A DNA stretch of 61,965 nucleotides, the filler included. It is 12 parts of 12 records of this genome, joined end to end, with 100 filler letters (N's around TTAATTAATTAA, not from the genome) between each part and the next. Parts side by side here need not be neighbours in the genome. Positions count along the whole stretch, not along the records: positions 18,269 to 23,375 come from SRR15195285_8833; 11 more parts are not named here. One strand, given 5' to 3'. The position numbers and the translations under genes were made by a program. The stretch's first letter is position 1. Every line of letters starts with the position of its first letter. Shown one piece after another: positions 1 through 61,965 of this stretch. Below the pieces are notes generated by a model. It saw nothing but the letters and a program-made list of their open reading frames with translations. It was not told the DNA's origin and did not search any database.

Positions 1-66
1 TGCAGCGATTCGACGCCACAGAGACCCGAAAAGTGACAGTGCGGATCAACTGGCGTGTGCACTCAC

Positions 67-176
67 GGAAGAGCTGGGCTGCTAGCACTCGTCGGGTGAA
101 CCCCGGTGCTTGAGCTGCAGCTGCAGCAGCAGGCGAAGACTGCTGTCTGGAACGCACGGAGCGTGCTGGGCATCAT
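67..176 (-). CDS. Possible first exon of a gene running off the window start
   Basis: ATG-ATG at 176/173 gives MMPSTLRAFQTAVFACCC (signal-peptide-like), followed by a GTGAGT donor at 66. Confidence 0.3.
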
Positions 177-825
177 TCTCCTGTCGCTCGAGTCCCGCCC
201 GTTCGTCCGTCGTCCGTGGCGCGTCGCGTCCGCGTCGTCGCGAACCGCACACAGACCCACTATCTACGTATCTCGCAGGACTCGCGATCGGCGAGCCGGC
301 GTCCGGCGATGTGCCCGTCCCGACCATGCACGCATGCGTCGAATGCGCGACTCGTTGCGCGTCCCGACCGCCCCCCGGGGGCATGCAGCGTCTTTGCTGT
401 TTGCAGTGCCCAGATTGAAATACCTCACCGCCCGCCAAAGCAGTGCGGGCAAGGCGCAACTGGGCGGGCGGCCTTCGAGTCGGTGCCCGGGTGAGCAACA
501 CGCAAATCGTGAACATGCGATGGACAAGAGTGCAAGACCCACCGGCGGCCGGCAGGTCGCGGAGCGCGATATGTACCTGCCTACCGCCCTTCTGACTTTC
601 GGTTCAATTTTTGTGCAGTCTGTATTGGAAAATGGTGCTATTCTGTAGCACGTGGGACCGCGCGGGTGTGTGTGCGAGGGCGAGGGGCGAGGGGGCAGGG
701 GAGGGGGGTCCGTGAAGAGGACGGAGACGGCGCTCCGGCGAGTCGCTGCGGCGGCGGCTGGCTGTCGTCAGTCGTCGTTGAGGGGGCGGCTGCACCGTTC
801 CCACGTGGGGGTCCAGACTCGGGCG

Positions 826-2133
826 ATGTTTGGTGGGGGTGGTGCGGCTGGCCCGTGTGATGGTGCCTCGGCCCCCGGGCGCGACTGGTTCTCCAACCTG
901 TTTCAGTTCAGCGAGCGGAAAGACAACCGCGTCGTGCGGTCGGAGCTTACGGACTTGCACAAGTTCCTGGAGGTCGAGGAGCAGCCAGATGGCCTGGTGC
1001 TGAGGAGCAAGATTTCCGGCCACGGGTACGCTATCGGCCGTTTTGACTGCCCGAGCCTCGCACAGTTACGGGCCGATCCCGTTGTGGCAGTGGCAAAGGC
1101 GCGCGGCGGCAAGCTGCGGCTGTCTATTCAGCGCGGTGACGTAGCAGAGATTCACGCTGATCCAAGCAACGCCACGGCCACCTTTCAGGCGGCGTCGCAG
1201 TTCAACTGTCTAGAGTTCGTTGGGCCAGCAGTGGTCCCTGAGGATGGCGTGACGGGGTATTCCAGTGACCGAACACAGGGCCCGGCCTGCTCCATCGCAT
1301 GCGGCCCAGCGACCGTATACCGCAACTACTTCGTGCGAAACAATGGTCTGCCAGAGGGTCAGGTCGGCCAGACGGCCGCGGCCATGATAGACAACCTGGA
1401 TGATCTCAACCGTGCGCTTGGGAATGAGGATGGCCGCATGATGAAAGTGCAAGGCGGCTACACACTCGCGAGCGACGCTGGCCTCGACGCCCTGCGCGGT
1501 GTGATAGAGACTCAAGATAGAGAGCATCTCAAGGGTCTGCTAAAGGTTGGCGTGCACTCTGACGTCGAGGTGACCGCAAGTGGCTGGGGGACGCGACCGG
1601 TTGGACGCGCGAGCTTCGACGACCCACCGGGCCCGGGACACAGAGTGACTCAGGTCTTCGCCTCTGCGTGCTCAGTCAACTACTCTAGGAATCGCCCTCA
1701 GCTCTGGCAGCCGTTTGCGCAGCTCGTGCTAGAAGCAACCTACGAGGCGACGCTGATGGCTGCCGCGAAGGAGGCCGAGAAACATCGTTACAAAGGAGCA
1801 TCGGCCATTGTCTATCTGACGCTTGTTGGAGGCGGTGCGTCGAATCTCTTGCCTTGCGCGTATTCGTTGCTGCAGATACCGGACACGCACCAGCGCCCTG
1901 CAGTGCCGCTGAGCTCGATTTGGATGCAATGCAAGCTTAAACTGACGGAAAGTTTTGCGAATGGTGCAGGAGTTTTCGGTAATGAGATGCAGTGGATCAC
2001 CGAATCGATCTACAAAGCCTGCCTTGCTATGCAGGGCTGCCCTCTAGATGTACGAATCGTGAACTACGGCGATTACGTCGACCCGGCCCTGCAGGTGCTT
2101 GAAAGAGAGGTGGATATGCTGTCAAGTATGTGA
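826..2133 (+). CDS. Conserved uncharacterised 'ASQFNxLE' family protein, putative macrodomain/PARG-like ADP-ribose hydrolase; intron 1835-1969; true start may be upstream
   Basis: Motifs FQAASQFNCLE and DRTQGPACSIACGPATVYRNY. Removing the 135-nt GTGCGT...CTGAC...CAG intron restores YLTLVGGGVFGN, a macrodomain-like glycine loop. Confidence 0.6.
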   Translation: MFGGGGAAGPCDGASAPGRDWFSNLFQFSERKDNRVVRSELTDLHKFLEVEEQPDGLVLRSKISGHGYAIGRFDCPSLAQLRADPVVAVAKARGGKLRLSIQRGDVAEIHADPSNATATFQAASQFNCLEFVGPAVVPEDGVTGYSSDRTQGPACSIACGPATVYRNYFVRNNGLPEGQVGQTAAAMIDNLDDLNRALGNEDGRMMKVQGGYTLASDAGLDALRGVIETQDREHLKGLLKVGVHSDVEVTASGWGTRPVGRASFDDPPGPGHRVTQVFASACSVNYSRNRPQLWQPFAQLVLEATYEATLMAAAKEAEKHRYKGASAIVYLTLVGGGASNLLPCAYSLLQIPDTHQRPAVPLSSIWMQCKLKLTESFANGAGVFGNEMQWITESIYKACLAMQGCPLDVRIVNYGDYVDPALQVLEREVDMLSSM

Positions 2134-2321
2134 TGAACTAGATTTCACTACTGTGCGCGCCCAAGTCAGCTCGCGTGACCAGCCATTTGTGCGCACATCT
2201 ACAGCACCACATCGCCCGAGCCTCCTGGCACAAGCGTTCATTTGGACACGTAGCCGCATTCACGCTAAGCATCACTGCAGGAGGAGTCAATGCCCGCTGT
2301 ACAGTAAGCGATCAAACGCAT

Positions 2322-4050
2322 TTAGTGCGGCGACGTGCGGATGAGGAAGTTGCCCGCCTTAGTAATCGATCGCACGCCTTTGTACGGCTTCGGCACCGTG
2401 TTGACAATCGTCAGCCCATCAATCTTGACACCGCTGGCAGAGAACCCGGGGACACGAAATTTTGCTTGCACAGTTGGATACGAAGGCGACACTCCGAGTT
2501 TGGCTTGCAAGGAGCCGGAGAGGTGCGGCGTCTTGTTTGGCGGGATCTTGCCAATTCTCCATGTCAGTTGTCGCTTGCCTTCATCCTGGAATGCAACCAG
2601 ACCACCCCGGCAGTCGGCATTCAGGCGCTGCCATGCAACTCAAGCACACACGGTCTGCTTTGTAATGGCATGGCATTGTCATGTCTCACCCAGGTTGTAG
2701 CTCCCAAGCTCACAGTCATCTTCCCGACAGTAATGGATGGGTCAAACGGCACCACAACGAGCACGTCCTCAGGTGGCTTCGGGAGCGTCCCTTTCGGCCC
2801 CTGATGATTGGCACACGCGCAATTGTGTCATTGCCTAGTAGTCGCAGACAGCGCAACTAACACATCGAACGAGAAGTCCAGCGCGCGAGCGGTGTACTCA
2901 TTCGAGCAAAGGCAAGGAGGAAAAAAGAACGAGCGACCACACTGACCACCATAATATCAATATGGCCGGATGCTCCGTTGAAGGAGACTGATGGCTTGAC
3001 ATAAATGGGTAAGTTCAGCCCACAGTCTCTGCAGCAAAGGCCAGAATGTCGCTTTTCAGAGCAAGCACAGTCCGCACACTCCGCACACTACCTGGTACGC
3101 ATGCATCGGGAAAAAGTCACTGGGATCACGCCAGGCAGTTACGCACCGCCCGACAAAGCTGAGCAGTTTGAATTTGCCATCTGGCGGGATGAACGACAGC
3201 TGCTGGTCTGTTTCGAAGCGCTGGTACCGCACACACGGATGGAAGGCACAGTCGTCGAGCTTGTAAGGGTCATCAAACGTCAACGTGCAGTCAGGCATGC
3301 CGGTGAGCCGGCAGTTGCAGTTTATCGTGCCGTTCACGTCGCATGTGATCGCAAATCCGTTGCTGCGACCATATACAGGCAGCTCAACAAGTCAGGCTGG
3401 GCATCAGCACGCGACGCGGCGCAGCTCTACCAATGTGCGGCGGTGTTAGGCGCTCACCAGTCCATCGTGCCATCGATCTCCTCTATGATGTCAAAGAACA
3501 GCTCGTTATTGGAGTACTTGACCCCAGCCTTGCGCCACGGCACATCGGACATTGCGCCACCGGGTAATTCACCAGTGGATTTGCTGGCGCCTTGGCCAGA
3601 GACGGAGATGGCGTCTGCGATGCGGGTCGCGGTGGACTTGGGCTTGACCATCTCCTGCAGGATGTTGAGCTCGGTGATCAGCGGGTAGCCGTTGTCGAGC
3701 ATCTCGTCTAGGACCGAGTAAACAGTCACGAAGTTTTCCTTCATCACGACCTCGTTGACTGGCCCCCCGAAGTAGTCATAGAGCACCTCCACGGTCCGCT
3801 GCAGGAACTCGATCACCATCATGGGCGGCGCCTCTCGATCCAGCGCTGCCAAGAAGAAAAGCTTGTACCGGAAAATGTGGATCAGGTAGCAGTCGGGAGT
3901 GGCAATGACGGGGCAGGTATCCTCCGGCCGGGCCTCCTTGCGCACATGGTCGAAGAACGTCTCACAGACCGCGCGCGGGTGGCGGCGGCGCGAGTGCTTC
4001 TCAATCAGCACATCGCCTTCCTCAGTCATCACGAACAGCGAGTCGATCAT
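2322..4050 (-). CDS. AP3M: AP-3 adaptor complex mu subunit (4 exons)
   Basis: MIDSLFVM..GDVLIEKH, ENFVTVYSVLDEMLDNGYP, VPWRKAGVKYSNNELFFD, FHPCVRY..LSFIPPDGKF, LPIYVKP, SGVKIDGL..KPYKGVRSITKAG. Introns at 3363-3457, ~3029-3146 and ~2802-2946. Confidence 0.92.
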
Positions 4051-4107
4051 CGCTCTCCGGAGAGGAGGTGGCCACCGCACTGCACCACGCACCAGCCCCA
4101 CCGCCGG

Positions 4108-4191
4108 CTCAGCAGCCTCACATCTGCAGCCCACGCCTCCAGCAGCAGCAGCAGCGCCCGCAGCAGCAGCAGCGCCAGCAGCAGTAGCAGC
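4108..4191. repeat. Imperfect (GCA)n microsatellite upstream of the AP3M start
   Basis: agcagcagcagcagcgcccgcagcagcagcagcgccagcagcagtagcagc read directly. Confidence 0.7.
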
Positions 4192-4941
4192 CCCCGGCCG
4201 CCCACGATCGTGCGTGTGGCGCACCGCCACCGGCCGAGCGAGGGACACAATCGACATATACCATTCGGCATGGTATATTCGATATATATGGACACAACCC
4301 CTCAATTGCAACCGCGGGACCAGAATCAAGAATCACACAGTAGGATCCTAGGATTCCTAGTTCATACTAGCTAGGAAGTTCCTACTGTACAATTGTAGCG
4401 TTGATCATAGTACTGTACGAAGATACGATACCCGGGAGGGATCCAAACAGAAACACAAAACAGTCCGGCGCCTGCATCGTGCAAATACGTCGTTCGTGCG
4501 CATTGACTTCCATGAAATGTCGCACAGTACAGTACGAGTACCACTCTAGCTCTAGGTCTAGCGGAGAGTACAGTATTCGAATACATGTCTCGTCATCACG
4601 GATGCGTGTGACATCAGACATGCTCAGATGATCCGAAAAATGCATTTGGCAGCGGCAGCTTGGATTCGTGAAGAACCTTCTGATATACAATATACCACGG
4701 ATCAGCGGAACTGTACCGCGGGCCTTAAAGTTCCTATTCGTCGTGTGGTGCCGGCACGTGTACACACGACGAGGGTGTCGGGCTAGTCTACGTCAGGCAA
4801 ACCAGGATATGGTACAGTGAGACAGCTTCAAAAGTTGTTTTGATTGTGTTTCTGCGAGTGTCGCGTGCTGGCTCCGCGGGCTTTCCTGAGGCCTACTGGA
4901 ACACGTTCGAAGGTTGCGTTCCCCGATGCATTTGCCCGTAG

Positions 4942-7900
4942 TTAGTGGCCCCCACCACCGGACGATCGATACGCAGCGGTATAGATGTACGCGATGTCTG
5001 CGTCCGTAATACCCTACACGGTGGCAGCATGACATGTTCAATCAGGCAGATAGATATCGTGGCGACCTCGTCAAGCAAAAGCAACACATGCAACAGGAAC
5101 GCTAGCTAGAAGAGAGCGTACATTAGCTGGTGAGTCTGCCGAGAACAGCATGACTTCATCAATGTCGCCACGGAATTGCGAGTTGGCATCTGGTTGGCAC
5201 TCGCCAGAAGCATCGTCGACGCGGAAGCAGGTTGTTCGCGCGCCGATCCGCAGATTATCCGGTACCTTGTTCAGGACCATCCGAGCAGCTGGGTCGCCCG
5301 GGCAGGAGCCTGTCTCAGCAAGCATGCCGTTGACGTAGTGCTTCTCGTTGGTGCCGTCGTATTGAACGCCGACATGAGACCACTCGTGCAGGGGCATACG
5401 GATATGTCCCCACCAACGCCAGCAGCCGAAACTACCTTCGTTGTTCGTCCACACGCCGGTGGCTGGATCTTCCGCCCCACCAGAGAACACGCCAGATTGG
5501 AAAGCACCTTGTAGGTTGCCGGTTTGGTCCTGAAGACCCATCTCGTAGCTGCCTTCCTTGTTCATGATAATGCCGCGATCGGCGTCAACATCATAGTTAA
5601 TTGGCCGGATCCATGCAATCATCGTGACGAAGTCGGCCTCCAGAGCACCATTCGCGTCGGTCACTTCCAGGCGGTCATTGCCAACGAAACGGAACGCCTC
5701 ACCGAAAAGACCTGAGACAAACTGCGCATTCACAGCAGTGAGATGCGACTCACTGCCGCTCATGTCCTGGCCAAACTGAGTCACCTGATCAGGGTGAGAC
5801 AGGTCTTGACCATCGCCATCCAGTGGCCAGAACCCGACGAGCACCTTGCCAGATGCTCCTGCGCCCGTAGACCGTTTCAAGGCGTCGACATCAGCCACAC
5901 CGTGCGTCGGCAGTGGATCAGCTCCCGTGCGGTATGCACCCTGGTGAATGTCGGATATTTGCCTTGCTGTCAGAGCTTCAGAAAACAGCATCGCCTCGTC
6001 GATATCGCCAACAAACTGACTCCACGAGCCGGCCTGCGAAACAAAGTTGTCGGCAACGCAGTCCGGGGCACCAGATGCGCCACCGCAGTGCGAGCAGCTG
6101 CTGCAGTCAGCGCGCGCGCCAATCCGCAGCTGCTCGTATGATGCAGCGATGGTGCCAGGGCAGGAGTCGCGCTCCATCTCAATCCCATTTATCCAATGAA
6201 TCTCATCGGTGCCATCGAACGAGACTGCTGTCTGCGTCCAATCGTACAGGCCAAGCTTGACATTGCCCCACCAGCGCCAGCAGCCCGTATCCTTAGCTCC
6301 TTGCATAGCGCCGGTGTTCGACTCCACCCCATACTCGAAGGAGCCCTCTTTGGACATGATTATCCCTCGATCAGCGCAGACTTCGTACTGTGCAGGGCGC
6401 ACGTAGGACATCATGGTAACACCGTTTGTGATGACGGACATAGCATTGGTCGGATCGGTGATGACGAACCCATCGCCGCCGTCGAAGTTCAAAGCAAGAT
6501 TGTACTTGCCAGCCACCCACAGAGGAGCCGGGTCCTGGCCTGTCAGGCCGTGCGGGCCGAGGTCCGTGCCGTCATGGTCCAGCGGCCAGAAGCCTACCAA
6601 CGAGCTTGGTAGTGCACCTACGTTCGGAGTGCCCGGAAGGCGAAGCACGGGCGCGCTACCGTGTCTGGAACGATATTGTAGATTGTAGATGTAATCAACT
6701 TGCTCGGCGGTGATCGCGGTGTTGAATAGCATGGCCTCGTCGATATCGCCCCGCCAGTCGGAGTGGCCGTGCACGCTGTTGACGGTAGACTGCTGTCCAC
6801 CAGTGTAGCGGTTCTGGTCGCGCTGTCCAATGTAAAAGTGATGATCGTTCACACTCAAATCACCACCACCGTTTCTGTCACACGCAGTCTGCTCCACCTG
6901 CACACCTGATACGTAGTGGTACTCTGTGCTACCGTCAAAAGATACTGCTGTGTGGACCCACTCGTGGGCTGGAATGACGATATTGCCCCACCAGCGCCAG
7001 CAGCCACCGTTTGCGTTGTACTGACCCCGATCACCCTGCGTACCAAAAGCGCCCTGCAATGCTCCGTTGCTCGTCTTGACACCGTATTCGTACACATTCT
7101 CTTTGTTCATGATGATTCCATGGTCAGCTTCAAACGTAGCAGCGCCGCCAGTGACCGCGCCGCCCGCCTCTGCCTTGACCCAGGCCGCCATAGTGACTTG
7201 ATTGATCTCCTGTGTCGCCATCACGTCCGCCTGGACCACGATTCCATCAGTTCCGTCGAAGGCAATGGCCAGACCGTACGCGCCTGTCACCCACTGTGGG
7301 TTGGACACAACGCCGTCCAAGCCGTTGCCAGTCGCGTCTGTTGCATCGCCATCCAGCGGCCAGAAGCCCACGAGGGACGGAAGCTCACGAAGCAACTTCG
7401 CCCTGACAGCTGTGTAGGAGTGAGAGTCTGCTGTTGCTGAGGCGCCGTTGCCGTGAAGGCTGTGAGTGTGCTGGACGTTGCGGCCAGTCGCCGCCCCGGT
7501 GCTGCGGTAATGTCCTCTGTAAATGCCGTGGAGCTCACTCTCGCCAAGCGCTCTGTTGAAAACCATGGCCTCATCAATGTCACCGACGAAGTTGCTGTGG
7601 CCCAGATTCCTGCCCGCCGTAGTCTCGCGGTGCCCAATGCGGAAGTCAGCCTGGTTGTTTGGAGTCAGGTCACCTCCAGCACCGCAAGCGGTTGCTTCGA
7701 CCTGGCGAGAAGAGATGAAGTGCGCTTCGTTCGTGCCGTCGTAGGAGACGGCCACATGCGACCACTCGTGCAGAGGGATTCGAATCTCTCCCCACCAGCG
7801 CCAGCAAGGAGAGAATGCTCCCTGCAGAGCACCTGTGTTGTCCGCAAGGCCGAACTCATAGCTGCTCTCCTTGTTCATGATGATGCCACGGTCCGCGCCG

Positions 7901-10900
7901 TAAGCAATGTCATAGGCTTGTGGACGAATCCAGGCAAGCATTGTGGCCGTCGTCAGATCAAGATTCCATTCGCCAGCGGTTGCCTTGTTGCACCGAGTGA
8001 CGCGCAGTGCATCATCGCCATCAAAACGGAACGCCAGGCCAAACAGACCTTTGACCCATTCCTCGTTGTTGGGCTGCGCGTTGTTGCCTGCAGCAAGGTC
8101 CTGGCCGTCACCATCGAGCGGCCAAAAGCCCACGCAACCACCTGGCAGCTGGGCCGGGTTAGGCTCGCCCGCAGCATATACATTTGTCATGCCTCCGCCG
8201 GTTCTGTAGTTGACGTTCTTCAGATTGGTGATTTCTTGGGCGCTGAGAGGACGATTGAACAGCATCGCTTCGTCAACGTCGCCTTGAAATTGACTGGAGT
8301 GGTCGCAGTTCTCTGCACCACCACAAAACGATTCGATGCCACTGCGGGCTCCGATACGAAGAGGCTGCGCGGTATTGGTGATGTCGCCTCCATCTCCGCA
8401 CGGGTCTGTCTCCTGGTTGATGCCGTGTACGTAGTGAATCTCAGAGACACCGTCGTATGCCATTGCAACATGGGTCCACTCGTGAATGGGGATACGCACA
8501 GAGCCGAACCAGCGCCAGCACGGAGAGAAAGCGCCCTGCAGAGCACCCGTGTTGTCCTGAAGGCCCATTTCGTAGCTGCCCTCCTTGTTCATGATGATGC
8601 CTCTGTCGGCATCCTCGGCCAAGTTGTACTCAACTGGTCGAATCCACGCGGACATGGTAGCCCTAGTCAGGTCGAGCTGTGGCACGTAGTTGACAACCAT
8701 GGCGTCATCACCATCGAATCGGAATGCCAAATCATATAGGCCTGCAACCCAGTCTGGGTTCGTGGGAGTACCTCCGAGGTTGTTGCCACTGGCGTCGTCA
8801 CCATCGCCGTCAAGTTGCCAGAAGCCGACAACGCCGGGTGGAAGCATCGCAGCGTTGACAGTGGATGGCGCCCGAATGAACGTAATGCCCTCACCCCCAG
8901 ATGTTGCATCATATGCGCGGTGGTAAATTGAGTAAATCTCGGCCTGGGAGATCGAATCGCTGAAAAGCATCCCCTCGTCGATGTCGCCACGGAACTGGGA
9001 GAAGTCAGCGCCGACTTCGTCGCAGCTCCCGTCCACCTGCCAGCCAGCACTGTCGTCGTGGCACATGCCGCGTGCGCCCAATTTCAGCCCACGAAAGCCC
9101 TGGTCTGCAGGTGTGGGGACCAGATCGCCACCGGGGCACGGGTCATCCTCAACATGCTCACCTGAGATGTAGTGGCTCTCTGTCTGACCGTCGTAGCTCA
9201 CGGCCACATGAGTCCATTCGTGCCCTGGGATTCGAATCGTGCCCCACCAGCGCCAGCACCCACTGTTAAACGCTCCTTGCAGAGCTCCGGTCTGATCCTC
9301 AATACCAAACTCGTACGAACTCTCCTTGTTCATGATGATACCGCGATCACCTGACACGTCGTAGTGAACAGGACGTATCCACGCCATCATGGTGACCTTG
9401 GATAATTCCAGAATCGGATTCTCAGGAACACGGAGCTCGTCATCTCCATCGAAACGGAATGCCTGGTTGTACATGCCCGCAACCCACTCGCCATTGGATG
9501 GCGTTGCGTCGAGGCCCTGGCCTGACAAATCGCTGCCATCGCCATCAAGCGCCCAGTATCCGATCAAGCTTGATGGTAGTGAAGCCTGCGTTGTGCAACT
9601 GCGGCCCGCTGTGCACCACGCTTGCGTGCTACCACTGTGGCGCCGGATGACAATATCATCGAGATACGTCGTTTCACAGAACTGCTGGAAGCCCTCGAAC
9701 ATGAAACGAACCTGCGAGATCGGCTCGTTCTCGTCGCCATGGACGTGGGTGTCGGTGATTGGAAAGATGTACTCGACTAGATGCCAGTGATCTGGGTCGA
9801 TGACAGTCTGTGTGTGTACGCCCTCGCCGCCGTTGTACCCACTGTCCGAAGTGGCAGACCACACGTGGTTGCCTGCAAAGCCATCCGCGAAGCCTTGCCA
9901 CGCGTTGCCCTTGGTCCTGAATGAGACCGAGCATGGAAACTGTGGCGTACACATGAAAGTATCGATGCTGAAGGCATCGCCGCCGCTTCCGCATCCTTGA
10001 ATCGAGAGCACACGACCCTGGTCAGGGTCCGTTGCAAGCACAGCTGTCTGCGGAGCATTCGGCGGCCCGCCTTGACCCACCCAGCCGCGCGGGGCCATGC
10101 CATCTGGAATCGAACCGTCTTCGAAGTTGGTGCTGAACAGGATATCGATGTTGGCGTTCGCACGTCGATTGATGCCCGCAGCGGCTTCGTCCGACCCGGA
10201 GAAGCGGGTGACCACAATATCATCCACGTAAGTCGCCACACAGTCTGCGTCAAACCCTTCAAACATAATGTGCACGTTCGAAATACCTGCGGTGTTGTCC
10301 CCGTGGATGAAAGTGTCAGTATCCACGGGGAACACGTAGTCCACATGGTGCCAGTTTCCGGTGTCGTGGACTGTCTGGACATGGACTCCGACGCCCCCGT
10401 TGTAGTCGGGAGTCGGCGTTGCAGTCCAAATGTGATTGTCAGGGTATCCAGACGAGAAGCCTTGCCACGCACGGCCCTTGATGTAATACGAAACGCGGCA
10501 CTTGTTCGTCGGGCTACATTCGAACGTCTGGGTCGAGAAGGCGTCGCCACCACTCGCACAATCGTTCATCGTGAGCACCATGCCGTGATCACCACCTGGG
10601 TCCTCCATGACGAGCGCCGACTCCGGCCTTGTGTGCTCGCCCTGGCCATGCCAGCCTCCGCTCCCGGACTCGAAGTCGTCCGCAAACAGAACTTCGTTCG
10701 GCTGGTACGCCGCATTGATCGCGGCGGCCTGCTCCGGCGAACCAGTGTAGCGCCGGATCACGATGTCATCGAAAGCAGTCGCCGAGCAGTCGAAATCGAA
10801 GCCCTCAAGCATAAAGTGCGTATTGGTGATAGGGACGGTGTAATCGTTCTCCTGGTAGTTCGCGGTGCCGGTCGGGAAGACGTACTCCACGTCGTGCCAG

Positions 10901-11588
10901 CTTCCAGTATCGTGTGCGGTCTGGACGTGCTGGCTCTCGCCGCTGGTGCCGCCACGCCAGTCGGTAGGCGTCGCCGTCCAGATGTGGTTATCGGGGAATG
11001 CGGAGCTGAAGCCCTGCCAGCCGCGGCCTTTCATCCGGTACGAAACGAGGCATGGAGACGCCGCGGAGCACTCGAAGGCGTCCACAGAGTAGGCGTCACC
11101 CCCCCCCCTATGCAGTCGTGGATCTGAAGGACGTGGCCACCGTCCGGGTCGGAGTCAAGGGTGGCGGTCGCTGGGGTGGCACCGGACGGCCCCCGCCACT
11201 TGCCAAAGCCGCCTTCGAAGTCGTCCTGGAACAGGATATCCGACGCATCCTGGCTCGCCGGGTGGCACAGGCTCTGGAATTGCACGTACTCGGCGTGATT
11301 GGCATCGGTGACGATCATCGCCTGGCAGCGCGAATAGAAGCTCTCAAAGACCGGCTGGCACTCCGCAGAGCACTGGCTCGGCACGGGTCCTTGGCAGAAC
11401 TCAAAGTTGGACCCACAGCAGTGCTGGCTGATCGGCTGCATCTCGGCCATCATGCTGTTGCACGCGCCTGCGGCCTGCAGCCGCCGCGCCCCGACCGTGC
11501 TGTTGGCGCCCGCGACCGGCTGCCACGCCTGAGGCAGCGCGCTCGCATCAGCGAGAAGTGCCGCGGACACCATCGCGCGCACAAGCAT
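4942..11588 (-). CDS. Large secreted protein: signal peptide, Cys-rich domain, 3 CBM-like repeats and 6 LamG/concanavalin-A-like repeats; frameshift in G10 tract at 11099-11108; last intron 5014-5121
   Basis: MLVRAMVSAALLADASA signal, then RRLQ. Three LFxDDFE..GGDAFS..WQGF..FEGFD repeats. Six GxWxLDGDG..TMxAWIRP..WxHVAVSYDG..FxGDIDEAMLF repeats. Spliced last exon GITDADIAYIYTAAYRSSGGGGH* completes repeat 6. Confidence 0.85.
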
Positions 11589-11864
11589 GGCCACCTGCGC
11601 CAGCACCAACAGCACGGTGAGCGCGGCAGAGCGCAAGCGACCCACAGTGGAACTGTCCGAAACCGCCAGCGGAGCACGGCGAGCGCAGCACACCGCACGC
11701 GCCCCACCCTGCAATTGTCCGACACTGCCAGCGAAGCACGGGAACGACGGCGGAAGATGGCGCCAAAAAACCAACGCTTCCCCACACCAATCCCCTCACC
11801 TCCTCCCCACCCTTTCTCGTGTGTTCTCCATCCCCTAATCTCCCCCCAAACAGTACCCCACCCC

Positions 11865-11964
11865 NNNNNNNNNNNNNNNNNNNNNNNNNNNNNNNNNNNN
11901 NNNNNNNNTTAATTAATTAANNNNNNNNNNNNNNNNNNNNNNNNNNNNNNNNNNNNNNNNNNNN
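11865..11964. other. Artificial contig-joining spacer
   Basis: N44-TTAATTAATTAA-N44, with stops in all six frames. Confidence 0.98.
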
Positions 11965-12547
11965 GGGGGGGGGGGGGGGGGGGGGGGGAGTGTGTCTGTG
12001 GGTCACTGCGCTGCAAGATTGGCGAAATCAATGGATCGAAATCCCGGGATCTGTAGCCACCACATTTCAGCACATTTGTTCGCACAATTGCAACTCATTG
12101 GAGCAGATGATGCAACATCTGCTGTGCCAGATGACTCAGGATCCTCATTCGTTCACCTGACGGTGATCATCCAGTTGGTGCCCTGTACAGGGCACCAAAC
12201 GAAGAACCCGCGCGATTCTACCCTGAACCCGATGATATGAATGCAGTAGGAAGTACTGTGAATATGAATGGTATTCATACATGCACTGCGTGATAGTACC
12301 GGTACTATCGATTTGATTCATCATGAGCGTCATTATTGGTATACAGTATGATGCATAATCGATATAAAGCGGGAGCCTCTGCTGGGCCGCGCGCGTGCCC
12401 GCTCTCTCGCGAGGATCGATGCGGGGTAGAATGCTCGTTGCGAAGAGGAGTTGCAACCAGCATTCGAGGAGGAGCGCGGAGCAGCGGCAGAGCTCGGCAG
12501 CGAGCAGGTGACCTGCTTCTAGACGCTGGACGAGGTCATCTCAATCA

Positions 12548-15500
12548 ATGGCGGAGCTTGTGCTCGAACATGAGGAGACCGCAGGCGAGGCCGAGCCCGA
12601 GCCGGCTGGTGCGATGAAGGCAGGAGCCGAGCATCACGTACCTGCAGAGGTGTCCCTAGGAGTACGAGGTGTATCTCGTGCGCAAGAGCTTGTGGCTGCA
12701 GGAGGGCTGTCTCCGCTTCCGCATGAGGGTGTGCCCCCGAGGAAAGATGATAACTGGTGGGCCCAGCTCATGTCGACAGAGGTCGCGTCTCCTAGCGCCG
12801 TGCGGGACCTATCCATAGCTCAGCCGCAGTGTGTAGCATTGCGGCTGGAGAAAGGCTCTCCGCTCAGATGTGGTCCGGAGAGCACTGGTGCGCCCTTGCA
12901 TTTATACCGCATGGGCATCAGCTATGTCACGGTGTGCGATAATCCGTACAGCTGGTGGGCATACGCCCTGCAGTTTGTTGTACACGACGAGGTGGAGGGT
13001 GATCGTGGGCGCCAGTACGATTTCCAAGACGCGTCAGGTGGTGTGCACACGCGTCGGTCAGATCGAGCAGATAGCTACTGCGTCACGTTCAACAGCGACG
13101 ACCCGACTGTGGTCAGTATCACATGCACCGGCGGTCCGCCAATACGCTGGGAGCTTGCACAGGATGCCGATGGCCTAAGATGGACATCATTCGAACCGGA
13201 TCAGCAGCTCCAGCTCAATACAGCGTACGGGAGCGATCGGAATTTCGCCGTAGTCTCGATGCCAGGCGATGTGTTGGCCACAGTGGACTTTCGTGCGCAA
13301 GAAATTCGAATGGCGCAGACCCCATCAGCTGCAGGAGTCGCCTCGGCTGCTGCAGCTTCTAGCGCGGGGGGAGCGAACAGCTGCACCAATGTAAGGAGGG
13401 TCCGGCACACCTATGATCCATTCCTTGTCGGAACCGCAGTCGAGTACAAGTCTGAAACAGCTGGAAAACTCGCCCGACCGCCGCGTGACGACGGGCTCTG
13501 GGTGCGAGGCCTGGTGGTGTCAATTGATAAGCATCAGGGCCTGATCACGGTGAGGTATACGGTGCAACGACACGACGGCCAGATGCAGAAAAGAGAGAAG
13601 GTGTTGCTCAGTCAAGATTGCATCAGCTCTCACTCGTCACCGCTTCGCTTGCTTCAGCCGACCAAAATCAAGCAGAGAGCTGAGAAGCCGCCGGTCGTGC
13701 AATCTGACACAGACGATGGCATCGCTGACCCTGGGGCTCTTCGTCGTGTTCTATCAAAGATCGAGGAGGAACGAAACGTGCCCATCAGCGTGGACGATGC
13801 TTTCCGCAGTCTGTTTGCTAGGCTAGGATCAACTCCACGCGTATCTCTCGATTGGCTCCGGGCGGCTGGAGGCGGAGTGCTGTACGAGAACGTGCTCAGT
13901 AGCGAGAGACTGGGGCCCCTCGGGGGTGGGACAGGAGACTGGGTAGCATTACATTGCGTCATCTGGCCCCGGCAGGAACACTTGGAGTTCGGGCGACTGC
14001 TGATATCCTACGATCGTGAGACGCTCTGCCAGTTTGGGAAAGACTCGCAGTGGCGGCAGGTGCGTGTGTATCTGGATGATGGTCTGCTGACAATCGTTCG
14101 TATGGACGACAACACAACTCGACATGTGCGCTTCAAGACGAATGAAGAATTCATCGCCACATTAACTGCACCAAAACGAGTACCAGAGCCAGGGCAGCAT
14201 CTCTTCCGCGTGGACGTACCTACACACCTAGTCGACACCCGTGACAGTGCAGGTGACGAAGTATATGGCTCAGCTGCACTGCAGGATCAGATAGCTGGGG
14301 ATGCCATTCCAAGGCAGCAGTCGACACCTGAGACGCTACATACATCCAGCATCTCAGTGGGGAGATCTTCTGAAGATCAAGATCGAAAGTACATCTTCGA
14401 TGTGCGTCGAGCAATGACAGCAGAGGAATGGGGTGGTGAGCTCTGCACTGCTTCGTTCAGTACTACAATCGACGGGCTCGCTGCGTACAGAATTCCACCC
14501 CCTGGTAGTGCTGCAGCACAAGCTTTGACAAATCCCGTCCAAGTGATTGGTCTGCGAGGCGCTGTGATTCGGGCTCCGAGAGCAAACCGTCGTCCGTTCG
14601 TCGCGATGCGGCTGGATGCAAGCCTGCCATCACCCACAGCGGTCGACTCGTGGGAACGACAGAAGATTGTTGTCGGCATGCGAGCCGACTTTGCCTCCGG
14701 TATGAATGGATCAGCGCGCACAGATATGGCGCTGTGGGCCAAGTATTTGAGACGCGCTGCCAAAGATTTCCGACAGTCTTTTGAAGAGCAACGCAATACT
14801 GCAGCTACTCAACTGCTATCAGCACAAATGCAGGAGCCTGCGCTGGAACCGGAGCCAGGGCCAGAGCTGGAGTCAGAACCGGAGCCTGTGACACTCGACG
14901 AGGTGCGGGAGCAGGAGCTATCGCTCCGATTTGGGGGAGACTTGAACGATCCAGCTGAGTGGACACGGGGGGAGCAAGGGGGGTTCGCTACGGTGTTTTA
15001 CGCGGACTGGCTTGGGGCCACAGTGGCTGTAAAGGTGCCTACGTCCGTACCTACGCCACCGAAGCCTTCGTTCATCGATAGTGAAGAGCTCGAAGCAGTT
15101 ATGTCGATACCAGGGAGCACTGGTAAAGCTATTGATGTAAATGCGCTGCAGAAGCATCTCGAACAGAAAGAGATCACACTTGATCCGATACAGATGTACA
15201 GTCTGATAGCATACTGCCGTGCGGTACGAGGACATCGTGGACAGGGGCACCAAGAGCCTGTGCGGCAGAGCCAGAACTGGCAAGTGTTGAACGAGACTCG
15301 GATGCTGATGCGCCACGCCCATCCCCACATTGCCACGTGCTATGGGTTGTACACTGGTGCTTCCCCACTGAGCGGGGAGCCTCAGCAAATGATCGTGATG
15401 TATTCCTATTCGACATCGCTCACAAACTTTCTACATGAGCAGGGCACTGGTGGGCAAACCATCGATCTTAGTGTTCGCGCAACGATAGCCACAGGCATTG

Positions 15501-16411
15501 CGAGTGGCATGTCGATGTTGCACTCAAGGAGAGTGGTCCATTTGGATCTAAAGAGCCCGAATGTATTGATGGACGGCACGCGGCCCATCATTGCTGACAT
15601 GGGCACAGCGCAGACCGAGGCTGCACTGCAGGACAGTGGCTATACTCCAGGCACCGGAACGTGGATGGCACCAGAAATTCTGAAAGGTGTCCTTCGTCGC
15701 CCTGCTGACGTGTATTCAATGGGCATTATCCTATGGGAGCTTCTGACGTGCGAAAATCTTGCGACTGGTTGGGAACAGGGCCATCCTCTTTACCGGGATG
15801 CGGGGGCCCCGCCCACTCCTTTCTTCAGCGACGACGGCCCAATTTGGGCAAGGAACGGGTGGCGTCCGTACATTACGGAGCACGTGCAACATCAGTGTCC
15901 ACTCTGGACAAAGCTCGTCCGCCATTGCTGGACCACCGAGCCGGCTGATCGCCCGGAGTTCGAGGAGATCCGACAGAAGTGCGATACACTTGAGACTCAG
16001 GTGGATCTGCATGGGGTGGACCTGGATGGTAGGCATGCGGCTGAGATGGAGACGTCAGTCGTTGTTTTGGGGCGTGGACCCAGCGAGCCACTGTCGCTAG
16101 ACGAAGCTACGCAACAGCACCAGCAGCCAGAGCCGGAGCTATCGCACTGGGCCCGGCAATCTATCTCTCCAGTCCAAGAGTGGTTTATCGAGATAGGGCT
16201 TGGCGAGTATGCCAACGCGGCAGCTGAGAACGAGGACTACTGTCAATTTGGCTTGGACGGAGAGGATGAGATTGCTGTGTTGGAGACCCAACTGTGTCAA
16301 GAAGAAGCGCTGCAACAGTGCGCGATTCAGCTCGGTATCACACAGGAACACACCGAGATACTGGCTGGTGCCGTGCGGCGGCGCAGAGTGACCAGGGCGA
16401 CAGGCGACTGA
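12548..16411 (+). CDS. Multidomain tyrosine-kinase-like protein kinase (WWE-like and possible PH-like regions, kinase, SAM-like tail)
   Basis: GEQGGFATVF, VAVK, HLDLKSPNVL, IADMG, GTGTWMAPE, DVYSMGIILWELLT, CW..PADRPEF. WWE-like IRWE..WTSFEPDQQLQLNTAY. SAM-like VQEWFIEIGLGEY. Confidence 0.85.
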   Translation: MAELVLEHEETAGEAEPEPAGAMKAGAEHHVPAEVSLGVRGVSRAQELVAAGGLSPLPHEGVPPRKDDNWWAQLMSTEVASPSAVRDLSIAQPQCVALRLEKGSPLRCGPESTGAPLHLYRMGISYVTVCDNPYSWWAYALQFVVHDEVEGDRGRQYDFQDASGGVHTRRSDRADSYCVTFNSDDPTVVSITCTGGPPIRWELAQDADGLRWTSFEPDQQLQLNTAYGSDRNFAVVSMPGDVLATVDFRAQEIRMAQTPSAAGVASAAAASSAGGANSCTNVRRVRHTYDPFLVGTAVEYKSETAGKLARPPRDDGLWVRGLVVSIDKHQGLITVRYTVQRHDGQMQKREKVLLSQDCISSHSSPLRLLQPTKIKQRAEKPPVVQSDTDDGIADPGALRRVLSKIEEERNVPISVDDAFRSLFARLGSTPRVSLDWLRAAGGGVLYENVLSSERLGPLGGGTGDWVALHCVIWPRQEHLEFGRLLISYDRETLCQFGKDSQWRQVRVYLDDGLLTIVRMDDNTTRHVRFKTNEEFIATLTAPKRVPEPGQHLFRVDVPTHLVDTRDSAGDEVYGSAALQDQIAGDAIPRQQSTPETLHTSSISVGRSSEDQDRKYIFDVRRAMTAEEWGGELCTASFSTTIDGLAAYRIPPPGSAAAQALTNPVQVIGLRGAVIRAPRANRRPFVAMRLDASLPSPTAVDSWERQKIVVGMRADFASGMNGSARTDMALWAKYLRRAAKDFRQSFEEQRNTAATQLLSAQMQEPALEPEPGPELESEPEPVTLDEVREQELSLRFGGDLNDPAEWTRGEQGGFATVFYADWLGATVAVKVPTSVPTPPKPSFIDSEELEAVMSIPGSTGKAIDVNALQKHLEQKEITLDPIQMYSLIAYCRAVRGHRGQGHQEPVRQSQNWQVLNETRMLMRHAHPHIATCYGLYTGASPLSGEPQQMIVMYSYSTSLTNFLHEQGTGGQTIDLSVRATIATGIASGMSMLHSRRVVHLDLKSPNVLMDGTRPIIADMGTAQTEAALQDSGYTPGTGTWMAPEILKGVLRRPADVYSMGIILWELLTCENLATGWEQGHPLYRDAGAPPTPFFSDDGPIWARNGWRPYITEHVQHQCPLWTKLVRHCWTTEPADRPEFEEIRQKCDTLETQVDLHGVDLDGRHAAEMETSVVVLGRGPSEPLSLDEATQQHQQPEPELSHWARQSISPVQEWFIEIGLGEYANAAAENEDYCQFGLDGEDEIAVLETQLCQEEALQQCAIQLGITQEHTEILAGAVRRRRVTRATGD

Positions 16412-16718
16412 CATAGTTGTTGACCGTTCAACGATTGCAACCCAGCTATGTACATAGGGTATGAACTTTGGTTCTCGTTCACCAGTGCCTCAATATCTCT
16501 GGCTCCCACGCTGCTACATTTTGGAAATCAACGGGCGAATCAACGGGTTGTAAGGCAGTTTGCCTGTTCCAGTGTGCTACAATGAACAATGTGCGACGAA
16601 GTGGCAACCAATACAGTGCAGCTTGGACACCTGAATTGTTCAGCCGTACGTTTGATTTACTCATCATGTTGTGTGATAAAGGCATCCGGCAATGCTTGAA
16701 ACGCAACTCTAGTTCATT

Positions 16719-18168
16719 TCAGGGTCTTTCGTAGCACCTCTGGTCGCCGGTTGTCACACACTGCCCGTTCACAATCGTAGAGTAATTCACGTTTGTGGTT
16801 GCGTGAAACGTCCAGCACGTTCCGCCGCAGCTGATGGGCTCACCGAGGCACCCATTGACTTCGATGGCGACGCAATCGTCCATTTCGTTGCACGTCGCTT
16901 CACAGCCCGTGCGAGTGGAAAAACCATGGCTCCGCGCTTCCAATGGATCTAGCTCTCCCCGGCAACAGCCGTCGAAGAGATACGTATATGTTCTTGGATG
17001 CGGCTGGGGCTGTGGTTCCGGCTCTGGTTGTGGTTCTGAGTAGGTAGCTGCTGCGTTGCGTTGCTGTCCGCGCGATGGGCGCCACTCTCGCGCGGTGACC
17101 GGCGGAGCTTCAAAATCCAGCGGGGCAAACAAGGCCGCACGCTGTCTGTCGCTCGGTCCACACTCGATGGCATCGTAATGTGGTAGCTGTTCCAGTCCTG
17201 CTGCGTTGTCGGGTGACGGTAGGTTATGCGCGGCAAAGTGCGGGCACACAAACCCGACTCGATTAGTCGTCCAACCATTGCCGCGGTTTGAAATGCTGCC
17301 GTTGCCAACAATGCTGATGTTTTGCGCGTCAGATGCCCATCCGATCAAGGCCTGATCACTTCTTTCTGGCTGCCACGCTGTAGTAGAGCTGCTGTAGTCG
17401 CGAGGGATCCGCGATGGAATCCCGTGGATTTCTCCATGTATAACCAGCCGAGTGTTTGACGAGAGGTTGAACGCAGAAGTACGGTAGCGACCGGTCGGCA
17501 CCACAATCTCTCCTCCCAGCTGGGTCTGAGCGCTAGCGTTGAGGAAAGCTGCTGAGCTGTCTGTGACACCGTCTGGCACGGCTCCAAGCGCAACAACATC
17601 GACCCATGTGAATAGCATCGGCTCCACAAACACGTAACCCGCGACTGGCAGTGGCTTTAGGTCCGTGCCGTCCGGCAGAGTGACTCCAATGGCAAGGTTG
17701 TCGCCGCCTCCCGCCTCGTTCACGATGCCGCGCACGTAGTAGAACTTGCCTGCTTCCAAGTGCTGTGGCGACGAAACTTGTGACGAGTACTTGTTCCACT
17801 GTCTTCGTGCTGCCCAACCAGGCACGGTGGCAATGACTGGAGCCTCCGCCTCGGTCGGCCCAAAGTGGAGTGCTGCCCCATCGTCCGCTGCGATGTAGAA
17901 CGTGTACAGACCGGTCAAGGGAGCCTTGAACCACCCCCAGAGTTCGGATGCACAGTAATTACTGCAGAAGCACGATGCCTGTCAGGGAAAAGCGACACTC
18001 AAAATGCCAATGGTCTCGAGCAGCACAGCGCACCATATGTTGGTCGGGGTCTCGCACAAATCTATCAGTACCTCCTCGTAGTCTGGGCTCTCCACCTGAT
18101 AATCTGGATCGGCATAGATGTGCTCTACACTGTTCCCGCGACATACGGTACATGTATTGAATTTCGCT
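16719..18168 (-). CDS. 5'-truncated PA14-domain protein with a GH28/pectate-lyase-3-like N-terminal motif and a Cys-rich (apple-like) C-terminus
   Basis: Spliced LWGWFKAPLTGLYTFYIAADDGAAL..LEAGKFYY..NEAGGGDNLAIG (PA14). DVVALGAVPDGVTDSSAAF..IVVPTGRYRTSAFNLSSNTRLVIHG..NISIVGNGSI. Confidence 0.65.
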
Positions 18169-18268
18169 NNNNNNNNNNNNNNNNNNNNNNNNNNNNNNNN
18201 NNNNNNNNNNNNTTAATTAATTAANNNNNNNNNNNNNNNNNNNNNNNNNNNNNNNNNNNNNNNNNNNN
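18169..18268. other. Artificial contig-joining spacer
   Basis: N44-TTAATTAATTAA-N44. Confidence 0.98.
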
Positions 18269-18316
18269 CCCCCCCCCTCTCGCCACCACCTAAAATCGCT
18301 TCCGTCGTCCGTGCAG

Positions 18317-20287
18317 GTCAAGGGCGCAGCGAAGAAGGAGACGCTGCCTGGCGTGGAAGCGCCGGCTCCGATCGGCCCGGACGGCAAGGCCGCACCGCAG
18401 AGCCAGGGTCCGATGCGCCCGAACTTCCCCAATCCGCTGGTCTCGCCCGACGACCTCGACGCGCTTGACTTCACGCCAGACATCGAGGCCACCCTCGGCT
18501 TCGTCTGCAACACTGTGCGCCGTACGCGTGAGCTGCTCAGCGAGGCCGGAAAGGTCGACGTTGCCGTGATCGGCTTCACCGGTGGCCCGTGGACGCTCAT
18601 GACCTACATGGTTGGCGAAATGAGCGGCGGCGGGGGTGGAGTGTTTGCCAAGGCGAAGAAGTGGCTCTACAGCTACCCTGAGGCCTCGAAGCGGCTGCTG
18701 GACGGGATCTCGGACGTCTGCGCGGCGTTCTTGATCGCGCAGGCCAACGCCGGGGCGCACATGGTGCAGGTGTTCGACTCGTGGGCCGGGGCCCTCTCCC
18801 CGTCAGACTTTGAGAAGTGGGAGCTGCCAGCGCTGCGCCGCATTGCCGAGACTTTCAAAGCGGCTTGCCCCGACAAACCGATCATCATTATGCCCAAGGG
18901 AGCGCACCACTGCCTCGAGGCACTGGCTGCCGTGGAGGCCATCGATGTCATCGGTCTGGACTGGACCGTGCCTCCGTCTGCAGTGCGAAGCGAACATGCG
19001 AGCCCAGCGCTGCAGGCCCAGTGCGTACAGGGCAACATAGACCCAGCGTTTTTGATGTCGGAGCCCGCAGCAATCGAGTCGGCCGTCAACGAGATGATTG
19101 AAGGCTTCGTGACAAAGGCCGGCAAAGGCTACATCGCCAATGTAGGCAACGGCCTGCTCACAACGACTCCTGTGGAAGGTGTGGCTGCTATGGTCAACGC
19201 GGTGCAGCGATGGCGCCCCGCGGGACAGGAAGTGCTCCGTATAGGCACGCGTGCGTCTGCCCTAGCGCTTGTGCAAGCGCGCTGGTGTGCCCGGCGACTA
19301 AAGGCCCAGCACCCGGAACTCTCCATTGAGATTGTAGAGATCAAGGCTCTCGGAGACAAAGTGCAGAACAAAGCGCTTCACGAAATCAGCGCTTCTGTCG
19401 AGGCCCCGCAGGCAGAACAGGGGGCAGCAGCCACCTCATCGACAGCCGTGACGGCTACCGGTGGTGCCCTGTTCACGAAGGAACTTGAGGAGGCCCTGCT
19501 TGCAGGCAGTGTTGATCTGCTGGTAAACTGCGTGAAGGATATGGAAACCCGGCAGCCTGCGGGGTTGGAGCTAGCTGTGTATTGTACTCGCGGGGACCCT
19601 CGCGACGTAGTTGTAATGGCACCGATGCATGCAGACAAAGGATGGACCACCTTGGCCGACTTGCCAGCTGGCTCTGTTGTCGGCACATCGTCCATGCGCC
19701 GGACTGCGATATTAAAGCGCTACCACCCAACCCTCTCGATCGAGGTGGTGCGCGGAAACGTACAGACTCGCCTGGCAAAGCTCGACGCGAAGGGCGAGTG
19801 GCCGCAAAAGTACGACGCGTTGATTCTAGCAGAGGTTGGCTTGGAGCGGATGGGTTATCCCGAGCGCATCTCCTCAGTGCTCGAGCCAGACGTGTTTCCG
19901 TACGCGGTCGGCCAAGGCTCTCTGGGACTGGAGATTCGTGAAGATGATGAACGCATTCGGGGACTGGTGAGCTTCCTGGATGATGTTAATGCGCGGGCTG
20001 AATGCGTTGCGGAGCGTTCGTTCTTGCGCAGTCTAGCTGGCGGCTGCCGCGTACCTGTGGGTGTCCACTGCGTGTCGTCGACGGACCCAGCAGGTGCTGT
20101 AACTGTAACGCTCAAGGGTCGTGTATGGGCGACAGACGGCTCAGTTGAATACAGTGCAGACGCCTCCGGGGCTCCCGCTGACGCTACAACAATTGGCGAG
20201 ACCGTCGCTACGGCGGTGAAGACACAGGCTGGTGCGTCAGCCCCATTCCTTCAAGACATCGCGCATTGCGCGCGGCGTTTGGTTTAG
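18317..20287 (+). CDS. hemE-hemC: Fused uroporphyrinogen decarboxylase (HemE/UROD, 5'-truncated) and porphobilinogen deaminase (HemC/HMBS)
   Basis: UROD: VIGFTGGPWTLMTYMV, AKKWLY, AGAHMVQVFDSWAG, GLDW, VQGNIDP, YIANVGNG. HMBS: LRIGTRASALA, LFTKELEEALL, VGTSSMRR, RGNVQTRLAKL, YAVGQG, AERSFLRSLAGGCRVPVG. One uninterrupted ORF after a GTGCAG acceptor. Confidence 0.92.
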   Translation, partial: VKGAAKKETLPGVEAPAPIGPDGKAAPQSQGPMRPNFPNPLVSPDDLDALDFTPDIEATLGFVCNTVRRTRELLSEAGKVDVAVIGFTGGPWTLMTYMVGEMSGGGGGVFAKAKKWLYSYPEASKRLLDGISDVCAAFLIAQANAGAHMVQVFDSWAGALSPSDFEKWELPALRRIAETFKAACPDKPIIIMPKGAHHCLEALAAVEAIDVIGLDWTVPPSAVRSEHASPALQAQCVQGNIDPAFLMSEPAAIESAVNEMIEGFVTKAGKGYIANVGNGLLTTTPVEGVAAMVNAVQRWRPAGQEVLRIGTRASALALVQARWCARRLKAQHPELSIEIVEIKALGDKVQNKALHEISASVEAPQAEQGAAATSSTAVTATGGALFTKELEEALLAGSVDLLVNCVKDMETRQPAGLELAVYCTRGDPRDVVVMAPMHADKGWTTLADLPAGSVVGTSSMRRTAILKRYHPTLSIEVVRGNVQTRLAKLDAKGEWPQKYDALILAEVGLERMGYPERISSVLEPDVFPYAVGQGSLGLEIREDDERIRGLVSFLDDVNARAECVAERSFLRSLAGGCRVPVGVHCVSSTDPAGAVTVTLKGRVWATDGSVEYSADASGAPADATTIGETVATAVKTQAGASAPFLQDIAHCARRLV

Positions 20288-20618
20288 CTGTTACAGTTTT
20301 GAGTGGACTTCCATGAATGCTTAAGTATGTGCGTGCTGCGCGTCTTCGTCAGATGCGGAAGGGCGCTCAGATGTAGTCTCGGCAGTGGCTGATATCCAAG
20401 CTGGGCGGGCGTAGTGCTGAGCAGCGGCCTGCGACTTTTCACGAAGAAAAGCAATGCAAATAGTTGCGAGGGTCGATGCATTTCTTCTAATGAATTCAAC
20501 ACGCATCATCTCCTAGGCCTCCGTGAGTCACCCGCCAAGCCTATCACCGCATGGGCTTGAGCCCCGCCCACTGCTAGTGGCTTCAGCATGCGCGTCCAAT
20601 ACCGAGCAGCTTTCAATC

Positions 20619-23158
20619 TTACAGACTTGGCCCAGCCAGGATCTCGGCGCCGCCGATCAAGTCATCGACTACTTGCGGCTCAGCAAGAGTTGAGGTGTCT
20701 CCAAGGTCCCCGCGGTCGCCACCAACAAGCACCTTGAAGGCCTCTGGATCTGCAATCTTGCGTAGAATGCGGCGCATGATCTTGCCGCTGCGGGTCTTTG
20801 GTAGGGCTGGTGCCCACTGGATTGTGTCTGGAACAGCAAATCGTCCAACGTTCGCTGTGACTGACGCCTCGAGCTCTTTCTTCAGTTCGTCCGTCCCCAC
20901 AACGCCATCGTTTAGTGTGACGTAGGCATAGATTGCATTGCCCTTGATGGCATGTGGGAATCCAACCACCGCTGCCTCAGCCACTGATCCGTGCTCAACG
21001 CAGGCAGACTCGACCTCAGCGGTACCGATGTTGTGGCCACTCACAACGAGCACGTCGTCAGTGCGTCCGGTCACCCAGTAGTAGCCGTCTTCGTCGCGTG
21101 TGGAACCGTCACCGGCGCAGTAATAGCCGTCGAACTGCGAGAAGTAGACCGATTCGTAGCGATCCTGGCCGTCTTCGCCCCAGAGTCCTCTCATCATCCC
21201 CGGCCATGGGGCTTTGACGCACAGGTGGCCAGAGACACCGTTGCCAGCAAGCTCGATAGGTGCGAGGTCCGGCTCACCGACCCCGTCGGCGTCGAGTGTG
21301 GAAGGGTCGAGCAAGCAGGGATCCACACCGTAGAAGGGGAACGTCGCAGATCCAGGTTTGAGCTCCCATTTGTGAGGTTGCGGCGTGAGCATGATACCAC
21401 CTGTCTCGGTCTGCCACCATGTGTCGACAATCGGGCAGTTGCCTTTGCCGACGATCTCATGGTACCAACGCCATGCCTCTGGGTTGATTGGCTCGCCGAC
21501 ACTGCCCAGGACGCGCAGGGAGCTGAGGTCGAATTCGAGGACGGGCTCATCTCCAAAACGCATGAGTGCCCTGAGAGCAGTCGGGGCTGTGTAGAGCTGA
21601 GTGACCTGGTGCTTGTCGACGATTTCCCAGAGGCGCGTGTTGGTCGGGTGGTTGGGCACACCCTCGAAGACGATCTGAGTAGCACCGCAGAGCAGCGGGC
21701 CGTATGCGATGTAAGTGTGCCCTGTGATCCACCCGCAATCTGCGGTGCACCAGTAGACATCTCCAGGCTGGTAGTCAAAGACCGTTTGGAATGTGGACGC
21801 GGCGTAAACCATGTATCCCCCAGTCGTATGAAGAACACCTTTCGGTGTGCCTGTGCTGCCGCTTGTGTACAGCATGAACAGCGGGTCTTCGGCGTCCATC
21901 CACTCCACGTCACAGTCGGCGCTTGCTGTGCTCATCTCGGCTGCCCACGAGAGATCGCGGCCTGCTTCCATCGGGACACCCTCGGCGGGCATTCCGGACG
22001 GCTTGCGCTCGTACACGATGCATTTCTCGATTCGGTTGCCTTCGGCAGCGGCGAGTGCCATGGCATCGTCGGCGATCGATTTAAGCTCGACGAACTTCGT
22101 GGCACGCATGACCCCGTCCGCTGTGACGAGAATCTTCGAGCCGGAGTGAACGATGCGCTGAGCCAGAGCCTCAGCGCTGAATCCTCCGAAAACGACGGAG
22201 TGCATTGCGCCGATGCGGGCACACGCCAGCATAGAGATCGGAAGCTCGAGAATCATCGGCATGTACACCGCCACACGGTCGCCCTTGCCGATCCCGTGGC
22301 TCTTCAGCACGTTCGCAAATTTACACTGCGGTAATTCGGACGCCACACCGCGATAATTCAGCGCGGATCCACGAAACTGGAGACATTGCACCGGGTAAAT
22401 GGGCGGAGGCTCGAAATGAGATGCAGACGCACCACTTGAGCATGGAGCTCTCCCCAAGTGAGCGTGGTCGTTTCGCGGTCGTTGCCTTCGTAGATCATGC
22501 ACGGCTCGTCTTTCTTGGTGGCGAGGTGGCGGTCGATGGCGTTGTAGCAGATCTGCGGGTCAGTACATCAAGACGGTCTGAGATGCAGATAGGTGCGACA
22601 GCTGCGACACGAGAACGCAGCGTGGCGCACGTTCGTCACGCCGCCCTCGAACCAGCGACAGAAGATCTTGCCCTTAGAGCGGTGAAAGTTGTAGTCCATG
22701 ACCTTGCCGCTCCATGGCTCTTTCCACTCGAAGTCCCTGCGCGTACACACGTGGAGCGCAGGTGAGCTTCCGCGCCGACAATCTGTGCAGTCCGCTATCG
22801 CGACCGGTCGAGCAGGCGCGAGTGCGGGAGTGAGAGGGCGTACTTGGCGCGCTCCCCCCAGTACCCCTCCGGGTCGCTGATCGACTTGGTCCATCTGCAC
22901 AGCAAGCAACCAACACGCAGAGCGCCTCTCTCAGCAACGCCCCACGCAACGCGAGCGTATATACGGGCGTCCAGCGCAGCGACGGTCGTTCGCTTCCCGA
23001 TCAAACCCGCACACCCATCTATGCCTCTATGCGTTAAGACACGGCCGACCACACACCCCAGTCCGCTCTATCGGACTGACCACGCCAGCCCCCTCCCATG
23101 CCCCTCCCCTCCCATGCATGCCATGTCCCATCGCTTACTCTTCCTGGTAGGCCTCCAT
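20619..23158 (-). CDS. acs: Acetyl-CoA synthetase (acetate-CoA ligase), about 5 exons; start uncertain
   Basis: Spliced [93 protein letters not shown]. Confidence 0.93.
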
Positions 23159-23345
23159 CCCCAGCTGTCTTCCTCACCCGACCGTCTAGAGCGACCCCCT
23201 TCAACCGCCGATACAGTAGACAGTACACTGTACACACTTACACAGTTGATGGACAGTACCAGGATCCTCTAGCTAGTTGATCTAATCCGCCGAGCTCGAT
23301 TCTGCATTCTCATCATGCAAAGTCATCATCGAAGAGTGTGTACAC

Positions 23346-23374
23346 AGTACAATAAAGCGCCGGGATGTATTAAA
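23346..23374 (+). repeat. 29-bp interspersed repeat at a contig end (copy 1)
   Basis: agtacaataaagcgccgggatgtattaaa, identical to 30293-30321. Confidence 0.85.
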
Positions 23375-23375
23375 A

Positions 23376-23475
23376 NNNNNNNNNNNNNNNNNNNNNNNNN
23401 NNNNNNNNNNNNNNNNNNNTTAATTAATTAANNNNNNNNNNNNNNNNNNNNNNNNNNNNNNNNNNNNNNNNNNNN
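23376..23475. other. Artificial contig-joining spacer
   Basis: N44-TTAATTAATTAA-N44. Confidence 0.98.
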
Positions 23476-23655
23476 GGGGGAGTGCGAGGGAGTGCGGGAG
23501 GGAGGTGTTGGTACCCGCACTTGTGCTTGCCACACCCGCACTTGGCGCGGCGCGGCGCGCGGCTTGGTGGGGGCGCGCCCCCGACGCGCTGCCGCAGCCG
23601 GGCTGTCCCTCGCTACCTCCGTGGGTGCGCAGCGCAGCGACCGGCATGGGACTGA

Positions 23656-24813
<1,158 letters not shown>

Positions 24814-25098
24814 ACTCCCTGAGATTGAGGGCACCATGAAGGTGTGGGCATAGATTGATGCAGCACATCGTCAATCGTATTGACATGGGCTGCGCCTGCC
24901 CGTACCCGGCTTGTATATTCGGGGGTCGTTCGGTGTGCAGTGTGCAGCCCGCGGCAGCCTGAGACGGTGTGAGAGAGACCATTGTGCAGTGTCCTATTGG
25001 CCCTGTTGAAAGCGGATGCTTTTCCCGCTTGACGCTGGCCCTGGCGGTTCGGTGCTTGTCTGTGCTTGTGGAGGTGGCGTGTGAGTACATTCGGTCTG

Positions 25099-25282
25099 GG
25101 GGAGTGAGTGTTATAAATTGACTGATTGATATCCTGGTGGAGATTCGTGCGCTCCGGTCTTGTCATACTAGTACATATGCCATACATGTATATGGATCGC
25201 ACTGCAATGTAAAGCCATAACCTTCCGTTTCCCCGTTCCGTCTGCTGCATTAGTTTGGGGAGTGAGTGTTATAAATTGACTG
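25099..25282. repeat. 26-bp direct repeat (25099-25124 and 25257-25282) between convergent genes
   Basis: ggggagtgagtgttataaattgactg occurs twice. Confidence 0.8.
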
Positions 25283-25297
25283 CAGGCTTCAAAATCC

Positions 25298-26248
25298 TCA
25301 CAACCTGTGACGGTACTCTCCAGACTCTTTCATCATAGCAATGGACTCCTCAATGATTTGTGCGCCTCGGACCAACCTGCACTGCGCATCACCCACGGAT
25401 CCTTCTGCTTGCCGGCCGGCATCGCGCAGCCGCTTGTCAAGATCGTCGTGCCTCTCCAGCACCACGTGGCCCATCATTGAAGTGATCATTACTTCCATCT
25501 CATCGCCCTTGACTGGGTGCGAGAAAACGATTCGTTTTGGCGTCGAAGGCGAGATCCTACCGGCGTGGCGGTCGTCCCCGCCGTAGTCCTCCCCAACATG
25601 AATGGTCGAGTCTACACTGTGATCGACGCCGAGCAGCAATACCCAGCCACCACTCTGCGCAAGCTTGTCCAGCGCACAGCCCTGCCGCACGGCACTCGTC
25701 AGAATGAGCTGGTCAGCCGCAGGCAGCGCAGAATCTAATGAAGGTGCGCTGGTCATCGTGTGTGTGCCTTGGCCTGGCGAACGCACCCTCCCGAGAGCCC
25801 CGCGCTCTAGATCATCGCGCACGAGGTCGGCAGCAGAAGGACCGATCGCCGTCACGGCGTGCGTCGGGTGCCATGAGCGCACCGCGCGCGGATGAGCCCG
25901 GGCTGCCTCGGTGATCGCGCCGTTGAGGGAGGGCGAGCTCCGAGGATCAAAGTGTGTGGTGCCGGAGTGAGTGAACGTGGGCACCACCAGCGTTCCCTGC
26001 GGCCCGACCGCTTCCAGGAGAGCTTCGACCACGGTGCGCGGGCCACCCAGCACTCCACCCAGAGACTTGTACCTGCTCCGGTGCATTATAACCTTGAGAA
26101 GCGTTCAAAATGCTCGGGATTTCACTACAAAATCAGTAGTCAAGAGAATAGTTGAGTGGAGCGTGTACGACGAATGCACCATGACCGCATCGCCAGGCTG
26201 CAAGCCAAGCGCGCTCAGGTCGGCCACCAGTTTCGCCTGATCGTGCAT
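25298..26248 (-). CDS. AAC(3)/YokD-family (aminoglycoside N3-acetyltransferase-like) protein, 2 introns
   Basis: Spliced LVADLSALGLQPGDAVMVHSS|YKSLG..GGPRTVVEALLEAVG.QGTLVVPTFT, GAITE, RSWHPTHAVTAIG, VLLLGVD..STIHVGE. Second intron 25682-25786. Confidence 0.82.
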
Positions 26249-26708
26249 GATGCTGGGGGTCCTAGCGATACACCAATGACCACGCTGATGGACAGTCAGT
26301 GCGCACAGGCAGGGCAGCCAACGGCCTGACTCGAAACAGAGGTCAGCGCGCCCCGGGTCAGCTGCACTGCGCGCTCAGTTCCGATGCTCGAGTGACGGTA
26401 GCGAGCGTGGCTGGTACCGTGGTCCGTCCGTCGCGGCCTACCCGGATACGTACATGTCAAGTACTTAGAGAGCGCACTGCAGGTACGGGGTAGGCACTTA
26501 GACAGGTACCCGAGGGAGGTACAGTACAGTGCATCAGTCGCGCCGGCCGGGTAGATTAGCCGCACCCTAGGGTGCGCGGCGAGCGACGATCGCCTGCCTC
26601 TCGCGTGGCGCGCACGCGCCATGCATGCAGCAGCATGCGCACTCCCCCACACGCATTCCTCAGAGTCGGGTGAATCAACCGATAATCAGATTGTAATTCT
26701 GCATTCTG

Positions 26709-26808
26709 NNNNNNNNNNNNNNNNNNNNNNNNNNNNNNNNNNNNNNNNNNNNTTAATTAATTAANNNNNNNNNNNNNNNNNNNNNNNNNNNNNNNNNNNN
26801 NNNNNNNN
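26709..26808. other. Artificial contig-joining spacer
   Basis: N44-TTAATTAATTAA-N44. Confidence 0.98.
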
Positions 26809-27412
26809 GGCTGGAGCGTCGGCTCAGCAGCGAGACCGCCAGAGACCCAGGCCACAGCGGTGCCTCGCCTCGCAGCGGCTAACATTGCAAGTATGGGTTC
26901 ACCCTGATGTTGTTGTGTGTACAGGCGGCCCTATAGCTCAACGAGTGCATGTGCATCACCCTTGCACAGGTTCGGGCTAGTTGACTTGCATCACCCTTGC
27001 TCACCATCCTTCGGCACGGCCGATCTGGCCCTCTGGGCTCTGGCCGACAGTCATCACGACGCAGAGAATAGCGCCAGGGGCGCGGGGGAAGAGATACTGG
27101 TTGACCACGGCGCTGATTATTGGGTAGGCCAGGATGTGGAACGGCGTGTGGCCTGTCAATGGACTCGCTCGTGCTGGCGTACGCGTTTGCCTCGTGCTAG
27201 CCGTACCAGGTACTGTATCTTTCCGATAGCCGCTGTATCTTTCTGATGTGGGCATCCACACAAATGTCATGCATTGCTGAACACAATCGTGGTTCTCTAT
27301 CACAAGATAATCATGGTGTGCTGCCTGCGCTGCTTGCGCATTTGTCGGTACCTTGTGACCTCCCTGGTGGCACAGATGGTGCTGAGAGGCTGACCATCAC
27401 TATCTTTGCCGC

Positions 27413-29957
27413 TCACGCAACGGTGATGGAGACCGTACCCGAGACATCCACAGAGTCCTGCCCAATAGTCAGCGTGTATGCGCCTGGCTCTACTCGCTGT
27501 TCACCCGCCTTCGTGTCAAACGCACTCAGTTTCGCAATTGGCATCGTGAGGGTCATAGTCGTAGTGTCCCCGGGCTTGAGTAGCGGTGTTTTGGCAAAGG
27601 TCCCAAGCATTTTGTGGTACCGCACGAACGACGAGAGTGGTTTGGAATAGTAGAGCGCAACCACAGTCTTCGACGGCATTGCACCAGTGTTCACGACAGA
27701 TACGCTTACATTGAGCGTGCCAATAGAGGAAAAGGGTGAAGCGATTGAGTGCAAGGCAAGTGCGTCGGCCTTGTCCTGCTGCTGTCTCACAGCAGACTCC
27801 GGTGACGTCTGTGCGATTGACAGATTAAAACTGGTATACTGCAAGCCGTGGCCGAACGGGAACAGCGGCTCCCATGGGTAGTCTTGCTTCAGCCCAGGCT
27901 GCTGACTCGGGCCGCCGCGGTAGCTCCCTTGATCGAAGTCACCTTGGCGCTTGCTGAACCAGGGGCTAGCCTGCGAGTGCACATAGCCAGCAGATCGTGG
28001 CCAAGCTTGAGACAGCCGCCCTGACGGTGACTCTTTGCCTAGCAGGAGCTGCCAAATTGCGTTGCCGCCCTCTTGTCCCGGTCTCCATGTCGCAAGCACC
28101 GCTGGCAGCTGTGGCAATAGGTTGTGCCGCACAAAAGACACCGGTCGTCCGTGTATCAATACGACAACAAGTGGTTTGTTCGTGTTGGACAGATTCGCTA
28201 CCAGCGCTGCGAGGAGCTCTGGCTGTACGCCTGGCAGATCAAGCTGCGTCCAGCAAACAAGAGGACAGTGAGACTGCTAACATCCTACACGATTGCGTTC
28301 CAGTACAGCTATACGGAATGCAGTAGTACCGTACCTGGGTGCGATCGTCATTCTCGCCGCATGTGTTCATATCCCATCCCTTCGCACCTGTGTCACCGAC
28401 CACGACAACTGTGGCATCCGCCTGCGCGGCAACTTCCAGCGCCTCACCGAAACCTGCAGTGCTGTTGCCCGTCACCTCGGCGCCCTTAGCGCTCAGAATC
28501 TTTGCCCCAGTAGGTAAGTGCGTCTTTGCTGCACCCATGACAGTTGTGACGTTAGCACCGAAATTTGTGTACCCGCCACATTGAGATTCAGCATCATCAG
28601 CCAGGGGACCTATGATCGCTATTACCGACGATGAACTCAGGCCACGTAACGGCAATCCTCGCTGCGTTTGTCCCTGGTTGTTCTGCAGCAAGACTGCGCC
28701 TTCCGCGACTACTCGGCGCGCAACATCTTTATGTGCAATGCCGTTTATTATCTTTGTCGCGGAGGGATCTGGGAAAGGGACATCAAACAGCCCGACAGCA
28801 AACTTAGCCCGAAGAACGTTGGCCGTCGCGCGATCAAGTGCTGCTTGCGACATAAGCCCGTCTTTCACCGCTTGTGCGATGAGGGTGAATGCCTGGCCAC
28901 GTCCGTCTGTTGGGTTGCAAAGCTCTTGATCCATTCCAGCTTCCATGCTCATGGCGCCTGCTGCCGAGAGGTTCGCGGCAACACCGAAACCAGTGGTCGG
29001 TCCCCGCGTGAGATGGTCCGAAGGCGAGCCAGACGCCAGCAGTCCGACGTCACACATGTCCGACGCAAGTAGCATTCCACTGCTGTTCACTCCCCCAGTC
29101 GGTGCCCAACGACGTAGCAACGACATAAGCTCCGGGTCGGCATGCGCTGGTACATCGTTAATGCTGTTGTGAGAGAGCATGGCTCCTCGACCACCCGCCT
29201 CCTTGTACTCACGCCACGGCCGCAGGTAGATGTCGTGCAATGTGCGCGGTGATAGGTCAGCGGCCATTCCGTCTTTGCCTCCGAATCCGTATGCTGCTGC
29301 GTGCTTAGCTTCAGAGACGATTGTGCCCTTCGGAAGGTATCCACTTGGGCCGTCCACATTTCCACCGTGCAAACCTTGAACGGCGGCCACGCCCATCGCG
29401 GAGACGAGTGCTGGGTCTTCCCCGAAGTTTTCCTCCGTGCGACCAAAGCGAGGATCCGTGCAAACGTTGATCTCTGGCGAAAACCCGCGGTCGCCTCCGT
29501 TGGCGGAGGCCTCTAGGCCGATGATGCGCCCAACTTCGCCGACTAAGGTGTGATCCCATGTGCTTCCTTGCAAGCACGGCATTGGGAAGATAGTCGCTCC
29601 GCCACCACCACTGTGCAGGGTCTCGTAGTGGAACGTGACCGGAATGCCGAGACGCGAGTTGTTGACCATGTACGATTGCCGTGCGTTCTGCTGCACGATT
29701 GATTCGGGGCTACCGTCGCCACCCGCAGGAAAGGCGCCGAACGATGTGCTCCCATACTGTGCCTCGATTTCGGTCCAGTTGCCTCCCGTCAGGTGCACCG
29801 TCTGCGCCTGCTTCTCCTCGTTAGTCATCTGCTCGAGCAGGAGCTCCACCCGCGCATCAACCGAGAGCTGGCGGTTCATCCAGAGTCGCTCCGCTGGTGG
29901 TGCTGCCGCGCAGCAGGTAGCTCCACATAGCAGAGCCAGCAACGAGCGGCGCGCCAT
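27413..29957 (-). CDS. Secreted glycoside hydrolase family 3 (beta-glucosidase/xylosidase) with Fn3-like C-terminus; intron 28244-28334
   Basis: Signal peptide, RLGIP..ETLH, TIFP, DPRFGRTEENFGEDP, AKH, LASD nucleophile, VLLQN, GENDDR..|LDLPGVQ, GRLSQAWP, PLFPFGHGLQY. Confidence 0.92.
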
Positions 29958-30292
29958 TGCTGGCTCCTGACCAGTGTCCGAATCGCGCCGCGGAACGAAG
30001 CCCGTCCGCGCCCGAGCTCTAACCTTAACGATCTACAGTATCTCGGCGGTGCTACTGCTAGGCGGCCTGCTCGTACATATTTTAGCTAGCGCGCGCGCAT
30101 GCACAGCGCGCGCGATCCGTCGCGTCCGCGTCCGCGCATACATGTACGCATACGCTAGTACGCACGCGAAGTCGCCGGAAGACGGAAGTGCCCAGCACTC
30201 GTGCCGCGGAGCAGGGTGCCAATGGATTGAATGGTGTGCAGGCCGCGATTCCGGGCCACAACGCCACATGCACAATCACAGTACTAGTACGT

Positions 30293-30321
30293 AGTACAAT
30301 AAAGCGCCGGGATGTATTAAA
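30293..30321 (+). repeat. 29-bp interspersed repeat at a contig end (copy 2)
   Basis: Identical to 23346-23374. Confidence 0.85.
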
Positions 30322-30421
30322 NNNNNNNNNNNNNNNNNNNNNNNNNNNNNNNNNNNNNNNNNNNNTTAATTAATTAANNNNNNNNNNNNNNNNNNNNNNN
30401 NNNNNNNNNNNNNNNNNNNNN
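30322..30421. other. Artificial contig-joining spacer
   Basis: N44-TTAATTAATTAA-N44. Confidence 0.98.
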
Positions 30422-30533
30422 CGGCTCCGGGTTGGGCACGCTCTAGGGGCCCACCGCGCATGCGCGCGGTACTATAGTATATTCCGGCGGGGCCGTCGTT
30501 GCGTAAGGAGCTCGCTGCGCTGCACATGCTAAC

Positions 30534-33500
30534 ATGATGATGGCCAGTGGTACTAGTACACCAGTGGAAGCCGCAGCGTATCATGGCGACGTCGCGGCGG
30601 CGCTGCTCCACTGGTACGATCGGGACACCGGCTGCTGGCTGGCGCAGCACCGGCTCCGTCGTGATTGGAGCGGCTGGGACCTAGCTGACGGGTCGGCCGT
30701 AGCTCGGGCAACGCTGGACTGTGGCACACGGCCATGGAACGCTGACTTTGACGCAAACGGCGCGCCGTTATACCGTTGGTTCGTCGGTGGGCTTACGAAC
30801 GCCGCGTTCTCGGAGTGTGACCGTCACATTCTCGCCGGTCACGGAGACCGTACAGCGTTCATCGTCGATCCACCGGTGCTGCAGGAGTCTGCGACGCCAT
30901 GCCACTGCTCCTACCGTGACTTGCTACTCGAAAGCAGCCTCGCTGCAGCGAGCATTCGCGGCTTGGTAAGACACTGTCTGGAAGATCAAGTCTTATATTG
31001 TCTCTTATATTGTCTCCCGTCGCCGCCGCCGAATTTAGCATTATAGATCTAGTAGGCGGTACACTAAGGCTTTGCACCCGCGTTTGGCAGGGCGTGAGCC
31101 AGGGTGCTCGCCTTGTGCTAATTGGCGGCAACTCCCTTGATGTCATATGTTGGGTACAAGCTGCGAAGCGCCTCGGTGTGGTCTACTCGTGTCTGCCTGA
31201 GAACGCAGCGGTAGATGCTGCTGTAACGAGAGTGCGCTCGTTGGGTGCTGCACTCGTGTACGTGAGCCAGGGTGGTATTGGAGGTGGAGGCAGCTCGAAG
31301 CGGTTGATATCTGCGTTGCGGAAGCATGCGATTGTTGTCTCTGGGGGGCGCCTCAACATCGGCCCAAGTCTAGGAGGGCGGCAGAACGAGAGCTCGTCCC
31401 CACCTGGCTGCGAAGACGCGGCAGCGCTACGAAACCGGGCTCTGTCCACACATCCGGCGGTAGAGGGCTTGCGCTCTCTTGTGCCGCAGGAATTCATCCG
31501 TGCAATATGGGCTGATGTGGCTCCTGTTCCACTGGAAGCAAACACGCCACTCTTCATCGCATTTACGTCAGGTAGCACTGGAGAACCAAAGGGTCTCGTT
31601 CACTGCCACGGTGCGGTGGCGGGGATTTGCGACACACTCTCCTTCACGTTCGGCGTGCTGGCACCGCAATTTGGTCCTAACGCTCTGCATGGGGAGCAAC
31701 AAGAGGACGTTGCGTTGGTCGTAGCAACACCAGCCTGGATTACTGGACAGAGCTATATGATTTCTGCCTGTTTGATGGCCGGTATTTCATCGGTACTGCT
31801 TGAAGGCTCACCAGTTGCACCCCAGCCTACCCGCTTTGCACGTGTAATCGAGCGATACCGAGTCACGGTCTTCAAAGCAGGCTCAACGTTTCTACGGCAG
31901 GTGATGTCAGACCCACGGAGCATCGAAGAGCTACAACGATGTGATCTTTCGTCATTGCGGGCGGCCTCGTTTTGTGCGGAACCAGTTTCGCCGACAGTGC
32001 ACGCATTTGCAGTGGAGAATATTTGCCGGCACTACGTTAACTCGTACTGGGCCTCAGAGCACGGAGGGATCGTATTCACACGTCCCTACCAAAGGCTGCC
32101 AGCGACTGAAGAGGGAGCTAAAAGGTCGCCTTCTCCTCCTCCCCCCGATGCCAGATGCTCCCCTCTCCCGTGGCTCAGTGCCAAGGTGATGGTAGCCGAG
32201 CAGGGAAAACCATCGCTGCGTGACGCTCTTGCTGGCGAACGTGGCGAGATTGTCCTTAACCTGGAAGAGCATGCATTCCCGACACTAGCCAGGACACTGT
32301 GGGGAGATAAGGACCAGTTTGATAAGGGCTCAAAGCACTGGCGAGGCAATTTCAAGGCGTGGCAAACCACATATTTCCGTAATGTGGTGACAGCAGATGG
32401 AGCTGAAATGTTTGTGTTCGTCCAAGGTGACCACGCAGAACAGCATTCAGATGGGTCGTTCAGTTTTCACGGAAGGTCGGACGATGTCATGAATGTCGGT
32501 GGTGTGCGAATTGGCACTGGCGAAGTGGAGGCTGCGTTATTCAAACACAAGCAGATACACAAGGCGCATTCTGCCCTCGGAAACTGTGTTGTCGTTGGGG
32601 CTCCCGATCCAATCAAAGGCGAGGTACCCGTCTGCTTCTGCGTGGCGGCACCAGGCTGCACAATTGATGCTGAGGTTCAGGCGGAGCTGCAGAGTCTGGC
32701 AATGACTACCATCGGAACACCACTGGCAGCCCCGGCGTGGTTCGCACAGGTGAACGCACTGCCTCAGACACGCACAGGCAAATACCTAAGGCGTCTCCTG
32801 CGTGATATAGTTGTCAGCAGCTCAGATCTCAGCAGTGAGTCTACTAGATCGAGTGATCAAGTTGGAGAAAGGGATGGTGGTGTTTGTCCGGATTGGAAGG
32901 TAGCAGATGATGGGGCACTATGCAATCCTGAGAGTTTGGAAGAGGCGAGAGCAGCTGTCGCTTCGATTCGAGCTGTACAAGCCATGCGGCGACGCAGCTC
33001 AAGCTGTTCGTACCCGCAGGAGAATGAAAGTGAGGAGTTGTACAGGATGGTGCTGTCACTGGCGAGCGAAGCAGTCACTTGGGACTCATCTGCAGGTAGC
33101 AACACCGTCAGCATTGACACTATTGACGATCCCTCAAAGCATCCAGACAACGAAGCATTTGAACCTAAGGTCGAGAAAGTTGAGCTGGACACAACAGTGA
33201 CGCTAATGCATCTGGGATTTGATTCAATGCGGCTGGTGATGTTCCGTGACGCTTTGCTGCGCGTTATTCAACCGCAAGGAGTCACCGCACCCACGCTCTT
33301 CTCGCAACTGTTTGGGGAGGGAAGTCTTGAAGCTGCACCTTTAAACACTGTCATTGCTGAAATTGGGGCAGCGTTCAGACATGCAGGCAAGCAGTACAAG
33401 CCGCAGGGCCGTGGTAACGAGACTGGAGACGGCAGCAGCATCGACACTCAGGTCCGGCCGCGACGGCGCAAAAAGGGTGCAGCGACGATTCTCGAGCGGG

Positions 33501-34291
33501 ACAGCCGCAAGCCTGTGGAAGGGGCCCACGGTGGGCTATCACCAGTTGGGGGGTTAGAGGCGTGCTTTCGCGGTGATCTGGCTACAGCGCGCCGTCTAGC
33601 TGCAGATCAATGGCACCCACAGCACGCAGTGTGTCAACAAGGGAGCACGGCAATGATGTGGGCGGCCTCTGGTGGCCATCTTGAGGTGCTCGACTGGCTA
33701 GTGACAGACTGCGGTTGCGATATCAACACGCGCAATAAGGTGGGACGAACAGCGTCGATGTTTGCCGCGAAGTATGGCCATCACGAATGCCTTCGCTGGC
33801 TCATTTCCACCGCTGCTGCTGACATCTCCCTCCGTGCTGAGGATGACTCAGGAGTTTTCGACTGGGCGGTCTTCGGGGGTGACTTGTTGACGTTGCAGAC
33901 TGCTGCGGAAATACTTCCACCGGCGGAGCTACACGCCGCAAATCGTTTTGGTTGCACCGCTATCCACTGGGCAGCATCGGGAGGGAGTGTGGCAGTATTG
34001 CGCTGGCTGTACGAGCACGGGCTAGACTTCAGCGTGATTAATGATGCCGGACATGGGTGCGTGCAGAAGGCAGCGTGGAGAGGTCATCAGGAAGCGTTGC
34101 AATGGCTGATGCTCGACCAGGATGGACCACGATTGCTTTGGCAGCTTCAGCCGCTTGTCGGCAATGACAGACCGGTGGCTCGGGGCGCAACTCTCGATGA
34201 GCTCGGTGCGCGAACGCTGGAGTCGATACTTCAAGAGAGTGGGTGTTCCAGTGTTCGTGACTGGGGCACAATGGAATGCCAACGACGCTAG
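30534..34291 (+). CDS. Pcs-type acyl-CoA synthetase/adenylation domain + carrier (ACP/PCP) domain + ankyrin repeats; intron 30966-31090
   Basis: YRWFVGGLTNAAFSECDRH, FTSGSTGEPKG, WITGQSYMI, FKAGSTFLR, FCAEP, NSYWASEHGG, GRSDD, LPQTRTGKYLRR. Carrier motif LMHLGFDSM. Ankyrin motifs GSTAMMWAASGGH, GRTASMFAAKYGH, GCTAIHWAASGG. Confidence 0.85.
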
Positions 34292-34319
34292 TGTCAGAAG
34301 TGATGCAAAAGTCAATATT

Positions 34320-34514
34320 TCAGTCAGCCGACCTTCCCTTTTCGTTGCAGCACACGCGCCTACCCACCGCCATAAATACCGCAACTCCGGCGCACATTGC
34401 GCCGACTGCGACCATCAGCGACTTGGTCTCGATTGCGAAAAAAGGACCGATGGCGAACATAGCCGACGAGCCCAACATACCGAGGACTGTTGATGCGCTG
34501 AATGCGGCCGTTGT
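34320..34514 (-). CDS. Probable last exon of a membrane protein truncated by the contig end
   Basis: After a TAG acceptor: TTAAFSASTVLGMLGSSAMFAIGPFF..LMVAVGAMCAGVAVFMAVGRRVCCNEKGRSAD*, two hydrophobic helices. Confidence 0.35.
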   Translation of the reverse strand, partial: TTAAFSASTVLGMLGSSAMFAIGPFFAIETKSLMVAVGAMCAGVAVFMAVGRRVCCNEKGRSAD

Positions 34515-34598
34515 CTATCCGTAAACCATCACGTTCGATCGACCAGATTTGAATTCTCAGTTTCAGGCTATGTACACAGGATCAAGTGCTCTAGTAAC

Positions 34599-34698
34599 NN
34601 NNNNNNNNNNNNNNNNNNNNNNNNNNNNNNNNNNNNNNNNNNTTAATTAATTAANNNNNNNNNNNNNNNNNNNNNNNNNNNNNNNNNNNNNNNNNNNN
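34599..34698. other. Artificial contig-joining spacer
   Basis: N44-TTAATTAATTAA-N44. Confidence 0.98.
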
Positions 34699-34886
34699 TG
34701 ATCTCAAACGAGCTCACATACAAAACAGGGGCGTTCAGGGCGATCCTGGTGTTAAGAGTACCGTACTATTACTCGAATTACATAGTATACGGTAGATCTA
34801 GCTAGCAGTGATGCTGATGCGGTGATGGTTTCAATGGCGATGCATTCAACTTGCAACCGCGGAACGGCGTCCCGCACGCGGCCGCC

Positions 34887-36725
34887 ATGGTGCAACGCCG
34901 GTGCAACCAACACGTGGACGAGGGCGATGAGGGCGCTGACGGTGGCGGGGGGTCCACTGCGGCGTGCTGTGTGACGTTGACGGAGCCGTTGTCGATGCTC
35001 GAGGATATGGGCGACCGTGACAGCAGCCGCAGTCTGAGCCTCCTCAGCCGCCGCGGTGAGCGCCCGTACTCGCGGGAGCGGGCGCAGCTGCAACGTACGA
35101 CCGCGCAGGCTCGAACCGACGCGCGGAAGCGCGCCAGGGAGCAAGTGCGCCCAGGCCGCGCGACGGAGGGATTCGAGAAGGCACGTGAGGTCGCAGCACG
35201 GCAGCTGCCACTCGACCAGGCGCGGAGGCTGCTGCAGAAACCTGACACGGCGGCGACGACCCGCCTGTACTCGGCCTCCGGAGTGTCGTCGCAGTACTGG
35301 CTGAACCCGACCAGCCGGCACAGCCTCGTCGACATCCTAGGGGTAGAGCTCGCCGGAAATCTGCGCCGATCGGAACGTGCAGCACTTGTGGCAATGCAGC
35401 GGCGCGCCGAGTGCGACGCGGCTCTTGCACACGAGCAGCGCAAGCTCGCAGAAACATGCGAGAAACTGGCGGCGGAGGCCGCCGCGGCCGAAGAAAACGA
35501 AGTCCGAGCGGTCTTCCAGTCTATCGATCTGGACGACAACGGCACGCTAGAACGCGACGAGCTGAAAACTGCGGCGGAACGTCTGGGGCAGACCATGAGT
35601 GAGGAGGAGCTCGATGCCGCCATGCTTGAGATGGACGAGGACGGCAGCGGCGAGGTAGACTACGACGAGTTCCTCGCCTGGTGGGATCGCAGGAAGGCGG
35701 AGGGCAAGGGTGGCCTGTTCGGCGGCCTTTTTTCAGATCCACTCGAAATGAGCGATGACTATCTGCGGATGCAGATTGTAATCGACAAACGCAAGCGCGA
35801 GGCGGCGCAGGCGAGTGCGGAGGGCGCAAGCGCAGCGGAGAGCTTGGAGGCAGTGAGCCTTGACGCAGGACTACGGCTGCGCGCCTTCGCGGAGTTCGAG
35901 CGGCAGCACCAGCTTCTTGATGAACAAGGTGGAGGCGTCAAGTCTGCATCAGCTGCACAGAGCAGCAGGCAGGGCGTGATGCGGATCGGATCAGCAGGTG
36001 CTGTGCGAAAAAGTTCTGCCGTAGCGAGAGGAGCCCTGTTGCTCGGACGCCCGAAGTCCGCAGGAGTGTTGCTGCGCGACGCGCCCTCGGCAAGAAACCC
36101 AAATGCTCAAGCCTCCCGGCAGCAGCAGCCACCAGCCTTCCCGCCTACGCTACGTCTAGCAGCCTCTACAGCAGGGGGTGGACCAGCAAGGCACAACCGG
36201 ATCTCTAGTGATCAACCCTTGAGACGACAGCCCGTGCAGGCGAAGGGCTCACCAGTGTCACGTTCGTCTTCGTTCGCCGATTCCCTGGCATCATCTGCGG
36301 CGAGCAGCAATAGCGCCTACGGCTCGCCGACGCTTGAGGCACCAGGAGCGACAGTGCTGGGCACAGGTCCGGTGCTGCAGAAGCGGCTGCTCCGATCGAA
36401 AACGGGAAGTCAAGGTGGTGGGCGCGATTCGTTTGTCGGACTCTTCAACAGCAGCCCTTGGGAGCAGCGACGCCGAGAGGGTGAGTCAACTCGGAAGATG
36501 CGAGAGAAGTTTGCCGAGTTCCACGCATGGTATGGTCGCAACGCAACCTCACTGATCGCCGAGTGGGTAGCTGTCGATGCGGCAGCACAACCGCAAGGGA
36601 AAGATCAAGAGCCCTTGCATTGGGCCGAAGGAGGCCAAAAACACCAGGAGCGAACGGCTGGGCGAGCATGGAGCTCGTACCAGGAACTTAGCGAGCAATG
36701 CGGGCCAGCACTCACGACAAAATGA
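34887..36725 (+). CDS. EF-hand pair protein with coiled-coil and disordered regions
   Basis: VFQSIDLDDNGTLERDEL and EMDEDGSGEVDYDEFLAWW; start codon uncertain. Confidence 0.7.
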   Translation: MVQRRCNQHVDEGDEGADGGGGSTAACCVTLTEPLSMLEDMGDRDSSRSLSLLSRRGERPYSRERAQLQRTTAQARTDARKRAREQVRPGRATEGFEKAREVAARQLPLDQARRLLQKPDTAATTRLYSASGVSSQYWLNPTSRHSLVDILGVELAGNLRRSERAALVAMQRRAECDAALAHEQRKLAETCEKLAAEAAAAEENEVRAVFQSIDLDDNGTLERDELKTAAERLGQTMSEEELDAAMLEMDEDGSGEVDYDEFLAWWDRRKAEGKGGLFGGLFSDPLEMSDDYLRMQIVIDKRKREAAQASAEGASAAESLEAVSLDAGLRLRAFAEFERQHQLLDEQGGGVKSASAAQSSRQGVMRIGSAGAVRKSSAVARGALLLGRPKSAGVLLRDAPSARNPNAQASRQQQPPAFPPTLRLAASTAGGGPARHNRISSDQPLRRQPVQAKGSPVSRSSSFADSLASSAASSNSAYGSPTLEAPGATVLGTGPVLQKRLLRSKTGSQGGGRDSFVGLFNSSPWEQRRREGESTRKMREKFAEFHAWYGRNATSLIAEWVAVDAAAQPQGKDQEPLHWAEGGQKHQERTAGRAWSSYQELSEQCGPALTTK

Positions 36726-36879
36726 ATCTTTTGTATACTAGTATGGTAGATGGCTAGGCCACTATTGAGTCGACTGAAAACTGGTTTTTACTTCTCGAGC
36801 AACGCGTCCATCCTCATTCCGACCCAACACCACAGTGAATAGCGTCTAGGTACTGTTATATGCCACTAAGGCGGTCTGC

Positions 36880-38326
36880 CTACAGCTTCCCTGTTTGGCG
36901 CCATGTCGGGTCAATGAGGCGTTTTCGTTCTTCAGACGCCTCAGCAAACTCTCGCACGTTCTCTGCGGTTCCACCCGTAGACTTGTGAGCGGAAAATGTG
37001 CGCTCCACCATCGTCTTGTGGTTCGAGTCTGGGTACCAGTTGTAGTCGAGTTCGTAGGCGAGTCGCCGCGCATGCAGCTCATCACGCGTCTTCAATCGCG
37101 TTGGTGTCATTCCCAGTATGTAGATGGCTCGTAGAAGCTCGTTCGAGCCCTGGCTGGCGCTTATACCGCTAGGATCCTCTGCTGAGCAGCCCCCATGAAA
37201 CATTGCTGTATCTGTGTTGAAACATCCAGGAACGTCGACCCGGCGGGAAGTCATCGTGTGCTATGTAAATGAGGTGGCGACGGTGCGCACAGCACCACGA
37301 AGATGCAGACTGAGAGATCTAGCACTTACCAAAGATGACGAGGTCGCCGGCGCGTATGCATGACACGCAGGGTGTGAGACCGTTTGCCGTGAAACATTCA
37401 ATATCGGCCGCCTCGCTGGCGGCAGGCCCTATGTAGTTGCCATCATCGTCTATGCGAGCCTTGCGGAACGCGTTGATCTCGGGCACAAGTTTGTGCGAGC
37501 CAGGGACCACCGCAGTAGCTCCAGTTGCCTTGTTCATATCCCAGAGTGGGACGATCCCGTAGTAGTCTGTGTACTCGGGCTCGCCCGTCTGTGCTTCATT
37601 GAGCTTATCGTAGTAGCCGTTTTTGTGCGTGTGCATGCGTTGCATCACACCAAACTTCCCATGATCGAAGCTCTGCGCTGCCCTCTCCAGGGTCACTGGG
37701 TTTCCAGAACTCGTGGGAAGGTTTATCGACATGCGATCGAACGCAGCGGTCAGGTCGGGCGTGCCGATAGCTGTGGCGAACCCCTGAACAAGTTTGGGAG
37801 CCAAAGTGTAAGCGGTGTGTTCCTCAACACTTGCGGGATGCAGCACAGGATATCGAAACGGGTGGTGCGATGGATATAAGTTACCTGGATCACGCCTGGA
37901 CGCGTCCGACAGTACCACATGCTGTCGCAGTGTGCAGTGCACCTGGTAAACCACAACGGTCAAGTAAGTGCAGCTGCAGCTGCTTAAAACGTAAGGGGCG
38001 GCTTCCCGCGCGCACGAAATCAAGTGGTCGCCGTGGCCTTCAATCCACGTTGTCGGCCGCCCTTGCTTCCAGCCGATAGGCCGCGTCTGCGTCATCAGCG
38101 GCTGCTCGTTGCCCTCTAAGAACTGCCACAACAGTCTGCGACCCTCCTCGACTTCATCCGGAAGCATCGCTTCCTTGATTGTCGCAAAGCCATGCACGTG
38201 CAGAGACTTCCGGATGCCCTCCGCGTCGTCGCGCTCGAAGCGGGGCGGCTCCACCTCCGGTACGCCGCTGCTGTCGTAGCGCAACACCGTCCCGTCCTCC
38301 TCGACGACCACCTCGGTGACCTCCAT
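36880..38326 (-). CDS. PhyH-like Fe(II)/2-oxoglutarate dioxygenase, multi-exon
   Basis: LHVHGFATIK, HTH, PLWDM..GATAVVPGSHK, IRAGDLVIF|DTAMFHG, LRAIYI. Confidence 0.7.
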
Positions 38327-38429
38327 TGAGAGCTAGCTTCTGTTCAGAGCACGCAAATGAGTCGCGCGCTCGCGCCGGCGCGCCGCGGGAGCGCGCGCGG
38401 CGGCGGCCGCGATCGATCGCGCGGGGCGC

Positions 38430-38529
38430 NNNNNNNNNNNNNNNNNNNNNNNNNNNNNNNNNNNNNNNNNNNNTTAATTAATTAANNNNNNNNNNNNNNN
38501 NNNNNNNNNNNNNNNNNNNNNNNNNNNNN
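38430..38529. other. Artificial contig-joining spacer
   Basis: N44-TTAATTAATTAA-N44. Confidence 0.98.
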
Positions 38530-38868
38530 GTGATTTTCGAGTCATTCTCATTCATCTCTTGATCAGGTGAAGGGGGTGTTCAGTGTTGAAGAGCTCGATC
38601 GGCGGGACCACACTCGCCGGCGCCGAACCGGAACTTGCTTGCTCGTGGGGACGTGGGCCGGATCCGAGGCGAGCAATACCGCGTACCGCTCCCACGTCAT
38701 TCTCGCGCTAGCGGGATCGGAGGGACGGACGCGATCGCGCGCGGCCCGCCTGGGTGCGCTCCGTCGCCCTGCTGGGCGCCGCGGACAAGGCCCCGATAAC
38801 CCGCAGGCAATACGCAACGTGTGTGTTAACCCTTCACCACCACGAAGACTACGACTACTAGTATCACT

Positions 38869-40074
38869 ATGGCCGCCGCAGCACTAGCTCGCTTGCACTC
38901 AGCCCCGCAGTTGCTCAAGCTCCGCCCAAGCGGCTCAGATGTCATCGAGGAGGACGAGGACACCACTGTGCCGGCGTCTTTATGGCAAGATGATCTGCCG
39001 CCGGGCATGTCTGCAGTTGTGGAGCGGCAGGACGGCCCACTGTTCATGTCTTGGGATCAGCTGCAGTGCTCCTGCGCGATATGCTTCGAGGACTTCCCCG
39101 CCGAGCAGCTGCGGTCGATCACAGGTACTTGTGCTCACCGGTACTGCACGGACTGCTGCTACAACTACATCAAGGGTAAAGTAGACGCACACGAGGTCAG
39201 CGCGGAGATCTTCCACTGCCCAGAGTGCCCTCGGCCGGTAGAAGTAGACGCTGTTGATTCCATCTGTCGCAACGTTGGCGACGAGGAGCTCCGCTCACGG
39301 TTCACCGCACTACGGTCGCTCGCAGACGACCAGAAGACGGTCGCCTGTCCAGTTTGCGCAACTATCTCGCGAAAGAGTTTGTTCTCAAACTCGATGACCT
39401 GTGGTAGCTGCGCACTTGTGTACTGCTTCGAGCACGGCACTGCGCACGCCGGCCGCTCGTGCCGCGCGTTCAAGAAGCAACAGAATGCAGAGTTGGCCAT
39501 GAACGCAGAGTTCCTGCGGAGCGAACGGGTCCACAGCTGCCCGAAGTGCAAGTCACCAATCGAGAAAAATGGCGGGTGTATGCACATGACATGCTCGCGC
39601 TGCAGATACGAGTTCTGCTGGATGTGTCGGCTGCCTTGGAATCGTTGGCACCACAAAAATCCCTTTAAGCATGTTTGCTGTCCTGGATCTACGCACCACT
39701 GGAGCCGTATCGTCCAGCCTGAGCACTGGACTGCGAGGAAGCTGCTTGCAGCACGGGCAACGACGGTGATTCTTGGTCCCCCGATCGTAGTGGCCGGGGT
39801 CGGGGTTGTAATATGTGGGGGTCTAGTGGTCATAGTTCTCGCCTGCCCAGTGTTGGGCATCGCCGCATGCGTGAAGAAATGCAGCCAGAGATCCAGAGCT
39901 CGTGCGCTCCGATTGCAAGCAGTGGAGAACCGCAAGCAAATGGCGGGGCTCGCAGCTGGTAGCGCAGAGTTTGCGGGGCAATATTTTGCCGAACACGGCG
40001 TGTGGCCTCCTACAACGCAGCTGAACGCCGAAGGAGAACGAGAACCAGACAGAGAAGGAGAGGAAGGACAGTAG
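38869..40074 (+). CDS. RBR-type E3 ubiquitin ligase with a C-terminal membrane anchor (RNF144/RNF19/RNF217-like)
   Basis: RING1 CAIC..CAHRYCTDC..CPEC, IBR CPVC..CGSC..CFEH..H..C, RING2 CPKCKSPIEKNGGCMHMTC..CRYEFCWMC, then a hydrophobic segment. Confidence 0.9.
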   Translation: MAAAALARLHSAPQLLKLRPSGSDVIEEDEDTTVPASLWQDDLPPGMSAVVERQDGPLFMSWDQLQCSCAICFEDFPAEQLRSITGTCAHRYCTDCCYNYIKGKVDAHEVSAEIFHCPECPRPVEVDAVDSICRNVGDEELRSRFTALRSLADDQKTVACPVCATISRKSLFSNSMTCGSCALVYCFEHGTAHAGRSCRAFKKQQNAELAMNAEFLRSERVHSCPKCKSPIEKNGGCMHMTCSRCRYEFCWMCRLPWNRWHHKNPFKHVCCPGSTHHWSRIVQPEHWTARKLLAARATTVILGPPIVVAGVGVVICGGLVVIVLACPVLGIAACVKKCSQRSRARALRLQAVENRKQMAGLAAGSAEFAGQYFAEHGVWPPTTQLNAEGEREPDREGEEGQ

Positions 40075-40719
40075 GAACGCAGCTAGAGCAACAAACCTTG
40101 CAACTTACTGGTATTCTCCTTGCCTCAGCGGTTTGTGCTACGGACACTTGCATTGACCATTGCCACTGGCCCAGCCGAGAATGCACCCTCCAAAAGCCTC
40201 TCCCGGAACTGACCTGTTCCCAAAGCTTGATCCAATCGTACAATAGCAACCATAGTGTCAGTGGCTGCGGCTAATCTCCGCACGTTCCGTCGCCTTCCAC
40301 ACCACGCAGTCACTAAACTCAGTGGCAAAGCTCGGCACATGCCCGGTCGGACTGCGTGGTACAAAACAATTGTTGCATCTGCTTTCCGACTACAACGCCA
40401 ATCTGTCTATCACGATACATTTGGCATTGCAGACAGCCCGCTTGAAAGGGCGACTTTCGCTCCCTCGATTATGAGCTTGGGCGTGAGAGCGAAGAGGAGG
40501 GTGGAACAGGACCGCGGCGACAGCTGTCGAAAACACTACCGAAGTTGGGGCGAAGATGATTGTGACTGGAGTAGACGGCACAGGAAAGGCAGTGTTCGAT
40601 CGGCAGACCGAGTTAACCGTAACCGCAAAGCTGTGATTGCTCGGTTAATTGCATTTTACGATAATCGTACTGGAATGCTGCACCACAGCAGTGTCGTTGT
40701 CTCATGCCACTCCGAGATA

Positions 40720-41658
40720 TCAGAGCTTGGGTGTCGACGTCTCCATCGCTTCCTGCTGTTGCACCCACGCTGTCAGCGGCACGTCAGCCTCATGTGTGCG
40801 GTAGTATGCACTGGTCGGCTCGAACACCGGGTCTTCTCCCATCACAGCACCAGATGGCACGTGCCCGAGTAGCTGCTGTCGGATTGGAGAGCAGCGAGCC
40901 AACAGGGCGGGGTCCTGCTCATTGTAATCCGTCGGGCGCAACCATCTATGGTGATAACCAATGTGCAGTATCTTTCGTGTTTCACGACCCAGATGTGGCC
41001 CGACACAGTGCCAGCAAGCGGTTCTCCAAAGGACTGCGGCGCCGGCAGGGAGATGCAGCTCGAGCGCCCCGGGCGGTGGCGTGGTGACTCCAGACGCCTG
41101 CCACTCACGCAGCTCGCTAAGCTGCCGCTTGTGGGATCCCGCTGCCAACCACAAGTTCCCACTGTTTGCCTCTCGCATATCACTCAAAGTGTAAAATGCT
41201 TTCAACTCCATGAAAGGCAGAATTCCGTCGTGGGATGCCTGCAAGAACAACCCGGCCAGGTCTGGATGCCACCCAGTGTTGTTTGCACTTGGTACAGCAT
41301 TTTTGGATGGATCTATGTGCAGATTAGCTCGGAGCTCCTCCTGCACAGCCTGGCTGTAAGGCGGCCGGTAATCCAGGTGACTAGTGCGAAGTTGGATATT
41401 GGGCCCGATTGCATCCACGACCAGAGGCAGCATCTTGGGGTGGTCGACCAGGTCCAAGAACGCATCGTCATGCGCCACGACATTGCGAATGGCGAACGGC
41501 GCGTCGCTGTCTTTCCCGTTCGCGCCACGCCACACGTCGCCCACGCGGTCGACTGCCTGTAGAAGGCGCTGCAGCTCCGACTCCGTGAAGAAGTCCTCGA
41601 TGATGATGAGGCCGTCCTCCTCCCAGGAGCGCTTCTGCTCTGCCGTCATGGCAAGCAT
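40720..41658 (-). CDS. Phytanoyl-CoA dioxygenase (PhyH) family protein, possibly peroxisomal
   Basis: QKRSWEEDGLIII, WHPD, GNLWLAAGSH, AGAAVLW..WHC..R; C-terminal PKL (PTS1-like). Confidence 0.85.
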   Translation of the reverse strand: MLAMTAEQKRSWEEDGLIIIEDFFTESELQRLLQAVDRVGDVWRGANGKDSDAPFAIRNVVAHDDAFLDLVDHPKMLPLVVDAIGPNIQLRTSHLDYRPPYSQAVQEELRANLHIDPSKNAVPSANNTGWHPDLAGLFLQASHDGILPFMELKAFYTLSDMREANSGNLWLAAGSHKRQLSELREWQASGVTTPPPGALELHLPAGAAVLWRTACWHCVGPHLGRETRKILHIGYHHRWLRPTDYNEQDPALLARCSPIRQQLLGHVPSGAVMGEDPVFEPTSAYYRTHEADVPLTAWVQQQEAMETSTPKL

Positions 41659-41765
41659 GGCTGCGCCGCGCGCGCGCTACGCGTACAGCTCGCTGAGCGC
41701 GCGCTTCGCGGCCACGCGCAACGCCGCAACCAACGCCCCAGCAGTTCTGAGCCGCCATGAAGCAT

Positions 41766-41865
41766 NNNNNNNNNNNNNNNNNNNNNNNNNNNNNNNNNNN
41801 NNNNNNNNNTTAATTAATTAANNNNNNNNNNNNNNNNNNNNNNNNNNNNNNNNNNNNNNNNNNNN
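41766..41865. other. Artificial contig-joining spacer
   Basis: N44-TTAATTAATTAA-N44. Confidence 0.98.
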
Positions 41866-44073
41866 ATTTGGGACACCGACAGCAATAGATTTGCACTGGC
41901 GTACAGTGTGTTTCTGTCGTTGTGGTCGACACTTTTTCTAGAGTCTTGGACAAGATATGAGAATGAGCTAAAGTTTCGGTGGGGGAGCGAAGGATTCGAA
42001 GCGACAGAGGAACCCCGGCCGCAGTTTCGTGGAATGCTGGAACAGAATCCCGATACAGGCATCGCAAAGATGGTGCACAAGAAAGGCGTGAGCTTTTATA
42101 AACGCCAGGGCCGCATTACTGTCAGCTGGACGATGTCTTTCGCGATGATTTTGGCTACTGTGACGGCGGCGATTAACGCGTATTTGGTCCGTGAGATAGG
42201 CAAAGGTGGCGTGCGAAATGTTACGGCGACCATTCTTTTTGATTCATTCAACATTACCGGGCTGAATGGTCAGATTTTGCTTGCTAATGAGGAGCATCAA
42301 TGTATACCGTTTGTAGAGAGTTGGCCTCGAGACACTTGGGATGAAAAATACTATATCACGAATGACACAGCTACAACAGCATCAGGCCTAGGGGCCCTGC
42401 GGTGTGATAAAGGTGCCGTGGGCAAGCCAGAAACTGAATGTCCGGGGAATGGTGAGCCGTTCAAGAAACTGACAGGATGTGATACGCCGTCAGGGTTTCA
42501 AAAAAACAAGTACAAGTGGGGGTCAAGCTTCGTTTCACTTGTCTGCATTCAGCTCGCTTCGCGCACGTACAAACCGATGGCGGTCAAGCTGACAGACTGG
42601 GAAAATCATCGTACGCAAACTGAATACGACGACTCGCTCGTTGTCAAGAACTTTATGTTCGAGTTCATCAACAACTACTTCACTCTTTTCTTCATCGCAT
42701 TCCTGATGGGCAACATTGACATTCCATTCTACGGTTTGTGGACGTACCTTTCGGACACAGTCTTGAGGGAAGGAGTATTTCCTGATGAAATGACGCCATG
42801 CCAAGACAGTGACGGACAAATCATGAGCAGCTGCATGGGTATCCTCCAAAGGCAGTTGCTCGTCGTGTTTACTGGCAAACAGATGGCATCGTTGCTCAAG
42901 CAGTACATCAAACCAAAGCTAACAACGCGCGGTCGCGTTAACAAAGAGAACGCAGAGATCGTTGAGAAGAATAAGTTCCGAGCTGAAGGACACAAATATC
43001 CGCTGGAGATTGACAATCAGTTTGAAAGGGAAAAGTTTCTGGCGCCGTACGATTCGAACTTCGATGACTTCAAAGAAATGTCTGTTCAGTTCGGCTACGC
43101 AACGCTGTTTGCTGTTTCCTACCCGCTGGCGGCAACGTTCGCTTGGATAAACAATCTGATCGAGATGAGACTGGATGCCTACCAGCTCTGCAATATGCAT
43201 CGACGGGCAAACTGGAGACAACAGGAGGATATTGGGAGCTGGGCAGCAGTATTTCAGATGATAAGTGTAATCAACGTGATGACGAATGCGTGCTTAGTTG
43301 GTTTCGTGGGAAGTCAAGTCGCGAGAATGGTGGAACCAAACAATCCGGAAGTAACTGATTCGTTTTTGGGACGTTTTACGATGTGGCAAATGTGGGTCGT
43401 AGTCGTGCTAGCGGAGCATGGGGCGTTCTCGATCAAATTTTTGATCAAGTTCGTTGCTCCATCAGTTCCTGAATGGATTGATGGTGCTCGTGAGTACATC
43501 CAAATCCGTAGTGAGACTGATCTGAAGATTGATCCAGCGTCCACCACGAAACTGCAGCTCAGGCAGCTCCCACCGAGGCAGAAGCCGATGCCACGAAGCG
43601 GGACAACCGCGAATCCGCTCGGGCAGGGTTCGCTGCCTGCATCAGCTGAGCAAGAGATGGCCAAAACGCCGGCAGAAGTAGAGCAAGAAGAGGAAGCGAA
43701 GCTTCAAGAGTTGTGGAAAACGGTTGACGCCGATGGCTCCGGGCTTCTGGATGCCGTTGAGGTGCGAGAAGTCATGAAGAAAATGGGAAAGGACTTGAGC
43801 GATGCCGAGTTCAACGATGCGGTGCGTGAACATCCCCAACCTTTTCCCATTCTAGTTGTTCACACTACACGACTGGATGATTTGTATAGCACGAGCGCGT
43901 GTGTTTGTGCATGCGAGTGATGTGTTGGATCTTGTCTGTAGTTCGCCGAGGTCGATATAGACGGCTCTGGCGAGCTTGACTTCGGGGAGTTTCTTGCATG
44001 GTGGCAGAAGCAGGACCCAGAAGCACAGAGGCAGTTGATGCTGCTATCCGATGTCAATTTTGACGATCTATGA
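41866..44073 (+). CDS. 5'-truncated anoctamin (TMEM16) with a C-terminal EF-hand pair; intron 43822-43941
   Basis: WSTLFLESW, LTDWENHRT..KNFMFEFINNY..FFIAF, DDFKEMSVQFGY..LFAVSYPLA..NNLIEMRLDA, DIGSW, EH. EF-hands DADGSGLLDAVE and DIDGSGELDFGEF. Confidence 0.9.
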
Positions 44074-44139
44074 TGGGTTCAATGATGGGAACATGACAAG
44101 TCACGTATGCCAGTATACGAGCTTCGATTCAATTCATGC

Positions 44140-45664
44140 CTACCGACCCATAACGCCTGATATTGTTCCCTCGTTTGTATGCCAATCTGCCTTCGTCGGT
44201 ATTGCATCCTTCAACCAGCATGCACCTCGTTTCTGCTTTGCTGGGTCTCCCACTATGAACCTGCCCAGATGAAATGCAATGTTTCGATCAGTAAAACGCA
44301 CCGAGCAGTCGTGCTCTGTTTTGAACAATATCGTCCGAGGGCAAACTCCGTACGTCCATGCGACACAGCCTGCTTCATTGGCACATAGCTCGCAACAGTC
44401 TTCGTGATTTTCCGCGTACAGCTGTCGTGAAAACACAATCGTGGCCCAGACACGGTCAGTCGATGGTGCAGCAGCTGTGTCTACCCAGTACAAGACTCAC
44501 CCCGGTTAAATCGTGACCATAGAAATCGATCGTTGGCCGGACGTCACATGTTGCTGCTCCATGTTCTGGCTGTGGCGTTGCCCTCTCAGAACTAGGCACT
44601 GGTGGCTGCGCTATATCAATATTCTGCTGGATCATGGTCATGCGATGCTCCTGCATTGTGCCAAGGAATATCAATGCACCGCACTGTAAGAGTCGCGCAA
44701 AACATCACATGTTGCTGTGGGTGGTCAATTAGCAGGCCAGCAAATGCAACTCACGATCAGAACTGCCCGATCCATGTCAGTGGTGGCCTGACCGATTGGG
44801 TGAAGCGTCTGGCCACGAGCATGGCGTAGACTATTAAGCGATTGAGTCTTGGTCAAGTTTTCAGCCTTCACAACAATGTCCGATTTGTAGCTGAAGCACT
44901 TTTCCACCCGTGCGATTGATGGCCGCCGGTACTTAGTCACTGGATGTAGCGTCCCCATGTTAGGCATCCACACAGCTTCAGGCATCATCGCAAACGCCTT
45001 CAGTGTACCATGCTCAACCATGTTCGACAAGTGCCAGTCAATGGCAGCAGAACAAGACGGCATCATTGACGGCTTTCCGCCATCAAACCTTTTAGGGTAC
45101 TCGTATTCACCATAGTGTACAACTGCTCGCTCCTCCCTGCACGGAAGGCTGCGGATGATCTTCTCAGCCCCTTTGGCGCTCACAGCGAACGCCGCACCAG
45201 ACATGAAGATCTTCACTGGCACCAGACCCGATCCCTTTACAACTTCTGCCTGCCCAACGGAATCTTCCTCGCAGAATTCTTTCCATAGTGATTCCGTGGT
45301 GCAGTACCAGTTTAACAGGAACAGATCCCAGTCCGGTGGAAGTGCAGCAGCCGCCTTTAGGAAGCGCGCAGCAAAATCATCGTCGAACGTCACATCGTCC
45401 TCGAATACCATCGCGTGTTTTCTGACTCGGTCGGACGCACAATCTTCGATCACTAGTGTTCTTTGCGGTGGATAAGCATCCACAAGAAACTCAGCCAGCA
45501 GACGCTGATCGTTGCGCGACGCGGCTCGCACGCGCCATACATGCCCGATAGTCGTAGCGTGCACGATTGATGCACCAGGAGCGAGCGGTGGAATGTCCTT
45601 AGCTTGGATTTCGTTGCCATCGTAATCCAACCACAACAATAATACGGGTACCTCAGCTGCGTTC
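44140..45664 (-). CDS. 5'-truncated GT25-like glycosyltransferase with a VHL-beta-like domain and a C-terminal PAN/apple domain, multi-exon
   Basis: WLDYDGNE..LAPG..TTIGHVWRVR (VHL-like). VFEDD..LPPDWDL..AFAVSAKGAEKI..IDWHL (GT25). DFYGHDL..CCELC..GCVAWTY..CWLK (PAN). Confidence 0.6.
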
Positions 45665-45764
45665 NNNNNNNNNNNNNNNNNNNNNNNNNNNNNNNNNNNN
45701 NNNNNNNNTTAATTAATTAANNNNNNNNNNNNNNNNNNNNNNNNNNNNNNNNNNNNNNNNNNNN
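45665..45764. other. Artificial contig-joining spacer
   Basis: N44-TTAATTAATTAA-N44. Confidence 0.98.
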
Positions 45765-46191
45765 CAGCCTTTTCTTTTACCCAAAAGATCAGTAGGGAAA
45801 ATACGGGGGTTCTACGAAGTGAGATGCGCGTTTTGTGAATCGAAGTTCGGGGCGGGTGTTCATGGATGGAGGCCATTCTCTTTGGTTCGTTTGTTGAACT
45901 TGCGATTTCAACATGCGGAACAGTCTCTGCATAATTTTACTGCAGCTGTATTGATAGTATATTCATTGTATTGATAGTAGCACGGGTCAAGGGCTTACCG
46001 GCGTGATGGTACTGCGGATTCCCGAAGGTACCAGGGAGCGTGTGGCGCGGCGCGCGCGCCCGCGCGCGCGGCGGCCAGCAGATCAGAGCAGGCTGCGCGC
46101 GTCCTCGGCCGCGAAGTCGCAGCAGCCCTACGTACGCAGCCCTAGCGACTTCTGTCCGCACGCGCGTGCCACGTGCCAGTGGATTCGAGTG

Positions 46192-48442
46192 ATGCCACGA
46201 GCCACGTGGAGTCGTCTACCCCCGCCCGACCCGGACAGCAGTGCCACTGCAGGGCTGAGGTCGCTGGCCGTGCCACTGCGCACGGATGACGTACTATCGT
46301 CGCCGGTCAACGGGCACACCGGTATCGCCAGCGCCACACACTCGCTGCGCTCCGGGATTCGGGAGGAGACTAGGGCGGGCGAATGCGCACCACGACGGTT
46401 GTCACGTCAAAGGTCGCAGTCACAGCGGGACCTGGGGAGTTCTGTGCTGATTGTGTCGCTCATCACGCCGTCGGTTCTGAACTGGGTGATCCTCGTCGCT
46501 AGTCGCTGGAGGACATCGACGTTGATCGACAGTGATGGTCTATCGCATGAAGTGTACCTGAACCGCGACTACAATGCGGAAAATATCATCTTTTGCACCT
46601 CGGCAGCTTGGTGCAGCTCTTCCGTAAGCGCTCATATTTGGCTGACGCTCGGCGAGACGGCAAGACGTCATTATCTATCCGTTGATGGGCAGCGCAATGG
46701 GCTGTCGTTTGCCGACCGTTTAGAACAAAGTTGGAAAGAAGTTGCTGAACTCACTCGTGCCGAGCTGCTCCACATCTTGATGGTTTCATGTGACTTCTTC
46801 TTCGCGGTATGCACCTGTCGCTGTCCGCCCCCTCCATGCGCGCGAGAAACGTTTCTACCAGCCAGCCCGTTCACGACCACCTGTTGCTGCTGCAATCCAC
46901 TTTACTGTGCGCAGGCACTGTGGGTCGGATCAGCTGCGTTCAACGGTACTGTGTACGTCACGTGTGCTGCTGTTTTGCCTGGTCTGGGAATATTCATGGC
47001 AGTCAAGTTTGTTTTCGCTCGTGCTCGAGCGACAATCCTCATGAAGCAAAGGCACGACACCGCCTCGTTTGCAACTCGGGCGTTGAAAGGAACGCTTATG
47101 ATACTTATGCTGCATTGCTTTCTGCTAGCTGTACTTGTGGGGAGAATAACCAATTATCCGGTTGATCTACTTCATGGAGACTGTGAATTCGCTGACAATC
47201 AGTTTGCAGTATGGAACAACTCGTTTGAGTTCGCTGCTCCGATCAACAGCTGCAATAAAGGGTTGTTTATGTCATATCACAGTTCTGCGGCGTGGGTCTT
47301 CAGCCGCTACGGCAAGCTGAGAGCAACATTCTGGGCAACTTTTGCTTTGATCTACTATTTCGGGTTTGGATCGGTGCTTTATTATACTGTGAGCGCAAAC
47401 ATAGATATTCCAAGGCTGTGGTATATCTGTTTCTGTGACTAGTTGGCTAGTCACAGCTCATCATTGTTCGCCTGTGCTGGGCGCCTGGTCGATGCAGTCT
47501 CTTACACACGACAATGAATTGTGCGACGCAGGCTCGTGGACAAGAGCTGCTGCACGACAAGGTCTTCAGTGAGCTTTCAATGACAAGGGTGCACGTCACA
47601 GCGTTTGGGTTTTGGGTACTAGCGACGCTTGGAGCCCTGATGGCGACAGCTTCGCTTGTTGCGGAATGGGGAGGGAACATGGAGGGCCCTGATTGGGCCT
47701 TTCAGGGCACGTATTTCAAAGTTGTGCATGTTTGCACGGCCGGTGGGCTCTTTGGAGTAATGTTTGTCCTCTGGTTTGACGTGATTGCAGCGCTTTTTGT
47801 TCCGACTTCAAGACGAAGCCCACGGGTGACTTTTGGCAAGCCGCCGCAGCAGACCGCATTCTTCTCGCTGAGATTTGGCCCTGAGCATGGTGTGCAGCCG
47901 ATGGCAAAGGTGCTCCAGGCTGCGCTGGCTGAGCATGGAATTGACGGCAAGATCATCGACATGGAGGCAGGTGCGTAGCTCAAACCTACGTCGGCTGGGA
48001 CCACATGCTAGACTTCCAGCACGCCTGCACTCTAAAGTTCGTGGCTGTAGCTGACCTCCATACCCTCTATCTCTCTGAATGTGTCTCTATGCGCGCGTTC
48101 GCGCACGCATTTGTGTGTCGCCGTCGTGTAGATGGCAACATCAAAAACGAGGTCTTCAAGGCCATCGAATACTCGAGTACTTTCATTGCTTTCGGATCAA
48201 AACACTATGGTGAAGACACAGGTAACTCCGCGAGCACGTGCAAGGAGTCACTGTACGTTGAGGGATCCGCGTGTGCAGGCAAGAAGATCGTCCGAATACG
48301 CATGATTCCATTCGGGGAGCAGTTTGCTCATGTGCAGGGTCGAACTTTCTTCGGCATGAACGACCTTGAGCTGCCATGGATGCTAGGCGACAAGATGCCA
48401 GATGAGTTGGTGTCGAAAATCCTAGAGGTGATGCAAAAGTGA
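46192..48442 (+). CDS. Multipass membrane protein with a C-terminal TIR-like domain (about 4 exons; middle join uncertain)
   Basis: Several hydrophobic helices, then AFFSLRF..AKVLQAAL..G|DGNIKNEVFKAIEYSSTFIAFGSKHY..STCKE..KIVRIRM. Confidence 0.55.
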
Positions 48443-48823
48443 ATTGAATTAGACCTCATTGGCTGAAAAAAAGAAATTGGCTCGAAGGCAAGTGACCCTG
48501 TCGTCATTGGGTGTAGACTCTATGCGTCACAATGAATTCTCAAAAGGTACGTTGAAGTTGTTGGTGGGAAAAGTGCCAGCGTGGTGCAGAATAATGAGCC
48601 CCTTGAACGCGAGTGTGAAGCAGGTCGTGGTGACCTATAGCGCTCCGACGGCTAAGCGATAAGTGAGATACGAACTATGAACTACTCACATGCGTGTATG
48701 CAAAGCGTCTCATCCTCGGTAACTCAGGTACCACTCTAGTACAATTCTAGTACGAGAACGGGCTATAGTGGTACGGCTCGCAATGGTGTTGGTATGCATT
48801 GTCGCACTCGGTCAAGGACATGC

Positions 48824-50769
48824 CTATGCTTGCTGTGACTGTGGTTCTTTGTGAAGCACGGCGCTCTCTATCCTTGTCAAGCGCACATCGATGCCTTGCA
48901 TCTGCTGTGTGAGCATCGCCTCGAGACGTGTGATGTGATCCTGCAAAATGTCGACCACGGCTTGCAAGTGTTTCTGCACGCACACCGGGTCTTAAGTTAT
49001 TGCTGCATGTCACGAACGAGCTTGCTCCAATGTACATACTGTCGCAGGTGCTTCCTGATTTGTCACGCACCTCTTGTGCCGGCCCGCCAGCCGAAGCGTA
49101 CCCATCTTCGCCCGCTCGACTTTTTAGAACACTCGTAATATCGGAAGTCTGCCCTCGCGCTGGCACCACTGAGTCCAACTCGGCCTCTCCTTTAGCTCTG
49201 TTTGCCGTGCATTCGGTTCTGCCCGTCGCATCTGCAGTTGGTAGGGAATCGGTTGTATTCGCCATTGCAGCTAGTCGACGGGCTTGAAACTTCTTCATTT
49301 CGGCCTCCACAATCGGATATTTCTTGGCAAGCTCCTCCACCATATTGACTCGCAGCATTGACATGTGAACTGACTCTACTGCGATGGCATTCTTGTCACG
49401 CCGCACTTCGACAAGGTCCTGGCCACATGCAAGGTACTGAGGGATATTGATACACGGCCAGGCAGACGAAAAACTTGCGCACCTGAAAATCTAGTGCCTC
49501 CTCACCAAACACGTGTCCCACTGAAAAGAGCCCCGCGTCCGGATCTTCCTTGACGATATTCGCCTCCAGCTGCGGAATTGTCGACTCGTCCAGCTCGCCC
49601 TCGATTTCGTGACAAGCAGTGGTGAGGACCACCTCACCACGGTTGATGACAAACATCTCCCGAGCAGGCGTTCCGATTTTGTAAATGTAGTCGCCAGCGT
49701 CTGCCGGATAAGGGAGCAACATGCCACATATTTCGAAAACTACATCCTCTGGCAGACCGCGGAACAGAGGCACTTTTTTGATCCGTTCTCCGTAAAGGTG
49801 ATCCATCAGCTCGAAGGCAAGATTCGGAGGGAGCTTTGCCACAACTTTCTTCTCGTCGAAAGCTTTTGTCTGCTTGAAGAGCACGACTAGATACTTCCGC
49901 ACCTTACGCTGCAGCCCCGGAGGGAGGTGCTTCGCCCTCATGAACTCTTTGATCTCAGCAATTTCACCCTCTTGCCTCTCTTCCAGCTTGCGACTGGTAG
50001 AGATGATGCTGCCGACTGTACCCACAAGCGTACCGAAGACAATGGTGCCAAACAGCTCTGCTACAGCTCCGAAGAACATCTCGCTCTGCGTGGAGGGTGA
50101 AATATCACCGTACTGACCAACCACCGCAGAACGTCAAGCATCTGCGTCAGCCATTGGACGAACGCTATTGCAGTGGCAGGTGGTGGCAGAGTGGCTACAG
50201 TGAGACTCACGCCAACAGTAGTGAGTGTTGTCATCGCCCAGTAGAAGGAGCGAAGCCAGCGTGTTGTTGTTGACACGTTCTCCCCCCCACTCTTGACTGG
50301 ATACCCACCCCGAGATTCTCTGGTCGCCTGGGAGCACTTCATCGGTATTTCCAACCGTATACCACGCGCAGCCGACCAAGTGTGTGATGTAGATCACCAC
50401 GAACATCGTCGACAGCAGTTTGAAACTGCTTAGGAGACCTTCGAACTTATCATCAAGGCGGCGTAGCAGCGGCAGCATCTTTGTCAGACGCAATAGCTTC
50501 GCGAGCCGAATGAGGCGCAGCGCCTTGAAGACCTGCTGTGTACTGCCACCCTTCTCGTCTGTGTCATTGAAAACTAGCTCGATATAGCTGTATGGGAGGA
50601 CGGCAATCACGTCGATGAAGAACCAACCTTTGATGTATGTTGTAGCGATGAAACGCTTGTCATCGATCCGTCGAGTCTGACCAGACTCGCCAGCAATGAC
50701 GACACTGGTGCGAAAGTTGAGCACGATGTCACACATGAAGAACATGTCCACGCCCGACTCAAACCAGAA
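48824..50769 (-). CDS. 5'-truncated voltage-gated cyclic-nucleotide-binding-domain (EAG/HCN/CNG-like) K+ channel, multi-exon
   Basis: DIVLNFRT, YIKGWFFID, S4 LRLIRLAKLLRL, pore YWAMTTLTTVG|YGDI, C-linker, CNBD VPLF..GDYIY..EMFVINRG..FGE, terminal coiled coil. Confidence 0.88.
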
Positions 50770-50869
50770 NNNNNNNNNNNNNNNNNNNNNNNNNNNNNNN
50801 NNNNNNNNNNNNNTTAATTAATTAANNNNNNNNNNNNNNNNNNNNNNNNNNNNNNNNNNNNNNNNNNNN
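50770..50869. other. Artificial contig-joining spacer
   Basis: N44-TTAATTAATTAA-N44. Confidence 0.98.
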
Positions 50870-51152
50870 GGCGCCCAAGGGTGAAGGTAAGGGAGCAGCG
50901 CTGTCCGTGCTCCCCAAAGACGTCGACTGGCTTAAATCGGTTCGCTGGCCGAATTTCTCAGCTTCCCAAGATCCCAACCGACACACACACACCCCTCCTC
51001 ACCGTTCGCCATCTGCCGGACCCCTAAATCACATTGTAATGGCCCTGCTGCGCCTGCGTGCCACGCAGTCGCGCGGTGCCCCCGCGCCAGCCGTGCCCCC
51101 TCGAATGTTCGTTGCTTGGCTCTGCCTGGCCCTGCACCGTGACCCCGCAGCC

Positions 51153-52522
51153 ATGCACATCACTAGCTTACTCGCTGTGGCCGCAGCCATGGCTCAACCT
51201 GACGCCACCCAGCCGCTGCAGATTGAAGACATTGAGCTCACCAATGCAGGCATGGCGTCGTCGGCGCTGCCGCACAAGTCCTCGGTCCTAGCGGCAGGGC
51301 AGCTGGCCTTTCGATCGTGGGCTCTGGAGCGCCCACGCTACAACGTGGGCCCTGAGTTCGACTGCACTGAGGGAATGGAGTGCAACGACTGCCACTGGAC
51401 TGGCTCTACGTTCCTTTTGGGTGTTGTGCAGTGGCATCACGTGACGGGTGACGCACAGTATCTGGAATACGCGCGGCGTTGGGCAGAGCACTACAACTAC
51501 ACCGTATGTGGCGAACGGCCTGCGCGCGTTCAGGCGGTGGATACCCTGGCAACTACGCACCAGGAGCAGCTACGGCACAACATCAATCATCAACTCAGTG
51601 GGGCGATTTTCGCCGAGCTCTTCGCACTGGATGGCAAAGCGACGCAATTGCAGAGCACTGCAGCCGTGCTCATGGCTGAAATCGATGACCCGTCTACGGA
51701 CAACTTCTGGAGCTGGGTGGATGCGCTTCATATGGCGATGAATACGTACTCGCGCATGGGGAACGCCACAGGAGATGCGCATTACTTTTCAAAGCAGTTT
51801 GCCAACTTCAATGCGAGCGTGCTGACGGCGGCAGATGGTCAAAACAAGAGCGAAGGATCGAAGGATCCGACCGCCAGAGCGTTTGGTTTTTGGAATGCGA
51901 GTGCACAGCTATTTTATCGAGACACTCGGTTCCTTGGCACAGATATCTTCTGGTCGCGTGGAAACGGGTGGGCGCTCGCTGCGTTGGTGGCAGCGCTGCA
52001 GTATGGTGGGGGCGCTGGCACCACAGATCCACAATATCATGTCTACCTTAGGCTGTTTCGGGCACTCGCGGCAAAGCTAGCAGAATTACAGCCGTAAGTT
52101 GTACATTTGTGAAATTATCGGCTGCATTTCTGAGGCCGCCACTGTTTGACTGATCACTTTCACCGTGCATGCTTGTCAACGCGCGGTCTGTGTACAGGAA
52201 GGATGGCGCATGGAGGGCGTCACTGCTTGATCCGTCGCACTTCCTCGTGCCGGAAACATCAGGCACGGCCGAGTTTGTATTCGGTATTGCGTGGGGGGTC
52301 AACGAAGGTCTGCTGCCAGCGGCAACATACCGCCCGGTAGTTGCCAGAGGCTGGAACTGGCTCGAAGGCACGGCACTTCACAAAGATAGCGGACTGGTGG
52401 GCTTCTGCCAGCCCGGGGGTGACCAGCCAGAAAACAACTTCAACTCAAGCTCGACAACAAACTTCTGCGTGGGGCAGTTTATGCTAGCAGCAGGACAGGT
52501 GCTGAGAATGGTAAAGGACTGA
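51153..52522 (+). CDS. Secreted GH105/GH88 unsaturated glycuronyl (rhamnogalacturonyl) hydrolase; intron 52094-52197
   Basis: WSWVDALHMA, LFYRD, FWSRGNGW, LQP|KDGAWRASLLDP..ETSGTAEF..GIAWG..G. Confidence 0.85.
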
Positions 52523-52937
52523 GTATGGTGGCAGGGCACGAGTTCTCGCATTCTTGGAGCGTTGTTGCTGGTGCTGCTGCGTCATACCCATTCACTCAAT
52601 TGCAATGATCCTACATGCGCTTGCATTACGTTTGTGCCGGCTGCGGCTGCAGTAGGAGCTGCGCCAACCAAGTGAGGCCTTACGCCCAACCGCTAGTTTG
52701 GCGCCTGACCCCTCGAATGGCGCCATTCCCGTCGCTGCGAGAATAAATTTCGAGAGTTGCACCGTCTCGCCGCTGGAGAAATTGCCAGGACACCATGCGG
52801 ATGATGTTTTAAAACGTCGATGCTCGTCCCAGCGAGCAAACTACAACGAATTTTCATGGTCACACTCCTCTCTGAGTGTTGGCTTTGCTACGATCAGAGG
52901 GGCGAAGTCCAGTCCTCCATGGGTGCCAAAGTGAATT

Positions 52938-54680
52938 TCATTTCAGAAACGTGCACCATCCTGCGTCAGGACCTGATGTCACTGAGCTCTTGAAGTAGCA
53001 CGGCACAGCCTGTCCGTATGCGTTCGGGTCGGGTGACTGAAAGCAAAACCCTACACAGCCAGGGAGCATGACGCAGATCGCTTTCGCGTGTTCGACTGTG
53101 ACCGTCTGGGTGTCGATATCGTCTCCTGCGGCCAACACCATCCCACGGCGCACACCACCGCTGACGTATCCGGACGGTGGCGCCATGACTACGGGTGCTG
53201 TGGGCGGCAGAAGTGTGGTACCAACTGTTGGTGGCGAAGGCTGCTGCAAGGTGGGATGAGGTGCAGGCATGAGGCGTGCCCATCGCTCTTCAAACCAGCG
53301 AGCGCCCGATCCAGTCTCCTCCTTGTCCTGTATTGTTGCCCAAGCAGGTGGCGGGTCTAGTGTCGTTGACATGTCATTTCGCGGCCGTCTGTAGAACACT
53401 CGGCCACTGTTGGTGTGTCGCACCCAAACGTCGACTTCAAGCCGCCGGATGGGGCGTCGCGAGGCGACGGAATCACTCCACCGCGCTTGCACCATTCTTT
53501 TCAGGTCGACGTAGCGCTCACGCCGTTCGTCGATGTCCAGATGCCGCTCAGCAATGTTTCCCTGTCGCACCAACTCAAACTTCCTCTCCATGCGTGCACA
53601 GAGGTGGGGCTCGTAGGTTTGCCAACTCCCGTCTTCCCTCTGCCACTGCCAGCGAGTCGCTGGTGCGTTGCCCACTGCTGGTCCTGCGACTGGCCGCAGT
53701 TGTGGCGGTAGCGGCAATATGGCTGCCACTGACGCCGCGGCAATCGTGGCTACCGCTGGAGCTGACACAGCTTCACAACTGCGGCTGCTACAGTGGCCAC
53801 TGCCGTCCAGGAAGCCAATGCCACAGGTCGGGCACATTCGGGCCACCATCGCCGTCGGTGACGTCGGCGTGGGGCAGACCATCTCGACGCTGCGCACCAT
53901 CTTGGTCGCGTCTTCGCGGTGGATCGTCACGGCGGATGGCCCCGCAGTGGACTGCAGAGCCAAGAGCTGCTCCTCCCAGACGGTCATATGCTCCATATAG
54001 GCGTCGATGACTCGCTGCTGTTTTGTATCCGAGCCGTAAAAGGCTCGTCGCGCCCAATCCATCTTCTGGGCGAAAAGGTCAAACATGGGCGGCAGGAAAA
54101 TACTGACAGCTCGGAGTCCTGACGCGTGGTCTTGACCCAAGCGACTCTCGTGCAAGTAAGCCACAGTGACCAAGAGGTGGTGCACGTGGACCTGGTGCGT
54201 CCACATTTTCTCATCGGCCAGCACGTCCGCTAGCGCGACTCGGTCCTGCGCCCGAACCAGCTCGTCCAACGCCGACTTTACGTGCTCTAACCTCTGAGCT
54301 GCATCTCCCGCGTTGGCAGCGAGTTGCATGAAAGTCACTGCCGACCCGAGCCCTTCCGAAGCGAACTGATCTCGCAGCGAACCTTCGCTTGCCCCGGGCC
54401 TCCACGAGAGGAACGCCCGCGTGTTGTCAAGCGCCCTGTGGCCCAACACCTCGCCGAGCGCACACGCAGCGCCTTCGCTGAGTTGCTGGCCGAGTTTGAC
54501 GATGATCCCACTGAGCGCAGGCGAGGCCTTGATCGCCAAACCTCCGGCCACGATCACCCCAGCCGTCGCAGCCATCCCACGCAGCAGCGTCCTCAGGTCG
54601 GCGCCGCCGCCACCACCACCACCGCTGCTGCTGCTGCACAATGTGCACCTCTGGAGAGCAGTGTGAACCCGTCTGACCAC
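52938..54680 (-). CDS. WWE-domain protein; start uncertain (ATG at 54575)
   Basis: RWQWQREDGSWQTYEP..MERKF..YVDLKRMVQ..RRPIRR (WWE). C-terminal Cys-rich AKAIC..PGCVGF..CYFK. Confidence 0.65.
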   Translation of the reverse strand: MVRRVHTALQRCTLCSSSSGGGGGGGADLRTLLRGMAATAGVIVAGGLAIKASPALSGIIVKLGQQLSEGAACALGEVLGHRALDNTRAFLSWRPGASEGSLRDQFASEGLGSAVTFMQLAANAGDAAQRLEHVKSALDELVRAQDRVALADVLADEKMWTHQVHVHHLLVTVAYLHESRLGQDHASGLRAVSIFLPPMFDLFAQKMDWARRAFYGSDTKQQRVIDAYMEHMTVWEEQLLALQSTAGPSAVTIHREDATKMVRSVEMVCPTPTSPTAMVARMCPTCGIGFLDGSGHCSSRSCEAVSAPAVATIAAASVAAILPLPPQLRPVAGPAVGNAPATRWQWQREDGSWQTYEPHLCARMERKFELVRQGNIAERHLDIDERRERYVDLKRMVQARWSDSVASRRPIRRLEVDVWVRHTNSGRVFYRRPRNDMSTTLDPPPAWATIQDKEETGSGARWFEERWARLMPAPHPTLQQPSPPTVGTTLLPPTAPVVMAPPSGYVSGGVRRGMVLAAGDDIDTQTVTVEHAKAICVMLPGCVGFCFQSPDPNAYGQAVPCYFKSSVTSGPDAGWCTFLK

Positions 54681-54786
54681 CTCGCCGCCCCGGTGCAGTT
54701 GAAAAAATGCATTGGTCTACTAATGTAGTATGGTCACCGCTCACCCCTCAGCCTCACCGGCGCAACTACGATATAGAAGAAACACA

Positions 54787-54886
54787 NNNNNNNNNNNNNN
54801 NNNNNNNNNNNNNNNNNNNNNNNNNNNNNNTTAATTAATTAANNNNNNNNNNNNNNNNNNNNNNNNNNNNNNNNNNNNNNNNNNNN
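54787..54886. other. Artificial contig-joining spacer
   Basis: N44-TTAATTAATTAA-N44. Confidence 0.98.
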
Positions 54887-55141
54887 CTAGCAAAAGCAGG
54901 TGCTGGTTTTATGGCGATGCACGACGGCAAGCAGAAGTCCTTTGCCCTTGACAAGTGTGAAAACATCAACAAGGTGGACAATGATGAATGTTTGCTGAGT
55001 AGTGATAGCGATGAGGACAATGACAAAATGAAGTCAGAACTACATAACTTACAAAAAGAGAACTCGGAACTACAGATGATGATCGGGCAACTGGAGACGC
55101 AGATAGAGGCAATAAGGTTTGCGGTGGGTGAAGCATTATGA
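54887..55141 (+). CDS. 3' fragment of a coiled-coil protein
   Basis: Open frame from the contig edge ending KSELHNLQKENSELQMMIGQLETQIEAIR. Confidence 0.35.
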   Translation, partial: LAKAGAGFMAMHDGKQKSFALDKCENINKVDNDECLLSSDSDEDNDKMKSELHNLQKENSELQMMIGQLETQIEAIRFAVGEAL

Positions 55142-55983
55142 CAGCACCGAGATTGAAGCTTTCTCAGGAAGCCAAGTTAGACTACGGAAGCTCATCTAGA
55201 TTGAGCGTATTGAATGACGTGTCTCGTTTTTGTGTGAAGTGTTTTTTCGCGTCCCATCCATTGCCCGACCGCGCACCCTGCTGCGCAGATGCGAATCCAG
55301 TACCGAATATTGTGCAGTAGTTGCTACAACTTAGGCTCAATACTTCGATGGTTCACAACCGCAACGTATGTTTAATGCTTATATTTAGTGCTTGCGTCGA
55401 GTGTCGCTGACGCGATACCAGATGCAGTGTCAACAGTAGACGTCACTCTGCATCTCACGGACTATATGGATAGCTCTACTGCAACCCAAGCGAGTCCTTG
55501 GGTTGCAGAAGACGTTCAGCGCATCCCTTCTCTGGACGTTGCTGGCGAATCTCGTGCGATCGATCCAGGTGCGACAGGAGATGCAAAAGGCAGCATCCGA
55601 TGCTGGTCCCAAGCTCCGCAGCGCTGTAACTGGAGCCACTGATCGATGTTTGACTGTGTCGCGTAGTTCCTCGATGAGCAGTTGACGTTGTCACAGAAGG
55701 AAGCTTTGGTGCAGCGAGGAGAGATCGAGAAGCTGCACGCCACAGTCAAGCACCCGGCCCAAATCATCGATGCACTGCAACGAGATAGCGATGCGTGAAT
55801 GGAGCTAGCTATTGTTCCCCACCTAATCGCTAATGTCCTGCTGATGAGTGGGATTCAAAGAGAACATGGCTGAACTTGGGTGCAGAAATCCTTGAGACTA
55901 TGTTTGTGCAACCACGAACTCTAAGCACGATCGAGGTGGGCCGTGGAGATTGCATCATTAGCAGTGGCAGGCATCAATCTATG

Positions 55984-57501
55984 CTATGCGCTGGCGATCG
56001 GCTGCGCGAATGTGAAGACATGATCGCAATCATTCTCCCAGCCTGCGCCGTTGGTTAGCACGACCGGATGACCAGTCTTATCAAACCCGAGATGTGGCCG
56101 CTCCCGTTGCCTCAAGGTGATTGCCGACCCATTGGTAAGACGCACAGTATGGTTGAAGGCATTCCACGGTGAAAACGTCCACTTTACACCGTCTGTGCTC
56201 CAGGCGTGGCCACCTGCAGCTCCTCCACTGTCCTTCTCCACGTCCGAATGAAAAATCGCATGGTACGACCCTGGATTGGCTGAGCCTTTGGACGCAAGCC
56301 ACACGTGTGCATCCTCAATGTGGGTATGTGTGGCAGCTGTCTGGTTTGCAAATATGTTTGCTCGGGACCACCGGTATGGACCCCGCCAAGAAGGAGCAGA
56401 TGCAAGTGCCATGCAAGATGCAGCTGGACATGCGGTTGGTTGCGGATCCATCAAGGTCGTGCGCCACATCATCTGTACGGATCCATCCTGCTTGACTAGT
56501 GGGGCTGGGTTCGTATCACCGCATTTAGGGCAACCTGGAATCTTGGAGCCGAAGCCAGCACTTAATGTCTCCCATGGGCCTTCAAATGAGTTCGAGTACA
56601 GGATTGAGGTTGGACCGTGGAATGTACCCCCGCCCGTCCACTTGTGGTCGCTGCCTGTGCAGTGGGAGCAGTTGGATGCGTAGTTCGAGCCTGGCCCCGT
56701 TTCATTTTCTCCGGCGCCGATGTGCCAGATCATAATCGTGCCGTCCGACCCCATGAGCGCGACAGGTTCGTGGGCAAAGTGTGGCTTGATGAAGCGCTTG
56801 AACGCATACGGGCCCTCCGGTGAGCTCGCAGTCGCATGGCCAAGAGCGCTGTTGGGTCTCCAGGCTGCTAGGCCACACCCATGCTCCATCACGGCGGCAT
56901 ACATGTGCCATGTACCGTCCGTTAGGTTTTGCAGTATAGTGCCACCCCAAGAAGACAGCTTTGCGTCCTGCAGGCCTGCGCTGATCGACGCCGGAAGCAA
57001 GTTGAGTCGCTGGCAGCGTGAGCCTGTCCATGCCGGGTCACACTCGCATCTCCCGCGGGTACAGGCGCCGTTCAGCTGGCAGTCTTCGTTGTCCTTACAT
57101 GGGCCAGCCGGTTGTGGCCGAGGCAGTGGCGGCGACAATGGTGGCGGCGGTACGGGGGTGCCGGCGGCCCGGATGTAGCCCGAGTCCACCAGGTTCTGCT
57201 TTATGGGGTTCCAGTAGCTACTGGTGCGAGCGTAACAGTGGCAGCTATAGTTGCCGCTGCCAGCCGGCGGAAAATCACACTCGTGGTACGTCCACGACGC
57301 GGCCCTTGGATCGGCTGTGGCTGCTGCTTCGCACTGGCTCGCACTGTCAAACGTCCCCACAAGTAAAACACCCGCCTTCGGATTGCCTCGGGGAGTGGGC
57401 ATGCTACCACCCACATTGTTCTCGTCTTTAACGAACTTTGGAGGGGATCGAGTACTGGCAGTGCTCAAGGCGGCCAGCGCAACAGCCAAGCTGGGCATCA
57501 T
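55984..57501 (-). CDS. Secreted protein with apple-like and EGF domains and a five-bladed beta-propeller (GH43/GH117-like) hydrolase domain
   Basis: Signal MMPSLAVALAALS, EGF CQLNGAC..CECDPAWTG..C, SSWGG, GPY..FAHEP, TNPAP, IEDAHVW, RERP. Confidence 0.7.
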   Translation of the reverse strand: MMPSLAVALAALSTASTRSPPKFVKDENNVGGSMPTPRGNPKAGVLLVGTFDSASQCEAAATADPRAASWTYHECDFPPAGSGNYSCHCYARTSSYWNPIKQNLVDSGYIRAAGTPVPPPPLSPPLPRPQPAGPCKDNEDCQLNGACTRGRCECDPAWTGSRCQRLNLLPASISAGLQDAKLSSWGGTILQNLTDGTWHMYAAVMEHGCGLAAWRPNSALGHATASSPEGPYAFKRFIKPHFAHEPVALMGSDGTIMIWHIGAGENETGPGSNYASNCSHCTGSDHKWTGGGTFHGPTSILYSNSFEGPWETLSAGFGSKIPGCPKCGDTNPAPLVKQDGSVQMMWRTTLMDPQPTACPAASCMALASAPSWRGPYRWSRANIFANQTAATHTHIEDAHVWLASKGSANPGSYHAIFHSDVEKDSGGAAGGHAWSTDGVKWTFSPWNAFNHTVRLTNGSAITLRQRERPHLGFDKTGHPVVLTNGAGWENDCDHVFTFAQPIASA

Positions 57502-57724
57502 CTCGCCCTCGCTCGCTCTTCTGCGCGCACTGCCAGCGTGTGCGCCGGCGGCCGCGCGGGTGCGCATGCGTGCGCGCGTATGCGTCGATCAGACCCTCGT
57601 GCCTTGCAAGGCCCTTGGGTCAGTAGACAGTACATGTACCCAGGTTGTACGTCCGAACATAATTAGTATTGAGGTTCAGCTGAGTTACAGGCTCAATACT
57701 AATTGGTAATGGCAAGAACCTACA

Positions 57725-57804
57725 GCTGAGGAGCCGATACTGATTAGCATTGGGCAGAACTCAGTGCTGAGGTGCCGATACTGATTAGTATTGGGCAGAA
57801 CTCA
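57725..57804. repeat. Two-copy tandem duplication, 41-bp period
   Basis: gctgagg(a/t)gccgatactgattag(c/t)attgggcagaactca x2. Confidence 0.8.
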
Positions 57805-58390
57805 ACGGTAAGCAAGAATCAGGGCCCGTACAACGTACCAGTGAGTACCGTTGTACTGGTACGTACTTGTAAGCAAGAATCAATCGACGGTGTATATCAT
57901 CTTCTCCGAATCGCGCAGGCAGGCTGCCCAAGGCCAGGAATGATAGGGGTGAACAATGTCCTGGCAATCAATGTGGCAATCGTAGCTCGATTAACGGTGC
58001 GTGAGCGTGGGTTGTGCATATGTCACGACTGGAACGGGACACCTTGGACGCAGGATCGACGGAGAAAGTGCGAGTGAATAGGACTTGACGGGACGGATAG
58101 CGCCGGAGATGGGGTGATCTACCGTCCGCGGCCGATGTCAGGAGCTGGCCGGGCGACTACGTTGAAGAGGACTTCGGGGTCGACGGTGCGGCGACCTGCG
58201 TGGGCGTCTTCGGCGGCGGGCCTGTGGAGGAACTTACAGCGGATCAATGCTGGGGCATCGGGCGATGATGGTGCTGCGGGAAACACCCAGTGGTGCGTTC
58301 GACGCCGAGAAGATGACCGTGGATTCGCTTGCTATTGGCCTTGCCGTGGAGGTTGATTCCTCACAAGGAACATTTGCGAAGTTGATTCAT

Positions 58391-61300
58391 TTAGGGCATC
58401 GGTGCCCCTACATTTCGTTGCGGGCCATTACGACGCTCTAACGAACTTGGACCAGAATCTAGTGACGAAAACGATGGGTGCGATGCCGCGACATGGTCAC
58501 GTCTATGCGTAGCCGTGTCGAGCGCTGACAACACACGACGCTGCGTGCGCAACGCTACCTCTTCGATCTTGTTGACGAGATCTTCCCTCTTCTCATCTGT
58601 CGGCGACGTCGCTTCGAAATCTCGTTTAATCCCCTCCAAGTCTGCTCCGCCTGCACGGAAAGCGTCTCTTCGCAAGGTCATATCCTCTGCTTCAATTATT
58701 GCGTTGGATGTGCTCGCGATAGCGACCATTGCAGGGATCCACTGCTGCAACTCAAAATAGGCAAAGCCTACAGTGAAGCTCGATGCAAGAAATGCAATGC
58801 TTTCCATCAAACGAAGTTTCGAATCCCACCACCTGTAAGTGCAGACGTAGATGCAGACACACATGATTAGCTACGACGTCGGTGCAGCAGCCTACGCTTG
58901 CGAACGAATTTGTGACCCCACTCTGGGAACACCCACGCCAGTGACACGATGACTACACAGTAGGCGCACGGTGTGCCAGAATTCGCAAGAGTTTGCGCAA
59001 CGTCCGGCAACAAAGCATAACGCGGCACAGTACATTTGACCACGGTGTGTGTTCGTTGTGCACGTGTAAGCTTCGTAGTGGCCATTTGCAATGAATTGCG
59101 CGTGATATCGCACCGAGCTAATTCGATGTACTCAATGATAAGTGGCTCCAATCTGAACTGTCGATACTCATCAATTGTGATCGGTGAGAGCAAGTCATCC
59201 ATCGAAGCGCCACGAACATCGCTCGGGCCCAAATCCAATCGGCGAAAGCAATTCATCCATCGAACCGCCGCGTACATCGTTGTCGCCAAAATCTTAAGGT
59301 GTTTGAAACATTGCAAGCAAATGGTTGAATGATATTGGTGTTCTTCTATTCTGCTTTCGAAAATCAAAATTTTCTTTCTTCTCTGTTCGATCATCTCCTT
59401 TAAGTCTTCAGATGTTAGATGCTTTGGGATCGCCGCGGCCTCAGAAACACTTTTGTCAATCTCCTTTAACCGGTCCATCAGAGCTCGGTGTACCGCTTGA
59501 GTCTCGTCGCTCTCCTCGTGCTGCTCATCACCCAAATATCCAGCCTCTTCGCTCAGTTCGATGTTCTCTGGTTGATTTACAGATGCATCCTTCTTAGTTT
59601 GACGGTTTGGTGCGCCTGTGACTGAGCCCGTAATTAAATCAATCAGTCGTTTTCTTTCGTCGGTGTGAGCCTCGCCTCTTCCTTCCGGTCCAACCCTCTC
59701 TCTTAAGCTCTGCAAACTGAAATCCTTCCTTAGCAAGTTGTCGAGATGCTCCAGGCGCTGTTGGCCTCTCGTTCGGTGCGCATCAATTTCTGCCAGCACT
59801 GCAAGTACGGCTTTTCTATCGCTATCGTGCTCGGCCCGTTCCAGCTTGTACTCCATCAGCTTGATGAAAGCCTCTCTACCGCGTACGTTTGCACTATAGC
59901 TTTCCATTCGGTTCAGAGTCTGCTTCACATAAGCTGATATGTTGGATACCTTGAAGTGTTCAAACCGCCGATCGTTCTGTTTGTTACGTAGAATCTGACG
60001 TTGACAACCACTCGAGTACACTCCAACGTGAGACCGAAATCGATAGATTTCTGACTCAACAGAATGCATGGCGAGAGCTAAATGGTCGCCAGTTCTTCTG
60101 CCTCCAGTGGAGACTAGATATCCCCCAAGAGCAGTGCCGATCATCGGCAGGATTTTACACGACAACTCGGAGACATCGATGGTCCATTCGATCATGTCTT
60201 CTGTGATTGCATACAGCAGATTGTTAGAGTCGGATCCGTCACCATCATCGGCAACAATGGCAAAGTGTCGGGCAGTCTCCTCATTTGTAGAATAGATGAA
60301 GATGATCGAGAAACAGGTGGTGAGTAACGCCAGGATCAGGACAAGATAATTCAAGCACCGCCACTTCTTCGTTTGTTTAAAGGACTGACAGGCGCGAAAC
60401 CCACATGGCCGTTAGTGTCACATGCACAGATGCTGGCGCAAACAACAACACTTACAGCTCTTTCAAATTGGAAGAAATAGTTCCAGGCGAAGTGCTGCAA
60501 CAGCTTTGTTTCTTCCTGGCCGTATGAAGCCTCTGTTTGCACAATCCTCTTGATGTGATTCACCTACATATGTAGTGAAGTGTCGACCGAGTACCGATCA
60601 GTACAACATTCTACCGCGACTGCCAATGGATGTGTTAGCACATATTGCACACCTGCTCTTCGTAGACACTGTCTTCTACTTGATCTGTCGTTGGCCTATC
60701 AGACGGGGAATCCACCTTCTGGAACGGAATTTGGCGCAGATCTTTGAGATCGTCCACAATTTGAAATGCTCTGTTGTTGCGGCTAATTTGATCGAAATCG
60801 CCACGTTTGACACGCTCTCTGATGAGTAGATGAGAGAATCTGGCCCTTGTTCGCAGGATGATAGGATCACTATGGCAGTCGCTTCGAGCTATGTCATCAA
60901 CTGAACGTCCAGCAACGGAATGGCTGCCGACAATGATCGGTCTCCCTTGGCTCCGCAATTTCTCCTGTACGTCATCTTTCAACTCACCCATCTCAACGGT
61001 ACCAATGTAGACCCCTTCGTAAGGATCACTCGCGGTCTCCGTCGCCAACCGGCGTCGCTCAACGATGTCGATGCGCTTTTGTATAGCCATTCCGATGGTT
61101 TCATGCAGCTGGAGCTCCGGCCTCCGCTGACGGGTTCTTGTGAAAAGTTCGTGTTCATCCATAGTCAAAAGCTTTGTCACAATATAGGCAAGCCGTGAGT
61201 TCCTCCTGAGTTCCTCCTCCGTGAGTTCCTCCTCCGACTTGTTCTGCCCAATCGTGATCGTTTCCTTTAGGGTTTCCTTAAACTGGTCCATAATGCTGCG

Positions 61301-61965
61301 CACACAGGCACCATCTACGGCACCAACATAAGAGTAAGCGGTGTCGAGAAAGCCGTCGCGACAACAAGGCAACGACTCAGTTAACGAAGATGCAAAACTA
61401 TTCACACCAAGTGCGGGAGCTCGAGAGCTAGTGTCCGAGCCACCCCAAAACCAAACTGATTTGCCAGCGATGGCAGCTGATAGTAATGATGCCTCAACAT
61501 CTCTCTTTTCTCTCTGCTGGCCACTGCCGCGGTCCTTCTTGATGCTTTTGTCTTTGCTTTTCGTGTGTTGGTTGAAGGCTTCTTCCTTCACAACTACGTT
61601 GAATTGTGGGAGGTCCAAGCCCCAAGCAAGCATCATGTGGTAAACAATCTCCATCGAGCCTTGCGGAGAGGTGCTGCAACCGGTCGAGACAACAGAACGT
61701 CACACAGGCGATGACCATGTGGACGGCAACGGAGCGCGCAGCCCAATATCAATTTGCAGAAGAACATGATCTCACGGGCATGTTGCAGGGACAACGAGGT
61801 ACTTCGCATCGTGCTCCATAAACTTCTCGTAACCCGAGTGGTCCAAGTCGCCGTGGGTATCACGAAATTTCAGCGTGCCTTGGAGCCATGCTGGCGGCTG
61901 CAGTTCCGACTCCGGCTGCTGTTTTGTGCTTGTAGCTGGCTCTGGCACTGGCTCTGGCTCTGGCT
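58391..61965 (-). CDS. SLOG (TRPM/LSDAT-like) plus tandem SLATT/DUF4231-like 2TM protein, multi-exon, 5' end beyond the window
   Basis: AWGLDLPQFNVVV..LLSAAIA..VWFWGG and PIIV..AGRSVDDIA (SLOG-like). 2TM unit YLVLILALLTT..ILPMIG..VESEIYRFR. LSPITIDEYRQFRLEP. Second 2TM unit FLASS..WIPAMVAIAST. Confidence 0.55.

Follow-up and report, generated by a model that had tools for sequence, protein, structure and literature searches.

Can two heme biosynthesis enzymes that do not act consecutively be encoded as one protein, and is the gene that seems to do so in this locus genuine? The window, that is, the whole stretch of 61,965 nucleotides that was analysed, is divided by 11 identical spacers into 12 contigs, and a sequence-only reading of it had proposed an in-frame HemE-HemC fusion. 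We found a single stop-free ORF with matches to URO-D, Porphobil_deam and Porphobil_deamC, which bears that proposal out; the UROD-HMBS gene is real and conserved and is not an assembly artefact. This is likely to be a nuclear gene from a marine protist, with its 3' exon in the window, encoding a polypeptide of ~770 aa in which an N-terminal UROD is followed by ~7 residues and a complete HMBS.

The reading frame and its two enzyme parts

The features of the locus are collected in Table 1. Translation of 18272-20284 gave a protein of 671 aa (the window protein, P0001), in which the linker string AVQRWRPAGQEVLRIGTR corresponded to residues 310-327 (19199-19252). The spacer marks the 5' end of the gene-bearing contig, whose genomic letters begin at 18270, and the contig end cuts the gene inside a presumed short intron; its splice acceptor CAG lies at 18314-18316 and 18317 is the first base after it.

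Table 1. Features of the UROD-HMBS locus, in coordinates of the window
Feature	Position	Strand	Basis
Contig-join spacer, artificial and non-biological (N44 + TTAATTAATTAA + N44)	18169..18268	.	Sequence
Stop-to-stop ORF, start falling within the N spacer	18221..20287	+	
Short intron, 3' part: poly-C run, then ...GTGCAG	18270..18316	+	Sequence, comparison with relatives
Stop-free reading frame: UROD part, junction and complete HMBS	18317-20284	+	Translation and Pfam
UROD (HemE) part in the window, from about human UROD residue 103 to the C-terminus	18317..19213	+	Pfam, 1r3q alignment
Clade-specific UROD insert, ~30-32 aa	18317-18412	+	Alignment
Junction, 7 residues (RPAGQEV), from the last UROD helix to the first HMBS strand	19214..19234	+	Pfam boundaries
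HMBS (HemC) domains 1-2	19235..19960	+	Pfam Porphobil_deam, human HMBS 7ccx alignment
Clade-specific HMBS insert	19388-19465	+	Alignment
HMBS C-terminal domain	20000..20215	+	Pfam Porphobil_deamC
Cofactor-attachment cysteine (human Cys261) in AGGCRVP	20036-20056	+	Alignment
TAG stop codon of the fused ORF	20285..20287	+	Sequence

The URO-D profile (PF01208, curated cut-off 23.9 bits) matched residues 50-314 (18419-19213) with an E-value of 8.7e-72 and 242.4 bits, over profile positions 93-346 of 346. Positions 1-92 were absent because the contig begins at 18270, directly after the spacer, so the 5' end is indeed missing; full-length relatives matched profile positions 2-345. Porphobil_deam (PF01379) matched residues 322-563 (19235-19960; 1.8e-66, 224.1 bits, profile 1-206 of 207) and Porphobil_deamC (PF03900) residues 577-648 (20000-20215; 1.6e-13, 51.2 bits, profile 3-71 of 74), both above cut-off and together full length. 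The E-values of the fused ORF are far outside chance.

The missing exon was supplied by P0407, a protein 99.7% identical to the window protein over 659 aa, and according to this record, which lies outside the window and from which exon 1 is deduced, the exon (MDPTSSEW...VEMVP) would encode the UROD N-terminus (the first ~100 aa). Within the window, tblastn with full-length relatives gave no match to exon 1. A weak similarity at 3940-4038 (36%, 33 aa) was read as chance; it sits in a 292-aa ORF (3457-4332, minus strand) that is otherwise unlike UROD. A 34-codon stretch (VSRSF...SSVQ) that P0407 reads in the intron region is missing from the relatives P0278, P0006 and P0007 and causes a frame shift in P0342. 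Two RNA-library contigs also cover the presumed intron (18271-18316), and these could represent unspliced RNA or DNA.

Both halves were of the eukaryotic cytosolic type, as had been supposed from a few motifs. Their best solved matches were human UROD (3e-69) and human HMBS (4e-60), which ranked above the bacterial and plant enzymes, and in the trees both halves fell among chytrid and animal-type sequences, separate from the plant and bacterial clade. Each half was ~37-38% identical to its human counterpart (UROD, 1r3q and 1uro; HMBS, 7ccx and 3ecr) and the active-site residues were largely shared, but the human enzymes are two separate genes and proteins whereas here they share one reading frame.

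The substrate-binding and catalytic residues of human UROD listed in the accessible part of PMC3510221 are Arg37, Arg41, Phe55, Ser85, Asp86, Tyr164, Ser219 and His339, the last named there as substrate-binding. When aligned to 1r3q, the window retained Phe154, Tyr164 and Ser219; the first five of the list fall on the missing exon and were retained in P0407, so that 7 of the 8 listed residues were kept, 5 of these being known only from P0407. His339 was replaced by Asn in the window (NVGNGL, 19139-19156) and throughout the picozoan-like clade, while all 11 other fused lineages aligned retained His. For HMBS, residue roles, including those of the cofactor Cys261 and the catalytic Asp99, were taken from the accessible part of PMC7959689. 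Arg26, Ser28, Gln34, Lys98, Asp99, Thr145, Ser146, Ser147, Arg149, Arg150, Arg167, Asn169, Arg173, Arg195, Gln217 and Gly218 (human numbering, 7ccx alignment) were retained, 16 of 17 checked residues, the exception being Ser96, a substrate and cofactor contact, which was Cys in the window; Cys261 was kept as well.

Activity and arrangement of the fused polypeptide

The polypeptide would combine UROD (heme step 5) with HMBS (heme step 3), both activities being presumably retained, and UROS (step 4) would be a separate protein. The fused protein is predicted to be cytosolic, since the near-identical P0407 carries no presequence.

It is quite unlikely that the UROD half of the picozoan-like clade is weakened or altered and serves mainly to dimerise or scaffold HMBS, with another UROD carrying out the decarboxylation. 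The replacement of His339 by Asn in this clade only and its 30-aa UROD insert of low modelled confidence (pLDDT 59-70) would agree with such a role, but Arg37, Arg41, Phe55, Ser85, Asp86, Phe154, Tyr164 and Ser219 were all retained, the strain variants in the UROD half were synonymous (4 of 4), and no stand-alone UROD of at least 300 aa with more than 50% identity was present among the best 150 representatives, in which the short matches of high identity were fragments of 118-254 aa. Single His-to-Asn mutants of human UROD, moreover, remain active, which also counts against a weakened UROD.

The AF2 model of P0278, a full-length relative 81% identical, had a pLDDT of 86.5 and a pTM of 0.84, with values of 96 and 94 for the junction and linker blocks, and it confidently predicted that the two folds sit on a well-ordered linker. 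In a fold search with this model, the UROD half was a TIM-barrel fold like that of solved UROD (TMt 0.90-0.91 and rmsd 2.0-2.9 against human UROD) and the HMBS half matched human HMBS with TMt 0.88-0.94; no solved chain spanning both halves was found in this search (best TMq 0.40). The model bears on whether the chain stays in one piece. If the precursor were cleaved at the junction, or HMBS were translated separately, the cell would end up with two ordinary enzymes, coupled by the fusion in their expression only. A linker that is short and differs among lineages (0-10 residues) would allow this, but its modelled order, in a chain with such a pTM, is unlike an exposed cleavage loop, and blastoclad-group proteins have a shortened UROD C-terminus, so that the UROD and HMBS domains abut directly and no room is left for a cleavage site; we therefore regard separation of the two enzymes as very unlikely.

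UROD is a homodimer in humans, and for this reason an intact fusion would probably form a dimer bearing two HMBS modules. The product of HMBS cyclises spontaneously to the I isomer, which is of no use and which UROD takes as well, so that direct channelling from HMBS to UROD would be harmful; PDB titles describe human UROD bound with coproporphyrinogen-I and with coproporphyrinogen-III. The likely benefit is that two cytosolic steps are expressed and stabilised together at a 1:1 ratio, and the fusion may possibly act as a docking platform for UROS.

Bacterial HemC-HemD, CobA-HemD-HemC (~800 aa, Lachnospiraceae and others) and HemH-HemQ proteins likewise place tetrapyrrole enzymes in one chain (PMC4921024, Table 3, and PMC13564367, in their accessible parts), and HemC-HemD and CobA-HemD-HemC were the common fusions among the database matches, much as the sequence-only reading had stated. 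These bacterial heme and siroheme fusions join consecutive steps with a common unstable intermediate, e.g. hydroxymethylbilane, whereas UROD-HMBS skips the UROS step and therefore the usual channelling rationale is not directly applicable.

Relatives, N-terminal extensions and the junction

URO-D and Porphobil_deam occurred together in 7 of 119 database matches, and BLAST matched both halves in 12 of the best 150 representatives (1.84 billion proteins searched). The named carriers were Thecamonas trahens, the choanoflagellate Barroeca monosierra and the blastoclad fungi Blastocladiella britannica and Coelomomyces lativittatus; the others were unnamed marine and metagenome clusters. The closest named relative of the window gene was a EukProt assembly labelled Picozoa sp., and the organism is a marine protist, probably a picozoan. 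A search of EukProt for both domains in one polypeptide, which had been put forward as a check, found the architecture, e.g. in Barroeca and in the picozoan assembly.

In the Thecamonas protein annotated as 'uroporphyrinogen decarboxylase' (P0008, 682 aa) and in that of Barroeca (EP01147_P002257, P0122, 713 aa), domain order and junction position were the same as in the window protein and both domains were complete. These two species belong to Obazoa, in contrast to the picozoan assembly nearest to the window gene. Their fusions and those of the unnamed clusters, annotated at source as UROD only, were 38-39% identical to the window protein over ~600 residues, but they retained His339 and Ser96 and were devoid of its two clade-specific inserts.

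Other relatives carried a further domain. P0131 and P0275 (968 and 976 aa) had the same UROD-HMBS core and junction preceded by an intact coproporphyrinogen oxidase (CPOX) domain (Coprogen_oxidas, 4e-99), and the blastoclad proteins of B. britannica (KAI9219916.1, 970 aa) and C. lativittatus (KAJ1507812.1, 883 aa) had this core and junction behind a degenerate CPOX-like N-terminus (29.1 and 26.6 bits against a cut-off of 31.8), with a YRGIGGI remnant. Among the fused proteins scanned, the extra domain of the trifunctional relatives was coproporphyrinogen oxidase and never HemD. The suggestion that HemD might lie on the missing 5' exons did not hold: P0407 and the full-length P0278, P0006 and P0007 begin directly with the UROD N-terminus. 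Proteins such as P0131 and P0275 and the blastoclad remnants lend some plausibility to a full gene that is trifunctional, its missing 5' exon or exons carrying HemD or CPOX, but the Met start of P0407 lies only eight residues before the UROD core, the additional 16-45 residues of P0278 and P0007 are domain-free and HEM4 (PF02602) was found in none of the fused proteins (0 of 7 in the database matches, 0 of 9 scanned relatives), making a third enzyme in this gene extremely improbable. The picozoan-like clade has no CPOX domain, unlike P0131, P0275 and the blastoclads.

Contigs from both DNA and RNA libraries crossed the junction. A DNA contig (X1 record 1) covered 18269-19749 and ran 427 nt beyond the start of the gene-bearing contig, its run being possibly the source of the window and hence not independent, and an RNA-library contig (X12 record 6) covered 19067-19464 with zero differences, such contigs being assembled from metatranscriptome libraries, which can include DNA; no single record spanned the whole gene, and no weight is given to those parts of it that had no RNA-contig cover. 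Of the nine strain variants inside the ORF, eight were synonymous, divided equally between the UROD and HMBS halves (4 each). In all 14 fused proteins aligned the junction was at the same place, the UROD C-terminal helix being followed, after at most 10 residues, by the LRIGTR strand. An artefact, either a chimeric metagenome contig or two adjacent genes that seem joined because a stop codon was misread in sequencing, has next to no chance of being the explanation and is effectively refuted already: the window does consist of short metagenome contigs joined artificially and the picozoan single-cell assembly does contain a plainly chimeric gene model (P0342, acetyl-CoA synthetase joined to UROD), but a terminator, promoter or start would not fit in the 7 residues between the Pfam domains, the junction recurred at the same place in independent assemblies of distant taxa, contigs of separate runs bridged it and variation was synonymous on both sides of it.

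Novelty and origin of the fusion

The sequence-only reading took the fusion to be undescribed, and this needs to be divided. No paper on it was found, but the architecture is already present in NCBI, UniRef and EukProt (Thecamonas, Barroeca, Blastocladiella, Coelomomyces and the picozoan assembly) under labels that name only UROD or HMBS. A literature search of openly available main texts turned up no account of a naturally occurring UROD-HMBS fusion, nor is one described in the accessible parts of PMC4921024, PMC13564367, PMC4870792, PMC10624901, PMC8599508 and PMC11528492; the fusion is apparently in databases and undescribed in print. Its novelty is bounded by the public architecture and by two canonical enzymes with no indication of new chemistry.

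The fusion unites step 3 with step 5, some relatives also carrying step 6 (order 6, 5, 3), and it always leaves out step 4 (UROS). The same junction recurs across widely separated eukaryotes, among them blastoclad fungi, a choanoflagellate, an apusomonad and a picozoan-like protist. Fusions of pathway enzymes serve to predict physical or functional coupling, and this one makes testable the long-standing question of whether the heme enzymes of the cytosol assemble into a complex, for which a 2026 review, in its accessible part, reports no evidence.

We consider it rather unlikely that the fusion arose only once, before the split of Obazoa (apusomonads, choanoflagellates and blastoclad fungi) from Picozoa (Diaphoretickes) near the eukaryote root, as a relic of a cytosolic heme metabolon with UROS docking on the scaffold; the ancestral form would then perhaps have been CPOX-UROD-HMBS. 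If this were true, the same complex would still be built non-covalently wherever the genes are separate, as in animals, and a demonstrable single origin could make the fusion a rare genomic character of use for deep relationships among eukaryotes. In free trees, which had a weak backbone, the 'fused' label changed 4 times for UROD and 5 times for HMBS, and the starred branches forced only 2 and 1 changes, respectively, one of the two in the UROD tree being due to P0205, a fragment running past the junction. The UROD tree omitted 31 near-duplicate fused picozoan-like rows and rows with fewer than 200 aligned residues, and the HMBS tree used 66 of 213 unfused rows. The AU test did not reject one fused clade for UROD (16 vs 38 rows; p 0.595, the constrained tree being 2.6 lnL better) or for HMBS (p 0.156, constrained tree 23.5 lnL worse), the latter with a reduced set of 15 vs 34 rows (49 of 81) from which 32 unfused rows had been dropped, most of them bacterial-type or redundant eukaryotic sequences.

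As a separate observation, the neighbouring acetyl-CoA synthetase was of no help in placing the taxon, its best named matches being bacterial (~60% identity), apart from one EukProt match.

The fused gene and its carriers

The open frame runs on the plus strand from 18272 up to a TAG codon at 20285-20287 and carries the Pfam domains listed in the table, so that the in-frame HemE-HemC fusion, the linker string and the missing 5'-end described in the sequence-only reading were correct in every detail. The junction between the UROD (HemE, step 5 of heme synthesis) and HMBS (HemC, step 3) halves was bridged by a contig from DNA run X1 (record 1, 18269-19749) and, with zero differences, by a contig from metatranscriptome library X12 (record 6, 19067-19464), bearing in mind that RNA libraries may contain DNA, that two RNA-library contigs also span the intron remnant and that X1 is possibly the window's own source. 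Within the ORF the runs differ from the window at nine single bases, of which the UROD half holds four and the HMBS half five; eight are synonymous third-position changes and one replaces Val by Met. Run X1 also has one additional C after 20247, and the C-terminal tail of the close relative P0407 is frame-shifted to match. We took the window's frame as probably the intact one, because its tail, FLQDIAHCARRLV, resembles the C-terminal helix of human HMBS.

Fused proteins made up 7 of the 119 matches of a word-indexed search of 5.8 billion proteins; six were relatives with 60-92% identity and one, at 39%, came from Thecamonas trahens. When 1.84 billion representatives were searched exhaustively, BLAST matched both halves in 12 of the best 150 matches, and both domains were found by Pfam in nine of the ten proteins scanned, the tenth being a GluTR-HMBS fusion. 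Further named sources of the fused proteins were Barroeca monosierra (a choanoflagellate), Blastocladiella britannica and Coelomomyces lativittatus. The junction position was identical in all 14 fused proteins aligned, the last helix of UROD being followed within 0-10 residues by the (L)R(I)GTR strand of HMBS. The fusion is real and conserved, and probably represents an expressed bifunctional UROD-HMBS gene.

Features of the window and of the fused ORF
Feature	Position	Strand	Detail
Spacers	11865-11964, 18169-18268, 23376-23475 and eight more		identical N44-TTAATTAATTAA-N44
Contig bearing the fusion gene	18269-23375
URO-D	residues 50-314 of ORF		Pfam 8.7e-72, profile 93-346 of 346
Porphobil_deam	residues 322-563 of ORF		Pfam 1.8e-66, profile 1-206 of 207
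Porphobil_deamC	residues 577-648 of ORF		Pfam 1.6e-13
UROD/HMBS junction	19214-19234	+	seven residues, RPAGQEV
Acetyl-CoA synthetase	20622-22567	-	convergent to fusion gene

The missing 5'-end

Position 18317 is directly preceded by CAG at 18314-18316. In P0407, a public protein of 801 aa with 99.7% identity to the window protein across 659 residues, the UROD N-terminus ends in VEMVP and is followed by 34 codons (VSRSF...PPPPPPSPHHLKSLPSSVQ) and then by VKGAAKK, the first residues after 18317. These 34 codons are marked as a putative short in-frame intron read through by gene callers, because they are missing from the close relatives P0278, P0006 and P0007, open with a GTN codon and put the downstream reading out of frame in P0342, a picozoan chimeric gene model joining acetyl-CoA synthetase to UROD. 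The window's contig begins within the poly-C run of this intron. Two metatranscriptome-library contigs (X12 record 3 and X15 record 9) cross the presumed intron remnant at 18271-18316 without a splice joint, which could reflect a retained intron, unspliced transcripts or carried-over DNA.

The N-terminus of P0407 is that of an ordinary UROD, aligned to human residues 19-102, and this missing exon 1 was not found elsewhere within the window. Only eight residues precede the UROD core in P0407, and the 16-45 extra residues of P0278 and P0007 hold no domain. This leaves no space for HemD or a further domain of another kind, and the proposal that the missing 5' exons might encode HemD was not supported.

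Active sites, predicted structure and proposed working

Among the UROD residues checked, taken from passages of PMC3510221 and numbered as in the human enzyme, Phe154, Tyr164 and Ser219 are kept in the window and Arg37, Arg41, Phe55, Ser85 and Asp86 in exon 1 of P0407. His339, named in those passages as substrate-binding, is replaced by Asn in the window (NVGNGL, 19139-19156); Asn occupies this position in the whole picozoan-like clade only, and His in the 11 other fused lineages aligned. The HMBS half keeps Arg26, Ser28, Gln34, Lys98, Asp99, Thr145, Ser146, Ser147, Arg149, Arg150, Arg167, Asn169, Arg173, Arg195, Gly218 and the cofactor Cys261 of human HMBS (roles from passages of PMC7959689), and Ser96 is Cys in the picozoan-like clade (NCVKDM, 19526-19543).

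For P0278, a full-length relative with 81% identity, AlphaFold2 modelling from a 107-row alignment gave a mean pLDDT of 86.5 and a pTM of 0.84, with linker pLDDT of 94-96 and low confidence confined to the termini and two clade-specific inserts. The high pTM is a hint that the two enzymes may be held in a fixed mutual orientation. In Foldseek, the UROD half of the model matched human UROD (TMt 0.90-0.91) and the HMBS half matched the human and E. coli enzymes (TMt 0.88-0.94); none of the solved chains among the matches spanned both halves. What the ORF encodes is one chain holding two enzymes of cytosolic eukaryotic type, both intact-looking.

The product of HMBS is hydroxymethylbilane, which without UROS (HemD, step 4) closes spontaneously to uroporphyrinogen I. 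Both uroporphyrinogen isomers are decarboxylated by UROD (Foldseek matches included PDB structures of the human enzyme with coproporphyrinogen-I and with coproporphyrinogen-III), and coproporphyrinogen I is a dead end, so that direct handover of the HMBS product to UROD would be harmful and simple channelling is therefore unlikely. A likelier benefit would be equal expression and shared stability of the two cytosolic steps. Because human UROD is described as a stable homodimer in passages of PMC3510221, the fusion would probably dimerise and so present two HMBS modules on one platform, to which a separate UROS may dock. A UROS domain was absent from every UROD-HMBS protein seen, and the longer relatives are CPOX-UROD-HMBS (steps 6, 5 and 3), suggesting that the omission of UROS is systematic rather than accidental.

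Relatives, novelty and source

The trifunctional relatives P0131 and P0275 (968 and 976 aa, AT-rich coding) combine a complete coproporphyrinogen oxidase (CPOX) with UROD and HMBS. In the blastoclad proteins P0125 (Blastocladiella) and P0129 (Coelomomyces), the N-terminal region of 250-310 aa retains no more of CPOX than a degenerate remnant (YRGIGGI; Pfam hits below cut-off); the N-terminal regions of P0133 and P0135 had no match. Other UROD fusions seen were URO-D with HEM4 (HemE-HemD) and URO-D with ferrochelatase (proteins P0106, a cluster of nine of 652-654 aa, and P0120, 747 aa); P0106 grouped with bacterial-type sequences in the UROD tree.

Quick maximum-likelihood trees of each half placed the fused sequences among eukaryotic cytosolic-type enzymes, with poorly supported backbones, in agreement with the cytosolic type first assigned to both halves. 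The fused label changed 4 times in the UROD tree (12.9 when shuffled) and 5 times in the HMBS tree (14.0 when shuffled). Both trees recovered the picozoan-like clade and a sub-group of the two blastoclads plus P0133 and P0135; Thecamonas, Barroeca and P0128 also recurred together in both, more loosely. A single fused clade was not rejected by the AU test for UROD (p 0.595, constrained tree 2.6 lnL better) or for HMBS (p 0.156, 23.5 lnL worse, reduced 49-row set). The fused genes may go back to one ancient fusion that was later split or lost many times, to several parallel fusions, or to eukaryote-to-eukaryote transfer.

A full-text literature search covering main texts, among them a survey of metabolic gene fusions from 2016, a heme biosynthesis review from 2026 and the picozoan single-cell genomics paper, returned no account of UROD and HMBS being fused in nature. 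HemH-HemQ is the sole fusion mentioned in the passages of the review, and those of the picozoan paper name hemB, D, E, F, H, Y and ALAS among the analysed genes, with hemC unlisted and the fusion unmentioned. The view that the fusion is undescribed thus stood for this literature but not for the databases, because entries with this architecture already exist in NCBI, UniRef and EukProt, where they are labelled simply UROD or HMBS. Tetrapyrrole enzymes are known to undergo fusion, and UROD-HMBS is an unremarked variant of this kind, unusual among such fusions only in joining non-adjacent steps.

The window is cut into 12 contigs of ~3-12 kb each by 11 identical spacers with stops in all six frames, and neighbourhood across a spacer has no biological meaning. 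At least part of the window occurs in 19 of the 21 public runs listed, from 14 studies, and the runs containing it are metagenomes of marine or seawater origin. Other contigs encode actin, kinases, ankyrin, IBR and EF-hand proteins, and the context is therefore eukaryotic. Together with the 93% identity of the neighbouring acetyl-CoA synthetase gene to P0342 (EukProt label Picozoa sp. COSAG02), which also contains UROD exon 1, and with EukProt protein P0402, an exact substring of the fused ORF, this led us to call the host a probable picozoan-like organism, with the caveat that the Picozoa label derives from a single-cell co-assembly.

The acetyl-CoA synthetase gene has at least one intron near its 5'-end, and its stop codon lies ~330 nt from that of the fusion gene. 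Close unnamed relatives aside, its best named matches are bacterial (Planctomycetota, Desulfarculus; ~60% identity), and this eukaryotic gene could be of bacterial origin. Elsewhere in the window, a 2027-aa open frame (5074-11154, minus strand) consists of about ten repeats of a ~190-aa module with the recurring motifs WVAG.Y..AF.FDG.D and GIIMNKE.S.E.G, a 1123-aa frame (30920-34288, plus strand) joins an AMP-binding enzyme to C-terminal ankyrin repeats, and a 420-aa frame (16722-17981, minus strand) has a GLEYA/PA14-like domain.
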